Virus record (IMG/VR): IMGVR_UViG_2703718829_000006
Location: 1-14,341 of that record
Length of the DNA: 14,341 nucleotides
Reading direction: 5' to 3' (one strand)
Source of the DNA: a virus
Lineage: Duplodnaviria > Heunggongvirae > Uroviricota > Caudoviricetes
How positions within the stretch are numbered: the stretch's first letter is position 1; the number at the start of each line of letters is the position of its first letter. The notes under the pieces are model-generated. The model saw nothing but the letters and a program-made list of their open reading frames with translations, searched no databases and had not been told where the DNA came from. Positions 1-14,341 of the stretch are shown one piece after another. The translations under genes and the position numbers were made by a program.

Positions 1-1170
1 GTGGCCCTCAGTGATACCAAACTTCGTAGCATCAATGGTAAGCCCTACAGCGGCGCACCCGAAGTCACAGATGGTGACGGTTTGAGTGTGCGTATTACTC
101 CGACTGGAACGATTACATTTCAGCATCGATATCGCTGGAACGGTAAGCCTGTTCGCCTCTCTGTCGGCCGGTATCCTGCAATGTCCCTCAAAGAGGCCCG
201 CGTTATCGTCGGTGAGATGCGCGAATTGTACCTCAAGGGGCTAAACCCTAAAAATTATTTTGCCAAAGAAGATGGCGAGCTAACGCTCAAAGAGTGCCTG
301 GATCAGTGGTGGACTAAGTATGTTGAAACGCTGAAGCCTAATACCCAGACGCTGTATAAGTCGGTTGTGTACAACACCATGTACACAGAGTTCCCGGACG
401 CACCGGTCGTAAACATCCCCGTTTCGGCTTGGGTAAGGTTCTTCGACAAGCAGGAGAAGAAAAACGGGAAAAAGGCTCGGGTGCTGCTGCTCCAACTCCG
501 ATCCGTAATGAACTGGTGTATCAGCCGTCAGCTGATCCCTTCGTGCGAGGTGCTGAAACTCAGCGTTAAGACCATCGGCAAGAAACCAGACGTTGGTAGC
601 CGGGTACTCACTTATACCGAGCTGGCAAAAATCTGGTTAGCGCTGGAAAACAATAAGGTCGTTAGCTCCAATAAGGTTCTTCACCAGTTGCTGTTGCTCT
701 GGGGTGCGCGATTATCCGAACTGCGCCTGGCCACCGCAAGTGAGTTCAATATGGGCGATCTGATTTGGACGACGCCAGCCGAGCATTCCAAAATGGGAAA
801 TGTTATTCGTCGGCCTATATTCGACCAGGTTAAACCTTACATTGAAAGGCTTCTCAATGCTGGGAACGATATTCTTTTCCCGGGTCAGGAACTGGACAAG
901 GCTATAGATCGCTCCTCAGCCAATCTCTACATGAAAAAGTTAAGGGATAAAATTGATATACCGGAATGGCGAACCCACGACTTCAGGCGTTCTCTGGTAA
1001 CGAATTTGTCAGGGGAGGGGGTTATGCCCCATGTCACTGAAAAGATGCTGGGGCATGAACTTGGTGGTGTGATGGCGGTGTATAACAAACACGACTGGCT
1101 GGTGGAGCAGAAAGACGCTTATGAGCTTTATGCCGATAAAGTGTTCTGGCACGTCAAACAGCTCGGTTAA
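1..1170 (+). CDS. Tyrosine recombinase / phage integrase, P4-like family. It starts with GTG at the first base of the window, so the true 5' end and any upstream att/tRNA cannot be seen.
   Basis: 389-aa ORF. The N-terminus (MALSDTKLR...GDGLSVRITPTGTITFQHRYRWNGKPVRLSVGRYPAMSLKEAR) is typical of the arm-binding domain of P4-type integrases. The C-terminus has the catalytic-core pattern HDFRRS...GHELGG...AVYNKHDW with a terminal tyrosine. Confidence 0.9.
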   Translation: MALSDTKLRSINGKPYSGAPEVTDGDGLSVRITPTGTITFQHRYRWNGKPVRLSVGRYPAMSLKEARVIVGEMRELYLKGLNPKNYFAKEDGELTLKECLDQWWTKYVETLKPNTQTLYKSVVYNTMYTEFPDAPVVNIPVSAWVRFFDKQEKKNGKKARVLLLQLRSVMNWCISRQLIPSCEVLKLSVKTIGKKPDVGSRVLTYTELAKIWLALENNKVVSSNKVLHQLLLLWGARLSELRLATASEFNMGDLIWTTPAEHSKMGNVIRRPIFDQVKPYIERLLNAGNDILFPGQELDKAIDRSSANLYMKKLRDKIDIPEWRTHDFRRSLVTNLSGEGVMPHVTEKMLGHELGGVMAVYNKHDWLVEQKDAYELYADKVFWHVKQLG

Positions 1171-1339
1171 CGCCTCCTTCGGCTATCCATTTCATAACGG
1201 CTTTTCTGCTATACCGCGTCGGGTACGTTAAAACTGGCTGAGGGAATCCGTGGTCTTTGCGTAAGCGCCATACTGCTGTTTTTTTCTTTTTGAGCAGGTC
1301 GAAAACTTCCTGTTCTTCCATAAAATCAGTAGTAGTCAT
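1154..1339 (-). CDS. Excisionase / AlpA-family small DNA-binding protein (Xis-like).
   Basis: 61 aa counted from the internal ATG at 1339, which has a GAGGA Shine-Dalgarno about 6 nt upstream on the minus strand. The pattern DF..E.....K.TAVWRLRKDHGFPQPV....RYSRKAVMKWI fits AlpA/Xis-type winged helix regulators. The 3' end overlaps the integrase 3' end by 17 bp in convergent orientation. Confidence 0.7.
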   Translation of the reverse strand: MTTTDFMEEQEVFDLLKKKKTAVWRLRKDHGFPQPVLTYPTRYSRKAVMKWIAEGGVNRAV

Positions 1340-1392
1340 GATTTTCCTCGTTGTTAAAGTCTTTATTGTCCGCAACTCTATTCTATGGTGAT

Positions 1393-1632
1393 TCACGCCG
1401 CCCGCATCGAGCGCAGCTTCTTAATGTGCTCGCTCTGTTCCAGTTCAGCCCGGATCTGCCGGGCCTCATCATGGTCGAGCGGTTCAAAGTCGTTGTTAAA
1501 CCTGTACATGCTGGCCGTATTTATCCGTCCTTGGCGCCAGTAGCACACCGTTCTGGCGTCACAGCTGTGAATAATGACTGGCCATCCGTGACCGTCTGGG
1601 AAAATCTGGCCTCGCTGAATGAGTTGAAACAC
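1393..1632 (-). CDS. Hypothetical small early-left protein (79 aa).
   Basis: ORF sits in the minus-strand operon between the TraR-like gene and xis. No family recognised. Confidence 0.45.
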   Translation of the reverse strand: MFQLIQRGQIFPDGHGWPVIIHSCDARTVCYWRQGRINTASMYRFNNDFEPLDHDEARQIRAELEQSEHIKKLRSMRAA

Positions 1633-1635
1633 GGC

Positions 1636-1854
1636 TCACCTCTGATGCTTCCCGCGCTTTTCCGCTTCGTCCTGGCAGTCAGCGCAGCGCTGACAACCTG
1701 CCACCAGTTCCCGGCGCCGTGCCGGAATTGCCTCTCCACAATCAATGCAGTGCGTAGCCGATACCGCGTTATGGTTGATGCGATGGGCCTGTATCGCCTT
1801 ATCGCGGAGAAGCTCTTCTAATTCGCTGGCCTGATCGATAATTTCTGCGCTCAT
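1636..1854 (-). CDS. TraR/DksA-family C4 zinc-finger protein.
   Basis: 72 aa with a Cys-X2-Cys ... Cys-X2-Cys arrangement (CIDCGEAIPARRR...GCQRCADCQ), typical of phage TraR/DksA-like proteins. The stop overlaps the start of the upstream methyltransferase gene. Confidence 0.8.
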   Translation of the reverse strand: MSAEIIDQASELEELLRDKAIQAHRINHNAVSATHCIDCGEAIPARRRELVAGCQRCADCQDEAEKRGKHQR

Positions 1855-2378
1855 GCTGCCTCCATGGTTCCGATCCGCTTTAACTCACTCAGCGAAACGG
1901 ACGTGATGATGCGTCTTGGCGTGATGAATGGCCGCCAGATGAACAAAATTGAGTCCTTTGGGTTGCTCTGCCGTTTACCTGTAGCCGACGCCGGCACAAA
2001 CTGAATGCGTCCGCCGGTTATCAGGCGAATCTCATCAGCGCTCTGCATCGCGGAGAGAAACCATCCGGTAGAGATATCTGCGGGAAGCAGAATGACTACC
2101 GTCTGGGACTGCGCTTTACATTGCTCGGTGGCTTTCTCCACCCACGGCCCGATATCGGAATAGGGTGGGTTGCACCAGATCGCGCCGTACGACGACCATT
2201 CACGACTCAGCGAGTTATCCAGCTCAGTGAGATAGTGAGCGCATAGCGCATTACGTTCAGAGGCAGCAGCATCCAGCCAGAAGCCAAACTCAAGATCGAG
2301 CGCGTTAAATATTTCAATCGGCGTTTGCCAGTAGTCTCTTTCATTTTTCGGTGTGTTCGATCCGCCGTAGTCAGTCAC
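1851..2378 (-). CDS. Phage DNA N6-adenine methyltransferase (Dam-like orphan MTase).
   Basis: 175 aa with WQTP...FGF.LDAAAS and the catalytic NPPY motif (WCNPPYSDIGPWV), the hallmark of phage Dam-family N6-adenine methyltransferases. 4-bp ATGA overlaps with both neighbours indicate operon coupling. Confidence 0.85.
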   Translation of the reverse strand: MTDYGGSNTPKNERDYWQTPIEIFNALDLEFGFWLDAAASERNALCAHYLTELDNSLSREWSSYGAIWCNPPYSDIGPWVEKATEQCKAQSQTVVILLPADISTGWFLSAMQSADEIRLITGGRIQFVPASATGKRQSNPKDSILFIWRPFITPRRIITSVSLSELKRIGTMEAA

Positions 2379-2809
2379 AATGCCGTCTCCATTTCGTCGA
2401 TATAAAGGCCAGCAGCAATCAGCCGGCGGCGCCGGGCTGCTTTCTCAATACATTCCCGGCGATTACCCTCTGCCGCCAGAGCCATAGAACGCCGAGTGAA
2501 CAGGCGTGTTTTACCCTGAGGGGTAATAACCTTTGGCTTTGTGATCAGGTCAAAGGTGCGGTCACAGATGCCGTCCTCGTTGAGCCAGGTTTCCGATGTA
2601 ACCAGCTGTGCAATGCGCCCTTCGCCTCTGGTCAGGCCGTTCGCGACACGGTTAAATTCGATGAGCGTTACGCCGAATTTCTCTGCGATTTCGCTGCCAG
2701 TTACCGGGCGACCGCGCGTCTGAATCATCCAGATAACGCGCTCGCGGAGTCCGGAGAATTTCCCGGCCTTACCTGGTCTGCGGTAAAATGGTGTGCGTTT
2801 CATTTCCAC
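2375..2809 (-). CDS. Hypothetical protein, possibly DNA-binding.
   Basis: 144 aa, basic, with a helix-turn-helix-like stretch (VTGSEIAEKFGVTLIEFNRVANGL). Translationally coupled to the downstream Dam gene. No family recognised. Confidence 0.55.
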   Translation of the reverse strand: MEMKRTPFYRRPGKAGKFSGLRERVIWMIQTRGRPVTGSEIAEKFGVTLIEFNRVANGLTRGEGRIAQLVTSETWLNEDGICDRTFDLITKPKVITPQGKTRLFTRRSMALAAEGNRRECIEKAARRRRLIAAGLYIDEMETAL

Positions 2810-2829
2810 TGCTCCCAGAGTATTTCGGC

Positions 2830-3312
2830 CTATTTGATCATCAGAGACGGCTTGCCGAGCTTTATTTGCGCCCCGGGCACGTCAATACCAGCTTCGATTT
2901 GATGCTTGATAGCCAGTTTGTCTGGTTTGATATTCGTCTCGTACTCGATGAATTCAGGCGGTAATGCGCTGGCGTCAGTAATCTCGACAGATTTAGAAGG
3001 TGCGCGAACCGTTACCTGATGAACTCCGGCTTTAAGTGATTTTTTACCGATGGTTTCCAATGATTTAGCGACATACTCCTTCATGCTTGCCACGCGGTTT
3101 TCGGCGGCTTTTGCACGCTCAATAAGGCGCTTACTTTCTTCTTTCAGAGCCTCGGCATAAGCAGATTCGTTTTTGCAGACCGCAAGAATCTGCTCAACCT
3201 TTGCTTCCAGCTCCCACTCAATTCCATCAAGAGTGTCGGCTATCATTTCAGGCTCCATGCCGGAGTCAGTCAGCCTGGCGAAATCGTTGGCGATCTGATA
3301 AAGGGCTGTCAT
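2830..3312 (-). CDS. Siphovirus Gp157-family protein, commonly found next to RecT/Erf recombinases.
   Basis: 160 aa, acidic and coiled-coil-rich, with an N-terminus ([11 protein letters not shown]...) resembling Gp157-family proteins. Sits immediately downstream of recT with a 4-bp overlap. Confidence 0.65.
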   Translation of the reverse strand: MTALYQIANDFARLTDSGMEPEMIADTLDGIEWELEAKVEQILAVCKNESAYAEALKEESKRLIERAKAAENRVASMKEYVAKSLETIGKKSLKAGVHQVTVRAPSKSVEITDASALPPEFIEYETNIKPDKLAIKHQIEAGIDVPGAQIKLGKPSLMIK

Positions 3313-4223
3313 TGGGTAACCTCTTCAAATTTGGCTTTACACTTGGCGTAAACGGCCTGAACCTCTTGCTGTAGGCGCATTCCTGCGGTCATTTTGTAGG
3401 CCGTCTGGAAATGGGTTTTGAGGTCATTCATGTTTTCTGCCTGCTTCATGTCTTCGCAAAGCGAGCGGACGGTGTTAATCAGCTCTTGCTCAGCGTTTTC
3501 TTTCGACTGGATAACTTCACTTTCAGGCGTGTAAGACATAACCGGTTCGGTAAAAATGCCTTCGCTCTCGTTAAGCATGTCCACGGCATTATCGAGACGG
3601 TCAGCGCGCGGCCAGTATTTATAGGCGCGCTTCACGATCGTCTTTCGGGCCATCTCAGACCAGAAGTTGACCCAGGGGCCTTTCGGGGATGTACCGGCTT
3701 TACTCACCTTCCTGATTTCTTCAATTTCGGCGATGCTCATCTCTTCAGTCAGGTAGTCGCCGTCTGATGTTTTAACTGTGCAGTAGCCTCCGATAACGGC
3801 GCCACGCTCTTCAGGTGTGGCGAATGGGTTGTATTTGTGGGCCGGTGCTTTATCGAGGCCAATAGTTTCGTAAGCGTCGTTCGCATGAACCAGCTTGCAT
3901 TGGCCCCACTTAATGACGCCGGCTGATTGGGCTATATGCAAAAGCCCCATATAGCTGATATCAAGGCATACCATGCCGTCACGCGGTACTAAGTAGGCCA
4001 GCTTGCTGGCAGGGTTTAAGCTGATCCCAACCGCTGCCACGTTAATGATTGCGTTCTGAGCGCTGACAGGATTGCTAACTGCCGTTTTGGCTAACGTGTC
4101 ATTGCGCTGAAATAGCTGAATCGCAAACTGGCACTCTTTTGCCCATGTCAGGCTCTGGTCAGTAAGAGCGCTGGTAAACAGCGGCTCTTGCTGTTTAACG
4201 AACTGAATAAGATCGAAGCTCAT
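3309..4223 (-). CDS. recT: RecT-family single-strand annealing recombinase.
   Basis: 304 aa. The block [24 protein letters not shown]...AVDMLNESE closely parallels the conserved RecT block of Rac RecT (GPWVTHWEEMAKKTAIRRLFKYLP...AVSMDEKE). Confidence 0.9.
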
Positions 4224-4516
4224 AGCCCCTCCTCAATGTTGACTTGATGCCGGGCAATGACTTCCACCATGTAGCGCACGTTTTCCGCCATGCGCTCCTG
4301 AAACTCAACATCGTCATCAAACGCACGGGTAATGGCTTTTTTGCTGGCCCCGTGGCGTTGCAAATGATCGATGCATAGCGATTCAAACAGGTGCTGGGGC
4401 AGGCTTTTTTCCATGTCGTCTGCCAGTTCTGCCTCTTTCTCTTCACGGGCGAGCTGCTGGTAGTGACGCGCCCAGCTCTGAGCCTCAAGACGATCCTGAA
4501 TGTAATAAGCGTTCAT
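4220..4516 (-). CDS. gam: Gam, host RecBCD nuclease inhibitor (short GamS-length form).
   Basis: The 98-aa product ([37 protein letters not shown]...) is nearly identical, as recalled, to the C-terminal short form of lambda Gam. 4-bp overlap with recT. Confidence 0.9.
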
Positions 4517-4592
4517 GGCTGAACTCCTGAAAATGGCTGTGAAAATATCGCCCGCGAAATGCCAGGCTGATTAGGAAAACAGGAAAGGGGGG

Positions 4593-4799
4593 TTAGTGAT
4601 TCAGGCCGTTACCGCGTCCGTCGAGAAAAACTTCCACGAGCAAATCACGGGTATAAGTGCGCTCGATGCCGCGATGCAGATAAAGCCGTCCGCGTAAATT
4701 AGCTGATGCAGTCCAGGTACCATCTTTGTGTTTGACCAGCATTCCTGGCATGACCGCGCCGCGATTAACGGTCTGTGTTCCGTAATGTTGATGAACCAT
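4593..4799 (-). CDS. Hypothetical small protein in the kil/cIII position upstream of gam. The start is uncertain: the ORF is open up to a TTG at 5003.
   Basis: The ATG at 4799 is preceded on the minus strand by AGGAG with a 5-nt spacer, giving a 68-aa product (MVHQHYGTQTVNRGAV...). The longer 136-aa frame starts at TTG with no Shine-Dalgarno and has an arginine-rich N-terminus. No family recognised. Confidence 0.4.
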   Translation of the reverse strand: MVHQHYGTQTVNRGAVMPGMLVKHKDGTWTASANLRGRLYLHRGIERTYTRDLLVEVFLDGRGNGLNH

Positions 4800-5052
4800 A
4801 AAAACTCCTGCCCGTAAGCTGGGCTGCTGAACATATAGAGACTTCTGCGCGTATTCAGGCGGTGGATGGCCGCCGGTTGTCATAACTAAGCCGCCTCGTT
4901 GAAGCGACTGAGGTATGAAATGTTGAGTTAATTTCAGCTGGTCACACCGACGTTCACGCGTCCGTTTCACCCCTCGCACTCCCCGAAGCCTGCCGAAATT
5001 CAAACTGCGGATCTAAGCGGTCATCGCAACGGTGAATCAGGTAGTTGCCGTA

Positions 5053-5135
5053 TCGTTGTGTTGTTGCGACGAACTTATTTAAAACTATAGTTGTTTTATC
5101 GTCAACAACAAAAGTTGTTTTATTGGTTGTTTTAG
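5053..5135. promoter_or_regulatory. Putative OL operator / pL region: a cluster of GTTGTT-containing repeats.
   Basis: Direct copies of RGTTGTTTTA at 5089-5098, 5113-5122 and 5125-5134, another GTTGTT at 5060-5065, and an inverted AACAAC at 5104-5109. The same motif recurs in the cI-cro intergenic region. Confidence 0.45.
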
Positions 5136-5245
5136 ATATAACTGATTGTATTTAGGATGGATTTATTTTGTGACTTGAATCGCATAGCGATAACTGAAGC
5201 GAGGTTATGGTGGTTTTTTTAACGGTGTGTGTGATGAGGGGAGGG

Positions 5246-5273
5246 CAAAAGAAAACCCGGCACGGTGACCGGG
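5246..5273 (-). terminator. Putative intrinsic terminator downstream of cI.
   Basis: Plus-strand sequence CCCGG-cacggtga-CCGGG is preceded by caaaagaaaa. On the minus strand this reads as a hairpin followed by a T-rich tract, about 120 nt past the cI stop. Confidence 0.45.
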
Positions 5274-5394
5274 ATTCTTACGCCGTTAGGTAAAGATATT
5301 ATTGCGGTGGCTTAATATTACTACCTAGAGCAAAGATAGGAATTAGTTCTTTACTGAATGAGCACAATGCCCAGTTGATAATTTTTAATTGGTA

Positions 5395-6084
5395 CTACCC
5401 ATGCTTCCTATATGTCTGCGGCATGCTCCCAATAACCTTACCGAAGATGAACACCCGGTTCATCTCGTCTTTCTCGATCGGGTCCCACGGTGAGTAGCTT
5501 TTGTTATCAGAGATGACCAGCAGCTTATCCTTCATCATTTGCAGGCGCTTTACATGGGCTGTGTCGTCGTACAGAAACGCATAGATACCATCACCGTCGA
5601 AAGATTTAACTGTGATATCAACGAACAGCAGATCACCTGGTTCGATCGTTCCTGACATGCTGTCACCACGCACGTTAATGATGCGGATATTTTCCGCCTT
5701 CCTACCATCGAACATGTGACGAGCATCGTCAAACGAGTACTCAACCGAGCGTAGAACTTCTACAAACTCACGGTTGATGACTCCCGGCCCAGCACTGACT
5801 TCTATATCAAGAACGTCAATCTTGAAGTATTTGGAATGGCTGACAGTTGATTGTATTGGTTGCACTGTACTGTCTGACATATTTCCAACGCCAGAAGATA
5901 ACCATTCTGCGCGCACACCCAAAGCGTTCGCGATCTCCACGATTTTAGTTGTTTGATTAGCTTTCCCTGTTTCGATTTTCTGAATAGCAGCCTGGCTAAC
6001 CCCGACCAAATCCCCAAGCGCCTTTTGTGTAAGGCCTCGCGCTAATCTGGCTTCTTTAAGTCTTTCTGAGAGTGTTGTTTTCAT
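5395..6084 (-). CDS. cI: CI-like prophage repressor (N-terminal HTH plus C-terminal S24 LexA-like autopeptidase domain).
   Basis: HTH region LSERLKEARLARGLTQKALGDLVGVSQAAIQKIETGK. The C-terminal domain has GDSM (catalytic Ser) and a VKRL lysine typical of S24 self-cleaving repressors. Start placed at the ATG at 6084; the ORF is open up to 6150, but that upstream ATG lies inside the operator palindrome. Confidence 0.88.
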   Translation of the reverse strand: MKTTLSERLKEARLARGLTQKALGDLVGVSQAAIQKIETGKANQTTKIVEIANALGVRAEWLSSGVGNMSDSTVQPIQSTVSHSKYFKIDVLDIEVSAGPGVINREFVEVLRSVEYSFDDARHMFDGRKAENIRIINVRGDSMSGTIEPGDLLFVDITVKSFDGDGIYAFLYDDTAHVKRLQMMKDKLLVISDNKSYSPWDPIEKDEMNRVFIFGKVIGSMPQTYRKHG

Positions 6085-6161
6085 AGTCCAAATGTACAAC
6101 CAAGGTTTTATTCTATCAAACGAAAATGGTTGTTGACTAAAAACAACCATAGTTTTAATCT
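6072..6161. promoter_or_regulatory. Putative OR operators and pR promoter between cI and cro.
   Basis: 25-bp dyad ATGGTTGTT-gactaaa-AACAACCAT at 6126-6150. A further GTTGTTTT at 6074-6081 abuts the cI start codon. A -35-like TTGACT at 6133-6138 and a -10-like TAATCT at 6156-6161 lie upstream of the cro Shine-Dalgarno GGAGG. Confidence 0.5.
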
Positions 6162-6188
6162 TGATTCAAATTAACCACGGAGGTTGTT

Positions 6189-6419
6189 ATGAACCCAGCT
6201 ATCAAAACAGCGATCAATATCGTTGGTTCACAAAAGAAACTGGGCGCTGCTTGCGAAGTTTCACAGCAGGCCGTCTATAAGTGGCTTCACAACAAAGCAA
6301 AGGTATCCCCTGAACATGTCGGCAGCATTGTTACGGCTACTGGTGGAGTAGTGAAGGCATACCAGATTCGCCCGGATCTTCCGAAGTTGTTTCCACACAC
6401 CGAAAAGAACGCAGCTTAA
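6189..6419 (+). CDS. cro: Cro-like HTH regulator (YdaS/Cro family).
   Basis: 76 aa, divergent from cI, with a strong GGAGG Shine-Dalgarno. HTH segment QKKLGAACEVSQQAVYKWL. Position and pattern match YdaS-type Cro analogues. Confidence 0.8.
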   Translation: MNPAIKTAINIVGSQKKLGAACEVSQQAVYKWLHNKAKVSPEHVGSIVTATGGVVKAYQIRPDLPKLFPHTEKNAA

Positions 6420-6488
6420 ATTTCCATTTCACGCTCTTTAACAATAAGCAATCAACTTAACAGTCAATTCAAACTAAAGGAGTCAATT

Positions 6489-7028
6489 ATGCAACCACTT
6501 CCATACCAACAGACTAGCGGATTTAGCCCGACTGCGGTGATAAATCGTTCTCAAACAAAACAGGTGCTAGGCCACGAAAAAATCCGTGATGCCGTCCGCG
6601 CCTGGTCGGCTGTAGATAATCAGGATGTCGTTGCCACACTCATTGTGAATGAGTATCGGGAGCAGGGCGGCGGCACCATCGATTTCCCTGATGATGTCAG
6701 CCGTGCACGCCAGAAGCTGTTCCGCTTCCTCGATAACAAATTCGATTCTGAAAAATACCGAAATAACGTGCGTGAACTGACCCCGGCAATTCTGGCGGTA
6801 CTACCGCTGGAATATCGCGGTTACCTGGTTGAGCAGGATAGCTTCATGGCTAGGTTGGCTGAAATGGAAAAGGAACTCAGTGAGGCAAAACAGGCTGTCA
6901 TTCTCAACGCACCACGCCACCAGAAACTGAAGGAAATTAGTGAAGGTATTGTGTCGATGTTTCGTGTGGACCCAGATCTGGCTGGTCCATTGATGGCGAT
7001 GGTTACTACCATGCTGGGGGCGATATGA
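6489..7028 (+). CDS. YdaT-like protein in the cII position (putative CII functional analogue).
   Basis: 179 aa with an AAGGAG Shine-Dalgarno, immediately after the Cro/YdaS-like gene and before O. Motifs EYREQGGG and LTPAILAVLP resemble YdaT-family proteins, as recalled. Confidence 0.55.
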   Translation: MQPLPYQQTSGFSPTAVINRSQTKQVLGHEKIRDAVRAWSAVDNQDVVATLIVNEYREQGGGTIDFPDDVSRARQKLFRFLDNKFDSEKYRNNVRELTPAILAVLPLEYRGYLVEQDSFMARLAEMEKELSEAKQAVILNAPRHQKLKEISEGIVSMFRVDPDLAGPLMAMVTTMLGAI

Positions 7029-7114
7029 CAGGTTCAGAAATGGCGAAAGCCGGTCTGCTGGAACAGAACCGACTTTCAGGTGCAAATCGTAACACACTCA
7101 TTGCGGGAGGAATT

Positions 7115-8044
7115 ATGGCAAACACTGCTGAGATATTCAATTTTCCAGTGCCGGATGCGGCACAAAAGGAGCCGCGCGTGGCAGATCTCGATGATGGTTA
7201 TACGCGCATTGCAAATGAGTTGCTGGAAGTTGTGATGCTGGCCGGATTAACACAGCACCAGCTTCTGGTCTTCCTGGCTGTCATGCGCAAAACATATGGT
7301 TTTAATAAAAAACTGGATTGGGTGAGCAACGAGCAACTGTCCGAATTGACCGGGATATTGCCGCACAAGTGTTCTGCTGCAAAAAGTGTTCTGGTAAAGC
7401 GTGGGATTTTGATTCAGAGCGGGCGGAATATCGGTATTAATAATGTGGTCAGTGAATGGTCAACATTACCCGAATCAGGTAAGAAAAATAAAGTTTACCT
7501 GAAAGAGGTAAATTTACCTGAATCAGGTAAGAAAAGTTTACCCAAATCAGGTAAAGGCGTTTACCCGAATCAGGTAAACACAAAAGACAAACTAACAAAA
7601 GACAATATAAAACCTTTTTCGTCCGAGAATTCTGGCGAATCCTCTGACCAGCCAGAAAACGATCTTCCTGTGGTGAAACCAGATGCTGCAATTCAGAGCG
7701 GCAGCAAGTGGGGGACAGCAGAAGACCTGACCGCCGCAGAGTGGATGTTTGACATGGTGAAGACCATCGCGCCATCAGCCAGAAAACCGAATTTTGCTGG
7801 GTGGGCTAACGATATCCGCCTGATGCGTGAACGTGACGGACGTAACCACCGCGACATGTGCGTGCTGTTCCGCTGGGCATGCCAGGACAACTTCTGGTCC
7901 GGTAACGTGCTGAGTCCGGCCAAACTCCGCGACAAGTGGACCCAGCTCGAAATCAACCGAAACAAGCAACAGGCTGGCGTGACAGCTAGCAAACCAAAAC
8001 TCGACCTGACAAACACAGACTGGATTTACGGGGTGGATCTATGA
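7115..8044 (+). CDS. O: Replication initiation protein O (lambda O family).
   Basis: Start placed at the ATG at 7115, preceded by GGGAGG. The N-terminal domain (VADLDDGYTRIANELLE...MRKTYGFNKK) resembles lambda O. The iteron origin is embedded mid-gene, as in lambda. The stop overlaps the start of P. Confidence 0.85.
   Translation: MANTAEIFNFPVPDAAQKEPRVADLDDGYTRIANELLEVVMLAGLTQHQLLVFLAVMRKTYGFNKKLDWVSNEQLSELTGILPHKCSAAKSVLVKRGILIQSGRNIGINNVVSEWSTLPESGKKNKVYLKEVNLPESGKKSLPKSGKGVYPNQVNTKDKLTKDNIKPFSSENSGESSDQPENDLPVVKPDAAIQSGSKWGTAEDLTAAEWMFDMVKTIAPSARKPNFAGWANDIRLMRERDGRNHRDMCVLFRWACQDNFWSGNVLSPAKLRDKWTQLEINRNKQQAGVTASKPKLDLTNTDWIYGVDL
7466..7620. repeat. Origin of replication (ori-lambda-like): five 17-bp iterons plus an adjacent A-rich region, inside the O gene.
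   Basis: TTACC-N7-GGTAA palindromic iterons at 7466-7482, 7495-7511, 7514-7530, 7538-7554 and 7561-7577, followed by the A-rich tract 7578-7620. Confidence 0.8.
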
Positions 8045-8742
8045 AAAACATCGCCGCACAGATGATTAACTTTGACCGTGAGCAGATGCGTCGGATCGCC
8101 AACAACATGCCGGAACAGTACGACGAAAAGCCGCAGGTACAGCAGGTAGCGCAGATCATCAATGGTGTGTTCAGCCAGTTACTGGCAACTTTCCCGGCGA
8201 GCCTGGCTAACCGGGACCAGAACGAACTGAACGAAATCCGCCGCCAGTGGGTTCTGGCTTTCCGGGAAAACGGGATCACCTCGATGGAGCAGGTTGACGC
8301 AGGAATGCGCGTAGCCCGTCGGCAGAATCGACCATTCCTGCCATCACCCGGGCAGTTTGTTGCCTGGTGCCGAGAAGAAGCATCCGTTAACGCCGGGCTG
8401 CCAAACGTCAGCGAGCTGGTTGATATGGTCTATGAGTATTGTCGGAAGCGTGGCCTGTATCCGGATGCAGAGTCTTATCCGTGGAAATCAAACGCGCACT
8501 ACTGGCTGGTTACCAACCTGTACCAGAACATGCGGGCCAATGCGCTGACTGACGCGGAATTACGGCGCAAGGCTGCCGATGAACTGACTTGTATGACCGC
8601 GCGAATTAACCGTGGTGAGGCGATACCTGAACCAGTAAAACAACTTCCTATCATGGGCGGCAGACCTCTAAATCGTGCACAGGCTCTGGCGAAGATCGCA
8701 GAAATCAAAGCTAAGTTCGGACTGAAAGGAGCCAGTGTATGA
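8041..8742 (+). CDS. P: Replication protein P (DnaB helicase loader).
   Basis: 233 aa, essentially matching lambda P along its length as recalled (MKNIAAQM.NFDREQMRRIANNMPEQYDEKPQVQQVAQIINGVFSQLLATFPASLANRDQNE...). Confidence 0.95.
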   Translation: MKNIAAQMINFDREQMRRIANNMPEQYDEKPQVQQVAQIINGVFSQLLATFPASLANRDQNELNEIRRQWVLAFRENGITSMEQVDAGMRVARRQNRPFLPSPGQFVAWCREEASVNAGLPNVSELVDMVYEYCRKRGLYPDAESYPWKSNAHYWLVTNLYQNMRANALTDAELRRKAADELTCMTARINRGEAIPEPVKQLPIMGGRPLNRAQALAKIAEIKAKFGLKGASV

Positions 8743-9038
8743 CGGGAAAAGAAGCAATTATTCATTACCTGGGGACGCATAAGAGCTTCTGTGCGCAGGA
8801 CGTTGCTGCGGTAACAGGCGCAACAGTAACCAGCATAAATCAGGCTGCGGCTAAAATGGCGCGGACAGGAATCTTAGTCATTGATGGTAAGGTCTGGCGA
8901 ACGGTGTATTACCGGTTCGCTACCAGGGAAGAACGGGAAGGAAAGGTGAGCACGAACCTGATTTTTAAGGAGTGTCGCCAGAGTGCCGCGATGAAGCGGG
9001 TTTTATTTGTTTATGCGGCGGCGGGAGGAAATCAGTGA
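8739..9038 (+). CDS. ren: Ren (exclusion protein Ren-like).
   Basis: 99 aa (MTGKEAIIHYLGTH.SFCA.DVAA.TGATVTSINQAAAKMAR...VWRTVYYRFATREEREGK), highly similar to lambda Ren as recalled. 4-bp overlap with P. Confidence 0.9.
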   Translation: MTGKEAIIHYLGTHKSFCAQDVAAVTGATVTSINQAAAKMARTGILVIDGKVWRTVYYRFATREEREGKVSTNLIFKECRQSAAMKRVLFVYAAAGGNQ

Positions 9039-9130
9039 GGTTGACGATAACTCGTGTCTGGAGTTATATTTTGCCCGTTGCCGCAAAATCGGCACACGGG
9101 ATTGGCGTCCCGGAATACTACTCAACGCAT

Positions 9131-9151
9131 ACCGCGTTAAGCGGTTTTTTT
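9131..9151 (+). terminator. Intrinsic terminator after ren (tR2-like position).
   Basis: ACCGC-gttaa-GCGGT hairpin followed by TTTTTTT. Confidence 0.6.
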
Positions 9152-9250
9152 ATGCGCTAAGCACGGCTACGCCCAAATTATGGTGGGCTGTGTGAGGGCT
9201 TCTTCGGGAGCGCCGGGTTTGAGTAGCCGGTTACGCCAACCTTGCACAGT

Positions 9251-9283
9251 TCACCACCAGTCGATTGGCGTCGTTGGTGGTGA
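9251..9283. promoter_or_regulatory. Perfect 9-bp inverted repeat with a 15-bp spacer, just upstream of the Bro-N gene.
   Basis: TCACCACCA (9251-9259) and TGGTGGTGA (9275-9283), about 25 bp upstream of the ATG at 9308. Could be an operator or a 5'UTR hairpin. Confidence 0.4.
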
Positions 9284-9307
9284 TGGTTAACCTGATGAGG
9301 TGATACT

Positions 9308-9916
9308 ATGACTACTCAATTAGCATTCCACAAAACGACTTTTACCCCAATTTGCCACAATAACAGAATTTGGCTTACTGCCACTGAAGTTGGTTTAGCT
9401 CTGGAATATGCGGACGATAAAGCAGTTCAGCGCATTTACTCTCGTCACTCAGATGAATTTACAGATATGATGACAAGGGTGGTCAAAGTGACCACCCCTC
9501 GTGGAATGCAGGAGTCTCGAGTATTTAGCCTTCGCGGAGCCCATTTGATCGCCATGTTTGCACGAACTCCTGTAGCCAAAGAGTTCCGTCGCTGGGTTCT
9601 GGATATTCTCGATCGAGAAGTTCAACAATCCCCAATCATAAAACAATTCACTGATAACGAACTTTGCACACTTGCTTGGTTGTGGCGAGCTGGGGATGCG
9701 ATGTTAACCGCCTGCCAGAACGTTACTCCTCTTCTTCAGGTTGCGGAGCATCGTGAAGCTGGTCGCTTCACTTCTATCGAGCAAGAATATCCCCAGATAC
9801 TCAATAAGGCACAGGCAATCCTTGCCAGAGAAACGGCACATGTAAAATTCCGGCCGTGGCAGGATGATAAGTGGAGTCGAGTTTTGCCGCATTTACGTTC
9901 GGATCGATTACAGTAG
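9308..9916 (+). CDS. Bro-N domain protein (antirepressor/Roi-like family).
   Basis: 202 aa with a GAGGTG Shine-Dalgarno. The N-terminal half fits the Bro-N fold pattern (F....NNRIWLTATEVGLALEY.D......R.......T.GG.Q....I.E.G.Y.LI..S....A..F..WV...). The C-terminal half is unassigned. Confidence 0.8.
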   Translation: MTTQLAFHKTTFTPICHNNRIWLTATEVGLALEYADDKAVQRIYSRHSDEFTDMMTRVVKVTTPRGMQESRVFSLRGAHLIAMFARTPVAKEFRRWVLDILDREVQQSPIIKQFTDNELCTLAWLWRAGDAMLTACQNVTPLLQVAEHREAGRFTSIEQEYPQILNKAQAILARETAHVKFRPWQDDKWSRVLPHLRSDRLQ

Positions 9917-10377
9917 ATTCCAATTAACAATGAGAAACACATAGCCACCCCGTGGTATTGAAACCATATAATGTTGGATTTGAAAACAGATCTTTTTCCA
10001 TGTATTAATAACTACATCCCCGCGAGTGATTCAAAAAGGAGGGCCCAATTTTGTCCGAGTTTTTGTATTCCCCCGCATGCCGCTGCGGAGCACTACATCT
10101 GAGTGTCTGACTAGGGGATAAAATTAGACTGGATAGTGAGAAGAAAGTGGCGTGCTAGGCTGTGCCGAGTGCTACCAGTACACCCTGGGGGTGTGCAGCT
10201 TTCGCCGAGACTGTAGTGGGTATCGGTTAATGCACGAAAAACCGAGAGGTCAGACAACCAATTTGCCGTAGGATTGTTTCCGGTGCGATACCGGTGTACT
10301 AACTGAAAGCAATGCGAAAAAGCATAAACTCGGTCCTTCAGTCGCCCTACACACTATTTACTAAGAAGGGCTAAAGC

Positions 10378-10734
10378 ATGGATACAATTATCACATGGAT
10401 GGGAGATCGTCTGTTGGGGTGGATAACAAACAAATCCGATCTGCGGCAGAGGGCAATCACTGGATTAACTCCTGCGATTTGTTCAACAATTTTATATACT
10501 GAAAAATTAAAACGTGGTGAGCCTAATAACCCAAACGAAGAAGAAAAACTTTATAGGCTTTGGTATGAAGCGTCTTCCCAAGTCGTAGACTTTGATCGAG
10601 AGCTGGCTAAAAGATGTTTAGATAAATCAGAATATTGGCTTCATTCTGAATTATATAGCCCTGAGAAAGTTGAAGAGCTAAACATTTCTTTGGTTGGTAT
10701 GAAGGCAACGCTTGAAGGAATAAAGCACAATTAA
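10378..10734 (+). CDS. Hypothetical AT-rich orphan protein (118 aa), accessory/moron gene.
   Basis: Clean ORF with an AAGAAGGG Shine-Dalgarno-like sequence. Visibly more AT-rich than the flanking phage genes. No recognised motif. Followed by a hairpin plus T-run at 10865-10888. Confidence 0.55.
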   Translation: MDTIITWMGDRLLGWITNKSDLRQRAITGLTPAICSTILYTEKLKRGEPNNPNEEEKLYRLWYEASSQVVDFDRELAKRCLDKSEYWLHSELYSPEKVEELNISLVGMKATLEGIKHN

Positions 10735-10864
10735 AACCTTTGATTTGCGATAATCAACTCGCCATAATCATGTCATCGGAGCCTGAACAACTCCGGTGAC
10801 TTCTGCGCTAAACGGGGACGTTTATGCGCACACACAATCCAAACTCTCTTCTCCCTCCACAGAT

Positions 10865-10888
10865 GCAGAAATGCACCTGCGTTTTTTT
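10865..10888 (+). terminator. Putative weak intrinsic terminator closing the accessory insert.
   Basis: GCAG-aaatgcac-CTGC followed by G and TTTTTTT, upstream of the ybcN start. Confidence 0.4.
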
Positions 10889-10921
10889 GCATCCAACGTT
10901 TGACCTCTGCGGAGGTGAAGC

Positions 10922-11377
10922 GTGAACCTCCCACAAGACGGTATCAAATTGCATCGCGGTAACTTCACCGCTATCGGTCAGCAGATCCAGCCTTATCTGG
11001 AGGACGGCAAATGCTTTCGCATGGTGCTTAAACCGTGGCGCGAAAGACGCAGTCTTTCCCAGAATGCACTCAGCCACATGTGGTACAGCGAAATCAGTGA
11101 GTACCTCATCAGCAGGGGGAAATCGTTCGCTACTGCAGCATGGGTAAAAGATGCTCTCAAACACACATACCTCGGTTATGAAACCAAGGACCTGGTTGAT
11201 GTCGTAACCGGCGAAATCACTACGATCCAGTCGTTACGCCATACCTCCGATCTTGATACCGGAGAGATGTATGTCTTCCTGTGTAAGGTTGAAGCCTGGG
11301 CGATGAATATTGGCTGCCGCCTGACTATTCCGCAGAGCTGCGAGTTCCAGCTGCTGCGCGACAAGCAGGAGGCGTAA
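10922..11377 (+). CDS. ybcN: NinB-family protein (DLP12 YbcN-like, described as a DNA base-flipping protein).
   Basis: 151 aa, GTG start with a GGAGGTG Shine-Dalgarno. The [12 protein letters not shown] motif matches the NinB RSL.QN motif, and the overall sequence matches DLP12 YbcN as recalled. Confidence 0.8.
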
Positions 11378-11547
11378 TGACTACACCGCTTATTCGGGTC
11401 ATGAACGGACACATCTACAGAGTACCAAATCGTCGTAAGCGTAAGCCTGAGCTGAAGCCATCCGAAATACCAACACTGCTAGGGTATACCGCCAGCCTGG
11501 TTGATAAAAAATGGTTGCGACTGGCAGCAAGGAGGAATCATGGCTGA
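11377..11547 (+). CDS. ninE: NinE (small nin-region protein, 56 aa). Not in the supplied ORF track because it is short.
   Basis: The ATG overlaps the ybcN stop (TAATG). Translation [56 protein letters not shown] matches NinE as recalled. The 3' end overlaps the ybcO start. Confidence 0.75.
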   Translation: MTTPLIRVMNGHIYRVPNRRKRKPELKPSEIPTLLGYTASLVDKKWLRLAARRNHG

Positions 11548-11830
11548 TTTGAGAAAAGCAGCGCGTGGTCGGGAATGCCAGGTAAGAATCCCTGGCGTAT
11601 GTAATGGCAATTCTGAGACGTCTGTACTGGCACATATCCGGCTGGCTGGATTGTGCGGTACCGGTATCAAACCGCCAGACCTGATTGCCACCATTGCATG
11701 TTCTGCCTGTCACGACGAAATCGACCGCCGCACACATTTTGTCGATGCTGAGTATGCAAAAGAATGCGCGCTGGAAGGTATGGCGAGAACACAGGTTATC
11801 TGGCTGAAAGAGGGGGTTATTAAGGCGTGA
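11540..11830 (+). CDS. ybcO: YbcO-like protein (DLP12 YbcO family, described as a putative nuclease).
   Basis: Start at the ATG at 11540, preceded by AAGGAGGA. The 96-aa product ([33 protein letters not shown]...[11 protein letters not shown]) has conserved Cys/His and matches DLP12 YbcO as recalled. Confidence 0.85.
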
Positions 11831-12189
11831 ATACCTACAGCATCACATTACCCTGGCCTCCGAGCAATAATCGCTATTACCGCCATAATCGCGGGCGCAC
11901 GCACATCAGCGCAGAGGGGCAGGCATACCGCGATAACGTCGCCCGAATCATTAAAAACGCAATGCTGGATATCGGCCTGGCTATTCCTGTGAAAATCCGC
12001 ATTGAGTGTCACATGCCGGATCGCCGTCGCCGTGACCTGGATAATCTGCAAAAAGCTGCTTTTGACGCACTTACCAAAGCAGGTTTCTGGCTGGATGATG
12101 TTCAGGTCGTTGATTACCGTGTTGTGAAGATGCCCGTTACCAAAGGTGGGAAGCTGGAGCTGACCATCACTGAACTGGGAGATGAATGA
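11827..12189 (+). CDS. rusA: RusA Holliday junction resolvase.
   Basis: 120 aa ([89 protein letters not shown]), near-identical to E. coli RusA as recalled. GTG start overlapping the ybcO stop. Confidence 0.95.
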
Positions 12190-12326
12190 TGTTTGAGTCT
12201 TATATGGCAGAACGTCTTCGCCGCCGCTGGGTGCGCCTGCGCTTATATCATTTTCCCGGTTCTGTTTTGACCGATTACCGAATACTGAAGAATTACGCCA
12301 AAACACTGAAAGGAGCTGCCGCATGA
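12186..12326 (+). CDS. ylcG: YlcG-like small protein (46 aa). Not in the ORF track because it is short.
   Basis: ATG overlaps the rusA stop. Translation [46 protein letters not shown]. Position after rusA matches the DLP12 gene order. The stop overlaps the start of the Q-like gene. Confidence 0.6.
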
Positions 12327-13012
12327 ATACCCAATATTTACAGTATGTCCGCGAGCAACTCATGGTGGCTACCGCTGACTTGAGCGGAGCAACGAAAGGC
12401 CAGCTTGAAGCCTGGCTGGAGCATGCACAATTTGATACTGGTACATACAAACGAAAGAAGCGACGCATTCTGGATGAGGTAACTGGCAAGATTATTATGC
12501 TGGATAATCCGCCGATTTCCGGTAAACAGTCGTACGCAAAAGGTTCATCTGTCGCCCTGATCAGTCCGGTCGAGTTTTCAACCTCTTCATGGCGCCGCGC
12601 TGTTCTGTCTCTCGATGAGCATCAGAAAGCATGGTTGCTGTGGAGTTACAGTGAAAATATTCGCTGGGAGCATCAGGTTGCCATAACGCAGTGGGCATGG
12701 AGCGAGTTTAAGACTCTGTTGGGTACCAGAAAAATTGCAGGTAAGACACTGGAACGCCTGAAGAAGTTGATCTGGCTGGCGGCACAGGATGTGAAGAGCG
12801 AACTGGCAGGGCGTGAGGCTTATGAATACCAGGAACTGGCGTCACTGGTGGGAGTGACATCAAAAAACTGGTCTGAGACATTCACTGAACGCTGGGTTGC
12901 AATGAAGCACATTTTTCTACAGCTTGATAGCGAAGCTTTATTGCTTCTAACGAGAACACGTTCAAAACAAAAGGCGACATTTTCACAGCAAAATATTGCA
13001 AAACTGGATTAA
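12323..13012 (+). CDS. Putative late-gene antiterminator (Q-like). The call rests mainly on position.
   Basis: 229 aa, immediately upstream of the late regulatory region and lysis cassette, in the Q position of lambdoid genomes. Sequence is not lambda Q, and the family assignment was not verified. Confidence 0.55.
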   Translation: MNTQYLQYVREQLMVATADLSGATKGQLEAWLEHAQFDTGTYKRKKRRILDEVTGKIIMLDNPPISGKQSYAKGSSVALISPVEFSTSSWRRAVLSLDEHQKAWLLWSYSENIRWEHQVAITQWAWSEFKTLLGTRKIAGKTLERLKKLIWLAAQDVKSELAGREAYEYQELASLVGVTSKNWSETFTERWVAMKHIFLQLDSEALLLLTRTRSKQKATFSQQNIAKLD

Positions 13013-13194
13013 AAAAGCATATATTTCATATAAATCTGATATTTTGCCAATGTTGTACGCACTGGCAGTAATCCAAATTCAAGCTCGAGGTTTAAAGCCT
13101 TGGGCTTTTCTGTTTCTGGGCGGTGAGTATCCTTCCAACGTACCCCAGCCAGGGTGTCTTCAGCTGTTGAGTTGATATTGCTTAACCCTCTGTT

Positions 13195-13220
13195 GCCAGC
13201 TACATGCTGGCTTTTTTATT
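13195..13220 (+). terminator. tR'-like intrinsic terminator in the late promoter-proximal region (the target of Q antitermination).
   Basis: GCCAGC-tacat-GCTGGC hairpin followed by TTTTTTATT, between Q and the holin gene. Confidence 0.65.
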
Positions 13221-13322
13221 CCAGGCTTGCGGGGAGCATCAACTCCGTGCTTTGTCGTTAAATTACCCCGTGAGCCTGATTTCTGACATTTAACGTCCCG
13301 GCCTTTTGTCGGCGGCGAAACA

Positions 13323-13640
13323 TTGGCTATTCATATGCACGAAAAAGAGAGCCTTGCCGGAGCGTTCTGGCTCGTTTTGCTGATCATCGCAGGTTGGGGC
13401 GGTCTGGTCCGCTACCTGATAGATGTGAAGCAGAGTAAAGCAACGTGGAGTTGGATAAATGCTCTGGCTCAGATAGTGGTATCAGGATTCACCGGTGTTA
13501 TTGGTGGCCTGATCAGCATCGAAAGTGGATTCAGTATTTACATGATTCTCGCGACAGCGGGGATTAGTGGTGCGATGGGTTCGGTTGCACTGACGTACTT
13601 CTGGGAACGACTGACAGGGGTGAAAAATGCAAAATCTTAA
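13323..13640 (+). CDS. Holin (class I, three predicted transmembrane segments) with a possible dual start.
   Basis: 105 aa from TTG at 13323, with an in-frame ATG at 13335. Three hydrophobic stretches (AGAFWLVLLIIAGWGGLV, WINALAQIVVSGFTGVIGGLI, FSIYMILATAGISGAMGSVAL) and a charged C-terminus. Directly precedes and overlaps the endolysin gene. Confidence 0.75.
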   Translation: MAIHMHEKESLAGAFWLVLLIIAGWGGLVRYLIDVKQSKATWSWINALAQIVVSGFTGVIGGLISIESGFSIYMILATAGISGAMGSVALTYFWERLTGVKNAKS

Positions 13641-14103
13641 TCCTCAGCGTAAAGCTTTCCTCGATATGGTGGCATGGTCAGAAGGAACGGATAACGGACG
13701 GCAGAAAACCAGAAATCATGGTTATGACGTCATTGTTGGCGGAGAGCTATTCACTGATTACTCCGATCACCCTCGCAAACTTGTCACGCTAAACCCAAAA
13801 CTCAAATCAACAGCCGCAGGACGTTACCAGCTTCTTTCCCGTTGGTGGGATGCCTATCGTAAGCAGCTTGGCTTGAAAGATTTCTCTCCGAAAAGCCAGG
13901 ACGCAGTGGCATTGCAGCAGATTAAAGAGCGTGGCGCTTTACCGATGATTGATCGCGGTGATATTCGTCAGGCTATCGACCGTTGCAGCAATATCTGGGC
14001 GTCGTTACCTGGTGCAGGTTACGGTCAGTATGAACATAAAATCGGTGACCTGATTGCCCGATTTAAAGAGGCTGGTGGGGTGGTAAATGAAGTTGAGCTA
14101 TAA
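13627..14103 (+). CDS. R: Endolysin, lambda R-type lytic transglycosylase.
   Basis: 158 aa (NPQRKAFLDMVAWSEGTDNGRQKTRNHGYDVIVGGELFTDYSDHPRKLVTLNPKLKST.AGRYQLLSRWWDAYRKQLGLKDF...), near-identical to lambda R as recalled. Confidence 0.95.
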   Translation: MQNLNPQRKAFLDMVAWSEGTDNGRQKTRNHGYDVIVGGELFTDYSDHPRKLVTLNPKLKSTAAGRYQLLSRWWDAYRKQLGLKDFSPKSQDAVALQQIKERGALPMIDRGDIRQAIDRCSNIWASLPGAGYGQYEHKIGDLIARFKEAGGVVNEVEL

Positions 14104-14325
14104 GCTGGTTATCGCTGCATTCTTCTTTACTGTCATCGGTTCTTTCATCTGGTCTGCCAACCACTACTACAGCAAATATCAGCACGAAAAGAAACGTGCT
14201 GATGAGGCTGTACAAAATGCTGAATCTGCAACAGCCATTACCCGTAACGTCCTGCAATCACTGCAAATCGTCAATACAGTTATAGAGGTTAACCAGCATG
14301 CAAAACAGCAGATCGCACTGGAGTC
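14087..14325 (+). pseudogene. Rz-like i-spanin, truncated after about 80 codons.
   Basis: The N-terminus has a signal-anchor TM segment (LVIAAFFFTVIGSFIWSANHYY) like lambda Rz (...LSWAVNHYR...), which is about 150 aa. The reading frame runs into IS2-like terminal sequence at 14326 and stops at the window end. Confidence 0.65.
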
Positions 14326-14341
14326 TAGACTGGCCCCCTGA
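14326..14341. mobile_element. Probable left terminal inverted repeat of IS2 (first 16 bp only), inserted in the spanin gene.
   Basis: TAGACTGGCCCCCTGA matches the recalled IS2 terminus (TAGACTGGCCCCCTGAATCTCCAGACAACC...). Only 16 bp are inside the window, so this rests on memory of the IS2 end. Confidence 0.5.

Follow-up and report, generated by a model that had tools for sequence, protein, structure and literature searches.

The window, i.e., the whole stretch of 14,341 nt analyzed here, is the int-to-lysis portion of a lambdoid prophage of E. coli. We propose, with a probability of about 0.6, that its early-left operon carries, leftward after kil, an intact and nuclease-free lambdoid Rec module, gam-recT-gp157, which would operate by the mechanism outlined below. 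The nuclease-free layout is already catalogued; the newly found element of this analysis is a tail swap, in that the RecT proteins of this lineage end in an exchangeable domain of ~60 residues whose type invariably switches in step with the gene that follows.

The three genes of the module occupy positions 2830-4516 of the minus strand, and the locations and identities given to them in a first-pass annotation of this DNA were confirmed with Pfam and PHROGs (Table 1). Their proposed translational coupling was also upheld, since both the gam/recT junction (GGGGCTATGAGC) and the recT/gp157 junction (CCCAATGACAGCC) are ATGA stop/start overlaps. The kil gene adjoins gam on its upstream side, and the order of transcription in the early-left operon is kil, gam, recT, gp157, the gene for a 142-aa protein, and those for a Dam methylase, a DksA/TraR protein, a DUF4222 protein and an Xis-like protein. 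A simple terminator scan inside the cluster returned weak, low-GC candidates only, and a search between cI and kil for a putL-like antiterminator RNA such as that of HK639 gave no match. The rightward arm encodes cro-like, cII-like, O, P, Ren-like, Bro/Ant antirepressor, NinB/Orf, NinE, YbcO, RusA, Q, holin and endolysin products.

Table 1. Features of the window, with positions counted from its first nucleotide
Feature	Position	Strand	Assignment or remark
Integrase	1-1170	+	Start of the plus-strand genes of the window
Xis-like HTH protein	1154-1396	-	Early-left operon, last in transcription order
DUF4222 protein, 79 aa	1393-1632	-	Early-left operon
DksA/TraR zinc-finger protein	1636-1854	-	Early-left operon
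Dam methylase	1851-2378	-	Early-left operon
142-aa winged-helix 'regulator'	2375..2803	-	PHROG 1680; flanks the Rec module, not a member of it
gp157, 160 aa	2830..3312	-	Pfam Sipho_Gp157 PF05565, E 2e-41; PHROG 253, E 8.4e-49
recT, 304 aa	3309..4223	-	Pfam PF03837, E 1.1e-29; PHROG 148, E 1.8e-80
recT linker and type-A C-terminal domain, residues 226-304, plus stop codon	3309..3548	-	
recT annealing core, residues 1-225	3549..4223	-	Pfam RecT, PHROG 148
gam, lambda-type RecBCD inhibitor, short 98-aa form	4220..4516	-	Pfam PF06064, E 3.9e-60
kil (KilR), 68 aa	4593..4799	-	PHROG 294, E 2.2e-38; 68-aa KilR called in syntenic contigs
CI repressor	5395-6150		
YbcO	11501-11830		nin region; 'putative nuclease' in Pfam, HNH endonuclease in PHROGs

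The Gam protein of the window gave a full-length match to PF06064 (200.6 bits, cut-off 25), and it is 92% identical to residues 41-135 of lambda Gam. The frame upstream of gam contains a stop and no start codon, and therefore only the short form of Gam can be produced. The lambda-type Gam and the phi80-type GamL are distant homologues (hhalign E 9e-10). RecT scored 103.9 bits with PF03837 (cut-off 24) and 78 bits with TIGR00616 (cut-off 52.65); it is a member of the RecT family of single-strand annealing proteins with a predicted annealing activity, and it gave no match when compared with the PDB sequences. Gp157 scored 142.1 bits with PF05565 (cut-off 28.6) along profile positions 2-162 of 162, and the Sipho_Gp157 family to which it belongs is very large, with 11,917 cluster representatives retrieved at E <= 0.001.

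The 14.3-kb window encodes no exonuclease. The first-pass annotation had found none in the early-left operon, and this observation was borne out and could be extended to every ORF of the window: none matched a Pfam or PHROG family of exonucleases, profiles of PF09588 and related nucleases gave no match at E <= 0.1 with the early-left ORFs or at E <= 0.01 with the right-arm ORFs, and tblastn searches of the window with the exonucleases of lambda, phi80 and PA2 retrieved nothing. The negative result in Pfam has power because the same library, used as a positive control, detected the exonucleases of phi80 (1e-31) and PA2 (4e-28, YqaJ). No SSB gene was found in the window either. The gene that follows recT is gp157, which is not a nuclease gene, and the pairing of exonuclease and annealase genes known from lambda Red and RecET was not observed.

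A cryptic exonuclease too divergent for such searches might still be encoded nearby, by the gene for the 142-aa protein, by that for the DUF4222 protein, by ybcO or by a gene outside the window. The 142-aa and DUF4222 proteins have no assigned function, and their ORFs (2375-2809 and 1393-1632, respectively) had been singled out earlier as possible divergent exonucleases. However, the profile searches of the early-left ORFs matched no exonuclease fold, and neither of the two turned out to be a nuclease: the 142-aa protein models as a winged-helix (wHTH) fold and is no substitute for an exonuclease, because it is also encoded downstream of the true exo gene in phi80, and the DUF4222 protein, which gave no significant PDB match, has only 79 aa, which is not enough for any of the known exonuclease folds. 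YbcO, in spite of its nuclease names (Table 1), is an HNH-type endonuclease at most, and lambdoid phages generally have it in their nin region. An NCBIfam search gave no further information on Gp157, the 142-aa protein, the DUF4222 protein or YbcO. The window covers the segment of the prophage from int to lysis. The region 24,984-49,576 of phage HK639, which includes all the non-structural genes inspected, has no annotated exonuclease, and a published survey scores the RecT-MuGam module type as nuclease-free (PMC12315714). A cryptic exonuclease appears to us very unlikely.

The layout itself turned out to be a familiar one. The first-pass annotation had considered it anomalous on the premise that RecT normally comes with an exonuclease, and RecT of Gram-negative phages has been stated to accompany a RecE-like exonuclease (PMC8093625). 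This premise did not survive comparison with a survey in which 84 of 246 lambdoid Rec modules were without a nuclease (Zheng et al. 2025; PMC12315714), nor with the fact that plaque-forming phages, i.e., HK639, HK140, mEpX1, Kapi1, Pantoea PA-1, Klebsiella KO-TP1 and Aeromonas phiA005, carry the RecT-Gp157 layout, the pair being present also in the isolated phage 15G. In the earlier survey of Lopes et al. (2010), 133 recombinases were detected, and the co-occurrence of a recombinase with a RecE-like exonuclease was limited to 30 phage genomes (PMC2896510). The window carries a contiguous annealase and anti-RecBCD gene with neither nuclease nor SSB, which is how the nuclease-free lambdoid Rec modules (the 'P22' functional type) are defined, and its cassette very probably represents this known type. 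The RecT type of the window corresponds to 'SAP sequence type 4' of Zheng et al., the partners of which are MuGam without nuclease (HK140), Exo plus GamL (phi80) or RecE (Edno5) (PMC12315714). The same cassette as that of the window was found in HK639, in Klebsiella phage KO-TP1 and in one E. coli prophage.

Because prophages often decay, the cassette could also be a decaying one that has lost exo and carries gp157 as cargo unrelated to it; a related locus (L020) has indeed a frameshifted recT, and another one (L033) has an IS insertion nearby. Against this explanation, the ORFs of the window are intact and translationally coupled, the same layout recurs in 179 loci as well as in the plaque-forming phages, and the exact RecT protein of the window is present in 276 blocks of public assemblies. 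Moreover, purifying selection acts on gp157 (dN/dS about 0.10, dS being close to saturation), and the 174 full-length copies of the gene align gap-free over 160 aa. We regard decay as extremely improbable and, for annotation purposes, a RecT without an adjoining exonuclease is a common and conserved design rather than a broken or odd one.

The closest view of what gp157 replaces came from phi80 and from Stx phages such as PA2 (GamL-RecT-lambda-type Exo), which share with the window the lineage of the RecT core and the position in the operon. In these phages RecT carries a Red-beta-type tail and the next gene encodes a YqaJ/lambda-Exo nuclease, whereas in the window the RecT tail is of type A and the next gene is gp157. 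The order in phi80 is gamL, recT (305 aa), exo (226 aa) and a 142-aa gene whose product is 83% identical to that of the window and, because the two share this gene order down to the 142-aa gene, Gp157 sits exactly in the slot of Exo. Over residues 1-250, the RecT proteins of the window and phi80 share 57% identity; past this point they are unrelated. The core of the window RecT is 57-62% identical to that of phi80 and 68% identical to that of PA2, and the cores of phi80, PA2 and Rosenbergiella taken together are 60-68% identical to it.

The tails tell the two groups apart. Those of phi80, PA2 and Rosenbergiella are 54-77% identical to the tail of lambda Bet, and that of phi80, 74-77% identical to the C-terminal domain (CTD) of lambda Bet, matches the solved structures of the Red-beta CTD (8TFU, 6e-32; 6M9K, the complex with Exo, 2e-25). 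The Red-beta CTD docks on lambda Exo and also on SSB (PMC6393309). The RecT of the window does not have a tail of this Exo-binding type, and no homology was detectable between its type-A tail and the Red-beta/phi80-type tail (hhalign E 0.29), a value that led us to drop the idea that both are recognizably one three-helix bundle; a pattern of three helices in the type-A tail is no more than our own reading of the sequence. All the Gp157-linked RecT proteins keep the motif LC(D/E)xM..LKxxFxxAYKxTxGMxLQQxVQAxY in their tails.

The tail type of RecT and the nature of the next gene were classified in 188 related loci with RecT cores 60-100% identical, which were taken from species genomes, a phage collection, contigs encoding the exact RecT of the window and two IMG/VR scans with core-only queries (three further loci, beyond the 188, are cut by contig ends). 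The type-A tail was followed by Gp157 in every one of the 179 loci that have it, a Bet-like tail by a lambda-Exo/YqaJ nuclease in 7 of 7, and a third type of tail by a divergent YqaJ nuclease in 2 of 2, the most divergent exonucleases being paired with the most divergent tails; no discordant combination was observed among the 188 loci. These loci are not independent and, when dereplicated at a core identity of 97%, they reduce to 34 Gp157-linked and 7 Exo-linked lineages. A neighbor-joining tree of the RecT cores, which carries no support values, requires at least 3 switches of partner, with Exo-linked lineages placed both at the base of the Gp157-linked clade and nested inside it. The Exo-linked core of Rosenbergiella, for instance, is 80% identical to Gp157-linked cores and 57-68% identical to the other Exo-linked cores.

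The tail and gp157 are less than 200 bp apart, and therefore a perfect covariation between them is expected from linkage alone. For the same reason, a mirror-tree correlation was set aside as evidence of interaction. Only the location of the mosaic joint, which lies within recT at the boundary between core and tail and was used at least 3 times, argues for functional coupling. Since gene adjacency confounds the covariation, a partnership between RecT and Gp157 is something that we infer; nevertheless, because Gp157 fills the slot of Exo and the tail of RecT changes with it, the RecT that the first-pass annotation had described as having no partner exonuclease is better termed re-partnered than partnerless.

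As for the nature of Gp157, it is probably an end binder of the Mu Gam kind, although the likeness to Mu Gam in our own comparisons is weak. PHROG 253, to which it was assigned, is labeled 'Mu Gam-like end protection'. Phage Mu Gam, a Ku-like DNA-end binder, is similar to Gp157 in size, and the match of Gp157 to the Mu Gam profile PF07352, although below the threshold of the family (17.8 bits, cut-off 28.3, E 0.0034), is colinear over nearly the whole profile; binding of DNA ends by Gp157 is putative. Sub-threshold matches to Mu Gam were also obtained with 9 of 80 members of the Sipho_Gp157 family, and the comparison of Gp157 with Mu Gam by hhalign gave an E of 0.012 at low probability. Another Sipho_Gp157 protein matched the Gam structure 2P2U at 99.4% in HHpred (PMC10530707), and the Gp157 homologues of HK140 and HK639 have been classed as 'MuGam' (Zheng et al. 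2025; PMC12315714). This remote homology, proposed in the literature, did not attain significance in our comparisons. PDB profile searches with Gp157 alignments of 28 and 80 sequences did not reach 2P2U, their sole marginal match being the helical Vibrio protein 2JZ5 (E 0.005), and a second, profile-based search for Gp157 homologues retrieved the same close relatives only.

In the AlphaFold model of Gp157 (pLDDT 74), residues 21-87 form a long helix, and there is also a small beta domain that is poorly resolved; the protein is acidic in its N-terminal half (pI 4.7) and basic in its C-terminal half (pI 9.1). The best-conserved residues among 80 diverse members of the family are K38, K132, Y80, P118, G142 and G147, and no Asp, Glu or His is invariant across them, which makes it unlikely that Gp157 is a metal-dependent nuclease. 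True Mu Gam blocks resection, a property that fits poorly with a Gp157 that promotes annealing at ends.

The mechanism that we propose would begin with Gam, which should shut off RecBCD and so allow rolling-circle replication. Double-strand ends would be bound by Gp157, the C-terminal half of which is basic, in the form of a Mu-Gam/Ku-like dimer, and the type-A tail of RecT could dock on Gp157 in the way the Red-beta tail docks on Exo, so that RecT would be brought to the ends. The single-stranded DNA needed by RecT would be supplied by 5'-3' resection by the host (e.g., RecJ with RecQ) or by replication forks, with no participation of a phage nuclease. That Gp157 is the physical partner of RecT, contacted through its C-terminal domain, is a tentative element of this scheme, which we hold at somewhat under an even chance. 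In a fuller version, Gp157 would be more than a second anti-RecBCD factor: it would serve this RecT as a cognate partner with no enzymatic activity, a platform on DNA ends to which RecT is recruited by its type-A tail, while resection is outsourced to the host. This version is suggested by analogy with the Red system and is, if anything, slightly more doubtful.

Alternatively, Gp157 could be a second anti-nuclease protein that protects DNA ends independently of RecT, in which case the type-A tail would bind host SSB or something else, as the Red-beta tail also binds SSB, and the covariation would reflect linkage. What speaks for this explanation is that Zheng et al. place the homologues among the anti-RecBCD proteins of MuGam type (PMC12315714), and that the identities of Gp157 and the tail are only loosely correlated within the Gp157-type loci (Spearman 0.44 for their divergence, 0.39 controlling for the core). 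Furthermore, Gp157/Mu-Gam-like genes of Firmicutes phages adjoin unrelated annealases, Erf and Sak4, and one E. coli phage pairs such a gene with Sak4, from which it follows that the partnership of Gp157 is not specific for RecT. On the other hand, the slot upstream of recT in the 179 Gp157 loci is occupied by GamL in 74 and by lambda Gam in 17, so that 91 modules already have Gam or GamL, and by the HK140-type 102-aa protein in 74 more, nothing being detected in the remaining 14; a second blocker of RecBCD would often be redundant next to any of these proteins. That about half of the modules already carry Gam or GamL argues that Gp157 does more than block RecBCD, and so does the mosaic joint, which falls repeatedly, in at least 3 separate switches, at the boundary between the domains of RecT and not at that between the genes. 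An end-protection role independent of RecT is, in our estimation, a serious contender that nonetheless falls well short of being probable.

The phages that resemble the window most differ from it in the Gam slot. HK639 (GamL-SAP type 4 RecT-MuGam; PMC12315714) shares its gene order, including the 142-aa regulator, and the lack of a nuclease, with a RecT that is 90% and a Gp157 that is 92.5% identical to those of the window; two putative anti-RecBCD proteins are present in both, and the main difference is that HK639 has the phi80-type GamL in place of the lambda-type Gam. HK639 is one of three phages reported to have two genes with the same function, in this case GamL and MuGam (PMC12315714). 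HK140, mEpX1, Kapi1 and Pantoea PA-1 also have a type-A tail on RecT and gp157 as the very next gene, but they lack Gam and GamL and carry a conserved acidic protein of 102 aa in the Gam slot, and their Gp157 proteins are only 61-79% identical to that of the window.

Among the better-known systems, lambda Red (Gam-Bet-Exo) shares with the window the Gam protein, the logic of the operon, a few-base overlap between the annealase gene and the downstream gene, and a C-terminal partner domain in the annealase, whereas the core of Bet is of a different sequence type and lambda supplies its own 5'-3' exonuclease. The P22-type modules (Abc2 plus Erf), found in 46 phages of the survey (PMC12315714), combine, as the window does, an anti-RecBCD protein and an annealase with no phage nuclease. 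Nevertheless, Abc2 redirects RecBCD for resection and the Gam of the window should block RecBCD outright, so that the source of resection must be different in the two cases. The erf and sak4 genes of Firmicutes phages regularly have Mu gam-like and orf157-like genes as neighbors (PMC8093625), and these Erf/Sak4 modules resemble the window in having such a gene beside the annealase and no exonuclease; they differ from it in that the Gp157-like gene lies upstream of an annealase of another family and is usually accompanied by an SSB gene.

Should Gp157 be the cognate partner of RecT, what lambdoid Rec modules really exchange as a unit would be the C-terminal domain of the annealase together with the gene of its partner, and this would account for the retention of a Mu-Gam-like gene by phages in which RecBCD is already inhibited. 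Zheng et al. (2025) suggested that the shuffling of partner-interaction domains lies behind the promiscuity of the annealases and left its analysis "beyond the scope" of their work (PMC12315714); the covariation of tail and partner speaks to this shuffling. The hypothesis that we offer is that residues ~239-304 of RecT bind Gp157 and, if this is true, co-expression of the cognate Gp157 or matching of tail and partner might improve dsDNA recombineering or its portability.

The contigs that encode the exact RecT of the window place the prophage at a tRNA-Arg gene beside dsdC-dsdX-dsdA, and the flank formed by these genes is 99.8% identical to E. coli, which identifies E. coli as the host of the prophage.

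The product of the phi80 recT gene is a chimera in which a RecT-family core is joined to the C-terminal domain of lambda Red-beta, and similarly chimeric "RecT" proteins are encoded by the Stx-phage PA2 and by two other related loci (L018 and L117). The C-terminal domain of the phi80 protein is 74-77% identical to that of lambda Red-beta, and the Red-beta-type domain of these chimeras matches the solved Exo-binding CTD. A third type of RecT C-terminal domain (...KGRTEAEFFAWFSQARRLPEPIQSFDVMTDDELRWVAKKMEASK), encoded at the 3' end of recT, was found in two IMG/VR contigs (L150 and L162), where the next ORF encodes a divergent 225-aa YqaJ-like exonuclease.

Features of the window and of related recT loci
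Feature	Locus	Position	Strand	Remark
Frame 5' of the gam ATG	window	4517-4600	-	
Candidate pL	window	5077-5105	-	TTGACG-17-TTAAAT
Terminator-like hairpin past cI	window	5256-5273		
cI	window	5395-6150	-	longest ORF, 251 aa
isrK Hfq-binding sRNA	window	9079-9151	+	Rfam, 60.7 bits
C4 antisense RNA	window	9176-9261	+	Rfam, 72.7 bits
Bro-N/P22 AR-type antirepressor gene	window	9308-9916		isrK and C4 RNA matches directly upstream
Chimeric recT	L023 (phi80)	6091-7008		
Conserved acidic 102-aa protein	L026 (HK140 gp42)	3690-3998		Gam slot, directly upstream of recT
Frameshift in recT	L020 (Escherichia sp. ESNIH1)	10001-10884		
IS (DDE_Tnp_1)	L033 (GCA_020556165)	13261-14304		between DksA-like gene and int

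The frame 5' of the gam ATG is still similar to the N-terminal extension present in lambda Gam as annotated at 138 aa; a stop closes this frame and a start codon is absent, and therefore only the 98-aa short Gam can be made from the window. The acidic protein that occupies the Gam slot of HK140 is common to this phage and about 74 related loci. It had no match in Pfam or NCBIfam, and its comparison with lambda Gam by hhalign gave a weak local match (E 0.0023, 23 columns). This protein could be another type of RecBCD inhibitor.

Between cI and kil (window 5004-5394), neither an ORF nor an N-like antiterminator gene was found, and searches of this interval for the HK639 putL RNA and with Rfam gave no match to either. 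The interval contains the hairpin and the candidate pL, and the AACAAC/GTTGTT inverted repeats that lie on either side of this promoter could be operators. Gene callers give a CI of 229 aa in syntenic contigs, and the first 22 residues of the longest CI ORF (MVVFSQQPFSFDRIKPWLYIWT) are probably not translated. Farther along the window, the isrK and C4 RNA matches together with the antirepressor gene appear to form an antisense unit of the P1/P7 immI kind that controls ant within a lambdoid prophage.

The recT-gp157 segment (window 2375-4516) was compared with 5,426 complete E. coli genomes, and no genome contained it at >88% identity. The exact RecT protein of the window is nevertheless present in 276 blocks from draft and metagenome assemblies, flanked by E. 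coli argW/dsdC. A recT-gp157 pair of enterobacterial type, with 67-70% identity to that of the window, lies on two contigs of about 2 kb labeled Micromonospora sp. and Streptomyces sp. (L012 and L013); its presence under these labels most likely reflects assembly contamination. Signs of prophage decay were observed among the relatives, namely the recT frameshift in Escherichia sp. ESNIH1 and, in the GCA_020556165 prophage, the IS insertion and a rearranged right arm.

Follow-up and report, generated by a model that had tools for sequence, protein, structure and literature searches.

In phage lambda the genes N and cIII and the nutL site lie upstream of kil. In phi80 the order is pL, nutL, N, tL1A, a conserved RNA motif that is termed R2 here, further sequence that includes the annotated tL1B, and then kil. 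RNAs are also found ahead of division inhibitors in prophages. DicF of the Qin prophage, which lies upstream of the division inhibitor gene dicB, is a discrete sRNA with its own 3' end. The Rac prophage has the sRNA KilS in the 5' UTR of kilR, which is a precedent for control of kilR at the RNA level (PMC8175672), and kilR is subject to NusG-dependent silencing (PMC5793797). In HK022, a lambdoid phage that lacks N, a conserved structured RNA, put, is present at the start of the pL transcript, and putL begins at the transcription start itself (PMC9378689).

The present study deals with a stretch of viral DNA of 14,341 nucleotides (IMGVR_UViG_2703718829_000006:1-14341), called the window below, which comes from a lambdoid prophage and spans its immunity and early region. 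The integrase gene (1-1170, plus strand) lies on the strand opposite to the early-left operon and converges on an xis-like ORF (1154-1396, minus strand) with an overlap of 17 nt, an arrangement that differs from that of lambda. The leftward operon on the minus strand contains, in window order, xis-like, phrog_285, DksA-like, methyltransferase, phrog_1680, Mu-Gam-like, recT and gam genes, the last being a lambda-type gam (4220-4516, minus strand). Read leftward from pL the order is kil, gam, recT and onward, and relatives show the identical order. The gene for an S24/HTH repressor is located at 5395-6150 (minus strand), and the rightward genes are Cro/YdaS-like, YdaT-like, O, P, Ren, Ant, NinB, RusA and Q, followed by the lysis genes. 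Inside the O gene, 7466-7579 holds four to five copies of a palindromic iteron of about 18 bp, TTACCTGAATCAGGTAAA, which is the expected lambda-type replication origin. Between ren and the Ant anti-repressor gene (9308-9916), an IsrK-like Hfq-binding RNA (9079-9151, 60.7 bits) and a C4 antisense RNA (9176-9261, 72.7 bits) sit back to back on the plus strand. Together with Ant these look like a P1/Gifsy-type secondary immunity module within the pR operon, and the terminators of this module would also stop rightward transcription. At least 80% of the segment 4200-5500, comprising gam, kil, the leader and pL, was found in 1389 of 5426 complete E. coli genomes.

An earlier note on this DNA had described an ORF at 4593..5003 (minus strand) as the first gene after pL, in the position of kil or N, with three possible starts and a single strong Shine-Dalgarno sequence, and had recognised neither N nor cIII in the left operon. 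All of this was confirmed from the sequence, from the gene order and from homology to the KilR family, and no homologue of N or cIII was found in the left operon. From TTG 5003 the ORF reads 136 aa, with a translation that includes RLRGVRGVKRTRERR, and its other in-frame starts are ATG 4883 and ATG 4799. A canonical Shine-Dalgarno sequence is present at ATG 4799 only (AGGAG at 4805-4809 on the minus strand, 5 nt ahead of the ATG). No such sequence was seen upstream of TTG 5003, and ATG 4883 has just a GAGG 10 nt upstream, itself within a hairpin. It was found that the 68-aa form beginning at ATG 4799 matches PHROG 294 ('Kil protein for bacterial septation inhibition') over residues 1-68 (E 1.3e-37) and aligns with Rac KilR from residue 1 in BLASTP (36% identity, E 9e-13). 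The match to NCBIfam NF008465 (KilR) gave E 1.8e-17 and 63 bits, which is under the subfamily cut-off of 92, and the similarity to PHROG 294 and NF008465 is of full length, as in a KilR-type Kil. A Pfam search with the 136-aa and 68-aa forms returned no family. The position is also that of a KilR-type gene, within the repressor-controlled early-left operon, with gam and the recombination genes downstream of it. In RefSeq, an E. coli prophage that is nearly identical has a 207-nt CDS at the kil position, annotated as 'phage encoded cell division inhibitor protein', and the length of 68 aa for this product is taken from that of the CDS. Judged by homology, 4593..4799 (minus strand, stop codon included) encodes a predicted 68-aa KilR-family inhibitor of host cell division (FtsZ). 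The kil gene is not new and already has an annotation; in the form in which it was first noted the finding is an ordinary one.

The start of kil was assigned by comparison with 15 Kil homologues, taken from HK225, SEN34, two Klebsiella phages, phiES15 of Cronobacter, phi80, CobraSix and nine genome or MAG contigs. All 15 start at the equivalent Met/ATG, and in all 15 a purine-rich, Shine-Dalgarno-like stretch lies within 20 nt 5' of the ATG. Thus the shortest form, the one preceded by AGGAG, appears to be the real one and kil would start at ATG 4799. The scan of genome contigs for kil gave at least nine loci, and the nine contigs are mostly from Enterobacterales, with two labelled Bacillota and Atopobium. 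These two MAG contigs ('Bacillota bacterium', L007, and 'Atopobium sp.', L013) carry an enterobacterial kil (100% and 85% identical), which is most likely a case of binning contamination. Annotated kil starts conflict among the GenBank records PP925837 (Turner), OV696612 (Perceval), PV340555, PV340558 and PV340567, and in some of them the CDS extends over the leader. Turner has a 93-aa ORF in another frame following a 1-nt deletion. In RefSeq genomes the 207-nt (68-aa) form of kil is annotated and the RNA motif upstream is left without annotation. The ORF as reported therefore joins two unlike parts, a real gene in its last 207 nt (4593-4799) and, upstream of this, 204 nt of untranslated leader. 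It is very probable, from comparative sequence, that Kil is the 68-aa protein and that 4800-5003 is leader RNA, and we hold with good confidence the reading as a whole, that is a 68-aa kil behind an untranslated leader with an RNA motif in it. This settles an ambiguity of the start codon that some GenBank phage records still have wrong.

The promoter pL is predicted from the sequence at 5077..5105 (minus strand), with a -35 TTGACG (5100-5105), a 17-nt spacer and a -10 TTAAAT (5077-5082). It aligns with the better promoter TTGATA-17-TATTAT of the hetero-immune phage 4A7; the promoter scan did not list it, its -10 being without an A at position 2. The transcript would start near 5070, since the identity between the window and 4A7 begins abruptly there, at about 5070. 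An operator 19-mer, TTAAAACTATAGTTGTTTT (plus strand), lies over the -10 and the spacer of pL (5079..5097) and is repeated at oR (6140-6158), the two copies forming the inverted repeat I6 with 95% complementarity. Transcription of the leader from pL would be repressed at oL by the S24-type repressor. The span 5004-5394, which had been proposed for the leader, needs to be shifted, because pL is at 5105-5077 and does not adjoin the repressor gene, and the leader runs from about 5070 to 4800. It is about 270 nt long and untranslated, and TTG 5003 is 67 nt inside it. Upstream of pL, the scan gave a clear intrinsic terminator of the repressor transcript at 5246..5273 (minus strand; CCCGGTCACCGTGCCGGG and then TTTTCTTTTG). 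A block of about 35 nt, CTTCAGTTATCGCTATGCGATTCAAGTCACAAAAT, at 5164-5200 (minus strand) upstream of the oL operators is conserved in 4A7, and between this block and the transcript start the operators of the window and of 4A7 differ.

Alignment of 28 distinct IMG/VR leaders marks 4925..5070 (minus strand) as a lineage-specific 5' part of the leader. It is about 97-99% conserved among hetero-immune E. coli phages and was found in E. coli phages only, whereas phi80-type relatives have a nutL-N-tL1A module in its place. Compared with 4A7, the leader is better conserved than the neighbouring genes (96.7% vs about 91.7%). The fold of the whole leader is no more stable than that of shuffled sequences (z = 0.32), hence only a local motif is supported. 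Downstream of that motif, alignments of related phages show a conserved box, GCGCAGAAGUCU, at 4839..4850 (minus strand), between R2 and the Shine-Dalgarno sequence. A small hairpin in the sequence, GCCC-AGCUUAC-GGGC (4810..4824, minus strand), abuts the Shine-Dalgarno sequence, and in other linker variants a different short hairpin (GCC..GGC, GCGC..GCGC) was seen by eye at this site in related loci. Close to the 5' end, CAACAACACAAC at 5055-5066 (minus strand), about +5 to +16 when counted from the predicted start at pL, is complementary without a mismatch, over 12 nt, to the R1 seed of E. coli K-12 GcvB; a match of 12 nt was obtained in only 1 of 500 shuffles. Of the three immunity types with this leader, two conserve it, and it could be a GcvB target, a sponge or a chance match. 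An anti-sRNA of the AgvB type was considered and set aside, as AgvB lies downstream of pR' and not in the leader, and just the 12-nt complement to the GcvB seed remains.

R2 came to notice in BLAST searches, in which 4920-4839 stood out as a separately conserved segment in HK225, in phi80 and in phages of Klebsiella and Enterobacter, and a 15-mer from this region recovered more than 100 IMG/VR phage loci. It is a two-hairpin RNA motif of about 70 nt at 4855..4924 (minus strand), found by its covariance model with 90.1 bits (E 3e-23) and in one copy in the window. At the base of the long hairpin UCAUA (4914-4918) pairs with UAUGA (4880-4884) and is invariant; the middle stem varies freely yet stays paired, and the top, UUC-loop-GAG (4895-4903), is conserved. 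The second hairpin, GGCGG-CCAUCCA-CCGCC (4858-4874), lies 3' of the long one. In an alignment of 44 distinct copies, 97.3% of the cells are paired versus 27-51% when the partners are slid, and compensatory changes occur in seven pairs. Covariation in the aligned sequences thus supports an RNA structure for the long hairpin. G-U pairs are frequent and the two strands score 90 vs 23 bits, which argues that the structure is formed in the pL-sense RNA. The second hairpin hardly varies and thus has no support from covariation; an independent search, for which it did not serve as bait, gave four new variants only, and its invariance comes partly from how the sequences were collected. The copy in the window has every feature that defines the motif, namely the CAUA/UAUG base, the covarying middle stem, the UUC..GAG top, GGCGG-YYAUCCA-CCGCC, the pL-sense orientation and the location upstream of kil. 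In the variants L063, L047, L127, L059, L038 and L112 the GC hairpin is followed at 0-8 nt by a run of 5-8 U and could be a terminator. In the window it is UGAAUAC that follows the GC hairpin, and not a U run.

No Rfam family reached its gathering threshold in 4560-5400, and the matches admitted at E up to 10 did not rise above chance (E about 1 or more). No paper was found in a full-text literature search with the motif sequence, and none of the 25 RefSeq records listed has a feature over R2. R2 is present in 2302 of 5426 complete E. coli genomes (42%), O157:H7 included. A KilR-family gene is found within 1 kb downstream of it on the same strand at 66 of the 80 loci that have enough flank (82%), and these kil genes span subfamilies of 37-100% identity. 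R2 was not found in lambda, Rac and several other kil loci, and HK022 has a weak sub-threshold match (22 bits, E 5e-4). Thus R2 is a frequent but not obligatory partner of kil. A terminator-like intrinsic hairpin with a U-run lies directly 5' of R2 at 66 of 102 loci and is absent in the window. Upstream of R2, a second conserved intergenic linker was observed in L031, L045, L063, L070, L098, L107, L133 and others; it precedes many different accessory genes and is over-called as an ORF that reads ...KAFLPHQRVTTEGKAM. Early-left regions seem to be assembled from cassettes with shared non-coding joints. R2 is a widespread and so far unannotated RNA motif, and it constitutes a modest new lead.

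The 68 codons upstream of kil (4800..5003, minus strand), with their Arg-rich stretch, had been taken earlier as an optional N-terminal extension that could resemble the RNA-binding motif of an N-type antiterminator. It is extremely unlikely that a 136-aa form is made from TTG 5003 with an N-terminus of this function. The frame is open in the window, KRTRERR is superficially like the TRRRERR of lambda N, and a perfect boxA lies downstream of cro (6433-6444). However, TTG 5003 is without a Shine-Dalgarno sequence and the left leader is without boxA or boxB. The open frame upstream of ATG 4799, 71 codons in all, shows no sign of coding selection. Among 27 distinct, near-identical sequences of leader plus kil, the Arg-rich segment is in frame in only 12 and is lost by a stop or a frameshift in the other 15 (CAG>TAG at 4910 in nine, 1-nt or 5-nt indels in others), while kil is intact in 26. 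An in-frame stop occurs 3-14 codons upstream of the ATG in 8 of the 15 Kil homologues; the other seven have an open upstream stretch that is unlike the extension in the window, and no distant Kil homologue has the extension. Searches with the extension against PHROGs (E up to 10) gave no match to an N family or any other protein, and tblastn (E up to 10) gave nothing except the same leader. The codons in question also overlap an RNA motif whose nucleotide sequence is kept in several reading frames. The N-like motif is rejected because the extension is broken in near-identical relatives, absent or unrelated in distant ones, and without similarity to N. The Arg/Gly-rich 'peptide' is a frame reading of a G-rich stretch of the leader (CGG, AGG and GGN triplets), and with this a false lead is removed. 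Comparative sequence, then, has gone against the longer form on both counts: the 68-aa form is a KilR-family homologue and the extension, which is interrupted or absent in relatives, has no protein relatives. The middle start raises a different question, as ATG 4883 lies within the 3' strand of the base of the R2 hairpin and the conserved GAG(G) of the hairpin top is about 10 nt upstream of this AUG. In many phages the AUG opens a frame of 16-24 codons, MTTGGHPPP...(A/V)EVLY, the end of which is kept despite insertions. Other copies read the same invariant nucleotides in other frames, for instance MRRRPSTA.... A conserved leader peptide as the sole cause of the invariant GGCGGCCATCCACCGCC was rejected, for these nucleotides occur in three reading frames or more. 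This points to selection on the RNA, possibly with translation of a short upstream frame in addition. In the lineage of the window the short frame runs into kil, which gives the 'middle' start of 96 aa. It could be proposed that two isoforms of Kil, of 68 aa and of 96 aa from ATG 4883, are made by fusion of the upstream frame to kil in this lineage, but we consider this improbable. The reading frame from this ATG continues into kil without a stop in 23 of 27 close relatives, the GAGG lies 10 nt upstream, the insertions in related phages are often frame-preserving, and longer forms of Kil are annotated in some GenBank phage records. Against this, both the AUG and the GAG take part in base pairs of the hairpin, and Turner, L075 and L100 have an interrupted frame but an intact kil. 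The MRRRPSTA... reading of other variants places the conservation at the RNA level, and in more distant phages with R2 beside kil the short frame ends before kil.

How leftward antitermination is achieved had been regarded as unclear in the earlier note. No N gene was found anywhere in the window, and the left leader, when checked for nut-like elements, showed neither a boxA at up to 1 mismatch nor a boxB-like hairpin. On the other side, a perfect rrn-type boxA, GCTCTTTAACAA, is present at 6433-6444 (plus strand), 14 nt past the cro stop and in the position of nutR, with no boxB-like hairpin in the ~45 nt after it; it may be a relic, or a site at which host Nus factors act without N. An N-type nut system, with boxA and a boxB hairpin in both early transcripts, was therefore not found. 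A terminator scan of the left operon gave weak matches only (10 found vs 5.9 +/- 2.9 expected), and the leader had none; from pL to its xis end, the operon showed no convincing intrinsic terminator. The leader also showed no strong C-over-G bias of the kind that marks Rho loading, the peak of the C/G ratio being 1.6 and within the background range. By analogy with Rac kilR, Rho-dependent polarity in the long untranslated leader may be possible. The simplest reading is that this lineage has neither the N module nor a terminator that N would overcome, so that a leftward antiterminator would be unneeded. After loss of the repressor, leftward expression would need no dedicated antiterminator. The absence of N, nut and put stands, and the puzzle that was built on it largely dissolves, as no convincing terminator has to be overcome. 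A group of prophages that is common in E. coli expresses its early-left operon without an N, nut or put element. This group is a simple natural case of N-independent early-left expression, and its N-less layout is, like R2, a modest lead.

Two further explanations for the conserved leader have to be considered along with those above. The leader RNA itself could be an antiterminator that acts in cis on RNA polymerase like the put RNAs of HK022. This would account for expression of the left operon in a phage without N; conservation of the leader sets in at the transcription start, as with putL (PMC9378689), and R2 has two stem-loops in about 70 nt. Yet a covariance model built from 30 of about 50 distinct put sequences collected in IMG/VR (model R1) had no match in 4800-5070, the best match in the window (E 0.3) lying elsewhere, and the put core pattern was missing even at 3 mismatches. 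The pL and pR transcripts have no common element besides the operators, R2 is single, and the left operon is without a strong terminator to overcome. In phi80, moreover, R2 coexists with N and comes after tL1A, not before it. We therefore regard put-like antitermination as very unlikely, and an assignment to put RNAs of the HK022 type fails both on the consensus and on the paired copies at pL and pR. Lambdoid mosaicism is known to involve conserved sequences at module boundaries. R2 sits at such a boundary between highly variable accessory genes, and the usual upstream terminator is absent in the window. R2 and the leader might thus have no function here, being a recombination linker or a phi80-like tL1 leftover after loss of N-nutL-tL1A. 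This we consider unlikely. The compensatory changes in seven stem pairs, with the conserved top and base, indicate selection for the fold and not just for the sequence; the leader exceeds the neighbouring genes in conservation (in the comparison with 4A7 given above), and R2 is specifically associated with kil.

Of a role for R2 we can speak tentatively. That R2 is a cis element which restrains or times the expression of toxic kil and of adjacent genes is a possibility to which we give rather less than even weight. The long imperfect hairpin base-pairs AUG 4883 and the SD-like GAG(G), and R2 would act in cis to limit or time the expression of kil. It could do so through control over translation of the short upstream frame that starts at the buried AUG, or through control over the processing or stability of the downstream mRNA. 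In the N-less lineage R2 would be reached directly from pL. The broader proposal, that R2 is an undescribed cis-regulatory RNA of enterobacterial lambdoid phages which gates kil and the neighbouring early-left genes, is put forward with a little more reserve. Gating could come from the opening and closing of a hairpin in which the GAG and the AUG of the short proline-rich frame are concealed, or from a processing or stability signal after the tL1 terminator. The 5' end of the leader, CAACAACACAAC, might also tie the expression of kil to the host sRNA GcvB. Kil arrests division and Rac kilR is restrained at the level of RNA and termination; a dedicated cis element would be a plausible and testable layer of toxicity control.

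Among the known systems, Rac KilR is a homologous small protein, encoded like the window kil in an early-left operon ahead of recombination genes and likewise behind a long regulatory 5' region, which in Rac contains the sRNA KilS. Rac KilR has 73 aa against the 68 aa of the window Kil, the latter being below the NCBIfam subfamily cut-off. The upstream RNA differs, as the R2 model finds nothing in Rac and no homology of R2 to KilS or to the Rac kilR leader was found. Both KilS and R2 are conserved RNA elements upstream of a toxic division inhibitor in a prophage early operon. However, KilS, like DicF of Qin, is a discrete sRNA with its own 3' end, whereas R2 in the window is without a terminator and looks like a cis element. 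Lambda Kil shares with the window kil its name, the operon position beside gam and the reported target, but the protein (47 aa) has no detectable sequence similarity to the window Kil, and lambda has no R2. Like put of HK022, the leader belongs to an N-less lambdoid phage and forms a conserved, structured 5' part of the pL transcript; the two match neither in sequence nor in structure, and the window has a single copy with no counterpart at pR. It is phi80 that has R2 (73.5 bits), the downstream linker boxes and a kil homologue (41% identity) in common with the window. In phi80 R2 comes directly after N and tL1A, within the experimentally named t-L1 region of record M11919. In the window an unrelated non-coding segment of 146 nt replaces nutL-N-tL1A of phi80, and kil comes directly after R2.

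Follow-up and report, generated by a model that had tools for sequence, protein, structure and literature searches.

What does the repressor of this phage recognise in its DNA, and at which codon does that repressor begin? Both questions arise at positions 5053–6161 of the window, by which we mean the whole analysed stretch of 14,341 nucleotides (IMG/VR record IMGVR_UViG_2703718829_000006). Judged by its sequence, this region is the immunity (lysis/lysogeny) switch of a lambda-like temperate E. coli phage. An earlier note had proposed an immunity region in which cI is flanked by operator motifs, and this is borne out, with a left operator (OL) at 5081–5118 and a right operator (OR) at 6096–6156. 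The system is of a known type and no new kind, belonging to an ordinary and very common E. coli lambda-like prophage: a 99.8% identical phage, PhiR34_1, has its genes annotated as cI, Cro, cII and O, and 1501 of 5426 complete E. coli genomes contain at least 80% of a 2.1-kb query segment (5000–7100). We consider it likely that this is a 434-type lambdoid switch in which cI acts on 14-bp OR and OL sites and starts at 6084, a YdaS-family protein serves as Cro and a YdaT-family protein as CII. The genes concerned are as follows.

5395–6084, minus strand: cI repressor, 229 aa, with a 434-like HTH and an S24 self-cleaving domain
6189–6419, plus strand: cro analogue of the YdaS family, 76 aa (Pfam YdaS_toxin PF15943, E = 4e-17)
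6489–7028, plus strand: cII analogue of the YdaT family, 179 aa (Pfam YdaT_toxin PF06254, E = 8e-30)
5246–5273, minus strand: intrinsic terminator of the cI transcript, CCCGGTCACCGTGCCGGG then TTTTCTTTTG, conserved in relatives

The cI and cro genes are divergent, and the 104-bp gap between them holds three 14-bp sites as well as the hexamers of both pR and pRM, that is, face-to-face promoters overlapped by a multipartite operator. The repressor matches the Pfam families HTH_3 (E = 6.5e-13) and Peptidase_S24 (E = 1.5e-18) and carries the self-cleavage residues Ala98-Gly99, Ser142 and Lys179, from which cleavage is predicted. Its residues 5–68 align to residues 2–65 of the 434 repressor (phmmer, E = 4.5e-9, 24/63 identical), and among solved structures its N-terminal domain is closest to the 434 repressor and to a designed variant of it (dh434). 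The Gln that we take to read operator position 1 in the 434 complex is retained.

All motif elements that the earlier note had listed are present, including three exact copies of RGTTGTTTTA (5089–5098, 5113–5122 and 5125–5134) and an inverted AACAAC at 5104–5109. With up to one mismatch, RGTTGTTTTA has 10 matches against 1.74 expected, a number reached in 0 of 200 shuffles. GTTGTT or AACAAC occurs 16 times in the whole window against 8.4 expected, and 10 of the 16 lie within 5050–6190, an interval that makes up 8% of the window (binomial P = 5e-8). These shuffle and binomial tests rule out chance or AT-rich low complexity as the source of the motifs. Two of the copies have other explanations. 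The GTTGTT at 6074–6079, adjoining the ATG at 6084 and formerly counted among the operator elements, is cI coding sequence (codons 3–4) and reads GTCGTT in 11 of 17 aligned relatives, a synonymous change. The second copy lies further left.

5055–5066, no strand: GTTGTGTTGTTG in the pL leader, not an operator

The heteroimmune phages 4A7 and PhiR30_1, which have ATACG-type operators, carry this sequence unchanged and diverge from the present phage only from about 5071. Neither copy is therefore an operator element, and both were rejected as such.

Alignment with homologous immunity regions confirmed the motifs and did not confirm the operator anatomy that had been proposed, in which GTTGTT is the half-site, paired as GTTGTT-N7-AACAAC. 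The aligned halves pair as ACAAC-N4-GTTGT, and the conserved half-site core is (G/A)GTTGT, equivalent to ACAAC(C/T), rather than GTTGTT. The operator unit best supported by these sequences is the pseudo-palindrome A(C/A)AAC-N4-GTT(G/T)T, 14 bp long and oriented as in phage 434, and the consensus among relatives is ACAACCTAGGTTGT. Information per position is 0.5–0.7 bits for the central four bases and 1.2–2.0 bits for the outer ones, and variation among loci is concentrated in these central positions and in the spacers. The exact pattern AMAAC-N4-GTTKT has 4 matches in 14.3 kb, each at OL or OR; allowing one mismatch raises the count to 9, where 2.2 would be expected, and none of 200 shuffles gets as far. 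A position weight matrix (PWM) built only from other loci gives OR1, OL1, OR3 and OL2 19–21 bits, followed by 10.8 bits for the next match in the window and compared with a maximum of 18.4 bits over 100 shuffles, a test that is partly circular because the training sites were chosen as the best consensus matches inside positional windows. Literature searches returned no relevant match for the operator 14-mers and no usable result for RdgA operators.

On the left of cI, the promoter and its predicted sites are arranged as follows.

5077–5105, minus strand: pL, -35 TTGACG (5105–5100), 17-nt spacer, -10 TTAAAT (5082–5077), read from the sequence
5081–5094, no strand: predicted OL1, AAAACTATAGTTGT, an exact AMAAC-N4-GTTKT match covering the pL spacer and -10
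5105–5118, no strand: predicted OL2, ACAACAAAAGTTGT, an exact pattern match of 19.1 bits adjoining the pL -35
5125–5134, plus strand: orphan half-site GGTTGT (the third RGTTGTTTTA copy), possibly a weak OL3

Leftward transcription from pL would start near 5070. The TTGAC and the A/T-rich hexamer of pL are conserved in 30 related loci, and the promoter mirrors pR, with 95% complementarity over 19 nt between 5079–5097 and 6140–6158. OL1 scores 21.1 bits (100-shuffle maximum 18.4), and ACAACTATAGTTTT stands at its position in 30 related loci. The centres of OL2 and OL1 are 24 bp apart, a distance shared by almost all related loci (one has 23 bp), and the outer positions of OL2 match at 10/10 in lambdoid-type loci and more weakly in Pectobacterium loci. 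A pair of sites about 24 bp apart downstream of cI is found in 31/31 loci with the recognition helix SQAAIQK. The direct repeats that had been singled out on this side are thus parts of operators in two cases, being the GTTGT halves of OL1 and OL2, and an orphan half-site in the third; the orphan has no partner half at N4, and relatives also have unpaired ACAACC motifs upstream of OL2, at varying distances.

An N antiterminator gene is missing: no ORF between pL and kil has a Pfam family match, and PGAP annotates none there. A Q gene is present at 12323–13012. An antiterminator RNA like the put elements of HK022 was considered for this N-less pL leader and not established: the leader has no Rfam match and no alignment to HK022 putL/putR, and the folding energy of the whole leader is no better than that of shuffles (z = +0.4). 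A small plus-strand ORF at about 5208–5297 (29 aa), read by eye, was rejected because its frame is lost in 4A7.

The right side carries the following elements, listed from the cI start towards cro.

6091–6119, minus strand: candidate pRM, -35 TTGATA (6119–6114), 17-nt spacer, -10 TACATT (6096–6091), from a promoter scan
6096–6109, no strand: predicted OR3, ACAACCAAGGTTTT, an exact pattern match of 20.2 bits over the pRM spacer and -10
6120–6133, no strand: predicted weak OR2, ACGAAAATGGTTGT, centred 42.5 bp upstream of the cI ATG
6126–6150, no strand: 25-bp dyad ATGGTTGTT-N7-AACAACCAT with perfect 9-bp arms, found by direct script
6133–6161, plus strand: pR, -35 TTGACT (6133–6138), 17-nt spacer, -10 TAATCT (6156–6161), read from the sequence
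6143–6156, no strand: predicted OR1, ACAACCATAGTTTT, an exact pattern match over the pR spacer and -10

The position of OR3, -25/-26 relative to the cI ATG, is occupied by a site in 31/31 SQAAIQK-helix loci, often by the perfect palindrome ACAACCTAGGTTGT. OR1 is the top PWM match of all at 21.2 bits, lies 23 bp from OR2 and is conserved at -72/-73 in lambdoid-type loci. OR2 scores only 8.0 bits, which is inside the shuffle range, and is a candidate by virtue of positional conservation among related, non-independent loci, most of the lambdoid-type ones keeping both its position and its sequence. The pR hexamers are conserved as TTGAnT and TAnnnT across 18 loci; the promoter scan does not list pR because its -10 has just 3/6 consensus matches.

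How, then, is the dyad to be read? It had been proposed as the operator unit itself, with a repressor that reads GTTGTT half-sites as the 25-bp dyad on the right and as the RGTTGTTTTA repeats and their inverted copy on the left, and this we now consider unlikely. The dyad is indeed perfect and located over the pR -35, the left 10-mer is exact three times, and the arms are complementary over 8 bp in about half of the related loci, sometimes through changes in both arms. However, its half-site centres are 14 bp apart with ACAA facing outward, and in both respects this is the reverse of the 434-type geometry expected from the homologous DNA-binding domain. OR3 and OL2, the strongest and most conserved sites, are 14-bp palindromes that stand alone and lack an N7–N9 partner. 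Conservation does not extend to the final T of GTTGTT (OR3 reads GGTTGTAC), and across the -35 the half-sites are spaced one base further apart at OL than at OR. In the Klebsiella phage ST101-KPC2phi6.1 the dyad arms are degraded and outer arm complementarity is gone, yet all three 14-mers are kept, and heteroimmune relatives have 14-bp palindromes at the equivalent places. Perfect 9-bp hairpins number 3 in the window against 0.5 expected, so that such a hairpin is not rare alone.

On the 14-bp reading, the dyad is the inner halves of the predicted OR2 and OR1, head to head around the pR -35 hexamer. Both the dyad and the direct repeats arise because adjacent operators turn their consensus halves toward the -35 hexamers and because the outer halves depart from the consensus where they coincide with promoter hexamers, and the case illustrates that half-sites can be paired wrongly where neighbouring operators stand face to face. 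In several loci a change in the inner half of OR1 is accompanied by a matching one in the inner half of OR2 (ATGG/CCAT versus ATAG/CTAT; GTTGT/ACAAC versus GTTTT/AAAAC), and this joint change could reflect a real constraint on the dyad.

Slightly less probable again is a function of the dyad in its own right, either as a preferred site of the YdaS-type Cro or as an RNA hairpin that attenuates leftward (pRE-type) transcripts before cI. As RNA the dyad folds at -8.9 kcal/mol on the minus strand, where UUUUCGUUUGA follows (z = -2.6), and at -10.8 kcal/mol on the plus strand (z = -3.6); the terminator scan lists it on both strands, and in CP-933P, where inverted and direct repeats occur, the footprints of YdaS and the repressor overlap (PMC8630535). 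However, the dyad on the plus strand lies upstream of the pR start, so it would not be transcribed from pR; G-C pairs in the stem number just 3, a terminator ahead of cI on the establishment transcript would be counter-productive, and the dyad is already accounted for by the 14-bp sites.

The second question concerns the start of cI, for which the longest ORF (5395–6150, 251 aa, with an ATG start) differs from the 229-aa form annotated by PGAP as WP_000858975.1. The earlier note had suspected that the 251-aa ORF is over-extended and that the real start is the ATG at 6084, and the evidence agrees: of 28 relatives, 24 have an in-frame stop at most 9 codons ahead of the conserved ATG, and 25 offer no alternative ATG further upstream. 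That the real repressor is the 251-aa product from 6150, as in GenBank PV340559, is highly improbable: its frame is open, begins with an ATG and has one depositor's annotation behind it, but the 22-aa extension covers OR1, OR2, OR3 and both promoters, is stopped in those 24 relatives, is without counterpart in the 434 repressor alignment and has no Shine-Dalgarno ahead of 6150, and PGAP places the start at 6084.

No Shine-Dalgarno precedes 6084 either, as had been noticed, and the geometry is that of the leaderless lambda pRM, with TACATT-TGGACT-ATG placing the -10 6 nt before the cI ATG. The majority of the 18 aligned loci, and of the 31 SQAAIQK-helix loci, keep TAnATT at this 6-nt distance from the ATG (7 nt in 4A7), and Shine-Dalgarno-like motifs are almost absent before the cI ATG among these loci. 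With this hexamer and no Shine-Dalgarno, the cI mRNA, read from the ATG at 6084, is probably leaderless. Another candidate from the promoter scan is an extended -10, TGaTAGAAT at 6110–6115, which would give a leader of about 19 nt; it was set aside as pRM because the hexamer is unconserved in relatives and TAnATT is conserved. A precedent is paaR2, which is leaderless in the YdaS/YdaT prophage CP-933P (PMC8630535).

As the earlier note had proposed, the genes to the right are YdaS/YdaT-like rather than classical Cro/CII, with the Pfam matches given above. The cro analogue matches P22_Cro at E = 8e-5, below the Pfam cut-off, and its best solved relative is the Xylella prophage Cro (3bd1). In the cII position there is a YdaT_toxin-domain protein and no classical CII (Pfam Phage_CII), with a weak match to CP-933P YdaT 8bt1 (E = 8e-4). 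By analogy, the YdaS-family protein would have the Cro role and the YdaT-family protein the CII role, the latter following work on related prophages (PMC8630535, PMC9986795, PMC11879457). The YdaT box (T/A)TGATT-N6-AATCAA is absent from the ydaS end and ydaT start, where the best nearby matches (6161–6178 and 6438–6455) have 2–3 mismatches; an exact TTGATT-N6-AATCAA box occurs only at 10740–10757, and there are no inverted repeats in 6300–6560.

From the anatomy, homology, conservation and covariation observed across loci, we infer cI binding, the order of occupancy, activation, the transcription starts and the YdaS and YdaT roles. Dimers of cI are predicted to bind the pseudo-palindromes A(C/A)AAC-N4-GTT(G/T)T. 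Three OR sites, 23–24 bp apart, would include OR1 and OR2, which bracket and overlap the pR -35 and -10 and would thereby switch cro off, while the OR2 centre, 42.5 bp upstream of the cI ATG, is at the position from which lambda repressor activates pRM. OR3, over the pRM -10 and spacer, would provide negative autoregulation, and OL1 and OL2 would bracket the pL -35 as at pR. The repressor would be made from its ATG at 6084, probably on the leaderless pRM transcript, with the YdaS-family protein acting as Cro and the YdaT-family protein as CII.

Like phage 434 (ACAA-N6-TTGT), the switch has a homologous DNA-binding domain, a LexA-type C-terminal domain, predicted 14-bp operators with inward ACAA at both ends around a variable centre, one strong and one weaker operator half, and three OR sites. 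It differs in its half-site (ACAAC(C/T) here, ACAAG/ACAAT in 434), its recognition helix (QAAIQK here, QQSIEQ in 434), its operator centres at 23–24 bp and its YdaS-family Cro, whereas the 434 Cro is a repressor paralogue. With lambda it shares divergent cI and cro, a tripartite OR, a second operator about 1 kb away at pL, an OR2 centre about 42 bp upstream of the cI start, a -10 hexamer 6 nt before an ATG that has no Shine-Dalgarno, and the replication genes O and P that follow. In contrast to lambda, the operators are 14 bp rather than 17 bp, OL has two clear sites and an orphan half-site, rex and N are lacking, a YdaT-family protein replaces CII and a possible extra site lies over the cro ribosome-binding site. 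CP-933P (PaaR2/YdaS/YdaT) and Rac (RacR/YdaS/YdaT) also have YdaS and YdaT families in the cro and cII positions (PMC8630535, PMC9986795, PMC11879457) and operators at PR/PRM and at PL, and CP-933P has a leaderless repressor gene, as predicted here. However, the repressor here is an HTH plus S24 cI with a 434-like HTH and not of the PaaR2/RacR type, the operators bear no sequence relation to the GTTTAGTAA-type repeats of CP-933P, the similarity to the YdaT of that prophage is only distant (E = 8e-4) and no TTGATT-N6-AATCAA box lies between cro and ydaT.

The heteroimmune sister phages 4A7, Lambda_4C10 and PhiR30_1 (Bievrevirus) share the genome backbone and arrange their operators and promoters in the same way; identity is 90–97% in ydaT, O, kil, the pL leader and the C-terminal portion of cI (codon 45 onward). 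In these phages cI codons 1–44, OR, cro and the OL cassette are replaced, the operators are ATACG-N4-CGTAT and the recognition helix is AQPTIWR. The 31 loci with the SQAAIQK helix carry ACAAC..GTTGT sites 25 nt upstream of the cI ATG, whereas AQPTIWR-helix relatives have ATACG-N4-CGTAT 14-mers at the equivalent positions.

OR may hold a fourth repressor site, which we put forward tentatively.

6174–6187, no strand: tentative fourth site, ACCACGGAGGTTGT, over the cro Shine-Dalgarno, at about +7 to +20 of pR

It matches at 9/10 outer positions, and at 8/10 or more in 14 of 18 lambdoid-type loci; its score in the window is only 5.3 bits, not significant as such, and the case for it is one of positional conservation among non-independent loci. 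At the equivalent position ATACG-family loci have ATAC(N) and the ACAAC family AC(N)AC, and an upstream half-site that switches with the immunity type suggests selection for a downstream operator. The site lies roughly three helical turns from OR1, and in some loci the strong half of the site is shifted to the opposite side of the Shine-Dalgarno.

If real, the fourth site would add a roadblock or extra cooperativity to pR repression and, together with the missing N gene on the pL side, would give a lambdoid switch with somewhat different wiring. The corrected repressor of 229 aa, in place of the 251 aa in GenBank PV340559, matters because this immunity type is among the commonest in E. coli, as the genome count above shows. 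The predicted operator consensus ACAACC-TA-GGTTGT is tied to the helix SQAAIQK, with AQPTIWR and ATACG-N4-CGTAT as the contrasting pair, and this pairing may help to predict superinfection immunity groups and to engineer repressor/operator pairs that are orthogonal.

The region around cI is a standard lambdoid switch with predicted 434-type operators of 14 bp. The earlier note had read it as an immunity region with motifs on both sides of cI, a reading that is supported. Over the surrounding 2.1 kb it is 99.8% identical to Escherichia phage PhiR34_1, in whose record the genes are labelled cI, Cro, cII and O. Among 5,426 complete E. coli genomes, 2,225 match the 2.1-kb segment, and at least 80% of it is covered in 1,501.

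Features of the window (coordinates, strand, identity)
3309-4223, minus, RecT-family recombinase
4220-4516, minus, gam
4593-4799, minus, kil
about 270 nt, between kil and pL (the leftward promoter), ORF-less leader
about 5081-5134, left operator
5256-5273, minus, terminator
5395-6084, minus, cI
6189-6419, plus, cro analogue
6489-7028, plus, cII analogue
7025-8044, plus, O
8041-8742, plus, P
12323-13012, plus, Q

No gene lies between the cI stop codon and the terminator (5274-5394) in this phage. In relatives (loci L004, L005 and L006) this interval holds varied cargo genes: a Klebsiella phage has RexA/RexB there, the heteroimmune sister phage 4A7 an ASCH-domain protein, and others hypothetical proteins. 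The site seems to be a hot spot for moron insertions.

Among solved structures, the phage 434 repressor and a designed variant of it are nearest to the cI N-terminal domain; cI residues 5-68 give a gap-free alignment with residues 2-65 of the 434 repressor (E = 4.5e-9, 24 of 63 identical). Operators of 434 are 14 bp long, with ACAA reading inward from both ends. The pattern A(C/A)AAC-N4-GTT(G/T)T matches exactly four times in the window, each time at a predicted operator, on the left at pL (OL) or on the right between cI and cro (OR). A weaker fifth site, midway between OR3 and OR1, is predicted to take the role of OR2.

Predicted operators (coordinates, name, sequence, match)
5081-5094, OL1, AAAACTATAGTTGT, exact pattern match
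5105-5118, OL2, ACAACAAAAGTTGT, exact pattern match
6096-6109, OR3, ACAACCAAGGTTTT, exact pattern match
6120-6133, OR2, ACGAAAATGGTTGT, weaker fifth site
6143-6156, OR1, ACAACCATAGTTTT, exact pattern match

Neighbouring OR sites lie 24 and 23 bp apart, centre to centre, and the two OL sites 24 bp. A position weight matrix (PWM) for the motif, trained solely on loci other than the window, scores OR1 at 21.2, OL1 at 21.1, OR3 at 20.2 and OL2 at 19.1 bits, against a maximum of 18.4 bits in 100 window shuffles and 10.8 bits for the next-best window match, a test that is partly circular, since each training site had been chosen as the best match inside a positional window. OR2, at 8.0 bits, is not significant by motif score alone.

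The motifs listed in the earlier note are all present: direct copies of RGTTGTTTTA at 5089, 5113 and 5125, an inverted AACAAC at 5104-5109, a perfect dyad ATGGTTGTT-N7-AACAACCAT at 6126-6150, a GTTGTT (6074-6079) adjoining the cI ATG at 6084, and a 251-aa ORF extending to 6150. GTTGTT/AACAAC hexamers are concentrated, with 10 of 16 inside 8% of the window (P = 5e-8); perfect 9-bp hairpins number 3 in the window against 0.5 expected, so one alone is not unusual. The operator anatomy built on these motifs, with GTTGTT as half-site and the 25-bp dyad as binding unit, is not supported, and predicted 434-type 14-bp sites take its place. The consensus halves of OR2 (ATGGTTGT) and OR1 (ACAACCAT) face each other across the -35 hexamer (TTGACT, 6133-6138) of pR, the rightward cro promoter, and the dyad is an inverted repeat because two such halves necessarily form one; the outer halves depart from the consensus where they run into the pR -10 (TAATCT, 6156-6161) and the -35 of pRM, the candidate cI promoter. 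As a binding unit, the dyad would place its half-site centres at a distance of 14 bp and have ACAA read outward, a misfit with a 434-type dimer. Three further observations speak against it: the equivalent OL arrangement is spaced one base wider; Klebsiella phage ST101-KPC2phi6.1, whose cI is 61% identical over the N-terminal 92 residues, retains all three 14-mers but has lost the outer arm complementarity (ATGGTTGTT...TACAACTAA); and the T completing GTTGTT is unconserved. At the left operator, OL1 and OL2 account for two of the three direct repeats, which are their GTTGT halves plus flanking bases; the third (5125-5134) is an orphan half-site, of a kind that recurs in relatives at varying distances.

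The comparative set comprised 67 loci encoding relatives of the cI N-terminal domain, with each species represented by a single genome, together with several phage records. All 31 loci whose repressor recognition helix is SQAAIQK (in one case TQAAIQK) have an operator-type 14-mer that begins 25-26 nt before the cI ATG and is in many of them the perfect palindrome ACAACCTAGGTTGT; they also have, 0.85-3.3 kb downstream of cI, two sites spaced about 24 bp from each other. Lambdoid-type loci have a further site at -72/-73, and most also one at -49. Across an 18-locus alignment the outer five positions per 14-mer, the promoter hexamers, the cro Shine-Dalgarno (SD) and both start codons are conserved, and the central four positions and the spacers are variable.

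Chromosomal repressor homologues with an identical recognition helix occur in Pectobacterium and relatives (loci L009-L022), with a single perfect palindrome ACAACCTAGGTTGT over the repressor's own promoter; the OR1/OR2 pair is absent there, though an OL-like pair is present about 1.1 kb away. These homologues may be tied to the RdgA/RdgB DNA-damage circuit of Pectobacterium, and Erwinia phage phiEt88 has a related repressor that bears the annotation rdgA. Inside cI, an operator-like 14-mer (ACGATTTTAGTTGT, 5939-5952, 10.1 bits) codes for QTTKIV, and the equivalent position in the Pectobacterium homologues reads ACAACCAAAATTGT (9 of 10 outer positions matched); it may be a mere by-product of the conserved peptide.

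The PhiR34_1 record annotates cI as a 251-aa form. The short start at the ATG at 6084, preferred in the earlier note, agrees with the 229-aa PGAP annotation (WP_000858975.1), with the 434 alignment, which starts at residue 5 of the short form, and with the relatives, 24 of 28 of which have an in-frame stop no more than 9 codons before the conserved ATG. The 22 extra codons of the long form would overlie operators and both promoters. A leaderless cI without SD, also suggested there, fits a TAnATT hexamer 6 nt ahead of the ATG in most loci (window, TACATT-TGGACT-ATG), with TTGATA 17 nt further upstream and SD-like motifs nearly absent. The geometry is that of lambda pRM, whose transcript begins at the A of the AUG, and would put OR2 at -42.5, with OR3 covering the -10 hexamer and the spacer. 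From this sequence-based start site, the cI mRNA is probably leaderless. In the YdaS/YdaT prophage CP-933P, the repressor gene paaR2 is leaderless by experiment (PMC8630535).

Phages 4A7 and PhiR30_1, both heteroimmune, share the backbone at 90-97% identity but differ in cI codons 1-44, OR and cro (window 5952-6487) and in an OL cassette (about 5071-5160). In these two phages the recognition helix reads AQPTIWR, and the 14-bp operators, ATACG-N4-CGTAT (for example, ATACGCAAGCGTAT), keep the window's positions, 25 bp apart. Both operator families have A as first base, and both helices keep the first Gln, which in the 434 complex contacts operator position 1. The recombination boundaries lie at 5951/5952, inside cI at codons 44/45 right behind the recognition helix, and at 6487/6488; the specificity module is therefore cI helices 1-3, OR and cro, plus the separate OL cassette. 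A fourth operator over the cro SD is proposed tentatively, because the site there (ACCACGGAGGTTGT, 6174-6187), which matches 9 of 10 outer positions, has a PWM score of only 5.3 bits. Of 18 lambdoid-type loci, 14 have a site at the equivalent place that matches at least 8 of 10; the strong half sits on the opposite side of the SD in some loci, and ATACG-family loci have ATAC(N)-N4-GGAAT there.

The right side is YdaS/YdaT-like, as the earlier note held: the 76-aa cro analogue matches Pfam YdaS_toxin (E = 4e-17) and weakly P22_Cro (E = 8e-5), with a Xylella prophage Cro as nearest solved relative, and the 179-aa cII analogue matches YdaT_toxin (E = 8e-30) and, distantly, CP-933P YdaT (E = 8e-4). 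In CP-933P and Rac, YdaS and YdaT serve as Cro and CII analogues (PMC8630535, PMC9986795, PMC11879457). The published YdaT box, TTGATT-N6-AATCAA, was not found between cro and ydaT. An exact match (TTGATTTGCGATAATCAA, 10740-10757) lies where the phage 82 nin region has an annotated putative promoter, and coincides with that promoter's -35 hexamer and spacer. An inverted repeat downstream (10772-10800) is annotated in phage 82 as a 'possible regulator-binding site'; YdaT may act at this box in analogy to lambda paQ, or the match may be due to chance. Around the ydaT ribosome-binding site, an exact direct repeat, AGTCAATT (6462-6469 and 6481-6488, 19 bp apart; -35-like AATTGACT on the minus strand), is a candidate pRE region or site for the divergent YdaT.

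An N gene is absent from the roughly 270 nt without annotated ORF between pL and kil (4800-5075, minus strand), and the Q antiterminator (12323-13012) is present despite this. The leader is conserved in the heteroimmune phages and gave no Rfam match and no similarity to HK022 put RNAs. Within it, a 63-nt element (4858-4920, minus strand) with two predicted hairpins and no U-tract is 97% identical in phage HK225, immediately upstream of kil, and 85% identical in phi80, directly downstream of N; it may be a tL1-like or processing signal. In the nin region, Rfam gathering-level matches to isrK (9079-9151) and C4 antisense RNA (9176-9261) precede an ORF (9308-9916) encoding Bro-N and P22 antirepressor C-terminal domains. 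Together (9079-9916) they form a second antirepressor module, under RNA control and of the type known from P1 c4/ant or Gifsy IsrK, which could allow RecA-independent inactivation of cI.

The earlier observation is real and its reading correct in outline, an immunity region with a short cI start followed by YdaS/YdaT. We claim no new kind of system: the switch belongs to a known type that is very common in E. coli.

Follow-up and report, generated by a model that had tools for sequence, protein, structure and literature searches.

The question raised by this locus is whether the DNA between ren and ninB of a lambdoid prophage is one insert with one function or a set of independent parts. We analysed it in a stretch of viral DNA of 14,341 nt (the window), where the interval spans 9039-10921. 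A preliminary description had read it as a single insulated moron, composed of a terminator, a Bro-N gene, a spacer, an orphan gene and a second terminator and carrying exclusion or anti-phage cargo. The features were found where it had placed them (Table 1), but they do not make up a single insulated insert. With slightly better than even confidence we favour a stack of three separable accessory modules in the ren-ninB slot, rather than one three-part unit: an antisense-RNA-controlled antirepressor switch of a known type, a gene for an undescribed folded RNA, and a small orphan cargo protein.

Table 1. Features in and around the ren-ninB interval; positions refer to the window.
Feature	Position	Strand	Basis or remark
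ren-like ORF	8739-9038		PHROG 142 match
Promoter-like site TTGACG-18-TATATT	9041-9070	+	10/12 consensus matches; directly after ren stop codon
IsrK-like sRNA	9079-9151	+	Rfam RF01394, 60.7 bits (gathering score 50)
Decoy box b1 GATTGGCGTC	9100-9109	+	inside IsrK-like sRNA
Decoy box a1 CTACTCAA	9118-9125	+	inside IsrK-like sRNA
IsrK intrinsic terminator	9131-9151	+	terminator scan; hairpin 9131-9145 plus T-run
C4-like antisense RNA	9176-9261	+	Rfam RF01695, 72.7 bits (gathering score 45), model 1-87 of 87
36-codon ORF overlapping C4-like RNA	9180-9290	+	read from sequence; positional analogue of Gifsy-1 orf45
C4 loop a' TTGAGTAG	9219-9226	+	within C4-like RNA
C4 single-stranded b' ACGCCAA	9232-9238	+	within C4-like RNA
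Perfect 9-bp hairpin	9251-9283	+	arms 9251-9259 / 9275-9283
Target box b2 GATTGGCGTC	9263-9272	+	loop of 9-bp hairpin
Antirepressor ORF, 202 aa	9308-9916	+	Pfam: Bro-N 17-100 (4.4e-10), P22_AR_C 112-180 (1.4e-15)
Target box a2 CTACTCAA	9312-9319	+	antirepressor codons 2-4
Predicted promoter (-35 TTGAAA 9980-9985; TG-T-ATTAAT 10001-10009)	9980-10009	+	A-rich tract upstream
Structured non-coding RNA, undescribed family (~330 nt)	10016-10347	+	alignments A3 and A6, covariation
Loop of hairpin A, CACUAC	10091-10096	+	pairs with loop of hairpin B
Second long-range helix, GUCUGAC / GUCAGAC	10105-10111 / 10249-10255	+	comparative
Loop of hairpin B, GUAGUG	10213-10218	+	pairs with loop of hairpin A
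118-aa ORF	10378-10734	+	GC ~0.38 (window ~0.50)
Phage-82-type putative promoter	10740-10768	+	phage 82 annotation
orf33	10824-10925	+	phage 82 annotation; RefSeq 33-aa CDS
Hairpin plus T-run	10861-10884	+	inside orf33, upstream of ninB/ybcN
NinB/YbcN homologue	10922-11377		profile and genome comparison

The limits of the accessory DNA were set by comparison with related phages. Because 10739-10921 is 92-94% identical to phage 82 and lambda-like phages and the hairpin with its T-run lies inside orf33, the proposed downstream terminator exists but belongs to the backbone and not to the insert. Judged from this comparison, the true right end of the accessory DNA is at about 10738; of the claimed insert of about 1.9 kb between ren and nin the left part, from 9039, holds, while the right edge has to be moved. 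The sequence comparisons support the ren-ninB slot as a mosaic cargo hot spot of lambdoid prophages, and the earlier suggestion of a place for accessory cargo was borne out: the same slot holds PD-lambda-1 in PhiR26_1, two unrelated hypothetical genes in E. coli L9, and dATP/dGTP pyrophosphohydrolase or ParB-like genes in other relatives. The full arrangement, at a coverage of at least 80%, is far from universal (1 of 5426 E. coli genomes and 1 of 50,697 phage records). The N-terminal half of the antirepressor, the structured RNA and the cargo each have their own breakpoints, which indicates independent recombination.

Going by its sequence features, the first module (9039-9916) is an antirepressor operon of the P1 immI / Gifsy-1 isrK type. 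From its promoter-like site, transcription is predicted to begin some 7-9 nt ahead of the Rfam isrK match. The IsrK-like sRNA combines an above-threshold score with a promoter-like site of its own and a Rho-independent terminator. This terminator had been described as an upstream insulator; the hairpin is present, but it forms the 3' end of the sRNA and is not the ren terminator. An overlapping match to c4-a1b1 (RF03163, 9064-9116) reached 40.8 bits and stayed below the gathering score of 46.7, which counts against the operon reading, although a c4-a1b1 function is likely as the a1 and b1 boxes themselves are present. The C4-like RNA shows what is expected of RF01695, two exposed elements facing duplicated boxes with one pair at the antirepressor start: a' is the exact 8-nt complement of a1 and a2, and b' is the exact 7-nt complement of TTGGCGT at 9102-9108 (b1) and 9265-9271 (b2). 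The same C4-like element was found in two relatives (L001 and L002). The perfect 9-bp inverted repeat of the preliminary description was recovered, and its loop presents box b2; the leader from 9077 to 9325 folds with z = -3.75.

Pfam likewise confirmed the Bro-N gene and added a P22_AR_C domain, the composition of a phage antirepressor of the Ant type. The protein also matches PHROG 245 'anti-repressor Ant' (5e-54) and PHROG 5060, and RefSeq labels it a P22AR C-terminal domain protein. The CI protein of the window carries Peptidase_S24. On this evidence the Bro-N gene is a predicted antirepressor under probable antisense-RNA control, a part of lysis-lysogeny regulation and not exclusion cargo. 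By analogy with P1 and Gifsy-1, the C4-like RNA would mask the antirepressor initiation region and keep the gene silent in the lysogen, and excess IsrK would titrate the C4-like RNA or remodel the leader and so switch antirepressor synthesis on. The antirepressor would then inactivate the S24-type CI repressor, as suggested by the family annotation and the Gifsy-1 and P1 precedents.

The experimental precedent for the locus is isrK-orf45-anrP of Gifsy-1, with the order promoter, 77-nt IsrK with a leaky terminator, short ORF and antirepressor; there the nucleotide sequence of the short ORF is conserved rather than the peptide, and IsrK activates antirepressor translation in trans (PMC4825925). 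The window shares the promoter, the terminated IsrK, the short ORF and the antirepressor, and its regulation would by analogy be the same. However, the neighbours in Gifsy-1 are antQ on the upstream side and isrJ on the downstream side, the latter without an Rfam match in the window, whereas the present locus comes after ren and is followed by the new RNA. The short ORF has 36 codons compared with 45 in Gifsy-1, and 17 nt separate its stop from the ant ATG, so that the Gifsy-1-type start/stop overlap is missing, a second point against the operon reading. The P1 immI operon (PMC8198154) is the other experimental precedent. Like P1/P7 immI (c4 - icd - ant; Rfam clan CL00128), the window encodes a C4-family RNA on the same transcript as its target, its a' and b' elements complement an upstream pair a1/b1 and a pair a2/b2 at the translation start, and the controlled gene is an antirepressor. 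In difference to P1, the operon is located in a lambdoid prophage between ren and ninB and not in the P1 plasmid prophage, icd is absent with a2 lying directly in the antirepressor codons, a1 and b1 form part of an sRNA that has a terminator of its own (IsrK), and the antirepressor is of the Bro-N/P22_AR_C type instead of Ant1/2. By this annotation, C4 logic as in P1 and the IsrK switch of Gifsy-1 are one and the same device, for which explicit box coordinates are now available to experiments.

For the stretch from 9917 to 10377, the absence of any ORF of 60 aa or more on either strand was confirmed (only ORFs of 43 and 48 aa). A length of 460 bp without an ORF is not unusual by itself; the non-random part is the conservation and covariation within it. 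Here the second module (9980-10347) comprises a predicted promoter and the RNA of about 330 nt, with a backbone-like GC content of 0.51. The element was recovered in 30 variants of 74-100% identity from at least five genera, with its length held at 316-318 nt, and identities of 74-82% are kept in Klebsiella, Citrobacter, Enterobacter and Obesumbacterium while the flanks differ. It is present in the cultured phages Turner and IdasGreatGrand as well as in 159 complete E. coli genomes. When one genome per species was scanned, the only match was in a mis-binned MAG; the element is too sporadic for such a collection. With covariance model R1 no further copies were detected in the related loci except a 47-nt sub-motif in an Alteromonas plasmid. 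Rfam 15 gave no match for 10016-10347 (E<=1 for the window, E<=10 for 9960-10400), ARAGORN found no tRNA or tmRNA, and literature searches by topic and by sequence strings returned no description of such an RNA.

Its promoter is predicted to be of the sigma-70 type and conserved in position. About 25 distinct upstream sequences keep the geometry TTGnnn / 17-18 nt / TTTAAT-type hexamer while differing in sequence, with the hexamer at a constant 6-7 nt before the conserved ATCCCC. A simple consensus scan skipped 9980-10009 as the hexamer fails the position rule of the scan. At the other end, many variants have an intrinsic terminator directly 3' of the RNA, among them those without the 118-aa gene and one (L028) in which a core DUF1367 gene comes next; between the RNA and the 118-aa ORF of the window there is none. 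The downstream partner varies between ORFs of 118, 183, 191 and 95 aa or is missing, and no conserved protein neighbour was found across the related loci. As a candidate moron, the RNA unit has a conserved promoter and, in other variants, the terminator that is absent in the window.

Comparison of the variants shows two domains in the RNA, one 5' (10016-10119) and one 3' (10127-10343), which are connected through two long-range pairings. Of all cells 96.9% are paired, and 25 of 90 pairs show double changes in the 30 variants. The covariation score of 0.234 exceeds slid controls (0.04-0.06) and was reached by none of 500 shuffles, so helices are kept by compensatory substitutions beyond the controls, as expected for a structured non-coding RNA; the counts are inflated by shared ancestry because the variants stem from perhaps 8-10 lineages. 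On the opposite strand only 86.6% are paired, and G-U pairs fix the strand of the structure as plus. The 6-bp kissing contact between hairpins A and B is paired in all 30 variants and occurs in four covarying versions (CACUAC/GUAGUG, CGCAAC/GUUGCG, CACCAC/GUGGUG and CAUCAC/GUGAUG). Support for the second long-range helix is weaker since it comes from a single compensatory event: the helix is invariant in 29 variants, and in Citrobacter L085 C-G is changed to U-A at 10111/10249. This helix and those of the 5' domain rest on almost invariant columns. Single-sequence folding of 9990-10377 was unremarkable on both strands (z of about -0.4) and hence uninformative; the structure is revealed only by the comparative data. 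Three candidate pairings were dropped. A GGU/ACC hairpin at 10248-10259 is broken by the Citrobacter variant, which keeps the long-range pairing; a closing helix GGAGGG/UCCUUC is broken in many variants by the change of U10337 to G; and the pairing of CCGAG (10055) with CUCGG is disrupted in L012, L028 and L080 in favour of a local hairpin.

Among known RNAs, ROOL and GOLLD, of roughly 580-800 nt, come closest in kind. Like them the present RNA is prophage-borne and non-coding, has many helices and covarying loop-loop contacts, and lacks a known function or an obligatory protein partner nearby. However, at about 330 nt it is much smaller, resides in lambdoid phages of Enterobacterales, and has no sequence or structure match to them in Rfam. 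ROOL and GOLLD are large, ornate, prophage-associated RNAs whose loop-loop contacts proved to be intermolecular (10.1101/2024.12.08.627333). The order promoter, structured RNA, terminator and small protein in prophage or defence contexts also recalls ToxIN and the AbiF-associated RNA (PMC12373285), but the RNA of the window is not a tandem repeat, the downstream proteins are mutually unrelated, neither an endoribonuclease nor a confirmed HEPN fold was found, and the RNA persists without the protein.

In the third module, the AT-richness of the 118-aa ORF was confirmed. Neither a promoter of its own nor a dedicated terminator was identified for it, and with no terminator in between it is predicted to be co-transcribed with the RNA in this lineage; it would be exchangeable cargo riding on read-through from the RNA promoter. 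The protein matches PHROG 12412 end to end (3e-69) and is modelled as a four-helix-bundle orphan (AF2, pLDDT 77); Foldseek with this model returned only generic helical bundles (E >=0.39), and no family was found for the 118-aa or 183-aa proteins in Pfam, NCBIfam and PADLOC. The defence-profile search proposed earlier also drew a blank, with no PADLOC 2.0 match for the 202-aa or the 118-aa protein. By sequence relationship the 118-aa protein belongs to a broad uncharacterised prophage-accessory family (349 clusters for the remote family). Its relatives in PHROG 12412 / 8527 and a wider helical family of about 125 aa, for which Pfam, NCBIfam and PADLOC hold no model, occupy accessory slots of prophages, next to the integrase or between lysis and terminase genes, and only rare members are fused to a TIR or PDC-S60-like domain. 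The remote TIR-fused relatives are only a hint at a possible anti-phage role. Homologues of both the 118-aa and the 183-aa protein occur without the RNA. The RNA and the 118-aa gene co-occur with the same geometry in E. coli, Enterobacter, Obesumbacterium and unassigned viral contigs, which could mean that they work together.

How the RNA acts can be read in several ways. Since the cargo behind the RNA differs between variants, many of which have a terminator at their end, we read the second module as a stand-alone gene for a compactly folded RNA, with the same slightly better than even confidence as the three-module explanation of which it is part. Alternatively, the RNA might act in cis as a leader, a sensor in the manner of a riboswitch or attenuator that determines how much transcription passes the cargo terminator or how much of the cargo is translated. 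The terminator-variant layout suits this equally well: promoter, RNA and terminator are followed by an ORF 25-65 nt past the T-run with no space for a separate promoter, and the 118-aa ORF of the window has the RNA as its 5' UTR. In our reading the 3' end of the RNA holds a segment, CAGUCGCC, that looks like the 5' arm of the terminators and could compete for their 3' arm, and GUCCUUC (10333-10339) complements the RBS of the 118-aa ORF (GAAGGGC, 10366-10372). However, this complementarity is missing in L050, L051 and L077, and riboswitch classes normally govern a coherent gene set, whereas at least five mutually unrelated genes, or the core nin gene of L028, follow this RNA. Moreover, 330 nt with two inter-domain contacts far exceed the needs of an attenuator, and the RNA is kept where the 118-aa ORF is broken. 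We therefore regard a leader as rather unlikely. Still less probable is a two-component unit made up of the RNA and the 118-aa protein, such as a ribonucleoprotein, a type-III-TA-like or a defence/anti-defence pair. Order, spacing of about 45 nt and lack of a terminator are the same in E. coli, Enterobacter bugandensis, Obesumbacterium proteus and unassigned viral contigs, at 77-81% RNA and 69-79% protein identity; distant homologues of the protein domain include TIR fusions located next to GmrSD and fusions to a PDC-S60-like domain, and RNA, terminator and protein are ordered as in ToxIN. But the RNA has four other downstream partners or none, and protein homologues of 42-51% identity lie beside a theta-subunit (DNA_pol3_theta) gene without it. 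Roughly every second viral contig of the E. coli type, probably all of a single lineage, has the ORF frameshifted to 66/60 aa while the RNA is intact at 98-99% identity with pairing-preserving substitutions. Tandem repeats, PADLOC matches and a recognisable toxin or nuclease fold were not found, and with its unrelated downstream proteins the locus does not qualify as a type III toxin-antitoxin system. Nor was an RT, as expected next to a retron or DRT-type RNA, found among the neighbours, in the window or in the related loci.

A decayed gene, a small-peptide gene or a DNA-level site for recombination or replication, rather than an RNA, appears very improbable. Divergent variants have an open frame of 61 codons (MSDQGMNQDW...) within the element, but it was rejected as coding since the window and the L008 type have TAG at codon 4. 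GGAGG, UUG and a 19-codon frame (10052-10102) are kept in 28 of 30 variants in our reading of alignment A6; this frame has an in-frame UGA in L017 and L022, its substitutions are non-synonymous and helix-compensating, and we judged it unlikely to be coding. The exchange of cargo exactly at the 3' edge of the element would suit a DNA site, but the structure is strand-specific through G-U pairs, conserved blocks of 15-33 nt lack third-position wobble, and promoter and terminator bracket the element. The insulated moron of the preliminary description deserves as little credence, its picture being already largely refuted by the anatomy: the cargo hot spot with PD-lambda-1, the AT-rich ORF and the rarity of the arrangement would agree with it, but the flanking terminators are those of IsrK and of the phage-82-type backbone, the parts recombine independently, the Bro-N protein is an antirepressor, and defence profiles gave no matches.

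As a stand-alone gene, the RNA would be transcribed in the lysogen from its own strong promoter and, by exclusion only, may act in trans as a folded particle; it is probably neither a base-pairing sRNA nor a leader. Possible roles are those of a scaffold or decoy that binds protein, or self-association as in other prophage-borne ornate RNAs. More tentatively, and with clear doubt, it could be an ornate phage RNA of a new class, transcribed from its own promoter in the lysogen and possibly self-associating, with a role as decoy, scaffold or catalyst in conflicts of the phage with its host or with other phages, with long-range contacts that are possibly intermolecular as in ROOL and GOLLD and with the 3' cargo as effectors under its control. 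What is new here is an RNA of about 330 nt with conserved tertiary contacts, a predicted promoter of its own and no Rfam family. Lambdoid E. coli prophages are among the most closely studied genomes, yet this RNA would be a gene class that has gone unrecognised in them. The cultured phages and the complete E. coli genomes make the element directly testable. Cargo swapping falls exactly at its 3' edge, a recombination boundary for accessory cargo exchange that can serve as a landmark for prophage cargo mining. The exchangeable cargo found at this edge includes the four-helix protein with TIR-fused relatives, an Rx4H-motif protein and a membrane protein.

The window is the early region of a lambdoid prophage, and the interval between ren and ninB (9039-10921) had been taken as one accessory insert. 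All features listed in the preliminary description were found where it had placed them. However, the main reason for interest in the interval was not seen there: a well-supported new structured RNA gene in lambdoid prophages of E. coli (module 2, 9980-10347), which matches no described RNA family. It lies between an IsrK/C4 antirepressor switch (module 1, 9039-9916) and a 118-aa ORF (module 3, 10378-10734).

Features of the prophage early region and of the ren-ninB interval (window positions)
Feature	Position	Strand	Remark
Integrase	1-1170
Dam, Gp157, RecT, Gam			in this order between integrase and CI
CI repressor, S24-type	5395-6150	minus
Cro/YdaS-like gene, YdaT-domain protein, O, P			after CI
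Ren-like protein	8739-9038		followed by the interval
Promoter-like site TTGACG-18-TATATT	9041-9070		right behind the ren stop codon
c4-a1b1	9064-9116		Rfam 40.8 bits, below the gathering score of 46.7
isrK	9079-9151		Rfam 60.7 bits, gathering score 50
Direct repeat GATTGGCGTC	9100-9109 and 9263-9272		first copy in IsrK
C4 antisense RNA	9176-9261		Rfam 72.7 bits, gathering score 45; full length
Short ORF, 36 codons	9180-9290		overlaps the C4-like RNA
Putative promoter of the module 2 RNA	9980-9985 (TTGAAA); 10001-10009 (TG-T-ATTAAT)
NinB/YbcN	10922-11377		first gene after the interval
NinE, YbcO, RusA, Q, lysis genes			after NinB/YbcN

The first clue to the RNA came from Klebsiella phage Kp4856-1, which retains window positions ~9990-10344 at 78% identity between flanking genes that are both different. 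The 460 bp noted before as ORF-free indeed hold no ORF of 60 aa; this lack is unremarkable alone, and it is the conservation of the stretch that is remarkable. Variants were collected from pattern scans of viral contigs, metagenomes and species-representative genomes, from BLAST of E. coli genomes, where the element occurs in 159 of 5426, and from the contexts of protein homologues. The resulting alignments (A3 and A6) contain 30 distinct variants of 74-100% identity from E. coli, Klebsiella, Citrobacter braakii, Enterobacter bugandensis, Obesumbacterium proteus and metagenomes. The conserved length is constant (316-318 nt), and invariant blocks of 15-33 bases are interleaved with variable blocks showing compensatory changes.

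RNAalifold yielded several helices, and an all-against-all column scan the long-range pairing of two hairpin loops. In the model tested (16 helices, 90 pairs, 2700 cells) standard pairs fill 96.9% of the cells versus 34-44% in controls with the partners slid 1-3 columns, where the variants represent perhaps 8-10 lineages and cell counts exceed independent events. Both sides have changed in 25 of the 90 pairs, the covariation score is 0.234 versus 0.04-0.06 in the slid controls, and none of 500 shuffles reached the observed values. For the 5' domain helices the support comes mostly from invariant columns. The contact between the loops at 10091-10096 and 10213-10218 is paired in all 30 variants and occurs in four versions (CACUAC/GUAGUG, CGCAAC/GUUGCG, CACCAC/GUGGUG and CAUCAC/GUGAUG). 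A second long-range helix, GUCUGAC (10105-10111) with GUCAGAC (10249-10255), is more weakly supported, by a single compensatory event: it is invariant outside the Citrobacter variant, in which a C-G pair is replaced by U-A. G-U pairs make up 10.5% of the cells and the same pairs are only 86.6% paired on the opposite strand; therefore the RNA is on the plus strand.

Among ~25 distinct upstream sequences the promoter geometry ahead of A10016, the first conserved base, is constant while the letters vary: TTGnnn, preceded further upstream by an A-rich tract, a spacer of 17-18 nt, TTTAAT, ATTAAT or TTAAAT, often with a preceding TG, and 6-7 nt to ATCCCC. In most variants without the 118-aa gene a canonical intrinsic terminator follows the last conserved helix within 15-25 nt, so that promoter, strand and terminator agree with each other.

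Rfam 15 gave no match for the RNA at E<=1 with the window or at E<=10 with a 441-nt stretch, and no tRNA or tmRNA, tandem repeat or nearby reverse transcriptase was detected. No description of this RNA came up in the literature, searched by topic and by sequence string, although one may exist beyond the searchable literature. The covariance model R1, built from A6, recovered all known copies and one extra match of 47 nt (33 bits, model positions 17-63, 86% identity) on the Alteromonas mediterranea plasmid pAMDE1 (L089 3001-3047; NC_019394.1 98825-98871). This hairpin motif, CAAAAAGGAGGGCC..AUUUUG.CC.AGUUUUUG, corresponds to the 5' domain of the RNA (window ~10027-10073) and is found in four Alteromonas conjugative plasmids, where it opens a 1.4-kb unannotated stretch adjoining a tyrosine recombinase; the remainder of the RNA is absent there.

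Of two reading frames within the RNA that were considered as genes, one was rejected and the other judged unlikely. The first, of 61 codons, is open in divergent variants, but in the window and the L008 type its fourth codon is TAG. At 10038-10102 a strong Shine-Dalgarno-like GGAGG is followed 9 nt on by a UUG and a 19-codon frame (10052-10102, UGA 10100-10102), which is open in 28 of 30 variants; the exceptions are L017 and L022, where a UGA lies in frame. The substitutions in this frame compensate helices and are non-synonymous, a pattern that argues against a conserved peptide; translation or ribosome binding may nevertheless occur.

The immediate downstream gene differs among RNA variants. 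In the window type, L050, L051, L077 and L080 it belongs to the 118-aa family, of which frameshifted 66/60-aa remnants follow the RNA in one E. coli lineage. Variants from Klebsiella, E. coli and Citrobacter are followed by a gene for a 183-aa protein; others are followed by one for a 191-aa protein whose termini are hydrophobic or for a 95-aa protein, or directly by the core gene DUF1367. Upstream neighbours vary as well (antirepressor, dATP/dGTP pyrophosphohydrolase or unnamed proteins), and homologues of the 118-aa and 183-aa proteins are also found without the RNA. In the lineage with the frameshifted ORF the RNA is 98-99% identical, and two lineage-specific substitutions keep pairing (U-G to C-G and C-G to U-G). 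Because partners vary, homologues occur without the RNA and the RNA stays intact in the frameshifted lineage, we read it as an autonomous gene, and its 3' edge (...CCAGUCGCC) as a recombination boundary for exchangeable cargo. The main alternative is that the RNA acts in cis, as leader or attenuator of the cargo behind it. It would fit the terminator-bearing variants, which leave no space for a separate promoter ahead of the next ORF, but given the changing partners we consider it less likely. From its size, the two inter-domain contacts, the strong promoter of its own and the absence of a fixed partner or regulated gene we infer that the autonomous RNA acts in trans as a folded particle, i.e., a scaffold, decoy or self-associating RNA. 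ROOL and GOLLD are likewise ornate prophage-borne RNAs, with covarying loop contacts that are intermolecular, and are analogues in kind only. The same applies to type III toxin-antitoxin and AbiF loci, which resemble module 2 in their RNA-terminator-protein layout; defining features of these loci were looked for in module 2 and not found.

Several observations concern the downstream genes. GUCCUUC at the 3' end of the RNA (10333-10339) is complementary to GAAGGGC (10366-10372), the ribosome-binding site of the 118-aa ORF; this pairing would compete with the closing helices of the RNA and is not conserved in L050, L051 and L077. The 183-aa protein (L003 4385-4936 in Kp4856-1; L085 3001-3531 in Citrobacter) comes after RNA and terminator, matches PHROG 27260 and has an Rx4H motif, RLRHNLLH, that recalls HEPN RNases; Pfam and PADLOC gave no match for it, and its homologues in Pantoea and Superficieibacter occur without the RNA. 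The 191-aa protein (L008 11327-11902, L013 407-982, L037 9460-10035), hydrophobic in its N- and C-terminal segments, starts ~25 nt past the RNA terminator in several variants; it matches no family and may likewise be cargo or an effector.

The ORF of module 3 belongs to a prophage accessory family that is recurrent but uncharacterised. The AT-rich ORF (GC ~0.38) would probably be expressed from the RNA promoter and by PR read-through, since in the window no terminator separates it from the RNA. The protein matches PHROG 12412 end to end, and the truncated form PHROG 8527; Pfam and PADLOC returned nothing for the protein, and its close homologues number only 21, all in Enterobacterales. AlphaFold (pLDDT 77) predicts a four-helix bundle, for which structure comparison gave no significant neighbour. 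When 1.84 billion representative proteins were searched with a profile, 349 clusters came up at E<=1e-3, mostly of 120-135 aa, with T37, Y40, W62, K83 and W87 invariant. Sampled members occupy prophage accessory slots, either near the integrase, behind a gene for a theta subunit (DNA_pol3_theta), or in the lysis-terminase gap. In a few cases the family forms the N-terminal domain of a longer protein: in a 309-aa protein encoded directly behind a GmrSD type IV restriction gene (L090 3093-5930), the N-terminal ~95 residues are homologous (hhalign probability 97%) and the C-terminus is TIR_2, and another long relative bears a PDC-S60-like C-terminal domain. For the anti-phage cargo proposed for this slot, these fusions hint at a role in conflict systems and are no evidence of defence.

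Module 1 is an immI/IsrK-type antirepressor switch, a new member of an already known kind; the isrK, C4 and c4-a1b1 trio is also present in E. coli L9 and phage PhiR26_1. The promoter-like site behind ren puts the predicted start at the 5' end of IsrK. The C4-like loop TTGAGTAG (9219-9226) is the exact complement of CTACTCAA, which a repeat search located at 9118-9125 within IsrK and at 9312-9319, codons 2-4 of the ORF starting at 9308. A second C4-like segment, ACGCCAA (9232-9238), complements TTGGCGT within the 10-nt direct repeat GATTGGCGTC, and the perfect 9-bp inverted repeat noted before (9251-9259/9275-9283) is confirmed and holds the second copy of this repeat in its loop. Compared with shuffled sequence, the fold of the 249-nt leader is far more stable (z = -3.75). 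The ORF from 9308 carries Bro-N and P22_AR_C and matches Ant antirepressor PHROGs. The arrangement is the same as in P1/P7, where full antirepressor repression needs C4 RNA (PMC8198154), and in isrK-orf45-anrP of Gifsy-1, where mRNA that runs past the IsrK terminator is translationally silent and IsrK in trans turns antirepressor translation on (PMC4825925). By analogy, module 1 would be regulated likewise. In difference to Gifsy-1, the short ORF has 36 codons with its stop 17 nt ahead of the ant ATG, and isrJ is absent. In many E. coli prophages the C-terminal P22_AR_C half of the antirepressor (window 9606-9916), the RNA and the 118-aa gene are 98-99% identical to those of the window and the N-terminal half diverges (Bro-N in the window, a Rha-annotated gene in PhiR phages). 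This points to recombination within the antirepressor gene, with a breakpoint between the two domains.

The earlier observation is partly confirmed and its interpretation partly supported. The hairpin and T-run at 9131-9151, regarded as an insulator of the insert, is the terminator of the IsrK-like sRNA according to the Rfam isrK match. Likewise, the accessory DNA does not extend to ninB but stops at ~10738: positions 10739-10921 match phage 82 and many lambda-like phages with 92-94% identity. The phage 82 annotation places a putative promoter, a repeat that may bind a regulator, and orf33 in the equivalent stretch, immediately ahead of orf151 (ninB); the 10861-10884 hairpin falls within orf33, a gene that RefSeq annotates in E. 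coli L9 too.

In other genomes the slot is filled differently. PhiR26_1 (L002 1190-2692) has the defence gene PD-lambda-1 between ren and its isrK/C4/Rha module, and a 169-aa ORF in place of the RNA and the 118-aa gene. In E. coli L9 (L001 1973-3612), P and the isrK module are separated by two unannotated genes, for products of 221 and 319 aa without PADLOC match. Several E. coli genomes carry an IS3-family or IS2 element inside the interval (matches H31-H33 and H35), which leaves the match in two pieces ~1.3 kb apart.

Elsewhere in the window, YdaS-like and YdaT-domain proteins (6189-7028) fill the cro and cII positions; they carry Pfam 'toxin' family labels, yet occupy regulatory positions. 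A 136-aa leftward ORF (4593-5003) without Pfam match stands in the N position. Between it and cI, the stretch 4950-5400 has a low GC content (0.38-0.42) and a strong positive GC skew of up to 0.30, and is presumably the PL/nutL leader. In Kp4856-1 a full-length match to the sRNA STnc100 (88 bits) lies downstream of Q (L003 7979-8174).

Follow-up and report, generated by a model that had tools for sequence, protein, structure and literature searches.

The perfect inverted repeat that precedes a Bro-N domain gene in a 14,341-nucleotide stretch of tailed-phage DNA (the window) is a conserved RNA hairpin within a known phage cassette, and so a new example of a known system rather than a new protein operator. 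Judged from its sequence elements, the region 9041-9916 is probably an immI-type riboregulatory cassette in which a C4 RNA and an IsrK-type RNA would control translation of an antirepressor, with the repeat as its a2 hairpin and alternative helix. Most likely, the repeat presents the target site a2 to C4 and is one of two competing helices in a leader switch by which antirepressor translation is gated. The conserved a2 hairpin is an under-described structural detail of a known cassette.

An IsrK-type RNA and a C4 RNA precede an antirepressor gene

The prophage that contains the cassette is lambdoid (cI, cro-like, O, P, ren ... Q); Table 1 collects the features of the cassette. The preliminary description of this DNA had noted a Bro-N gene downstream of the repeat and had left the C-terminal half of the product unassigned, proposing domain analysis. 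The 202-residue reading frame indeed matches Bro-N at residues 17-100 (Pfam; E=4.4e-10; 40.5 bits, cut-off 25.6). The C-terminal half is not without assignment, since residues 112-180 match P22_AR_C, the P22 antirepressor C-terminal domain (E=1.4e-15; 57.6 bits, cut-off 22.4). The whole protein falls into PHROG anti-repressor Ant families (phrog_245 at 5e-54), and RefSeq relatives bear the label 'P22AR C-terminal domain-containing protein'. By these domain matches above curated cut-offs, the product is identified as a Bro-N/P22-type antirepressor. A PDB sequence search with the protein gave zero matches, as did an Rfam search of the 460-nt gap 3' of the gene.

Table 1 Features of the cassette (positions in the window)
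Feature	Position	Strand	Basis
Predicted sigma-70 promoter, TTGACG-18 nt-TATATT	9041-9070	+	Promoter scan, 10/12 match
IsrK-type small RNA / leader with decoys a1 and b1	9079-9151	+	Rfam RF01394 isrK
Possible 36-codon upstream ORF	9180-9290	+	Read from sequence; predicted only
C4-type antisense RNA (about 77 nt, going by P1)	9182-9258	+	Rfam RF01695; ends from annotated P1 C4 RNA
Inverted repeat (a2 hairpin)	9251-9283	+	Repeat search, fold energy, covariation in relatives
Antirepressor translation initiation region	9297-9319	+	SD GAGG 9297-9300, ATG 9308-9310, b2 9312-9319
Antirepressor gene, 202 aa, Bro-N + P22_AR_C	9308-9916	+	Pfam, PHROG

Two RNA genes that explain the repeat, one IsrK-type and one C4, lie upstream of it; both are absent from the preliminary description. 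In a three-way alignment of the window with the annotated P1 promoter and Gifsy-1, the -35 TTGAC and the -10 TATAnT were invariant, which identifies the predicted promoter, by sequence, as the counterpart of P1 P51b (P1c4) and Gifsy-1 PisrK. By the Gifsy-1 numbering (PMC4825925), transcription would start near 9077. The IsrK-type RNA, which has this predicted promoter as its own, matches a family of Hfq-binding sRNAs; it scored 60.7 bits against a gathering score of 50 and ends 3' in an intrinsic terminator (terminator scan; stem 9131-9145 and a U run). An overlapping match to c4-a1b1 (RF03163) scored 40.8 bits, below its gathering score of 46.7 (E=6.7e-9); both c4-a1b1 hairpins are present, the region being claimed by isrK.

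The C4 match extends over 9176-9261 and covers the model at full length, 1-87 (72.7 bits, gathering score 45, E=6.9e-13). Its closing stem consists of 17 standard pairs (9181-9197 with 9240-9256) and encloses two hairpins, the first with a UUCG loop of the UNCG/GNRA type and the second with the antisense site b' (TTGAGTAG, 9219-9226) in its loop. The other antisense site, a' (ACGCCAA, 9233-9239), is single-stranded, and a 3' CC(A) tail follows. P1-type processing would fit both the conserved U at -1 and the CC that trails the stem. Rfam families gave no match over the a2 region 9262-9300, and a tRNA/tmRNA scan found nothing. The Rfam matches list both C4 and c4-a1b1 in clan CL00128. A possible upstream ORF starts at an AUG at the 5' base of C4 and runs across both C4 and the repeat; its conservation is mixed among relatives, and it is absent in P1.

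The antisense sites have two sets of partners, one at the ribosome-binding region (a2/b2) and one upstream (a1/b1), and the gene concerned encodes an antirepressor (Bro-N + P22_AR_C; PHROG anti-repressor Ant), as in C4/immI systems. The sequence of a' is the exact complement of TTGGCGT both at a2 (9265-9271; -43 to -37 relative to the antirepressor start) and at a1 (9102-9108), which sits in the loop of a CGGG/CCCG hairpin within the IsrK-like RNA. These two sites are part of an exact repeat, GATTGGCGTC, at 9100-9109 and 9263-9272, with its complement inside C4. A second exact repeat, CTACTCAA, also with its complement inside C4, forms b1 in the IsrK-like RNA (9118-9125) and b2, which is complementary to b' and occupies +5 to +12, codons 2-4, of the antirepressor gene. 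Matches of 7-10 nt between b' and b2 occur at the RBS in nearly all related loci, where b2 lies at -13 to -21, over the SD; a b2 in the coding region is found only in the window's lineage.

The inverted repeat shares a strand with C4 and carries a2 in its loop

The repeat consists of TCACCACCA (9251-9259) and TGGTGGTGA (9275-9283), 15 nt apart, with 24 nt between the end of the right arm and the antirepressor ATG, which bears out the perfect 9-bp dyad first reported upstream of the Bro-N start. The left arm takes in the final 6 nt on the 3' side of the C4 closing stem, followed by CCA, and a2 sits in the loop. The hairpin and the base of the C4 stem share this strand and are mutually exclusive.

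A perfect 9-nt repeat is unremarkable by itself. The window holds five such repeats with loops of 3-20 nt, one of them (9477-9497) within the antirepressor ORF, against 1.15 +/- 1.3 expected from first-order Markov resamples, and the chance test alone is not significant. The repeat is significant because of its place in a recognised RNA cassette and its conservation with covariation in relatives.

We examined that conservation in 53 distinct C4 loci, a phylogenetically clustered sample gathered with one sequence pattern (TTATGG...CAACC). The C4 structure was 97.3% paired over these relatives, and a':a2 pairing held in 100% of cells, compensation being seen at 6/7 pairs. A hairpin that holds a2 in its loop is present in all 53 loci, varying through compensatory and G·U changes and folding at -11 to -22 kcal/mol; the mean was -17.3 kcal/mol for cognate arms, -11.1 for non-cognate arms and -7.7 for shuffled arms. 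Cells of the repeat helix were paired in 77.5% of cases, compared to 66.9% in shuffles (0/500 reached the observed value) and 31-50% with a slid partner, and the covariation score was 0.363 versus 0.188. RNAalifold, run on an independent alignment, also predicted the helix, with 6/6 predicted pairs compensated. Across 52-53 relatives the arms vary while their complementarity is kept, and the G·U pairs would turn into C·A mismatches on the opposite strand. This pattern speaks for an RNA structure that is specific to one strand and cannot coexist with the base of the C4 stem. The left arm taken from the C4 3' strand and CCA tail, the a2 site in the loop and the arm changes with G·U pairs are evidence that the repeat is an RNA element on the + strand.

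Predicted folding and proposed mechanism

On the + strand the isolated hairpin has a predicted folding energy of -20.0 kcal/mol, as against -16.5 on the - strand. In the minimum free energy (MFE) structure of the window leader C4 is folded, while the centroid has an a1b1:a'b' duplex with the hairpin formed; forcing the hairpin costs only +4 kcal/mol. Without the leader, thermodynamics favours the C4 fold over the hairpin. Including it raised the mean predicted probability of the hairpin from 0.10 to 0.26, with values above 0.5 in 16/55 loci. Thus modelled, the a1b1:a'b' conformer is predicted to have the hairpin formed and the start region open. Once C4 has matured, the left arm is part of the RNA that was cut out; on this model the hairpin is thus confined to unprocessed transcripts.

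We propose that the promoter, acting constitutively, would produce a short IsrK-like RNA ending at its own terminator, and that read-through would give a long transcript carrying the C4-type antisense RNA followed by the antirepressor mRNA. C4 would be excised from this transcript, by analogy with phage P1, where its 5' cut is made by RNase P, and would then pair through a' and b' with a2, in the hairpin loop, and with b2, clamping the ribosome-binding region. Antirepressor synthesis would be blocked and the prophage would stay repressed. The IsrK-like RNA, with its identical a1/b1 sites, would titrate C4 or refold the C4 domain and so turn translation on. Formation of the hairpin would require an open C4 stem base, as when a1b1 pairs with a'b' in cis; the leader would then be bistable, with the hairpin as alternative helix, alternating between a C4-folded state and a C4-unfolded state in which a2 is presented. 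Within this scheme the analysis showed which elements are present, how they complement one another, and that the hairpin is conserved, covaries and excludes the C4 stem base; C4 processing, action in trans and the choice of the translationally active conformer we infer.

A more specific version is tentative, and we consider it possible rather than probable: the repeat may be the helix at the centre of a conserved RNA switch made of four strands and resembling a translational attenuator, with b2 having moved into the coding sequence in this lineage. The strands would be the C4 5' strand (1), the C4 3' strand (2), the right arm (3) and the start region (4). With helices 1:2 and 3:4, the transcript would donate the C4 repressor and its start site would be closed; with helix 2:3, it would be a translatable, a2-presenting antirepressor mRNA. 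The balance would be tipped by the IsrK/a1b1 leader. If true, such a switch would unite the P1 model, in which C4 represses, with the Gifsy-1 model, in which IsrK activates.

Alternative readings of the repeat

The preliminary description had suggested either a dedicated operator or a translational control hairpin. The hairpin proved essentially right, given the C4 match, the a2 loop and the covariation, whereas the operator is unsupported because a protein operator would keep its sequence and here it is the pairing that is kept. Bro-N domains are DNA-binding in some proteins, and a perfect palindrome near a gene start could be bound by the prophage repressor, Cro or the Bro-N protein itself. 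The arms, however, diverge freely with their pairing retained, including G·U pairs valid only in + strand RNA, and the C4 stem already dictates what the left arm can be. A search of 9000-10300 found no further copy of a half-site, the inverted repeat at 6126-6150 near cI/cro is unrelated in sequence, and the predicted promoter lies 200 nt upstream. We rejected the operator, which we consider hardly credible, on the pattern of covariation. It is also very improbable that the repeat is an intrinsic terminator or attenuator, competing with the C4 closing stem as antiterminator and setting read-through into the antirepressor gene. A U-rich tail does follow 10/49 distinct hairpins, but 39/49 relatives keep the hairpin without one. 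For the window this reading was rejected: UGGUUAACC, which contains no U tract, comes after the right arm, and the scan reports only the IsrK terminator.

Two further readings place the repeat in translation. We think it unlikely that it acts as a barrier or spacer in translational coupling, as a structure within the translated upstream ORF and not as the presenter of a target. Ribosomes starting at the AUG at the base of C4 would unwind C4 and the repeat, stop 17 nt before the antirepressor ATG and re-initiate. Gifsy-1 orf45 begins at this conserved AUG, and full anrP activation requires that orf45 be translated (PMC4825925); in most relatives the frame is open past a2, and several stops overlap the downstream ATG as ATGA. 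Yet P1 and several loci stop after about 14 codons with the hairpin kept, no Shine-Dalgarno sequence precedes the AUG at 9180, the P1 RNase P cleavage falls inside the upstream AUG, and the open frame may be a by-product of conserved RNA sequence. Improbable, too, is that the right arm serves mainly to sequester the start region (start codon and b2) in cis, and that it complements the C4 3' strand only as a side effect of purine-rich and pyrimidine-rich composition. In the MFE structures predicted for the window leader and the 'C4-excised' mRNA, 9273-9287 does pair with the start-codon region, and many relatives have a right arm that, together with CC, complements the SD context. Cognate pairing of the right arm with the initiation region was nevertheless barely better than non-cognate pairing (-12.7 vs -11.7 kcal/mol), with a z-score of only -2.0, and the repeat itself covaries strongly. 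We kept this pairing as a prediction and rejected it as a conserved helix on the small cognate difference and the z-score; as roles of the right arm, sequestration and the repeat helix are mutually compatible.

Significance

Antirepressors offer a route to prophage induction that is independent of RecA cleavage of the repressor, and the cassette would decide whether one is made. Homologous cassettes were found by BLAST in many E. coli genomes and Stx-converting phages, and one RefSeq relative and the listed phage records examined had no RNA-gene annotation over the cassette. Recognising it corrects the annotation, placing two RNA genes and their targets where there had been an empty spacer, and points to a testable RNA control of prophage induction. 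The a2 hairpin, shared across the family and in competition with the C4 stem, offers a concrete target for mutation through which one can ask how a single transcript serves as both source of a repressor and its target. The P4 CI family presumably belongs, with C4, to clan CL00128.

Comparison with known systems

The window is collinear with P1 immI (c4-icd-ant) and with Gifsy-1 isrK-orf45-anrP. It has the element order of P1/P7 immI (P51b - a1 b1 - c4 - a2 b2 - icd - ant1/2), and the promoter hexamers align. P1 C4 likewise has a 17-18 bp closing stem and two hairpins, hairpin 2 carrying b' in its loop and a' lying in the 3' junction; according to the P1 annotation and to reviews citing Hartmann 1995, it is processed with RNase P at its 5' end. 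In both, a2 lies a few nt past the C4 3' end in a hairpin with the C4 3' strand as its left arm (CCTGCCACC/GGGTAGCAGG in P1), and an antirepressor gene lies downstream. The P1 b2 lies over the SD of icd, a small gene of its own that is translationally coupled to ant, whereas the window lacks icd and has b2 at +5 to +12 of the antirepressor gene itself. The a'/b' specificities also differ, the window antirepressor is Bro-N + P22_AR_C, unlike that of P1, and the cassette resides in a lambdoid prophage, whose CI repressor is of the S24 type, rather than in a P1 plasmid prophage.

The Gifsy-1 isrK-orf45/STnc1160-anrP cassette (PMC4825925) shares with the window its lambdoid prophage setting, promoter type and IsrK small RNA with terminator. 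The a1, a' and a2 sites are identical (TTGGCGT/ACGCCAA), and the equivalent repeat is TCACCACC/GGTGGTGA. Both have an upstream ORF from the C4 AUG, orf45 being the positional counterpart of 9180-9290, and both antirepressors start MTTQ. The proteins are otherwise only weakly similar (E=0.003) and belong to different PHROGs; b' and b2 differ, and the Gifsy-1 b2 coincides in part with the anrP SD. The stop codon of orf45 shares bases with the anrP start codon (ATGA), and control in Gifsy-1 depends on translational coupling from orf45 (PMC4825925), while the upstream ORF of the window ends 17 nt short and has no SD. The cassette sits after Q in Gifsy-1 and between ren and the nin region in the window. 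In Gifsy-1, IsrK in trans raised anrP translation 139-fold, and STnc1160 is processed out of a read-through transcript (PMC4825925). The published structure model covers nt 1-180, which by our own count from the sequence ends inside the left arm, short of the a2 hairpin. In that study the conformer with a1b1 paired to a'b' was termed 'inactive' (Hershko-Shalev et al. 2016, PMC4825925); the open start predicted here for the same conformer runs counter to this label.

The Gifsy-1 authors consider the seqA RNA of satellite phage P4 a structural homologue of IsrK (PMC4825925). The P4 CI RNA with seqA/seqC, which we liken to the window by description, is also a small RNA cut from its own operon transcript that pairs with upstream and downstream sites, although it acts by premature transcription termination of replication genes and not by blocking antirepressor translation. 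The Rfam C4 (RF01695) and c4-a1b1 (RF03163) motifs of Weinberg et al. 2010 have a1 in a hairpin loop, as in the window, and the supplement of that study models competition of a1/b1 with a2/b2. It describes no a2-presenting hairpin, and hairpins overlapping the 3' half of the C4 P1 stem were read there as terminators in 'several cases'; in contrast, the hairpin is present in 53/53 distinct loci here, most of them without a U tail.

A C4 RNA cassette surrounds the dyad

The window covers the early-right part of a lambdoid prophage. The inverted repeat reported upstream of its Bro-N gene in the preliminary description was confirmed: TCACCACCA at 9251-9259 and TGGTGGTGA at 9275-9283 are perfectly complementary and separated by a 15-nt spacer, and the ATG at 9308 sits 24 nt past the end of the right arm. 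Five perfect 9-nt inverted repeats with a short loop were found in the window (about 1.15 expected). As a repeat alone the dyad is statistically not unusual, and the case for its function must rest on context and conservation. Another of these repeats lies within the antirepressor ORF at 9477-9497 (GGGTGGTCA aag TGACCACCC, with a 3-nt loop).

Features of the window and the evidence for the RNA elements
Feature	Position	Strand	Remarks
S24/HTH repressor gene	5395-6150	minus	
YdaS/Cro-like gene, then YdaT-like gene	6189-7028		76 aa, 179 aa
Replication genes O, P, then ren	upstream of RNA cassette		
Promoter TTGACG-18-TATATT	9041-9070		predicted, promoter scan
isrK (RF01394)	9079-9151	same as Bro-N gene	Rfam, curated threshold, 60.7 bits
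Intrinsic terminator	9131-9145 + U run		sole one in region; 3' end of IsrK-like RNA
C4 antisense RNA (RF01695)	9176-9261	same as Bro-N gene	Rfam, curated threshold, 72.7 bits
36-codon ORF	9180-9290		starts at conserved AUG, 5' base of C4; spans C4 and dyad
Antirepressor (Bro-N) ORF	9308-9916	+	202 aa
NinB-like gene, then Q	Q at 12323-13012		downstream of antirepressor gene

Rfam searches identified an IsrK-like RNA and a C4 antisense RNA between ren and the antirepressor gene, and a permissive search added a c4-a1b1 motif at 9064-9116 (40.8 bits, slightly below the gathering score). In C4, as aligned by Rfam, 9181-9197 and 9240-9256 form the closing stem and CCA comes next, so the left arm of the dyad is built from the final 6 nt of the C4 3' strand and this CCA. 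The dyad loop holds GATTGGCGTC (9263-9272), and the second IsrK hairpin has the identical sequence in its loop at 9100-9109. The core of this repeat, TTGGCGT, is complementary to ACGCCAA (9233-9239) in the single-stranded junction of C4. Similarly, TTGAGTAG (9219-9226), the loop of C4 hairpin 2, is the complement of CTACTCAA, present at 9118-9125 and, in codons 2-4 of the antirepressor ORF, at 9312-9319. Using the site names of the annotated phage P1 immI region, in which junction a' targets a1 and a2 and loop b' targets b1 and b2, these repeats and complements match the P1 layout, and a1, b1, C4 (b', a'), a2 and b2 are thus all present in P1 order.

Nearly all of about 67 true C4 loci, with three exceptions, have CC directly after the closing stem (9257-9258 in the window), and a conserved UUAU precedes it. 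These stem ends are compatible with a putative tRNA-like recognition by RNase P. The same CC is reused in the dyad.

The C-terminal half of the antirepressor protein, previously left unassigned, matches the P22 antirepressor C-terminal domain in Pfam (residues 112-180, E=1.4e-15), Bro-N covers residues 17-100, and PHROGs places the protein in anti-repressor (Ant) families. A sequence search of solved structures matched none to it. Elsewhere in the region, YdaS-like and YdaT-like proteins fill the cro and cII positions, an arrangement shared with Rac-type prophages. The called repressor ORF has at its 5' end, beside the 38-bp gap that separates it from the cro-like gene, an inverted repeat with perfect 9-nt arms (ATGGTTGTT and AACAACCAT, 7 nt apart; 6126-6150), which is a plausible operator candidate and is unrelated in sequence to the dyad.

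The a2 hairpin is conserved and covaries among C4 loci

Viral contigs were scanned with one C4 core pattern, and sequences able to form the closing stem were kept, giving 53 distinct sequences. In essentially all 53 loci a perfect 7-nt complement of a' (a2) follows the C4 stem by 0-23 nt, typically 5-10, and is enclosed by a stem that takes its left arm from the end of the C4 3' strand. The predicted hairpin of each locus (-11 to -22 kcal/mol) places a2 in the apical loop, and the mean arm-pair energy was -17.3 kcal/mol for cognate, -11.1 for non-cognate and -7.7 for shuffled arms. In a MAFFT alignment of C4 and downstream sequence, a':a2 pairing reached 100% of cells, 6 of its 7 positions had compensatory changes, and the known C4 structure was 97% paired. 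With an independent alignment lacking the C4 5' strand, RNAalifold predicted two helices around a2, one outer and one inner, with double changes at all six predicted pairs. In a 15-pair version, 77.5% of cells paired compared to 66.9% in shuffles (0 of 500 as high), statistics that overstate independence because the loci were sampled with one sequence pattern and include related ones; 31-50% paired when the partner was slid, and the covariation score was 0.363 versus 0.188. Five core pairs were kept in 45-49 of 52 sequences.

The dyad had been proposed to be either a dedicated operator or a translational control hairpin. The covariation, the common G·U pairs in dyad hairpins and the greater predicted stability on the + strand (-20.0 versus -16.5 kcal/mol on the - strand in the window) argue for RNA and against a protein operator, and are the signature of a family-wide, strand-specific RNA structure. 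A terminator, raised by one sentence in the Weinberg 2010 supplement on 'terminator' overlaps with the C4 stem, is ruled out as the general role of the hairpin by the presence of a U-rich tail after only 10 of 49 distinct hairpins; the window hairpin lacks one.

Predicted folds of the leader compete for the C4 3' strand

Because its left arm belongs to both, the dyad excludes the base of the 17-bp C4 stem. Thermodynamic prediction for RNA 9176-9330 gave an MFE of -63.4 kcal/mol with C4 fully folded, and forcing the dyad cost 4 kcal/mol. The MFE of the full leader (9079-9330; -100.1 kcal/mol, z=-3.9) likewise has C4 folded, with the right arm pairing to the start-codon/b2 region; in its ensemble centroid a1b1 pairs with a'b' in cis, C4 is unfolded, the dyad is present and the start region is open. 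In a set of 55 loci the dyad had a mean predicted probability of 0.10, which rose to 0.26 once the 110-nt leader was included; 16 loci then exceeded 0.5, close relatives of the window among them. In the Salmonella prophage Gifsy-1, this a1b1:a'b' duplex in cis is the leader's 'structure A', which has experimental support from work on a construct of nt 1-180 (PMC4825925). Counted on the Gifsy-1 sequence, this construct ends within the left arm, and the a2 hairpin therefore fell outside the published structure work.

The helix between the right arm and the start region (cognate -12.7 versus non-cognate -11.7 kcal/mol; z=-2.0) is a weakly supported prediction. In Pseudomonas/Burkholderia-like C4 loci (L004, L021, L036, L048, L098) the right arm runs on into ...CUCC, complementary to the SD context (GGAGUCC, GGAGCU, GGAGUUCC), with matching changes apparent. 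This suggests, with weak statistical support, that the right arm may act there as an anti-SD element while C4 is folded.

Proposed operation of the cassette

In P1, C4 is processed out of the operon transcript and represses icd/ant through a2/b2 (P1 annotation and summaries). In Gifsy-1, short IsrK in trans raised anrP translation 139-fold, and the read-through transcript is processed to STnc1160 (PMC4825925); lysogens express both RNAs abundantly. By analogy, the window cassette most likely operates in the same way. From the predicted promoter would come a short IsrK-like RNA and, when transcription reads through its terminator, a longer transcript of C4 and the antirepressor, from which C4 would be excised. 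Acting in trans, C4 would pair with a2 (-43 to -37) and b2 (+5 to +12), bracketing the SD (GAGG, 9297-9300) and AUG and blocking initiation. The IsrK-like RNA, which has the a1/b1 sites and can pair with the a'/b' region of C4 over about 19 bp, would relieve this block. The dyad would then be the a2 stem-loop of the target as well as the alternative partner of the C4 3' strand. Processing, trans action and the identity of the translated conformer are inferences.

Comparison with known systems

The window is collinear with both Gifsy-1 and P1 over the whole interval between the -35 hexamer and the regulated gene's start codon. TTGAC and TATAnT are invariant in the three-way alignment and coincide with the annotated P1 promoter P1c4/P51b. 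The equivalent arms around a2 are CCTGCCACC (C4 3' end) and GGGTAGCAGG in P1, and TCACCACC and GGTGGTGA in Gifsy-1. More than 50 relatives (among loci L001-L119) have b2 starting 13-21 nt upstream of the ATG and overlapping the SD, as in P1, whereas in the window and near-identical relatives it lies at +5 to +12, matching b' and b1; b', b1 and b2 have changed together in this lineage. The window cassette has no icd-like gene. Its 36-codon ORF, which lacks an SD, is the counterpart of Gifsy-1 orf45, but stops 17 nt before the antirepressor ATG whereas the orf45 stop overlaps the anrP start. The frame from the C4 AUG is open beyond a2 in most relatives, though not in P1.

AnrP and the window antirepressor are only weakly related. 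The RNA cassette looks like a portable module joined to different antirepressors. Where Gifsy-1 has the sRNA gene isrJ after anrP, the window has 460 nt (9917-10377) that contain neither an ORF of at least 60 aa nor any Rfam match at a cut-off of E<=1. Some E. coli relatives, such as L122 (NZ_CM148343, 1828-2953, with no ncRNA annotated in that interval), have about 850 bp between ren and the antirepressor gene containing a gene for an 88-aa hypothetical protein; the window has the RNA cassette alone there. By BLAST, 244 phage records have a homologous cassette, many Stx phages among them, and the surrounding 1.7 kb has matches in nearly 3,000 complete E. coli genomes; one RefSeq relative carries no RNA annotation over the cassette.

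Pairs of c4 and isrK have been noted in other phages, e.g. APSE, and every part of the cassette belongs to a described family. What may be new is the generality of the hairpin that overlaps the C4 stem, along with its presentation of a2 and its covariation. This is not clearly described in the literature consulted (1990-1995 P1 papers not included), and the nearest earlier statement is the Weinberg 2010 sentence on 'terminator' overlap.

What the first reader, a model, noticed from the sequence alone, without database searches (positions are those of the whole stretch)
9917..10377. 460-bp ORF-free region inside a compact phage genome: candidate structured ncRNA or decayed gene
Phage genomes are densely coding, yet this stretch has no ORF of 60 aa or more on either strand. 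It contains a perfect TATAAT hexamer at 9967-9972 and GC-rich segments with local inverted repeats (for example CCGGT-gcgat-ACCGG at 10280-10294), and it sits directly upstream of the AT-rich orphan gene. Possibilities are a long structured 5' leader, a regulatory or antitoxin-like RNA partner of the 118-aa protein, or a pseudogenised remnant. A tiny ORF of about 43 codons begins at 9972.
Basis: seen in the sequence. Interest (0 to 1): 0.6.

Follow-up and report, generated by a model that had tools for sequence, protein, structure and literature searches.

The report
Undescribed structured RNA gene in prophages
The "empty" 460-bp gap holds a roughly 330-nucleotide RNA gene with its own promoter and an elaborate, evolutionarily maintained fold; it matches no catalogued RNA family and is carried by lambda-like prophages of E. 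coli and related gut bacteria.

Summary
Window 10016-10343 (+) is a conserved RNA element, 333-336 nt long in 33 distinct homologues (73-100% identity). These come from E. coli, Klebsiella, Enterobacter and Obesumbacterium prophages.

- **Fold.** It has 102 base pairs; 24-26 of them show compensatory double changes. 97.5% of cells are paired, against 33-44% in slid controls.
- **Tertiary contacts.** A 6-bp kissing loop and an 8-bp pseudoknot tie a near-invariant 5' domain to a variable 3' domain.
- **Strand.** G·U outnumbers A·C by 261 to 3, which fixes the + strand.
- **Signals.** A sigma-70-type promoter (TTGAAA-18-ATTAAT, 9980-10009) sits at a fixed distance in 30 of 31 upstream variants. 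An intrinsic terminator follows the core in 17 of 27 downstream variants.
- **Context.** Flanking genes differ between lineages. In the window's lineage the terminator is missing and the 118-aa gene follows directly.
- **5' domain.** It carries a strong Shine-Dalgarno sequence and a UUG start for a 19-codon mini-ORF. That ORF is built from the strands that form the tertiary contacts.
- **Prior knowledge.** There is no Rfam 15 match, no RefSeq annotation in 159 E. coli genomes, and no paper containing the sequence.

It is not a decayed gene and not a ToxI-like repeat antitoxin. The function is unknown. My best guess is a stand-alone RNA whose fold is gated by ribosome loading.

The parts
9980..10009 (+). 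Predicted sigma-70-type promoter: -35 TTGAAA (9980-9985), 18-nt spacer, -10 ATTAAT (10004-10009). The predicted start is about 10016.
   Evidence: By eye and tabulated. 30 of 31 distinct upstream variants have TTGnnn, then 17-18 nt, then (T/A)T(T/A)AAT, ending 6 nt before ATCCCC, while the spacer sequence varies. The consensus scanner missed it because its rule needs A at position 2 of the -10 hexamer, which ATTAAT lacks. Not tested experimentally.
10016..10343 (+). Core of the structured RNA, from the P1 5' strand to the P6 3' strand (328 nt; 333-336 nt with the few flanking bases that were aligned).
   Evidence: Conserved in 33 distinct homologues. RNAalifold and pair counts give 102 pairs, 97.4-97.6% paired, and 24-26 pairs with double-sided changes. 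G·U 261 against A·C 3. No Rfam hit.
10016..10119 (+). 5' domain, nearly invariant: P1 10016-10021/10114-10119, P2 10022-10029/10069-10076, P3 10032-10037/10060-10065, P4 10041-10044/10053-10056, P5 10082-10089/10098-10104.
   Evidence: P1 and P2 show no compensatory change (P2 never varies; P1 shows one A-U to G-U change and one unpaired cell), so they rest on energy alone. P3 and P5 vary on one side. P4 shows one compensatory change, G·U to U-A, in L182.
10036..10042 (+). Shine-Dalgarno sequence AAGGAGG, with 7 nt complementary to the 16S rRNA 3' end.
   Evidence: GGAGG is invariant. Lineages L067, L068 and L182 read GGAGGUG instead, again 7 nt of complementarity through different flanking bases. 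The spacer to the start codon is variable. The 16S 3' end sequence is established knowledge.
10051..10110 (+). Mini-ORF: UUG start, 19 codons (MSEFLYSPACRCGALHLSV), UGA stop at 10108-10110.
   Evidence: Read from the sequence. UUG and UGA are invariant. The first 10 residues are conserved as M[ST][EQ]FL[YN]SPAC. Later residues change with the RNA pairing. There is a premature stop at codon 13 in the L122 and L014 group. Translation has not been tested.
10091..10096 (+). Kissing-loop strand A (P5 loop, CACUAC).
   Evidence: Pairs with 10213-10218. 100% of cells are paired and 3 of 6 pairs are compensatory, in four haplotypes: CACUAC/GUAGUG, CGCAAC/GUUGCG, CAUCAC/GUGAUG and CACCAC/GUGGUG.
10213..10218 (+). 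Kissing-loop strand B (P11 loop, GUAGUG).
10105..10112 (+). Pseudoknot strand A (GUCUGACU). It contains the mini-ORF stop codon.
   Evidence: Pairs with 10248-10255. 100% of cells are paired. C-G changes to U-A in four sequences, and there are two one-sided changes to wobble pairs.
10248..10255 (+). Pseudoknot strand B (GGUCAGAC).
10127..10343 (+). 3' domain, closed by P6 (10127-10132/10338-10343). It contains P7-P10 (a three-way junction), P11, P12, P13, P14 and P16.
   Evidence: Most of the covariation lies here, in P7, P8, P10, P11, P12 and P14.
10280..10294 (+).
   Evidence: The closing pair covaries (A-U 16, C-G 5, U-A 4).
10344..10377 (+). Junction to the 118-aa ORF. There is no intrinsic terminator here, unlike in 17 of 27 downstream variants. 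A weak GCCCU...AGGGC stem overlaps the ORF's ribosome-binding site.
   Evidence: (no terminator found).
10378..10734 (+). 118-aa ORF, co-transcribed cargo in this lineage. It is a four-helix-bundle protein of unknown function (phrog_12412).

Best explanation
**What it is.** The gap contains a previously undescribed RNA gene.

**Shown.**
- A roughly 330-nt element (10016-10343, + strand) is conserved as a unit in lambdoid prophages of Enterobacterales, independently of its neighbouring genes.
- It adopts a two-domain fold of about 100 base pairs that evolution maintains by compensatory changes.
- The two domains are clamped by a 6-bp kissing loop and an 8-bp pseudoknot.
- A promoter-like site sits at a fixed distance upstream. 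In most lineages an intrinsic terminator sits just downstream.

**Inferred.**
- It is transcribed from its own sigma-70 promoter as a discrete RNA that starts at P1 and acts as an RNA in its own right. It would be a scaffold, decoy or sensor carried as a 'moron' in the variable region between the replication genes and ninB.
- The invariant 5' domain holds a very strong ribosome-binding site and a UUG-initiated 19-codon ORF. The ORF's codons are the same strands that form P2, P5, the kissing loop and the pseudoknot. Ribosome loading and the compact fold should therefore exclude each other, which would make this a ribosome-gated conformational switch or dual-function RNA.
- In the window's lineage the terminator has been lost, so the same transcript continues into the 118-aa gene.

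**Confidence by layer.** 'Real structured RNA gene, not a decayed gene': about 0.9. 'Stand-alone or trans-acting with a ribosome-gated fold': about 0.35. The overall figure is a blend of the two.
For: - **Conservation as a unit.** The core is conserved under different upstream and downstream genes, with fixed length in 33 distinct sequences.
- **Covariation.** There are 102 pairs, with 97.4% of cells paired against 33-44% when the partners are slid. 24 pairs have double-sided change against 3-7 in the slid controls. 166 cells changed against 61±6 in shuffles (0 of 500 reach the observed value). With more distant members added, 26 pairs are compensatory.
- **Tertiary contacts.** The kissing loop and the pseudoknot are each 100% paired and each show compensatory changes.
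- **Strand.** G·U 261 against A·C 3.
- **Signals.** The promoter is conserved in position in 30 of 31 variants and a terminator is present in 17 of 27.
- **Independence from cargo.** L042 and L068 have the RNA and terminator followed directly by nin-region genes, with no cargo gene.
- **Ribosome-binding site.** Shine-Dalgarno complementarity is kept at 7 nt through different bases in different lineages, the UUG is invariant, and the spacer varies.
- **Not known.** No Rfam family matches at E up to 10 for the window or up to 5 for eight homologue loci. The region is unannotated in 159 RefSeq E. coli genomes.
- **Live phages.** It is present in the isolated phages Turner and IdasGreatGrand.
Against: - There are no expression data; the promoter, start site and terminator are predictions.
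- The single-sequence folding energy is not better than shuffles (z = -0.62).
- P1 and P2 show no compensatory change (P2 never varies), so that part of the 5' domain has no covariation support. Its extreme sequence conservation is itself unexplained.
- The homologues fall into only about seven clades within one bacterial order, so independent compensatory events are few.
- Cargo genes that follow the terminator have no room for a promoter of their own. This leaves a cis-regulatory role possible.
- No target, partner protein or phenotype is known, and no complementary site of 12 nt or more exists elsewhere in the window.
- The ribosome-gating idea rests only on geometric overlap.
Confidence: 0.55

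Rival explanations
1. Cis-regulatory leader (riboswitch-, attenuator- or antiterminator-like). The RNA senses a signal such as a ligand, ribosome traffic on the mini-ORF, or infection state. It then controls read-through of the terminator that follows it, or translation of the 118-aa gene here, so gating expression of the variable and possibly toxic cargo genes.
For: - The layout promoter, structured leader, intrinsic terminator, gene is the classic arrangement. Two different 'expression platforms' exist: a terminator in 17 of 27 variants and a direct fusion to the ORF in the window-type lineages.
- Cargo genes start 25-50 nt after the terminator, with no room for their own promoter.
- All close homologues of the 118-aa ORF are preceded by the RNA.
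Against: - The downstream genes are unrelated to one another (118 aa, 2-TM protein, protein with an Rx4H motif, 177 aa, 95 aa), and none matches Pfam or PADLOC.
- Two lineages have the RNA and terminator but no cargo.
- Terminator stems differ (CCGCC, CCACC, GCCACC) with no matching change in the invariant core, so no antiterminator pairing is supported.
- The RNA stays intact where the ORF is truncated.
Confidence: 0.2
2. It is mainly an mRNA for a 12-19-aa peptide (MSEFLYSPAC...), for example a small toxin or regulatory peptide. The long structured remainder would control the peptide's translation and stability, as in hok-type mRNAs.
For: - The ribosome-binding site is strong and conserved, the spacer is variable, the UUG is invariant, and the first 10 residues are conserved.
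- The same hairpin, with a similar N-terminus (MTKFLN...), occurs on an Alteromonas plasmid.
- An 11-nt pairing, 10055-10065 with 10323-10333, could fold back onto the start of the ORF.
Against: - Residues 11-16 change non-synonymously, following the RNA pairing, and one group has a stop at codon 13.
- The peptide is not a hydrophobic membrane helix like Ibs or Hok.
- There is no antisense RNA signal. G·U against A·C shows the structure is on the + strand only.
- About 230 nt of covarying 3' domain with tertiary contacts is far more than a short ORF needs.
- The fold-back pairing has no covariation and is broken in L067, L068 and L182.
Confidence: 0.12
3. RNA partner (antitoxin-like, type III-like) dedicated to the 118-aa protein.
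For: It is immediately adjacent and co-oriented with no terminator, and the RNA precedes the ORF in 46 of 47 viral loci and in Obesumbacterium and Enterobacter homologues.
Against: - There are no tandem or direct repeats.
- Most RNA-bearing lineages lack the protein.
- A 51%-identical homologue lacks the RNA.
- The ORF is truncated to 66 aa in a lineage that keeps the RNA.
- The protein is a plain four-helix bundle with no significant match to ToxN or other nucleases.
Confidence: 0.05
4. Decayed protein gene, or a DNA-level site such as a recombination or replication site, with no RNA function.
For: GenBank records of phages Turner and IdasGreatGrand call two small 'hypothetical proteins' here. 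The element sits at a mosaic boundary and is flanked by a repeated pre-ninB element in L116.
Against: - All six frames are broken by stops, and no ORF is shared in frame and position between lineages.
- The small ORFs have no PHROG family.
- The length is fixed, with almost no indels.
- Substitutions are compensatory within helices and the G·U bias is strand-specific, which a DNA site or pseudogene would not show.
Confidence: 0.03

Closest known systems
Large 'ornate' orphan ncRNAs of bacteria and phages (ROOL, GOLLD, OLE, raiA; Rfam families; cryo-EM in PMC12286853)
   Same: These are several hundred nucleotides long, with multi-helix junctions and long-range loop-loop or pseudoknot contacts supported by covariation. 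They are often carried by prophages, their function was unknown when found, and they are independent of any adjacent protein gene. In ROOL, GOLLD and OLE such kissing contacts proved to be intermolecular, which is also possible here.
   Different: There is no sequence or structure match to any of their Rfam models. This RNA is smaller (about 330 nt), restricted to Enterobacterales lambdoid prophages, and carries a strong ribosome-binding site with a mini-ORF inside its 5' domain.
Translation-coupled structured mRNAs: hok mRNA (hok/sok), and the repZ/repY leader of IncI-alpha and IncB plasmids with its activating pseudoknot (recalled from established literature, not tested here)
   Same: Each has a short leader ORF whose translation remodels long-range pairings or pseudoknots conserved by covariation. 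Size is 300-400 nt in the case of hok.
   Different: There is no conserved toxin or replication gene downstream, no antisense RNA, and no Sok or hok-type Rfam hit. Here the tertiary contacts join two domains of a self-contained RNA that ends at its own terminator.
Dual-function RNAs (SgrS/SgrT, RNAIII/hld, Spot 42/SpfP)
   Same: These are discrete transcripts with their own promoter and terminator that both encode a very small peptide and have a structured functional RNA part.
   Different: Those act through short single-stranded seed pairing with mRNAs. Here no target complementarity was found, and the fold is far more elaborate.
ToxI-type antitoxin RNAs of type III toxin-antitoxin systems
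   Same: A non-coding RNA lies directly upstream of a small orphan protein gene on a mobile element.
   Different: ToxI-type RNAs are tandem 34-36-nt repeats processed by the toxin. Here there are no repeats and no fixed protein partner.

Membership tests
Any Rfam 15 family (4227 covariance models) | Score at or above the family's gathering threshold, or at least a consistent sub-threshold hit at the element. | tested here: not met
   The gathering scan of the window finds only isrK and C4, upstream. An E-value scan up to 10 of 8900-10900 finds nothing in 9917-10377. An E-value scan up to 5 of eight homologue loci finds nothing at the element.
Type III toxin-antitoxin antitoxin RNA (ToxI-like) | An array of tandem direct repeats (about 30-40 nt) upstream of the toxin gene. 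| tested here: not met
   Tandem Repeats Finder gives 0 rows and there are no direct-repeat families.
Type III toxin-antitoxin antitoxin RNA (ToxI-like) | A fixed partner endoribonuclease toxin (ToxN, AbiQ, CptN or TenpN fold). | tested here: not met
   Downstream genes differ between lineages. The 118-aa protein has no Pfam or PADLOC family and folds as a four-helix bundle with no significant PDB match.
Type I toxin mRNA (hok, Ibs and similar) | A conserved small hydrophobic toxin ORF. | tested here: not met
   Only the 19-codon ORF is shared. Its residues 11-16 vary freely, one group has a premature stop, and it is not a transmembrane-like sequence.
Type I toxin mRNA (hok, Ibs and similar) | A cis-encoded antisense RNA. 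| tested here: inconclusive
   The structure signal is strictly on the + strand (G·U 261 against A·C 3) and there is no Sok-type Rfam hit. The minus strand was not searched for a promoter across homologues.
Riboswitch or cis-regulatory leader | The same RNA lies upstream of functionally related genes. | tested here: not met
   There are at least five unrelated downstream proteins, and two lineages with none.
Riboswitch or cis-regulatory leader | An expression platform with mutually exclusive terminator and antiterminator pairing to the sensor. | tested here: inconclusive
   A terminator is present in 17 of 27 variants, but its stem sequence varies without any matching change in the core. I found no antiterminator by inspection. 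There was no experimental test.
Large ornate ncRNAs (ROOL, GOLLD, OLE, raiA) as homologous families | Match to the family covariance model. | tested here: not met
   It resembles them in kind only.
Dual-function (coding and non-coding) RNA | A functional translation start for a small ORF inside a discrete structured transcript. | tested here: inconclusive
   In silico, the Shine-Dalgarno sequence keeps 7 nt of complementarity by different bases across lineages, the UUG is invariant, and the spacer is variable. Translation itself cannot be tested with these tools.
Pseudogene or decayed protein gene | Residual protein similarity or a disrupted but recognisable reading frame. | tested here: not met
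   No frame is conserved and the embedded ORFs have no PHROG family. The indel-free fixed length and helix-wise compensatory substitutions also argue against it. A full blastx against all proteins was not run.
tRNA or tmRNA | Cloverleaf or tmRNA detected by ARAGORN. | tested here: not met
   0 genes in the window.

The most novel reading that the evidence does not exclude
This is a new class of complex-folded RNA that engages the ribosome or another core host machine through its invariant 5' domain. Lambdoid prophages would use it in phage-host or phage-phage conflict. One version: a sensor RNA whose switch between the compact fold and the translated state gates the adjacent cassette of variable, possibly toxic, cargo genes. 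Another version: an RNA-only decoy or oligomeric assembly built through the kissing-loop contacts.
Probability: 0.25. Interest if true: 0.85.

Novelty: new member of a known kind. Interest (0 to 1): 0.7.

Why it matters
New RNAs of more than 300 nt with covariation-supported tertiary contacts are rare. Historically they have turned out to be ribozymes, ribonucleoprotein scaffolds or self-assembling particles.

This one sits in E. coli and its relatives, the best-studied bacteria, yet it is unannotated in all 159 complete E. coli genomes that carry it. In phage GenBank records it is mis-annotated as two tiny 'hypothetical proteins'.

It lies at the head of a cassette-like hotspot of orphan genes in lambdoid prophages. 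It may therefore open a route to understanding how such cargo is expressed or controlled.

It is directly testable, because it occurs in culturable phages (Turner, IdasGreatGrand) and in tractable strains such as E. coli EC93. At the least it deserves an Rfam family, so that genome annotation stops calling spurious ORFs here.

Tried and rejected
- **Rfam.** The gathering and E-value scans of the window and of eight homologue loci found nothing at the element.
- **tRNA and tmRNA.** None found.
- **Single-sequence folding.** Neither strand folds better than shuffles. This is uninformative and was superseded by the comparative analysis.
Rejected: it has no -35 and is not conserved.
- **ToxI-like repeats.** None.
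- **Protein-coding or pseudogene reading.** No conserved frame and no PHROG family for the small ORFs.
- **First pseudoknot register.** My first guess was off by one column and failed (41% paired). It was corrected after mapping the columns.
- **Wider homologue searches.** The species-representative genome scan gave one hit, Enterobacter pasteurii. The loosened metagenome pattern mostly returned an unrelated marine coding sequence plus more enterobacterial copies. The distant search of phages added nothing. The distant search of plasmids gave only a 43-nt match on Alteromonas plasmids, which cannot be evaluated because it has no sequence variants.
- **Base-pairing target inside the window.** No complementary stretch of 12 nt or more.
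- **118-aa protein.** No Pfam or PADLOC family. The AlphaFold model is a four-helix bundle (pLDDT 77) with no significant PDB match.
- **Literature.** No paper contains the sequence. Keyword searches found nothing on this element. The Pas sRNA preprint section I read concerns other RNAs and the Gifsy-1 paper another region. One possibly relevant 2026 preprint on mining non-coding elements could not be opened.
- **Not attempted.** I did not build a covariance model, because only sequences already fetched could have been searched with it.
Full report
**Context.** The window is the early region of a lambdoid (DLP12-like) prophage. Pfam identifies the following genes:
- a cI-like S24 repressor (5395-6150, minus strand);
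- a Cro/YdaS-like gene (6189-6419) and a YdaT/cII-like gene (6489-7028);
- the replication genes O (7025-8044) and P (8041-8742);
- further right, NinB-like (10922-11377), RusA (11827-12189) and antiterminator Q (12323-13012).

Upstream of the finding, Rfam detects isrK (9079-9151) and the C4 antisense RNA (9176-9261). These are followed by a Bro-N/P22AR antirepressor ORF (9308-9916). The finding is the gap between that ORF and a 118-aa ORF (10378-10734).

**Checking the observation.** The gap, the TATAAT at 9967-9972, the inverted repeat at 10280-10294 and the small ORF (which starts at 9971) are all present. Lack of long ORFs in 460 bp is what any non-coding sequence gives. The point of interest is a gap of that size inside a packed operon.

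**Conservation.**
- The interval is 100% identical in the isolated phages Turner and IdasGreatGrand, and about 79% identical over its central 330 nt in two Klebsiella phages.
- It occurs once per genome in 159 of 5426 complete E. coli genomes, and RefSeq annotates nothing there.
- Pattern scans brought in more than 60 viral contigs, further metagenome contigs and Enterobacter pasteurii. Neighbours of 118-aa homologues added Obesumbacterium proteus and Enterobacter bugandensis.
- After removing duplicates there are 33 distinct copies, 73-100% identical to the window and all 333-336 nt long.
- The conserved block runs from ATCCCCGCG (10016) to CAGTCG (10343). Outside it the sequences diverge, and the flanking genes differ. 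Upstream genes include an antirepressor, MazG-like, Ea22-like and methylase-like genes. Downstream genes include the 118-aa ORF, a roughly 178-aa protein with two hydrophobic ends, a roughly 180-aa protein with an RLRHNLLH (Rx4H) motif, a 177-aa protein and a 95-aa protein. In L042 and L068 NinB or DUF1367 follows directly, with no cargo.

**Structure.** RNAalifold on 25 sequences predicted 81 pairs, 17 of them with compensatory changes. Inspection and a pair screen added three features:
- a refined hairpin, P14;
- a six-pair loop-loop contact between the P5 loop (10091-10096) and the P11 loop (10213-10218);
- an eight-pair pseudoknot, 10105-10112 with 10248-10255.

The pair counts for the full model of 102 pairs in 18 helices are as follows.

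| Measure | Observed | Control |
|---|---|---|
| Cells forming a standard pair | 97.4% | 33-44% when 3' partners are slid by 1-3 columns |
| Pairs with changes on both sides | 24 | 3-7 in slid controls |
| Cells with changes on both sides | 166 | 61 ± 6 in shuffles; 0 of 500 shuffles reach the observed value |

Adding the more distant members gives 26 compensatory pairs, including one in the ribosome-binding-site hairpin P4.

The kissing loop exists in four mutually complementary versions, and one pseudoknot pair switches from C-G to U-A. Across all pairs there are 261 G·U cells and 3 A·C cells, so the structure belongs to the + strand RNA and not to DNA or the opposite transcript. Helix coordinates in the window are listed. 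Single-sequence energy was not distinctive, so the case rests on comparative evidence. The slid controls keep the relatedness of the sequences, but the sequences form only about seven clades, so independent events are limited.

**Expression signals (predicted).**
- In 30 of 31 distinct upstream variants, a TTGnnn hexamer lies 17-18 nt before a (T/A)T(T/A)AAT hexamer that ends six bases before ATCCCC, while the spacer sequence differs between lineages. In the window this is TTGAAA 9980-9985 and ATTAAT 10004-10009.
- The predicted start coincides with the first base of P1.
- In 17 of 27 distinct downstream variants, a canonical hairpin plus T-run lies 10-15 nt after P6.
- In the lineages that carry the 118-aa ORF, including the window, there is no terminator and the ORF starts about 34 nt after P6.

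**The 5' domain.**
- Columns 4-107 are almost invariant. Within it, AAGGAGG (10036-10042) is followed after a variable spacer by an invariant UUG (10051) that opens a 19-codon frame ending at an invariant UGA (10108-10110).
- Lineages L067, L068 and L182 read GGAGGUG instead. This keeps seven bases of complementarity to the 16S rRNA 3' end through different nucleotides, which argues that ribosome binding is selected.
- The first ten residues are conserved. Residues 11-16 change along with the kissing-loop and P5 pairing. One E. coli group has a stop at codon 13. From codon 11 onwards, RNA pairing therefore appears to outrank peptide sequence.
- The ORF is made of the 3' strands of P3 and P2, all of P5, kissing-loop strand A and the pseudoknot strand. 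A translating ribosome and the compact fold therefore cannot coexist. This is an inference from geometry.
- An alternative 11-nt pairing, 10055-10065 with 10323-10333, exists but has no covariation and is weakened in three lineages.

**What it is not.**
- No Rfam family matches, even at permissive thresholds, and there is no tRNA or tmRNA.
- There are no tandem or direct repeats, so it is not a ToxI-type antitoxin.
- No reading frame is shared across lineages and the small ORFs have no PHROG family, so it is not a decayed gene. The two 'hypothetical proteins' annotated here in phage Turner are probably spurious.

**Relation to the 118-aa gene.** In viral contigs the ORF is preceded by the RNA in 46 of 47 loci; the remaining locus lacks upstream sequence. 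Homologues of 69-79% identity in other genera are preceded by it too. Three results argue against a dedicated partnership:
- a 51%-identical homologue sits elsewhere, next to a theta-like gene and an integrase, with no RNA;
- one E. coli sub-lineage has the ORF cut to 66 aa while the RNA stays 98-99% intact;
- most RNA lineages have other cargo or none.

The protein is predicted to be a four-helix bundle with no significant structural match. The link is therefore real but lineage-specific: the RNA is the constant part and the protein is one of several cargos.

**Mechanism.** I am confident (about 0.9) that this is a genuine, independently evolving structured RNA gene. I lean towards a stand-alone functional RNA rather than a leader, for three reasons:
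- it has its own terminator;
- it persists without cargo;
- the terminator shows no covariation with the core.

Cargo genes behind the terminator have no room for a promoter of their own. A cis role in gating read-through, or translation in this window, therefore remains a serious rival (about 0.2). The strong ribosome-binding site embedded in the tertiary-contact strands suggests a ribosome-gated conformational switch or dual-function RNA. That step is inferred, not shown. No base-pairing target was found in the window.

**Comparison with known systems and novelty.**
- In kind, it resembles the orphan ornate RNAs ROOL, GOLLD and OLE. They share size class, long-range contacts supported by covariation, prophage carriage and unknown function. 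In those RNAs such kissing contacts turned out to be intermolecular (PMC12286853). It is not homologous to them.
- In logic, it recalls hok-type mRNAs and IncI-alpha or IncB repZ-type leaders, where a short ORF remodels long-range pairings. It lacks their downstream gene and antisense RNA.
- I found no description of it. Sequence strings appear in no paper and keyword searches gave nothing relevant. One 2026 preprint on mining non-coding elements could not be read, so prior description cannot be fully excluded.
- I class it as a new member of a known kind: a new family of large structured mobile-element RNAs.

Noticed in passing
window 9064-9916: There is a P1/P7 immI-like or Gifsy-1 IsrK-like module: c4-a1b1/isrK (9064-9151, with its own terminator at 9131-9145), the C4 antisense RNA (9176-9261), then a Bro-N + P22AR-C antirepressor ORF (9308-9916). 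A promoter-like site lies at 9041-9070. This is an antisense-RNA-controlled antirepressor inside a lambdoid early operon.
   Followed up: partly
window 10785-10895; L116 5050-5215 and 6290-6470: A conserved non-coding element of about 110-130 nt (GAACAACTCCGGTGACTTCTGCGC...CACAGATGCAGAAATGCACCTGCG-T-run) precedes ninB and contains a terminator-like hairpin (10861-10884). In L116 two copies flank the RNA-plus-cargo cassette as direct repeats, which suggests cassette exchange by recombination at this element.
   Followed up: partly
L002 3385-3936; L064, L046 and L053 downstream of the RNA; L116 5704-6237; L003 3372-3653: The slot after the RNA holds interchangeable orphan genes. One is a roughly 180-aa protein with an RLRHNLLHANKYE (Rx4H, HEPN-like) motif. 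Others are a roughly 178-aa protein with hydrophobic N- and C-termini, a 177-aa protein (MKNIIIDSNAW...) and a 93-95-aa protein. All are PHROG 'unknown function' or unmatched, and none is in PADLOC. The slot looks like a moron or defence-type hotspot.
   Followed up: partly
L005 2966-3172 (Alteromonas mediterranea plasmid pAMDE1): A 43-nt stretch is 86% identical to the Shine-Dalgarno/UUG hairpin (P3-P4) of the RNA and opens a similar mini-ORF start (MTKFLN...). It lies in a 1.4-kb unannotated region after a tyrosine recombinase gene and is followed by a T-run. The rest of the RNA is not shared. Only identical copies exist, so homology and structure could not be tested.
   Followed up: partly
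L157-L180 (for example L157 1501-1701): In one E. coli sub-lineage the 118-aa ORF is truncated to 66 aa (also seen as phrog_8527 and proteins P0017-P0019), while the upstream RNA remains 98-99% identical.
   Followed up: yes
L001 5226-5357 and 5407-5526 (phage Turner, PP925837): The GenBank annotation calls two 'hypothetical proteins' (43 and 39 aa) inside the RNA element. They are not conserved in other lineages and are probably spurious calls.
   Followed up: yes
window 10055-10065 and 10323-10333: This 11-nt pairing (10 of 11 complementary) links the first codons of the mini-ORF with the P16/P12 3' strands. It excludes P3, P4 and P12, so it could be an alternative conformer. All positions are invariant apart from a disrupting change in three lineages, so there is no covariation evidence.
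   Followed up: partly
L057 about 3087-3400: One viral contig carries the RNA with its last 30 nt or so replaced by unrelated sequence from about alignment column 308. This looks like a truncation or an insertion junction.
   Followed up: no
L042 3314-3392: There is an Rfam isrJ hit (45.3 bits, above the gathering score) about 2.3 kb downstream of the RNA in one homologous prophage.
   Followed up: no

Follow-up and report, generated by a model that had tools for sequence, protein, structure and literature searches.

In the stretch of 14,341 nucleotides analysed here (referred to as the window), a lambdoid prophage of E. coli very probably has its i-spanin gene interrupted at codon 80 by a copy of IS2, with duplication of the 5-bp target GAGTC. 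This insertion sequence belongs to the IS3 family and measures 1331 bp in K-12; it would have transposed into codon 80 and duplicated GAGTC in doing so. The i-spanin is thereby cut to 80 native residues followed by RLAP, with the anchor kept and the C-terminal 46 residues lost, and the o-spanin and the downstream packaging and head genes would now be separated from the late promoter by roughly 1.3 kb more than before.

The final 16 bases of the window (14326-14341, plus strand), TAGACTGGCCCCCTGA, agree at 16/16 positions with the first 16 bases (1-16) of IS2A in E. coli K-12 MG1655 (NC_000913.3, 381260-382590). They represent the left, transposase-proximal terminal repeat of the element, as the earlier note on this DNA had proposed. 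The 16-mer occurs a single time in the window; over 200 shuffles, with up to 2 mismatches permitted, the mean was 0.01 matches. The open reading frame 14087-14341 (plus strand) is a hybrid of 84 codons, in which 80 native residues are followed by RLAP from IS2 and by a stop codon in IS2. This stop, TGA, makes up the three final bases of the window. The junction falls within codon 80, which still specifies Ser. IS2 runs on past the window end, and its transposase genes are co-directional with the lysis genes. The alignments to intact homologues stop at query position 1026, equivalent to window position 14325 (best 30 of 2,831 matching E. coli records), and the phage matches reaching the spanin gene, among them SfIV, SfV and SfII, likewise end at 14325. 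Thus, the interruption of the spanin gene by IS2 at the window edge, already proposed from the letters of the window, was confirmed, with homology to intact alleles up to 14325 and IS2 from 14326.

The same junction was found in public assemblies. By exact look-up the complete 84-aa protein was detected on metagenome contigs from several studies, at least 24 in number and assembled independently of one another. A 70.8-kb metagenome contig of the ENA (L003) is 100% identical to window positions 4087-14341 and continues for 124 further bases. As expected from the proposed insertion, these bases are IS2. Together with the 16 bases of the window, 140 nt of the element could be compared with IS2A (139/140), including the start codon and the first 16 codons of insC. 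The difference from K-12 IS2A, A32G, was common to all six junction loci examined. This same IS2 variant at all six loci points, on sequence grounds, to one ancestral insertion behind them, which would later have spread in an E. coli lineage. All six loci break off inside IS2; short-read assemblies break at repeats. No match to the left junction was obtained in the GTDB species representatives (exact search), nor in IMG/VR, where the right junction did match. A search of 5,426 complete E. coli genomes did not detect the junction in any of them, and no finished assembly spans the site. The window starts with the GTG of the integrase at base 1 and closes with the stop of its last open reading frame at the final base; its edges therefore resemble gene boundaries and not a contig end.

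For the right junction, the right end of IS2, a gap of 0-10 bases and the expected continuation of the gene were searched in combination. One IMG/VR contig (L011) was identified, which opens with the terminal 18 bases of the IS2 right end (18/18 compared with IS2A) and continues with GAGTC and then with ACAGAGAACCCAG. In E. coli ET358 and phage SfIV, whose alleles are intact, the latter sequence likewise comes directly after GAGTC. GAGTC at 14321-14325 represents the left copy of a 5-bp target-site duplication, and the copy after the IS2 right end in L011 is the other; in intact alleles this motif is single-copy at the site. IS2A of K-12 has a flanking duplication of 5 bp as well, ATTAC. The element at the site is therefore like IS2A at both ends and in the length of the target duplication, and unlike it in carrying A32G in all six copies examined. 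When the window up to 14325 was joined to L011 and IS2 and one GAGTC were subtracted, a protein of 126 aa was obtained, which is 100% identical to WP_001434542.1 (E. coli ET358). The remainder of the Rz-type gene, an intact Rz1-type gene and the target duplication, for which the earlier note had proposed to look on the far side of the element, are all found in L011.

The right junction gave no matches in the JGI metagenome contigs, a collection which apparently does not contain this lineage. L011 originates from another collection (IMG/VR) than L003 (ENA) and may come from another genome than the window. Of the element at this site, 140 nt were seen on the left; on the right, 18 nt were seen directly and 27 nt are implied by an open reading frame of 57 aa. 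The interior lies outside the sequence seen; hence, the element may be a truncated, enlarged or composite IS2. The open reading frame of 57 aa (P0016) starts at an ATG within the right terminal repeat of IS2, enters what is left of the i-spanin gene on the 3' side in its reading frame (L011 1-170), and reads MSGNIGANP followed by ESQRT. It was called by gene callers on two ENA contigs. The product would be without a membrane anchor and presumably inert.

Both halves of the split gene were also detected in a collection of 15 billion proteins. N-terminal partial proteins of 78, 79 and 80 aa (ending with IAL, IALE and IALES) occur on 25, 9 and 1 contigs, respectively (35 contigs), and C-terminal partial proteins of 47 and 48 aa (starting with SQRTQ and ESQRTQ) on 20 and 2 contigs (22 contigs). 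Both kinds are labelled "DUF2570, partial [Escherichia coli]". Accessions of N- and C-terminal partials appear in matching series (EEZ9046976/EEZ9046662, EFA6985469/EFA6983124, EHP3254196/EHP3254897 and MCN2546788/MCN2544065). From the accession numbering, each pair would be the two gene halves of one draft genome, both located where a contig ends. Intact alleles of 126-130 aa were found on at least 1000 contigs; thus, the disrupted allele is a minority variant.

The arrangement of the genes from Q to the spanin is that of a standard lysis cassette in a lambdoid late operon. The late-gene antiterminator Q (12323-13012, plus strand, 229 aa) was assigned by Pfam Phage_antiter_Q (E 7e-96). A consensus scan revealed a candidate late promoter, TTGCAA-18-TATATT, at 12996-13025 (plus strand), overlapping the end of Q, and terminator-like hairpins with T-runs at 13081-13107 and 13195-13211 (plus strand). 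The region 12996-13211 between Q and the holin may thus represent a pR'/tR'-like arrangement, located as in lambdoid late operons. The holin of LydA type (13323-13640, plus strand) comprises 105 aa when read from a TTG (Pfam Phage_holin_3_3, E 8e-22; phrog_785, E 5.5e-40); for its homologues in RefSeq, the annotated start is an ATG further downstream, giving 101 aa. An intact endolysin of lambda R type follows (13627-14103, plus strand, 158 aa; phrog_90), with 90% identity to lambda R over 158 aa. Its end is overlapped by 17 nt by the hybrid open reading frame.

The native 5' part of the i-spanin gene (14087-14325, plus strand) covers 239 of 381 nt. Its identity to intact alleles amounts to 98-100%, and its best-fitting family is phrog_214, Rz-like spanin (E 8e-22). 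A transmembrane segment (residues about 7-23) and the first approximately 57 periplasmic residues are encoded by this part; hydropathy is highest over residues 7-23, with a Kyte-Doolittle mean of 2.17, and the sequence after them is charged and polar. The reconstructed protein matches the same phrog_214 with E 2e-42 and shows 87% identity to the protein annotated as i-spanin in Shigella phage SfIV. Towards Pfam DUF2570 it reaches 22.3 bits, which is under the gathering score of 26.6. The window open reading frame lacks residues 81-126, i.e. 46 residues or 37% of the protein, including C96, the single cysteine of the intact i-spanin; the anchor is kept. Its periplasmic domain is incomplete. By sequence, the window open reading frame is a disrupted member of the SfIV/SfV-type i-spanin family, which forms its own i-spanin group in SpaninDB (Kongari et al. 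2018, PMC6139136).

A homologue of lambda Rz was also considered for this gene. BLASTP aligned only residues 8-27, within the transmembrane segment, with 7 of 20 positions identical, and the match to phrog_13 was weak (E 3.5e-5, residues 5-59 only). The lambda-Rz-like N-terminus described before is correct insofar as the anchor resembles that of lambda Rz, but the gene is not a homologue of lambda Rz. The two systems have the position in the lysis cassette and the role in common, next to an endolysin closely related to that of lambda. They differ in sequence family and in gene arrangement, lambda Rz1 being fully embedded in Rz and the o-spanin gene of the present prophage type being overlapped.

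In intact homologues there are 39 nt between the insertion point and the start of the o-spanin, which is read in the +1 frame, shares 104 nt with the i-spanin and extends beyond the i-spanin stop. Such an arrangement corresponds to the "overlapped" architecture as defined by Kongari et al. (PMC6139136). An embedded o-spanin is ruled out by this start downstream of the insertion and by the run past the i-spanin stop. L011 contains a complete o-spanin of 85 aa, 43 nt past the IS2 right end, with the lipobox LSGC and a Pfam LysC score of 64 bits (cut-off 27). It is 70% identical to the o-spanin of SfIV, and the SfIV/SfV o-spanin family is named "Mu" in SpaninDB (PMC6139136). Hence, the former assumption that the i-spanin and an embedded o-spanin are both lost holds for the broken i-spanin only; the o-spanin is overlapped and intact in L011. 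The two-component spanin of SfIV/SfV is thus similar in both proteins, in the overlapped architecture, in the use of the +1 frame by the o-spanin, and in the location of the genes directly 3' of the endolysin. In contrast, the i-spanin investigated here is interrupted at codon 80, and its intact allele has 126 aa compared with 130 aa.

Downstream of the o-spanin, L011 carries open reading frames for HNH, TerS, TerL, portal, prohead protease and major capsid proteins. The late genes are open throughout the 8.4 kb seen beyond IS2; the prophage is therefore not obviously a remnant. Two open reading frames of 208 and 117 aa without Pfam match are located on the minus strand (L011 341-1364) between the o-spanin and the HNH and terminase genes. 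Moron or cargo genes are typically found at such a position.

A two-component spanin requires each of its subunits for function (PMC6139136). Thus, no functional spanin is expected although only the i-spanin is broken, and judged from the sequence the spanin function is likely lost. With a non-functional spanin complex, holin and endolysin would still act after induction, but the outer membrane would stay whole, resulting in fragile spherical cells and poor release. For lambda, the knockout of either spanin gene was described as an absolute lysis defect in the absence of shear, with spherical cells bounded by the outer membrane (PMC6139136). Shaken flasks mask this defect unless millimolar divalent cations are added (PMC6139136). 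By analogy with this knockout phenotype, and with 46 residues and C96 lost, a spanin-null phenotype is expected for the prophage: as in lambda Rz-null phages, lysis would be blocked at the outer membrane, and release would occur only where shear or low divalent cations break the cells. Release would be impaired, and the phage would not necessarily be dead. That the prophage is lysis-impaired can fairly be inferred; the stronger reading of the earlier note, a defective prophage, goes beyond these data. In addition, IS2 carries Rho-dependent terminators, which may reduce downstream expression unless polymerase modified by Q passes them. Lambdoid Q-modified polymerase resists terminators, and a Q-dependent read-through of IS2 is plausible.

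The possibility that the insertion is real but silent with regard to lysis was considered improbable. In this case the stub of 80 residues would work, or spanins of co-resident prophages or shear would compensate for its loss, and the phage would be productive. The lysis of spanin-null lambda in shaken flasks without added divalent cations is in agreement with this, as are the many samples with the allele, the recombination patch in its O/P genes and the open late genes downstream in L011. A putative i-spanin that is naturally short and has no C-terminal helix, EE36P1, is also on record (PMC6139136). However, the loss of 37% of the protein comprises the only cysteine, and intermolecular disulfides were proposed as a general feature of spanins (Kongari et al., PMC6139136). 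Moreover, either lambda spanin knockout is absolutely defective once shear is removed, and the Rho-dependent terminators of IS2 are now located upstream of all late genes.

It is highly improbable that an IS2-associated deletion or rearrangement took place in the window's own genome, leaving a remnant that has lost the 3' part of the Rz-type gene together with the o-spanin, and perhaps the late genes too, or has them placed elsewhere. The window does end 16 bases into IS2, none of the complete E. coli genomes spans the site, and IS-flanked prophage remnants exist, e.g. in E. coli 720632 with an identical integrase cut by IS1. Against a deletion, a reciprocal junction with a perfect 5-bp duplication was found at the same nucleotide, N- and C-terminal partial proteins share matching draft-genome accession series, and the two sides joined rebuild the intact allele exactly. 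An assembly artefact or chance, meaning a chimeric contig end or 16 coincidental bases after a naturally short open reading frame, is hardly conceivable. Short-read contigs often end in repeats and the window shows only 16 bases of the element, but the shuffled sequences gave next to no matches, and the same junction recurs on the metagenome contigs of different studies with IS2 continuing to 140 bases. The abundance of intact alleles of 126-130 aa and the target duplication at the reciprocal junction are likewise not in agreement with an artefact. Thus, the insertion of IS2 into codon 80 remains the preferred explanation.

Insertion of IS elements is a routine route of prophage decay. The insertion of IS2 into a prophage gene described here is of a well-known, common type and represents ordinary prophage damage. 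It resembles the IS-disrupted genes of cryptic or decaying E. coli prophages in that a host IS interrupts a phage gene; unlike in these prophages, the late genes are still open over 8.4 kb beyond IS2. No publication on IS2 together with prophage and spanin was found in a literature search. The finding raises no new biological question. For annotation, the open reading frame of 84 aa should be regarded as an IS2-disrupted i-spanin pseudogene rather than a short DUF2570 protein. A probable impairment of the last lysis step should be indicated for the prophage, and late genes may be subject to polar effects. The allele, defined by the GAGTC target and the A32G variant of IS2, was encountered repeatedly in gut metagenomes and in draft genomes of E. 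coli and could serve as a lineage marker. It is unlikely, although conceivable, that the IS2-carrying prophage is viable and spreads IS2 between E. coli strains, by Q read-through and release through shear or co-resident spanins, or that the insertion was kept because it blunts the killing of the host while the cargo is retained. Both readings are compatible with the recurrence of the junction in many samples and with the recombination patch in the replication genes.

Further observations were made for the remaining window. The tyrosine integrase (1-1170, plus strand) starts at base 1 and is encoded on the opposite strand to the adjoining recombination genes. Bases 1-1029 are 100% identical to the integrase located beside tRNA-Arg and dsdC in E. 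coli 720632, which is cut by IS1. The location of this identical integrase suggests an argW-type integration site. The immunity region (5395-7028) is of Rac type, with an S24 repressor on the minus strand followed by genes of the YdaS and YdaT families, according to the Pfam labels of the identical genes in L003. Differences between the window and contigs with the same IS2 junction cluster in the O/P replication genes at 7771-8918 (27 in L004 and 49 in L005), and the lysis region is identical. These differences look like a recombination patch gained after the insertion. A Bro-N/P22 antirepressor-like gene (9308-9916), also assigned by the Pfam label of the identical gene in L003, is located in the nin region.
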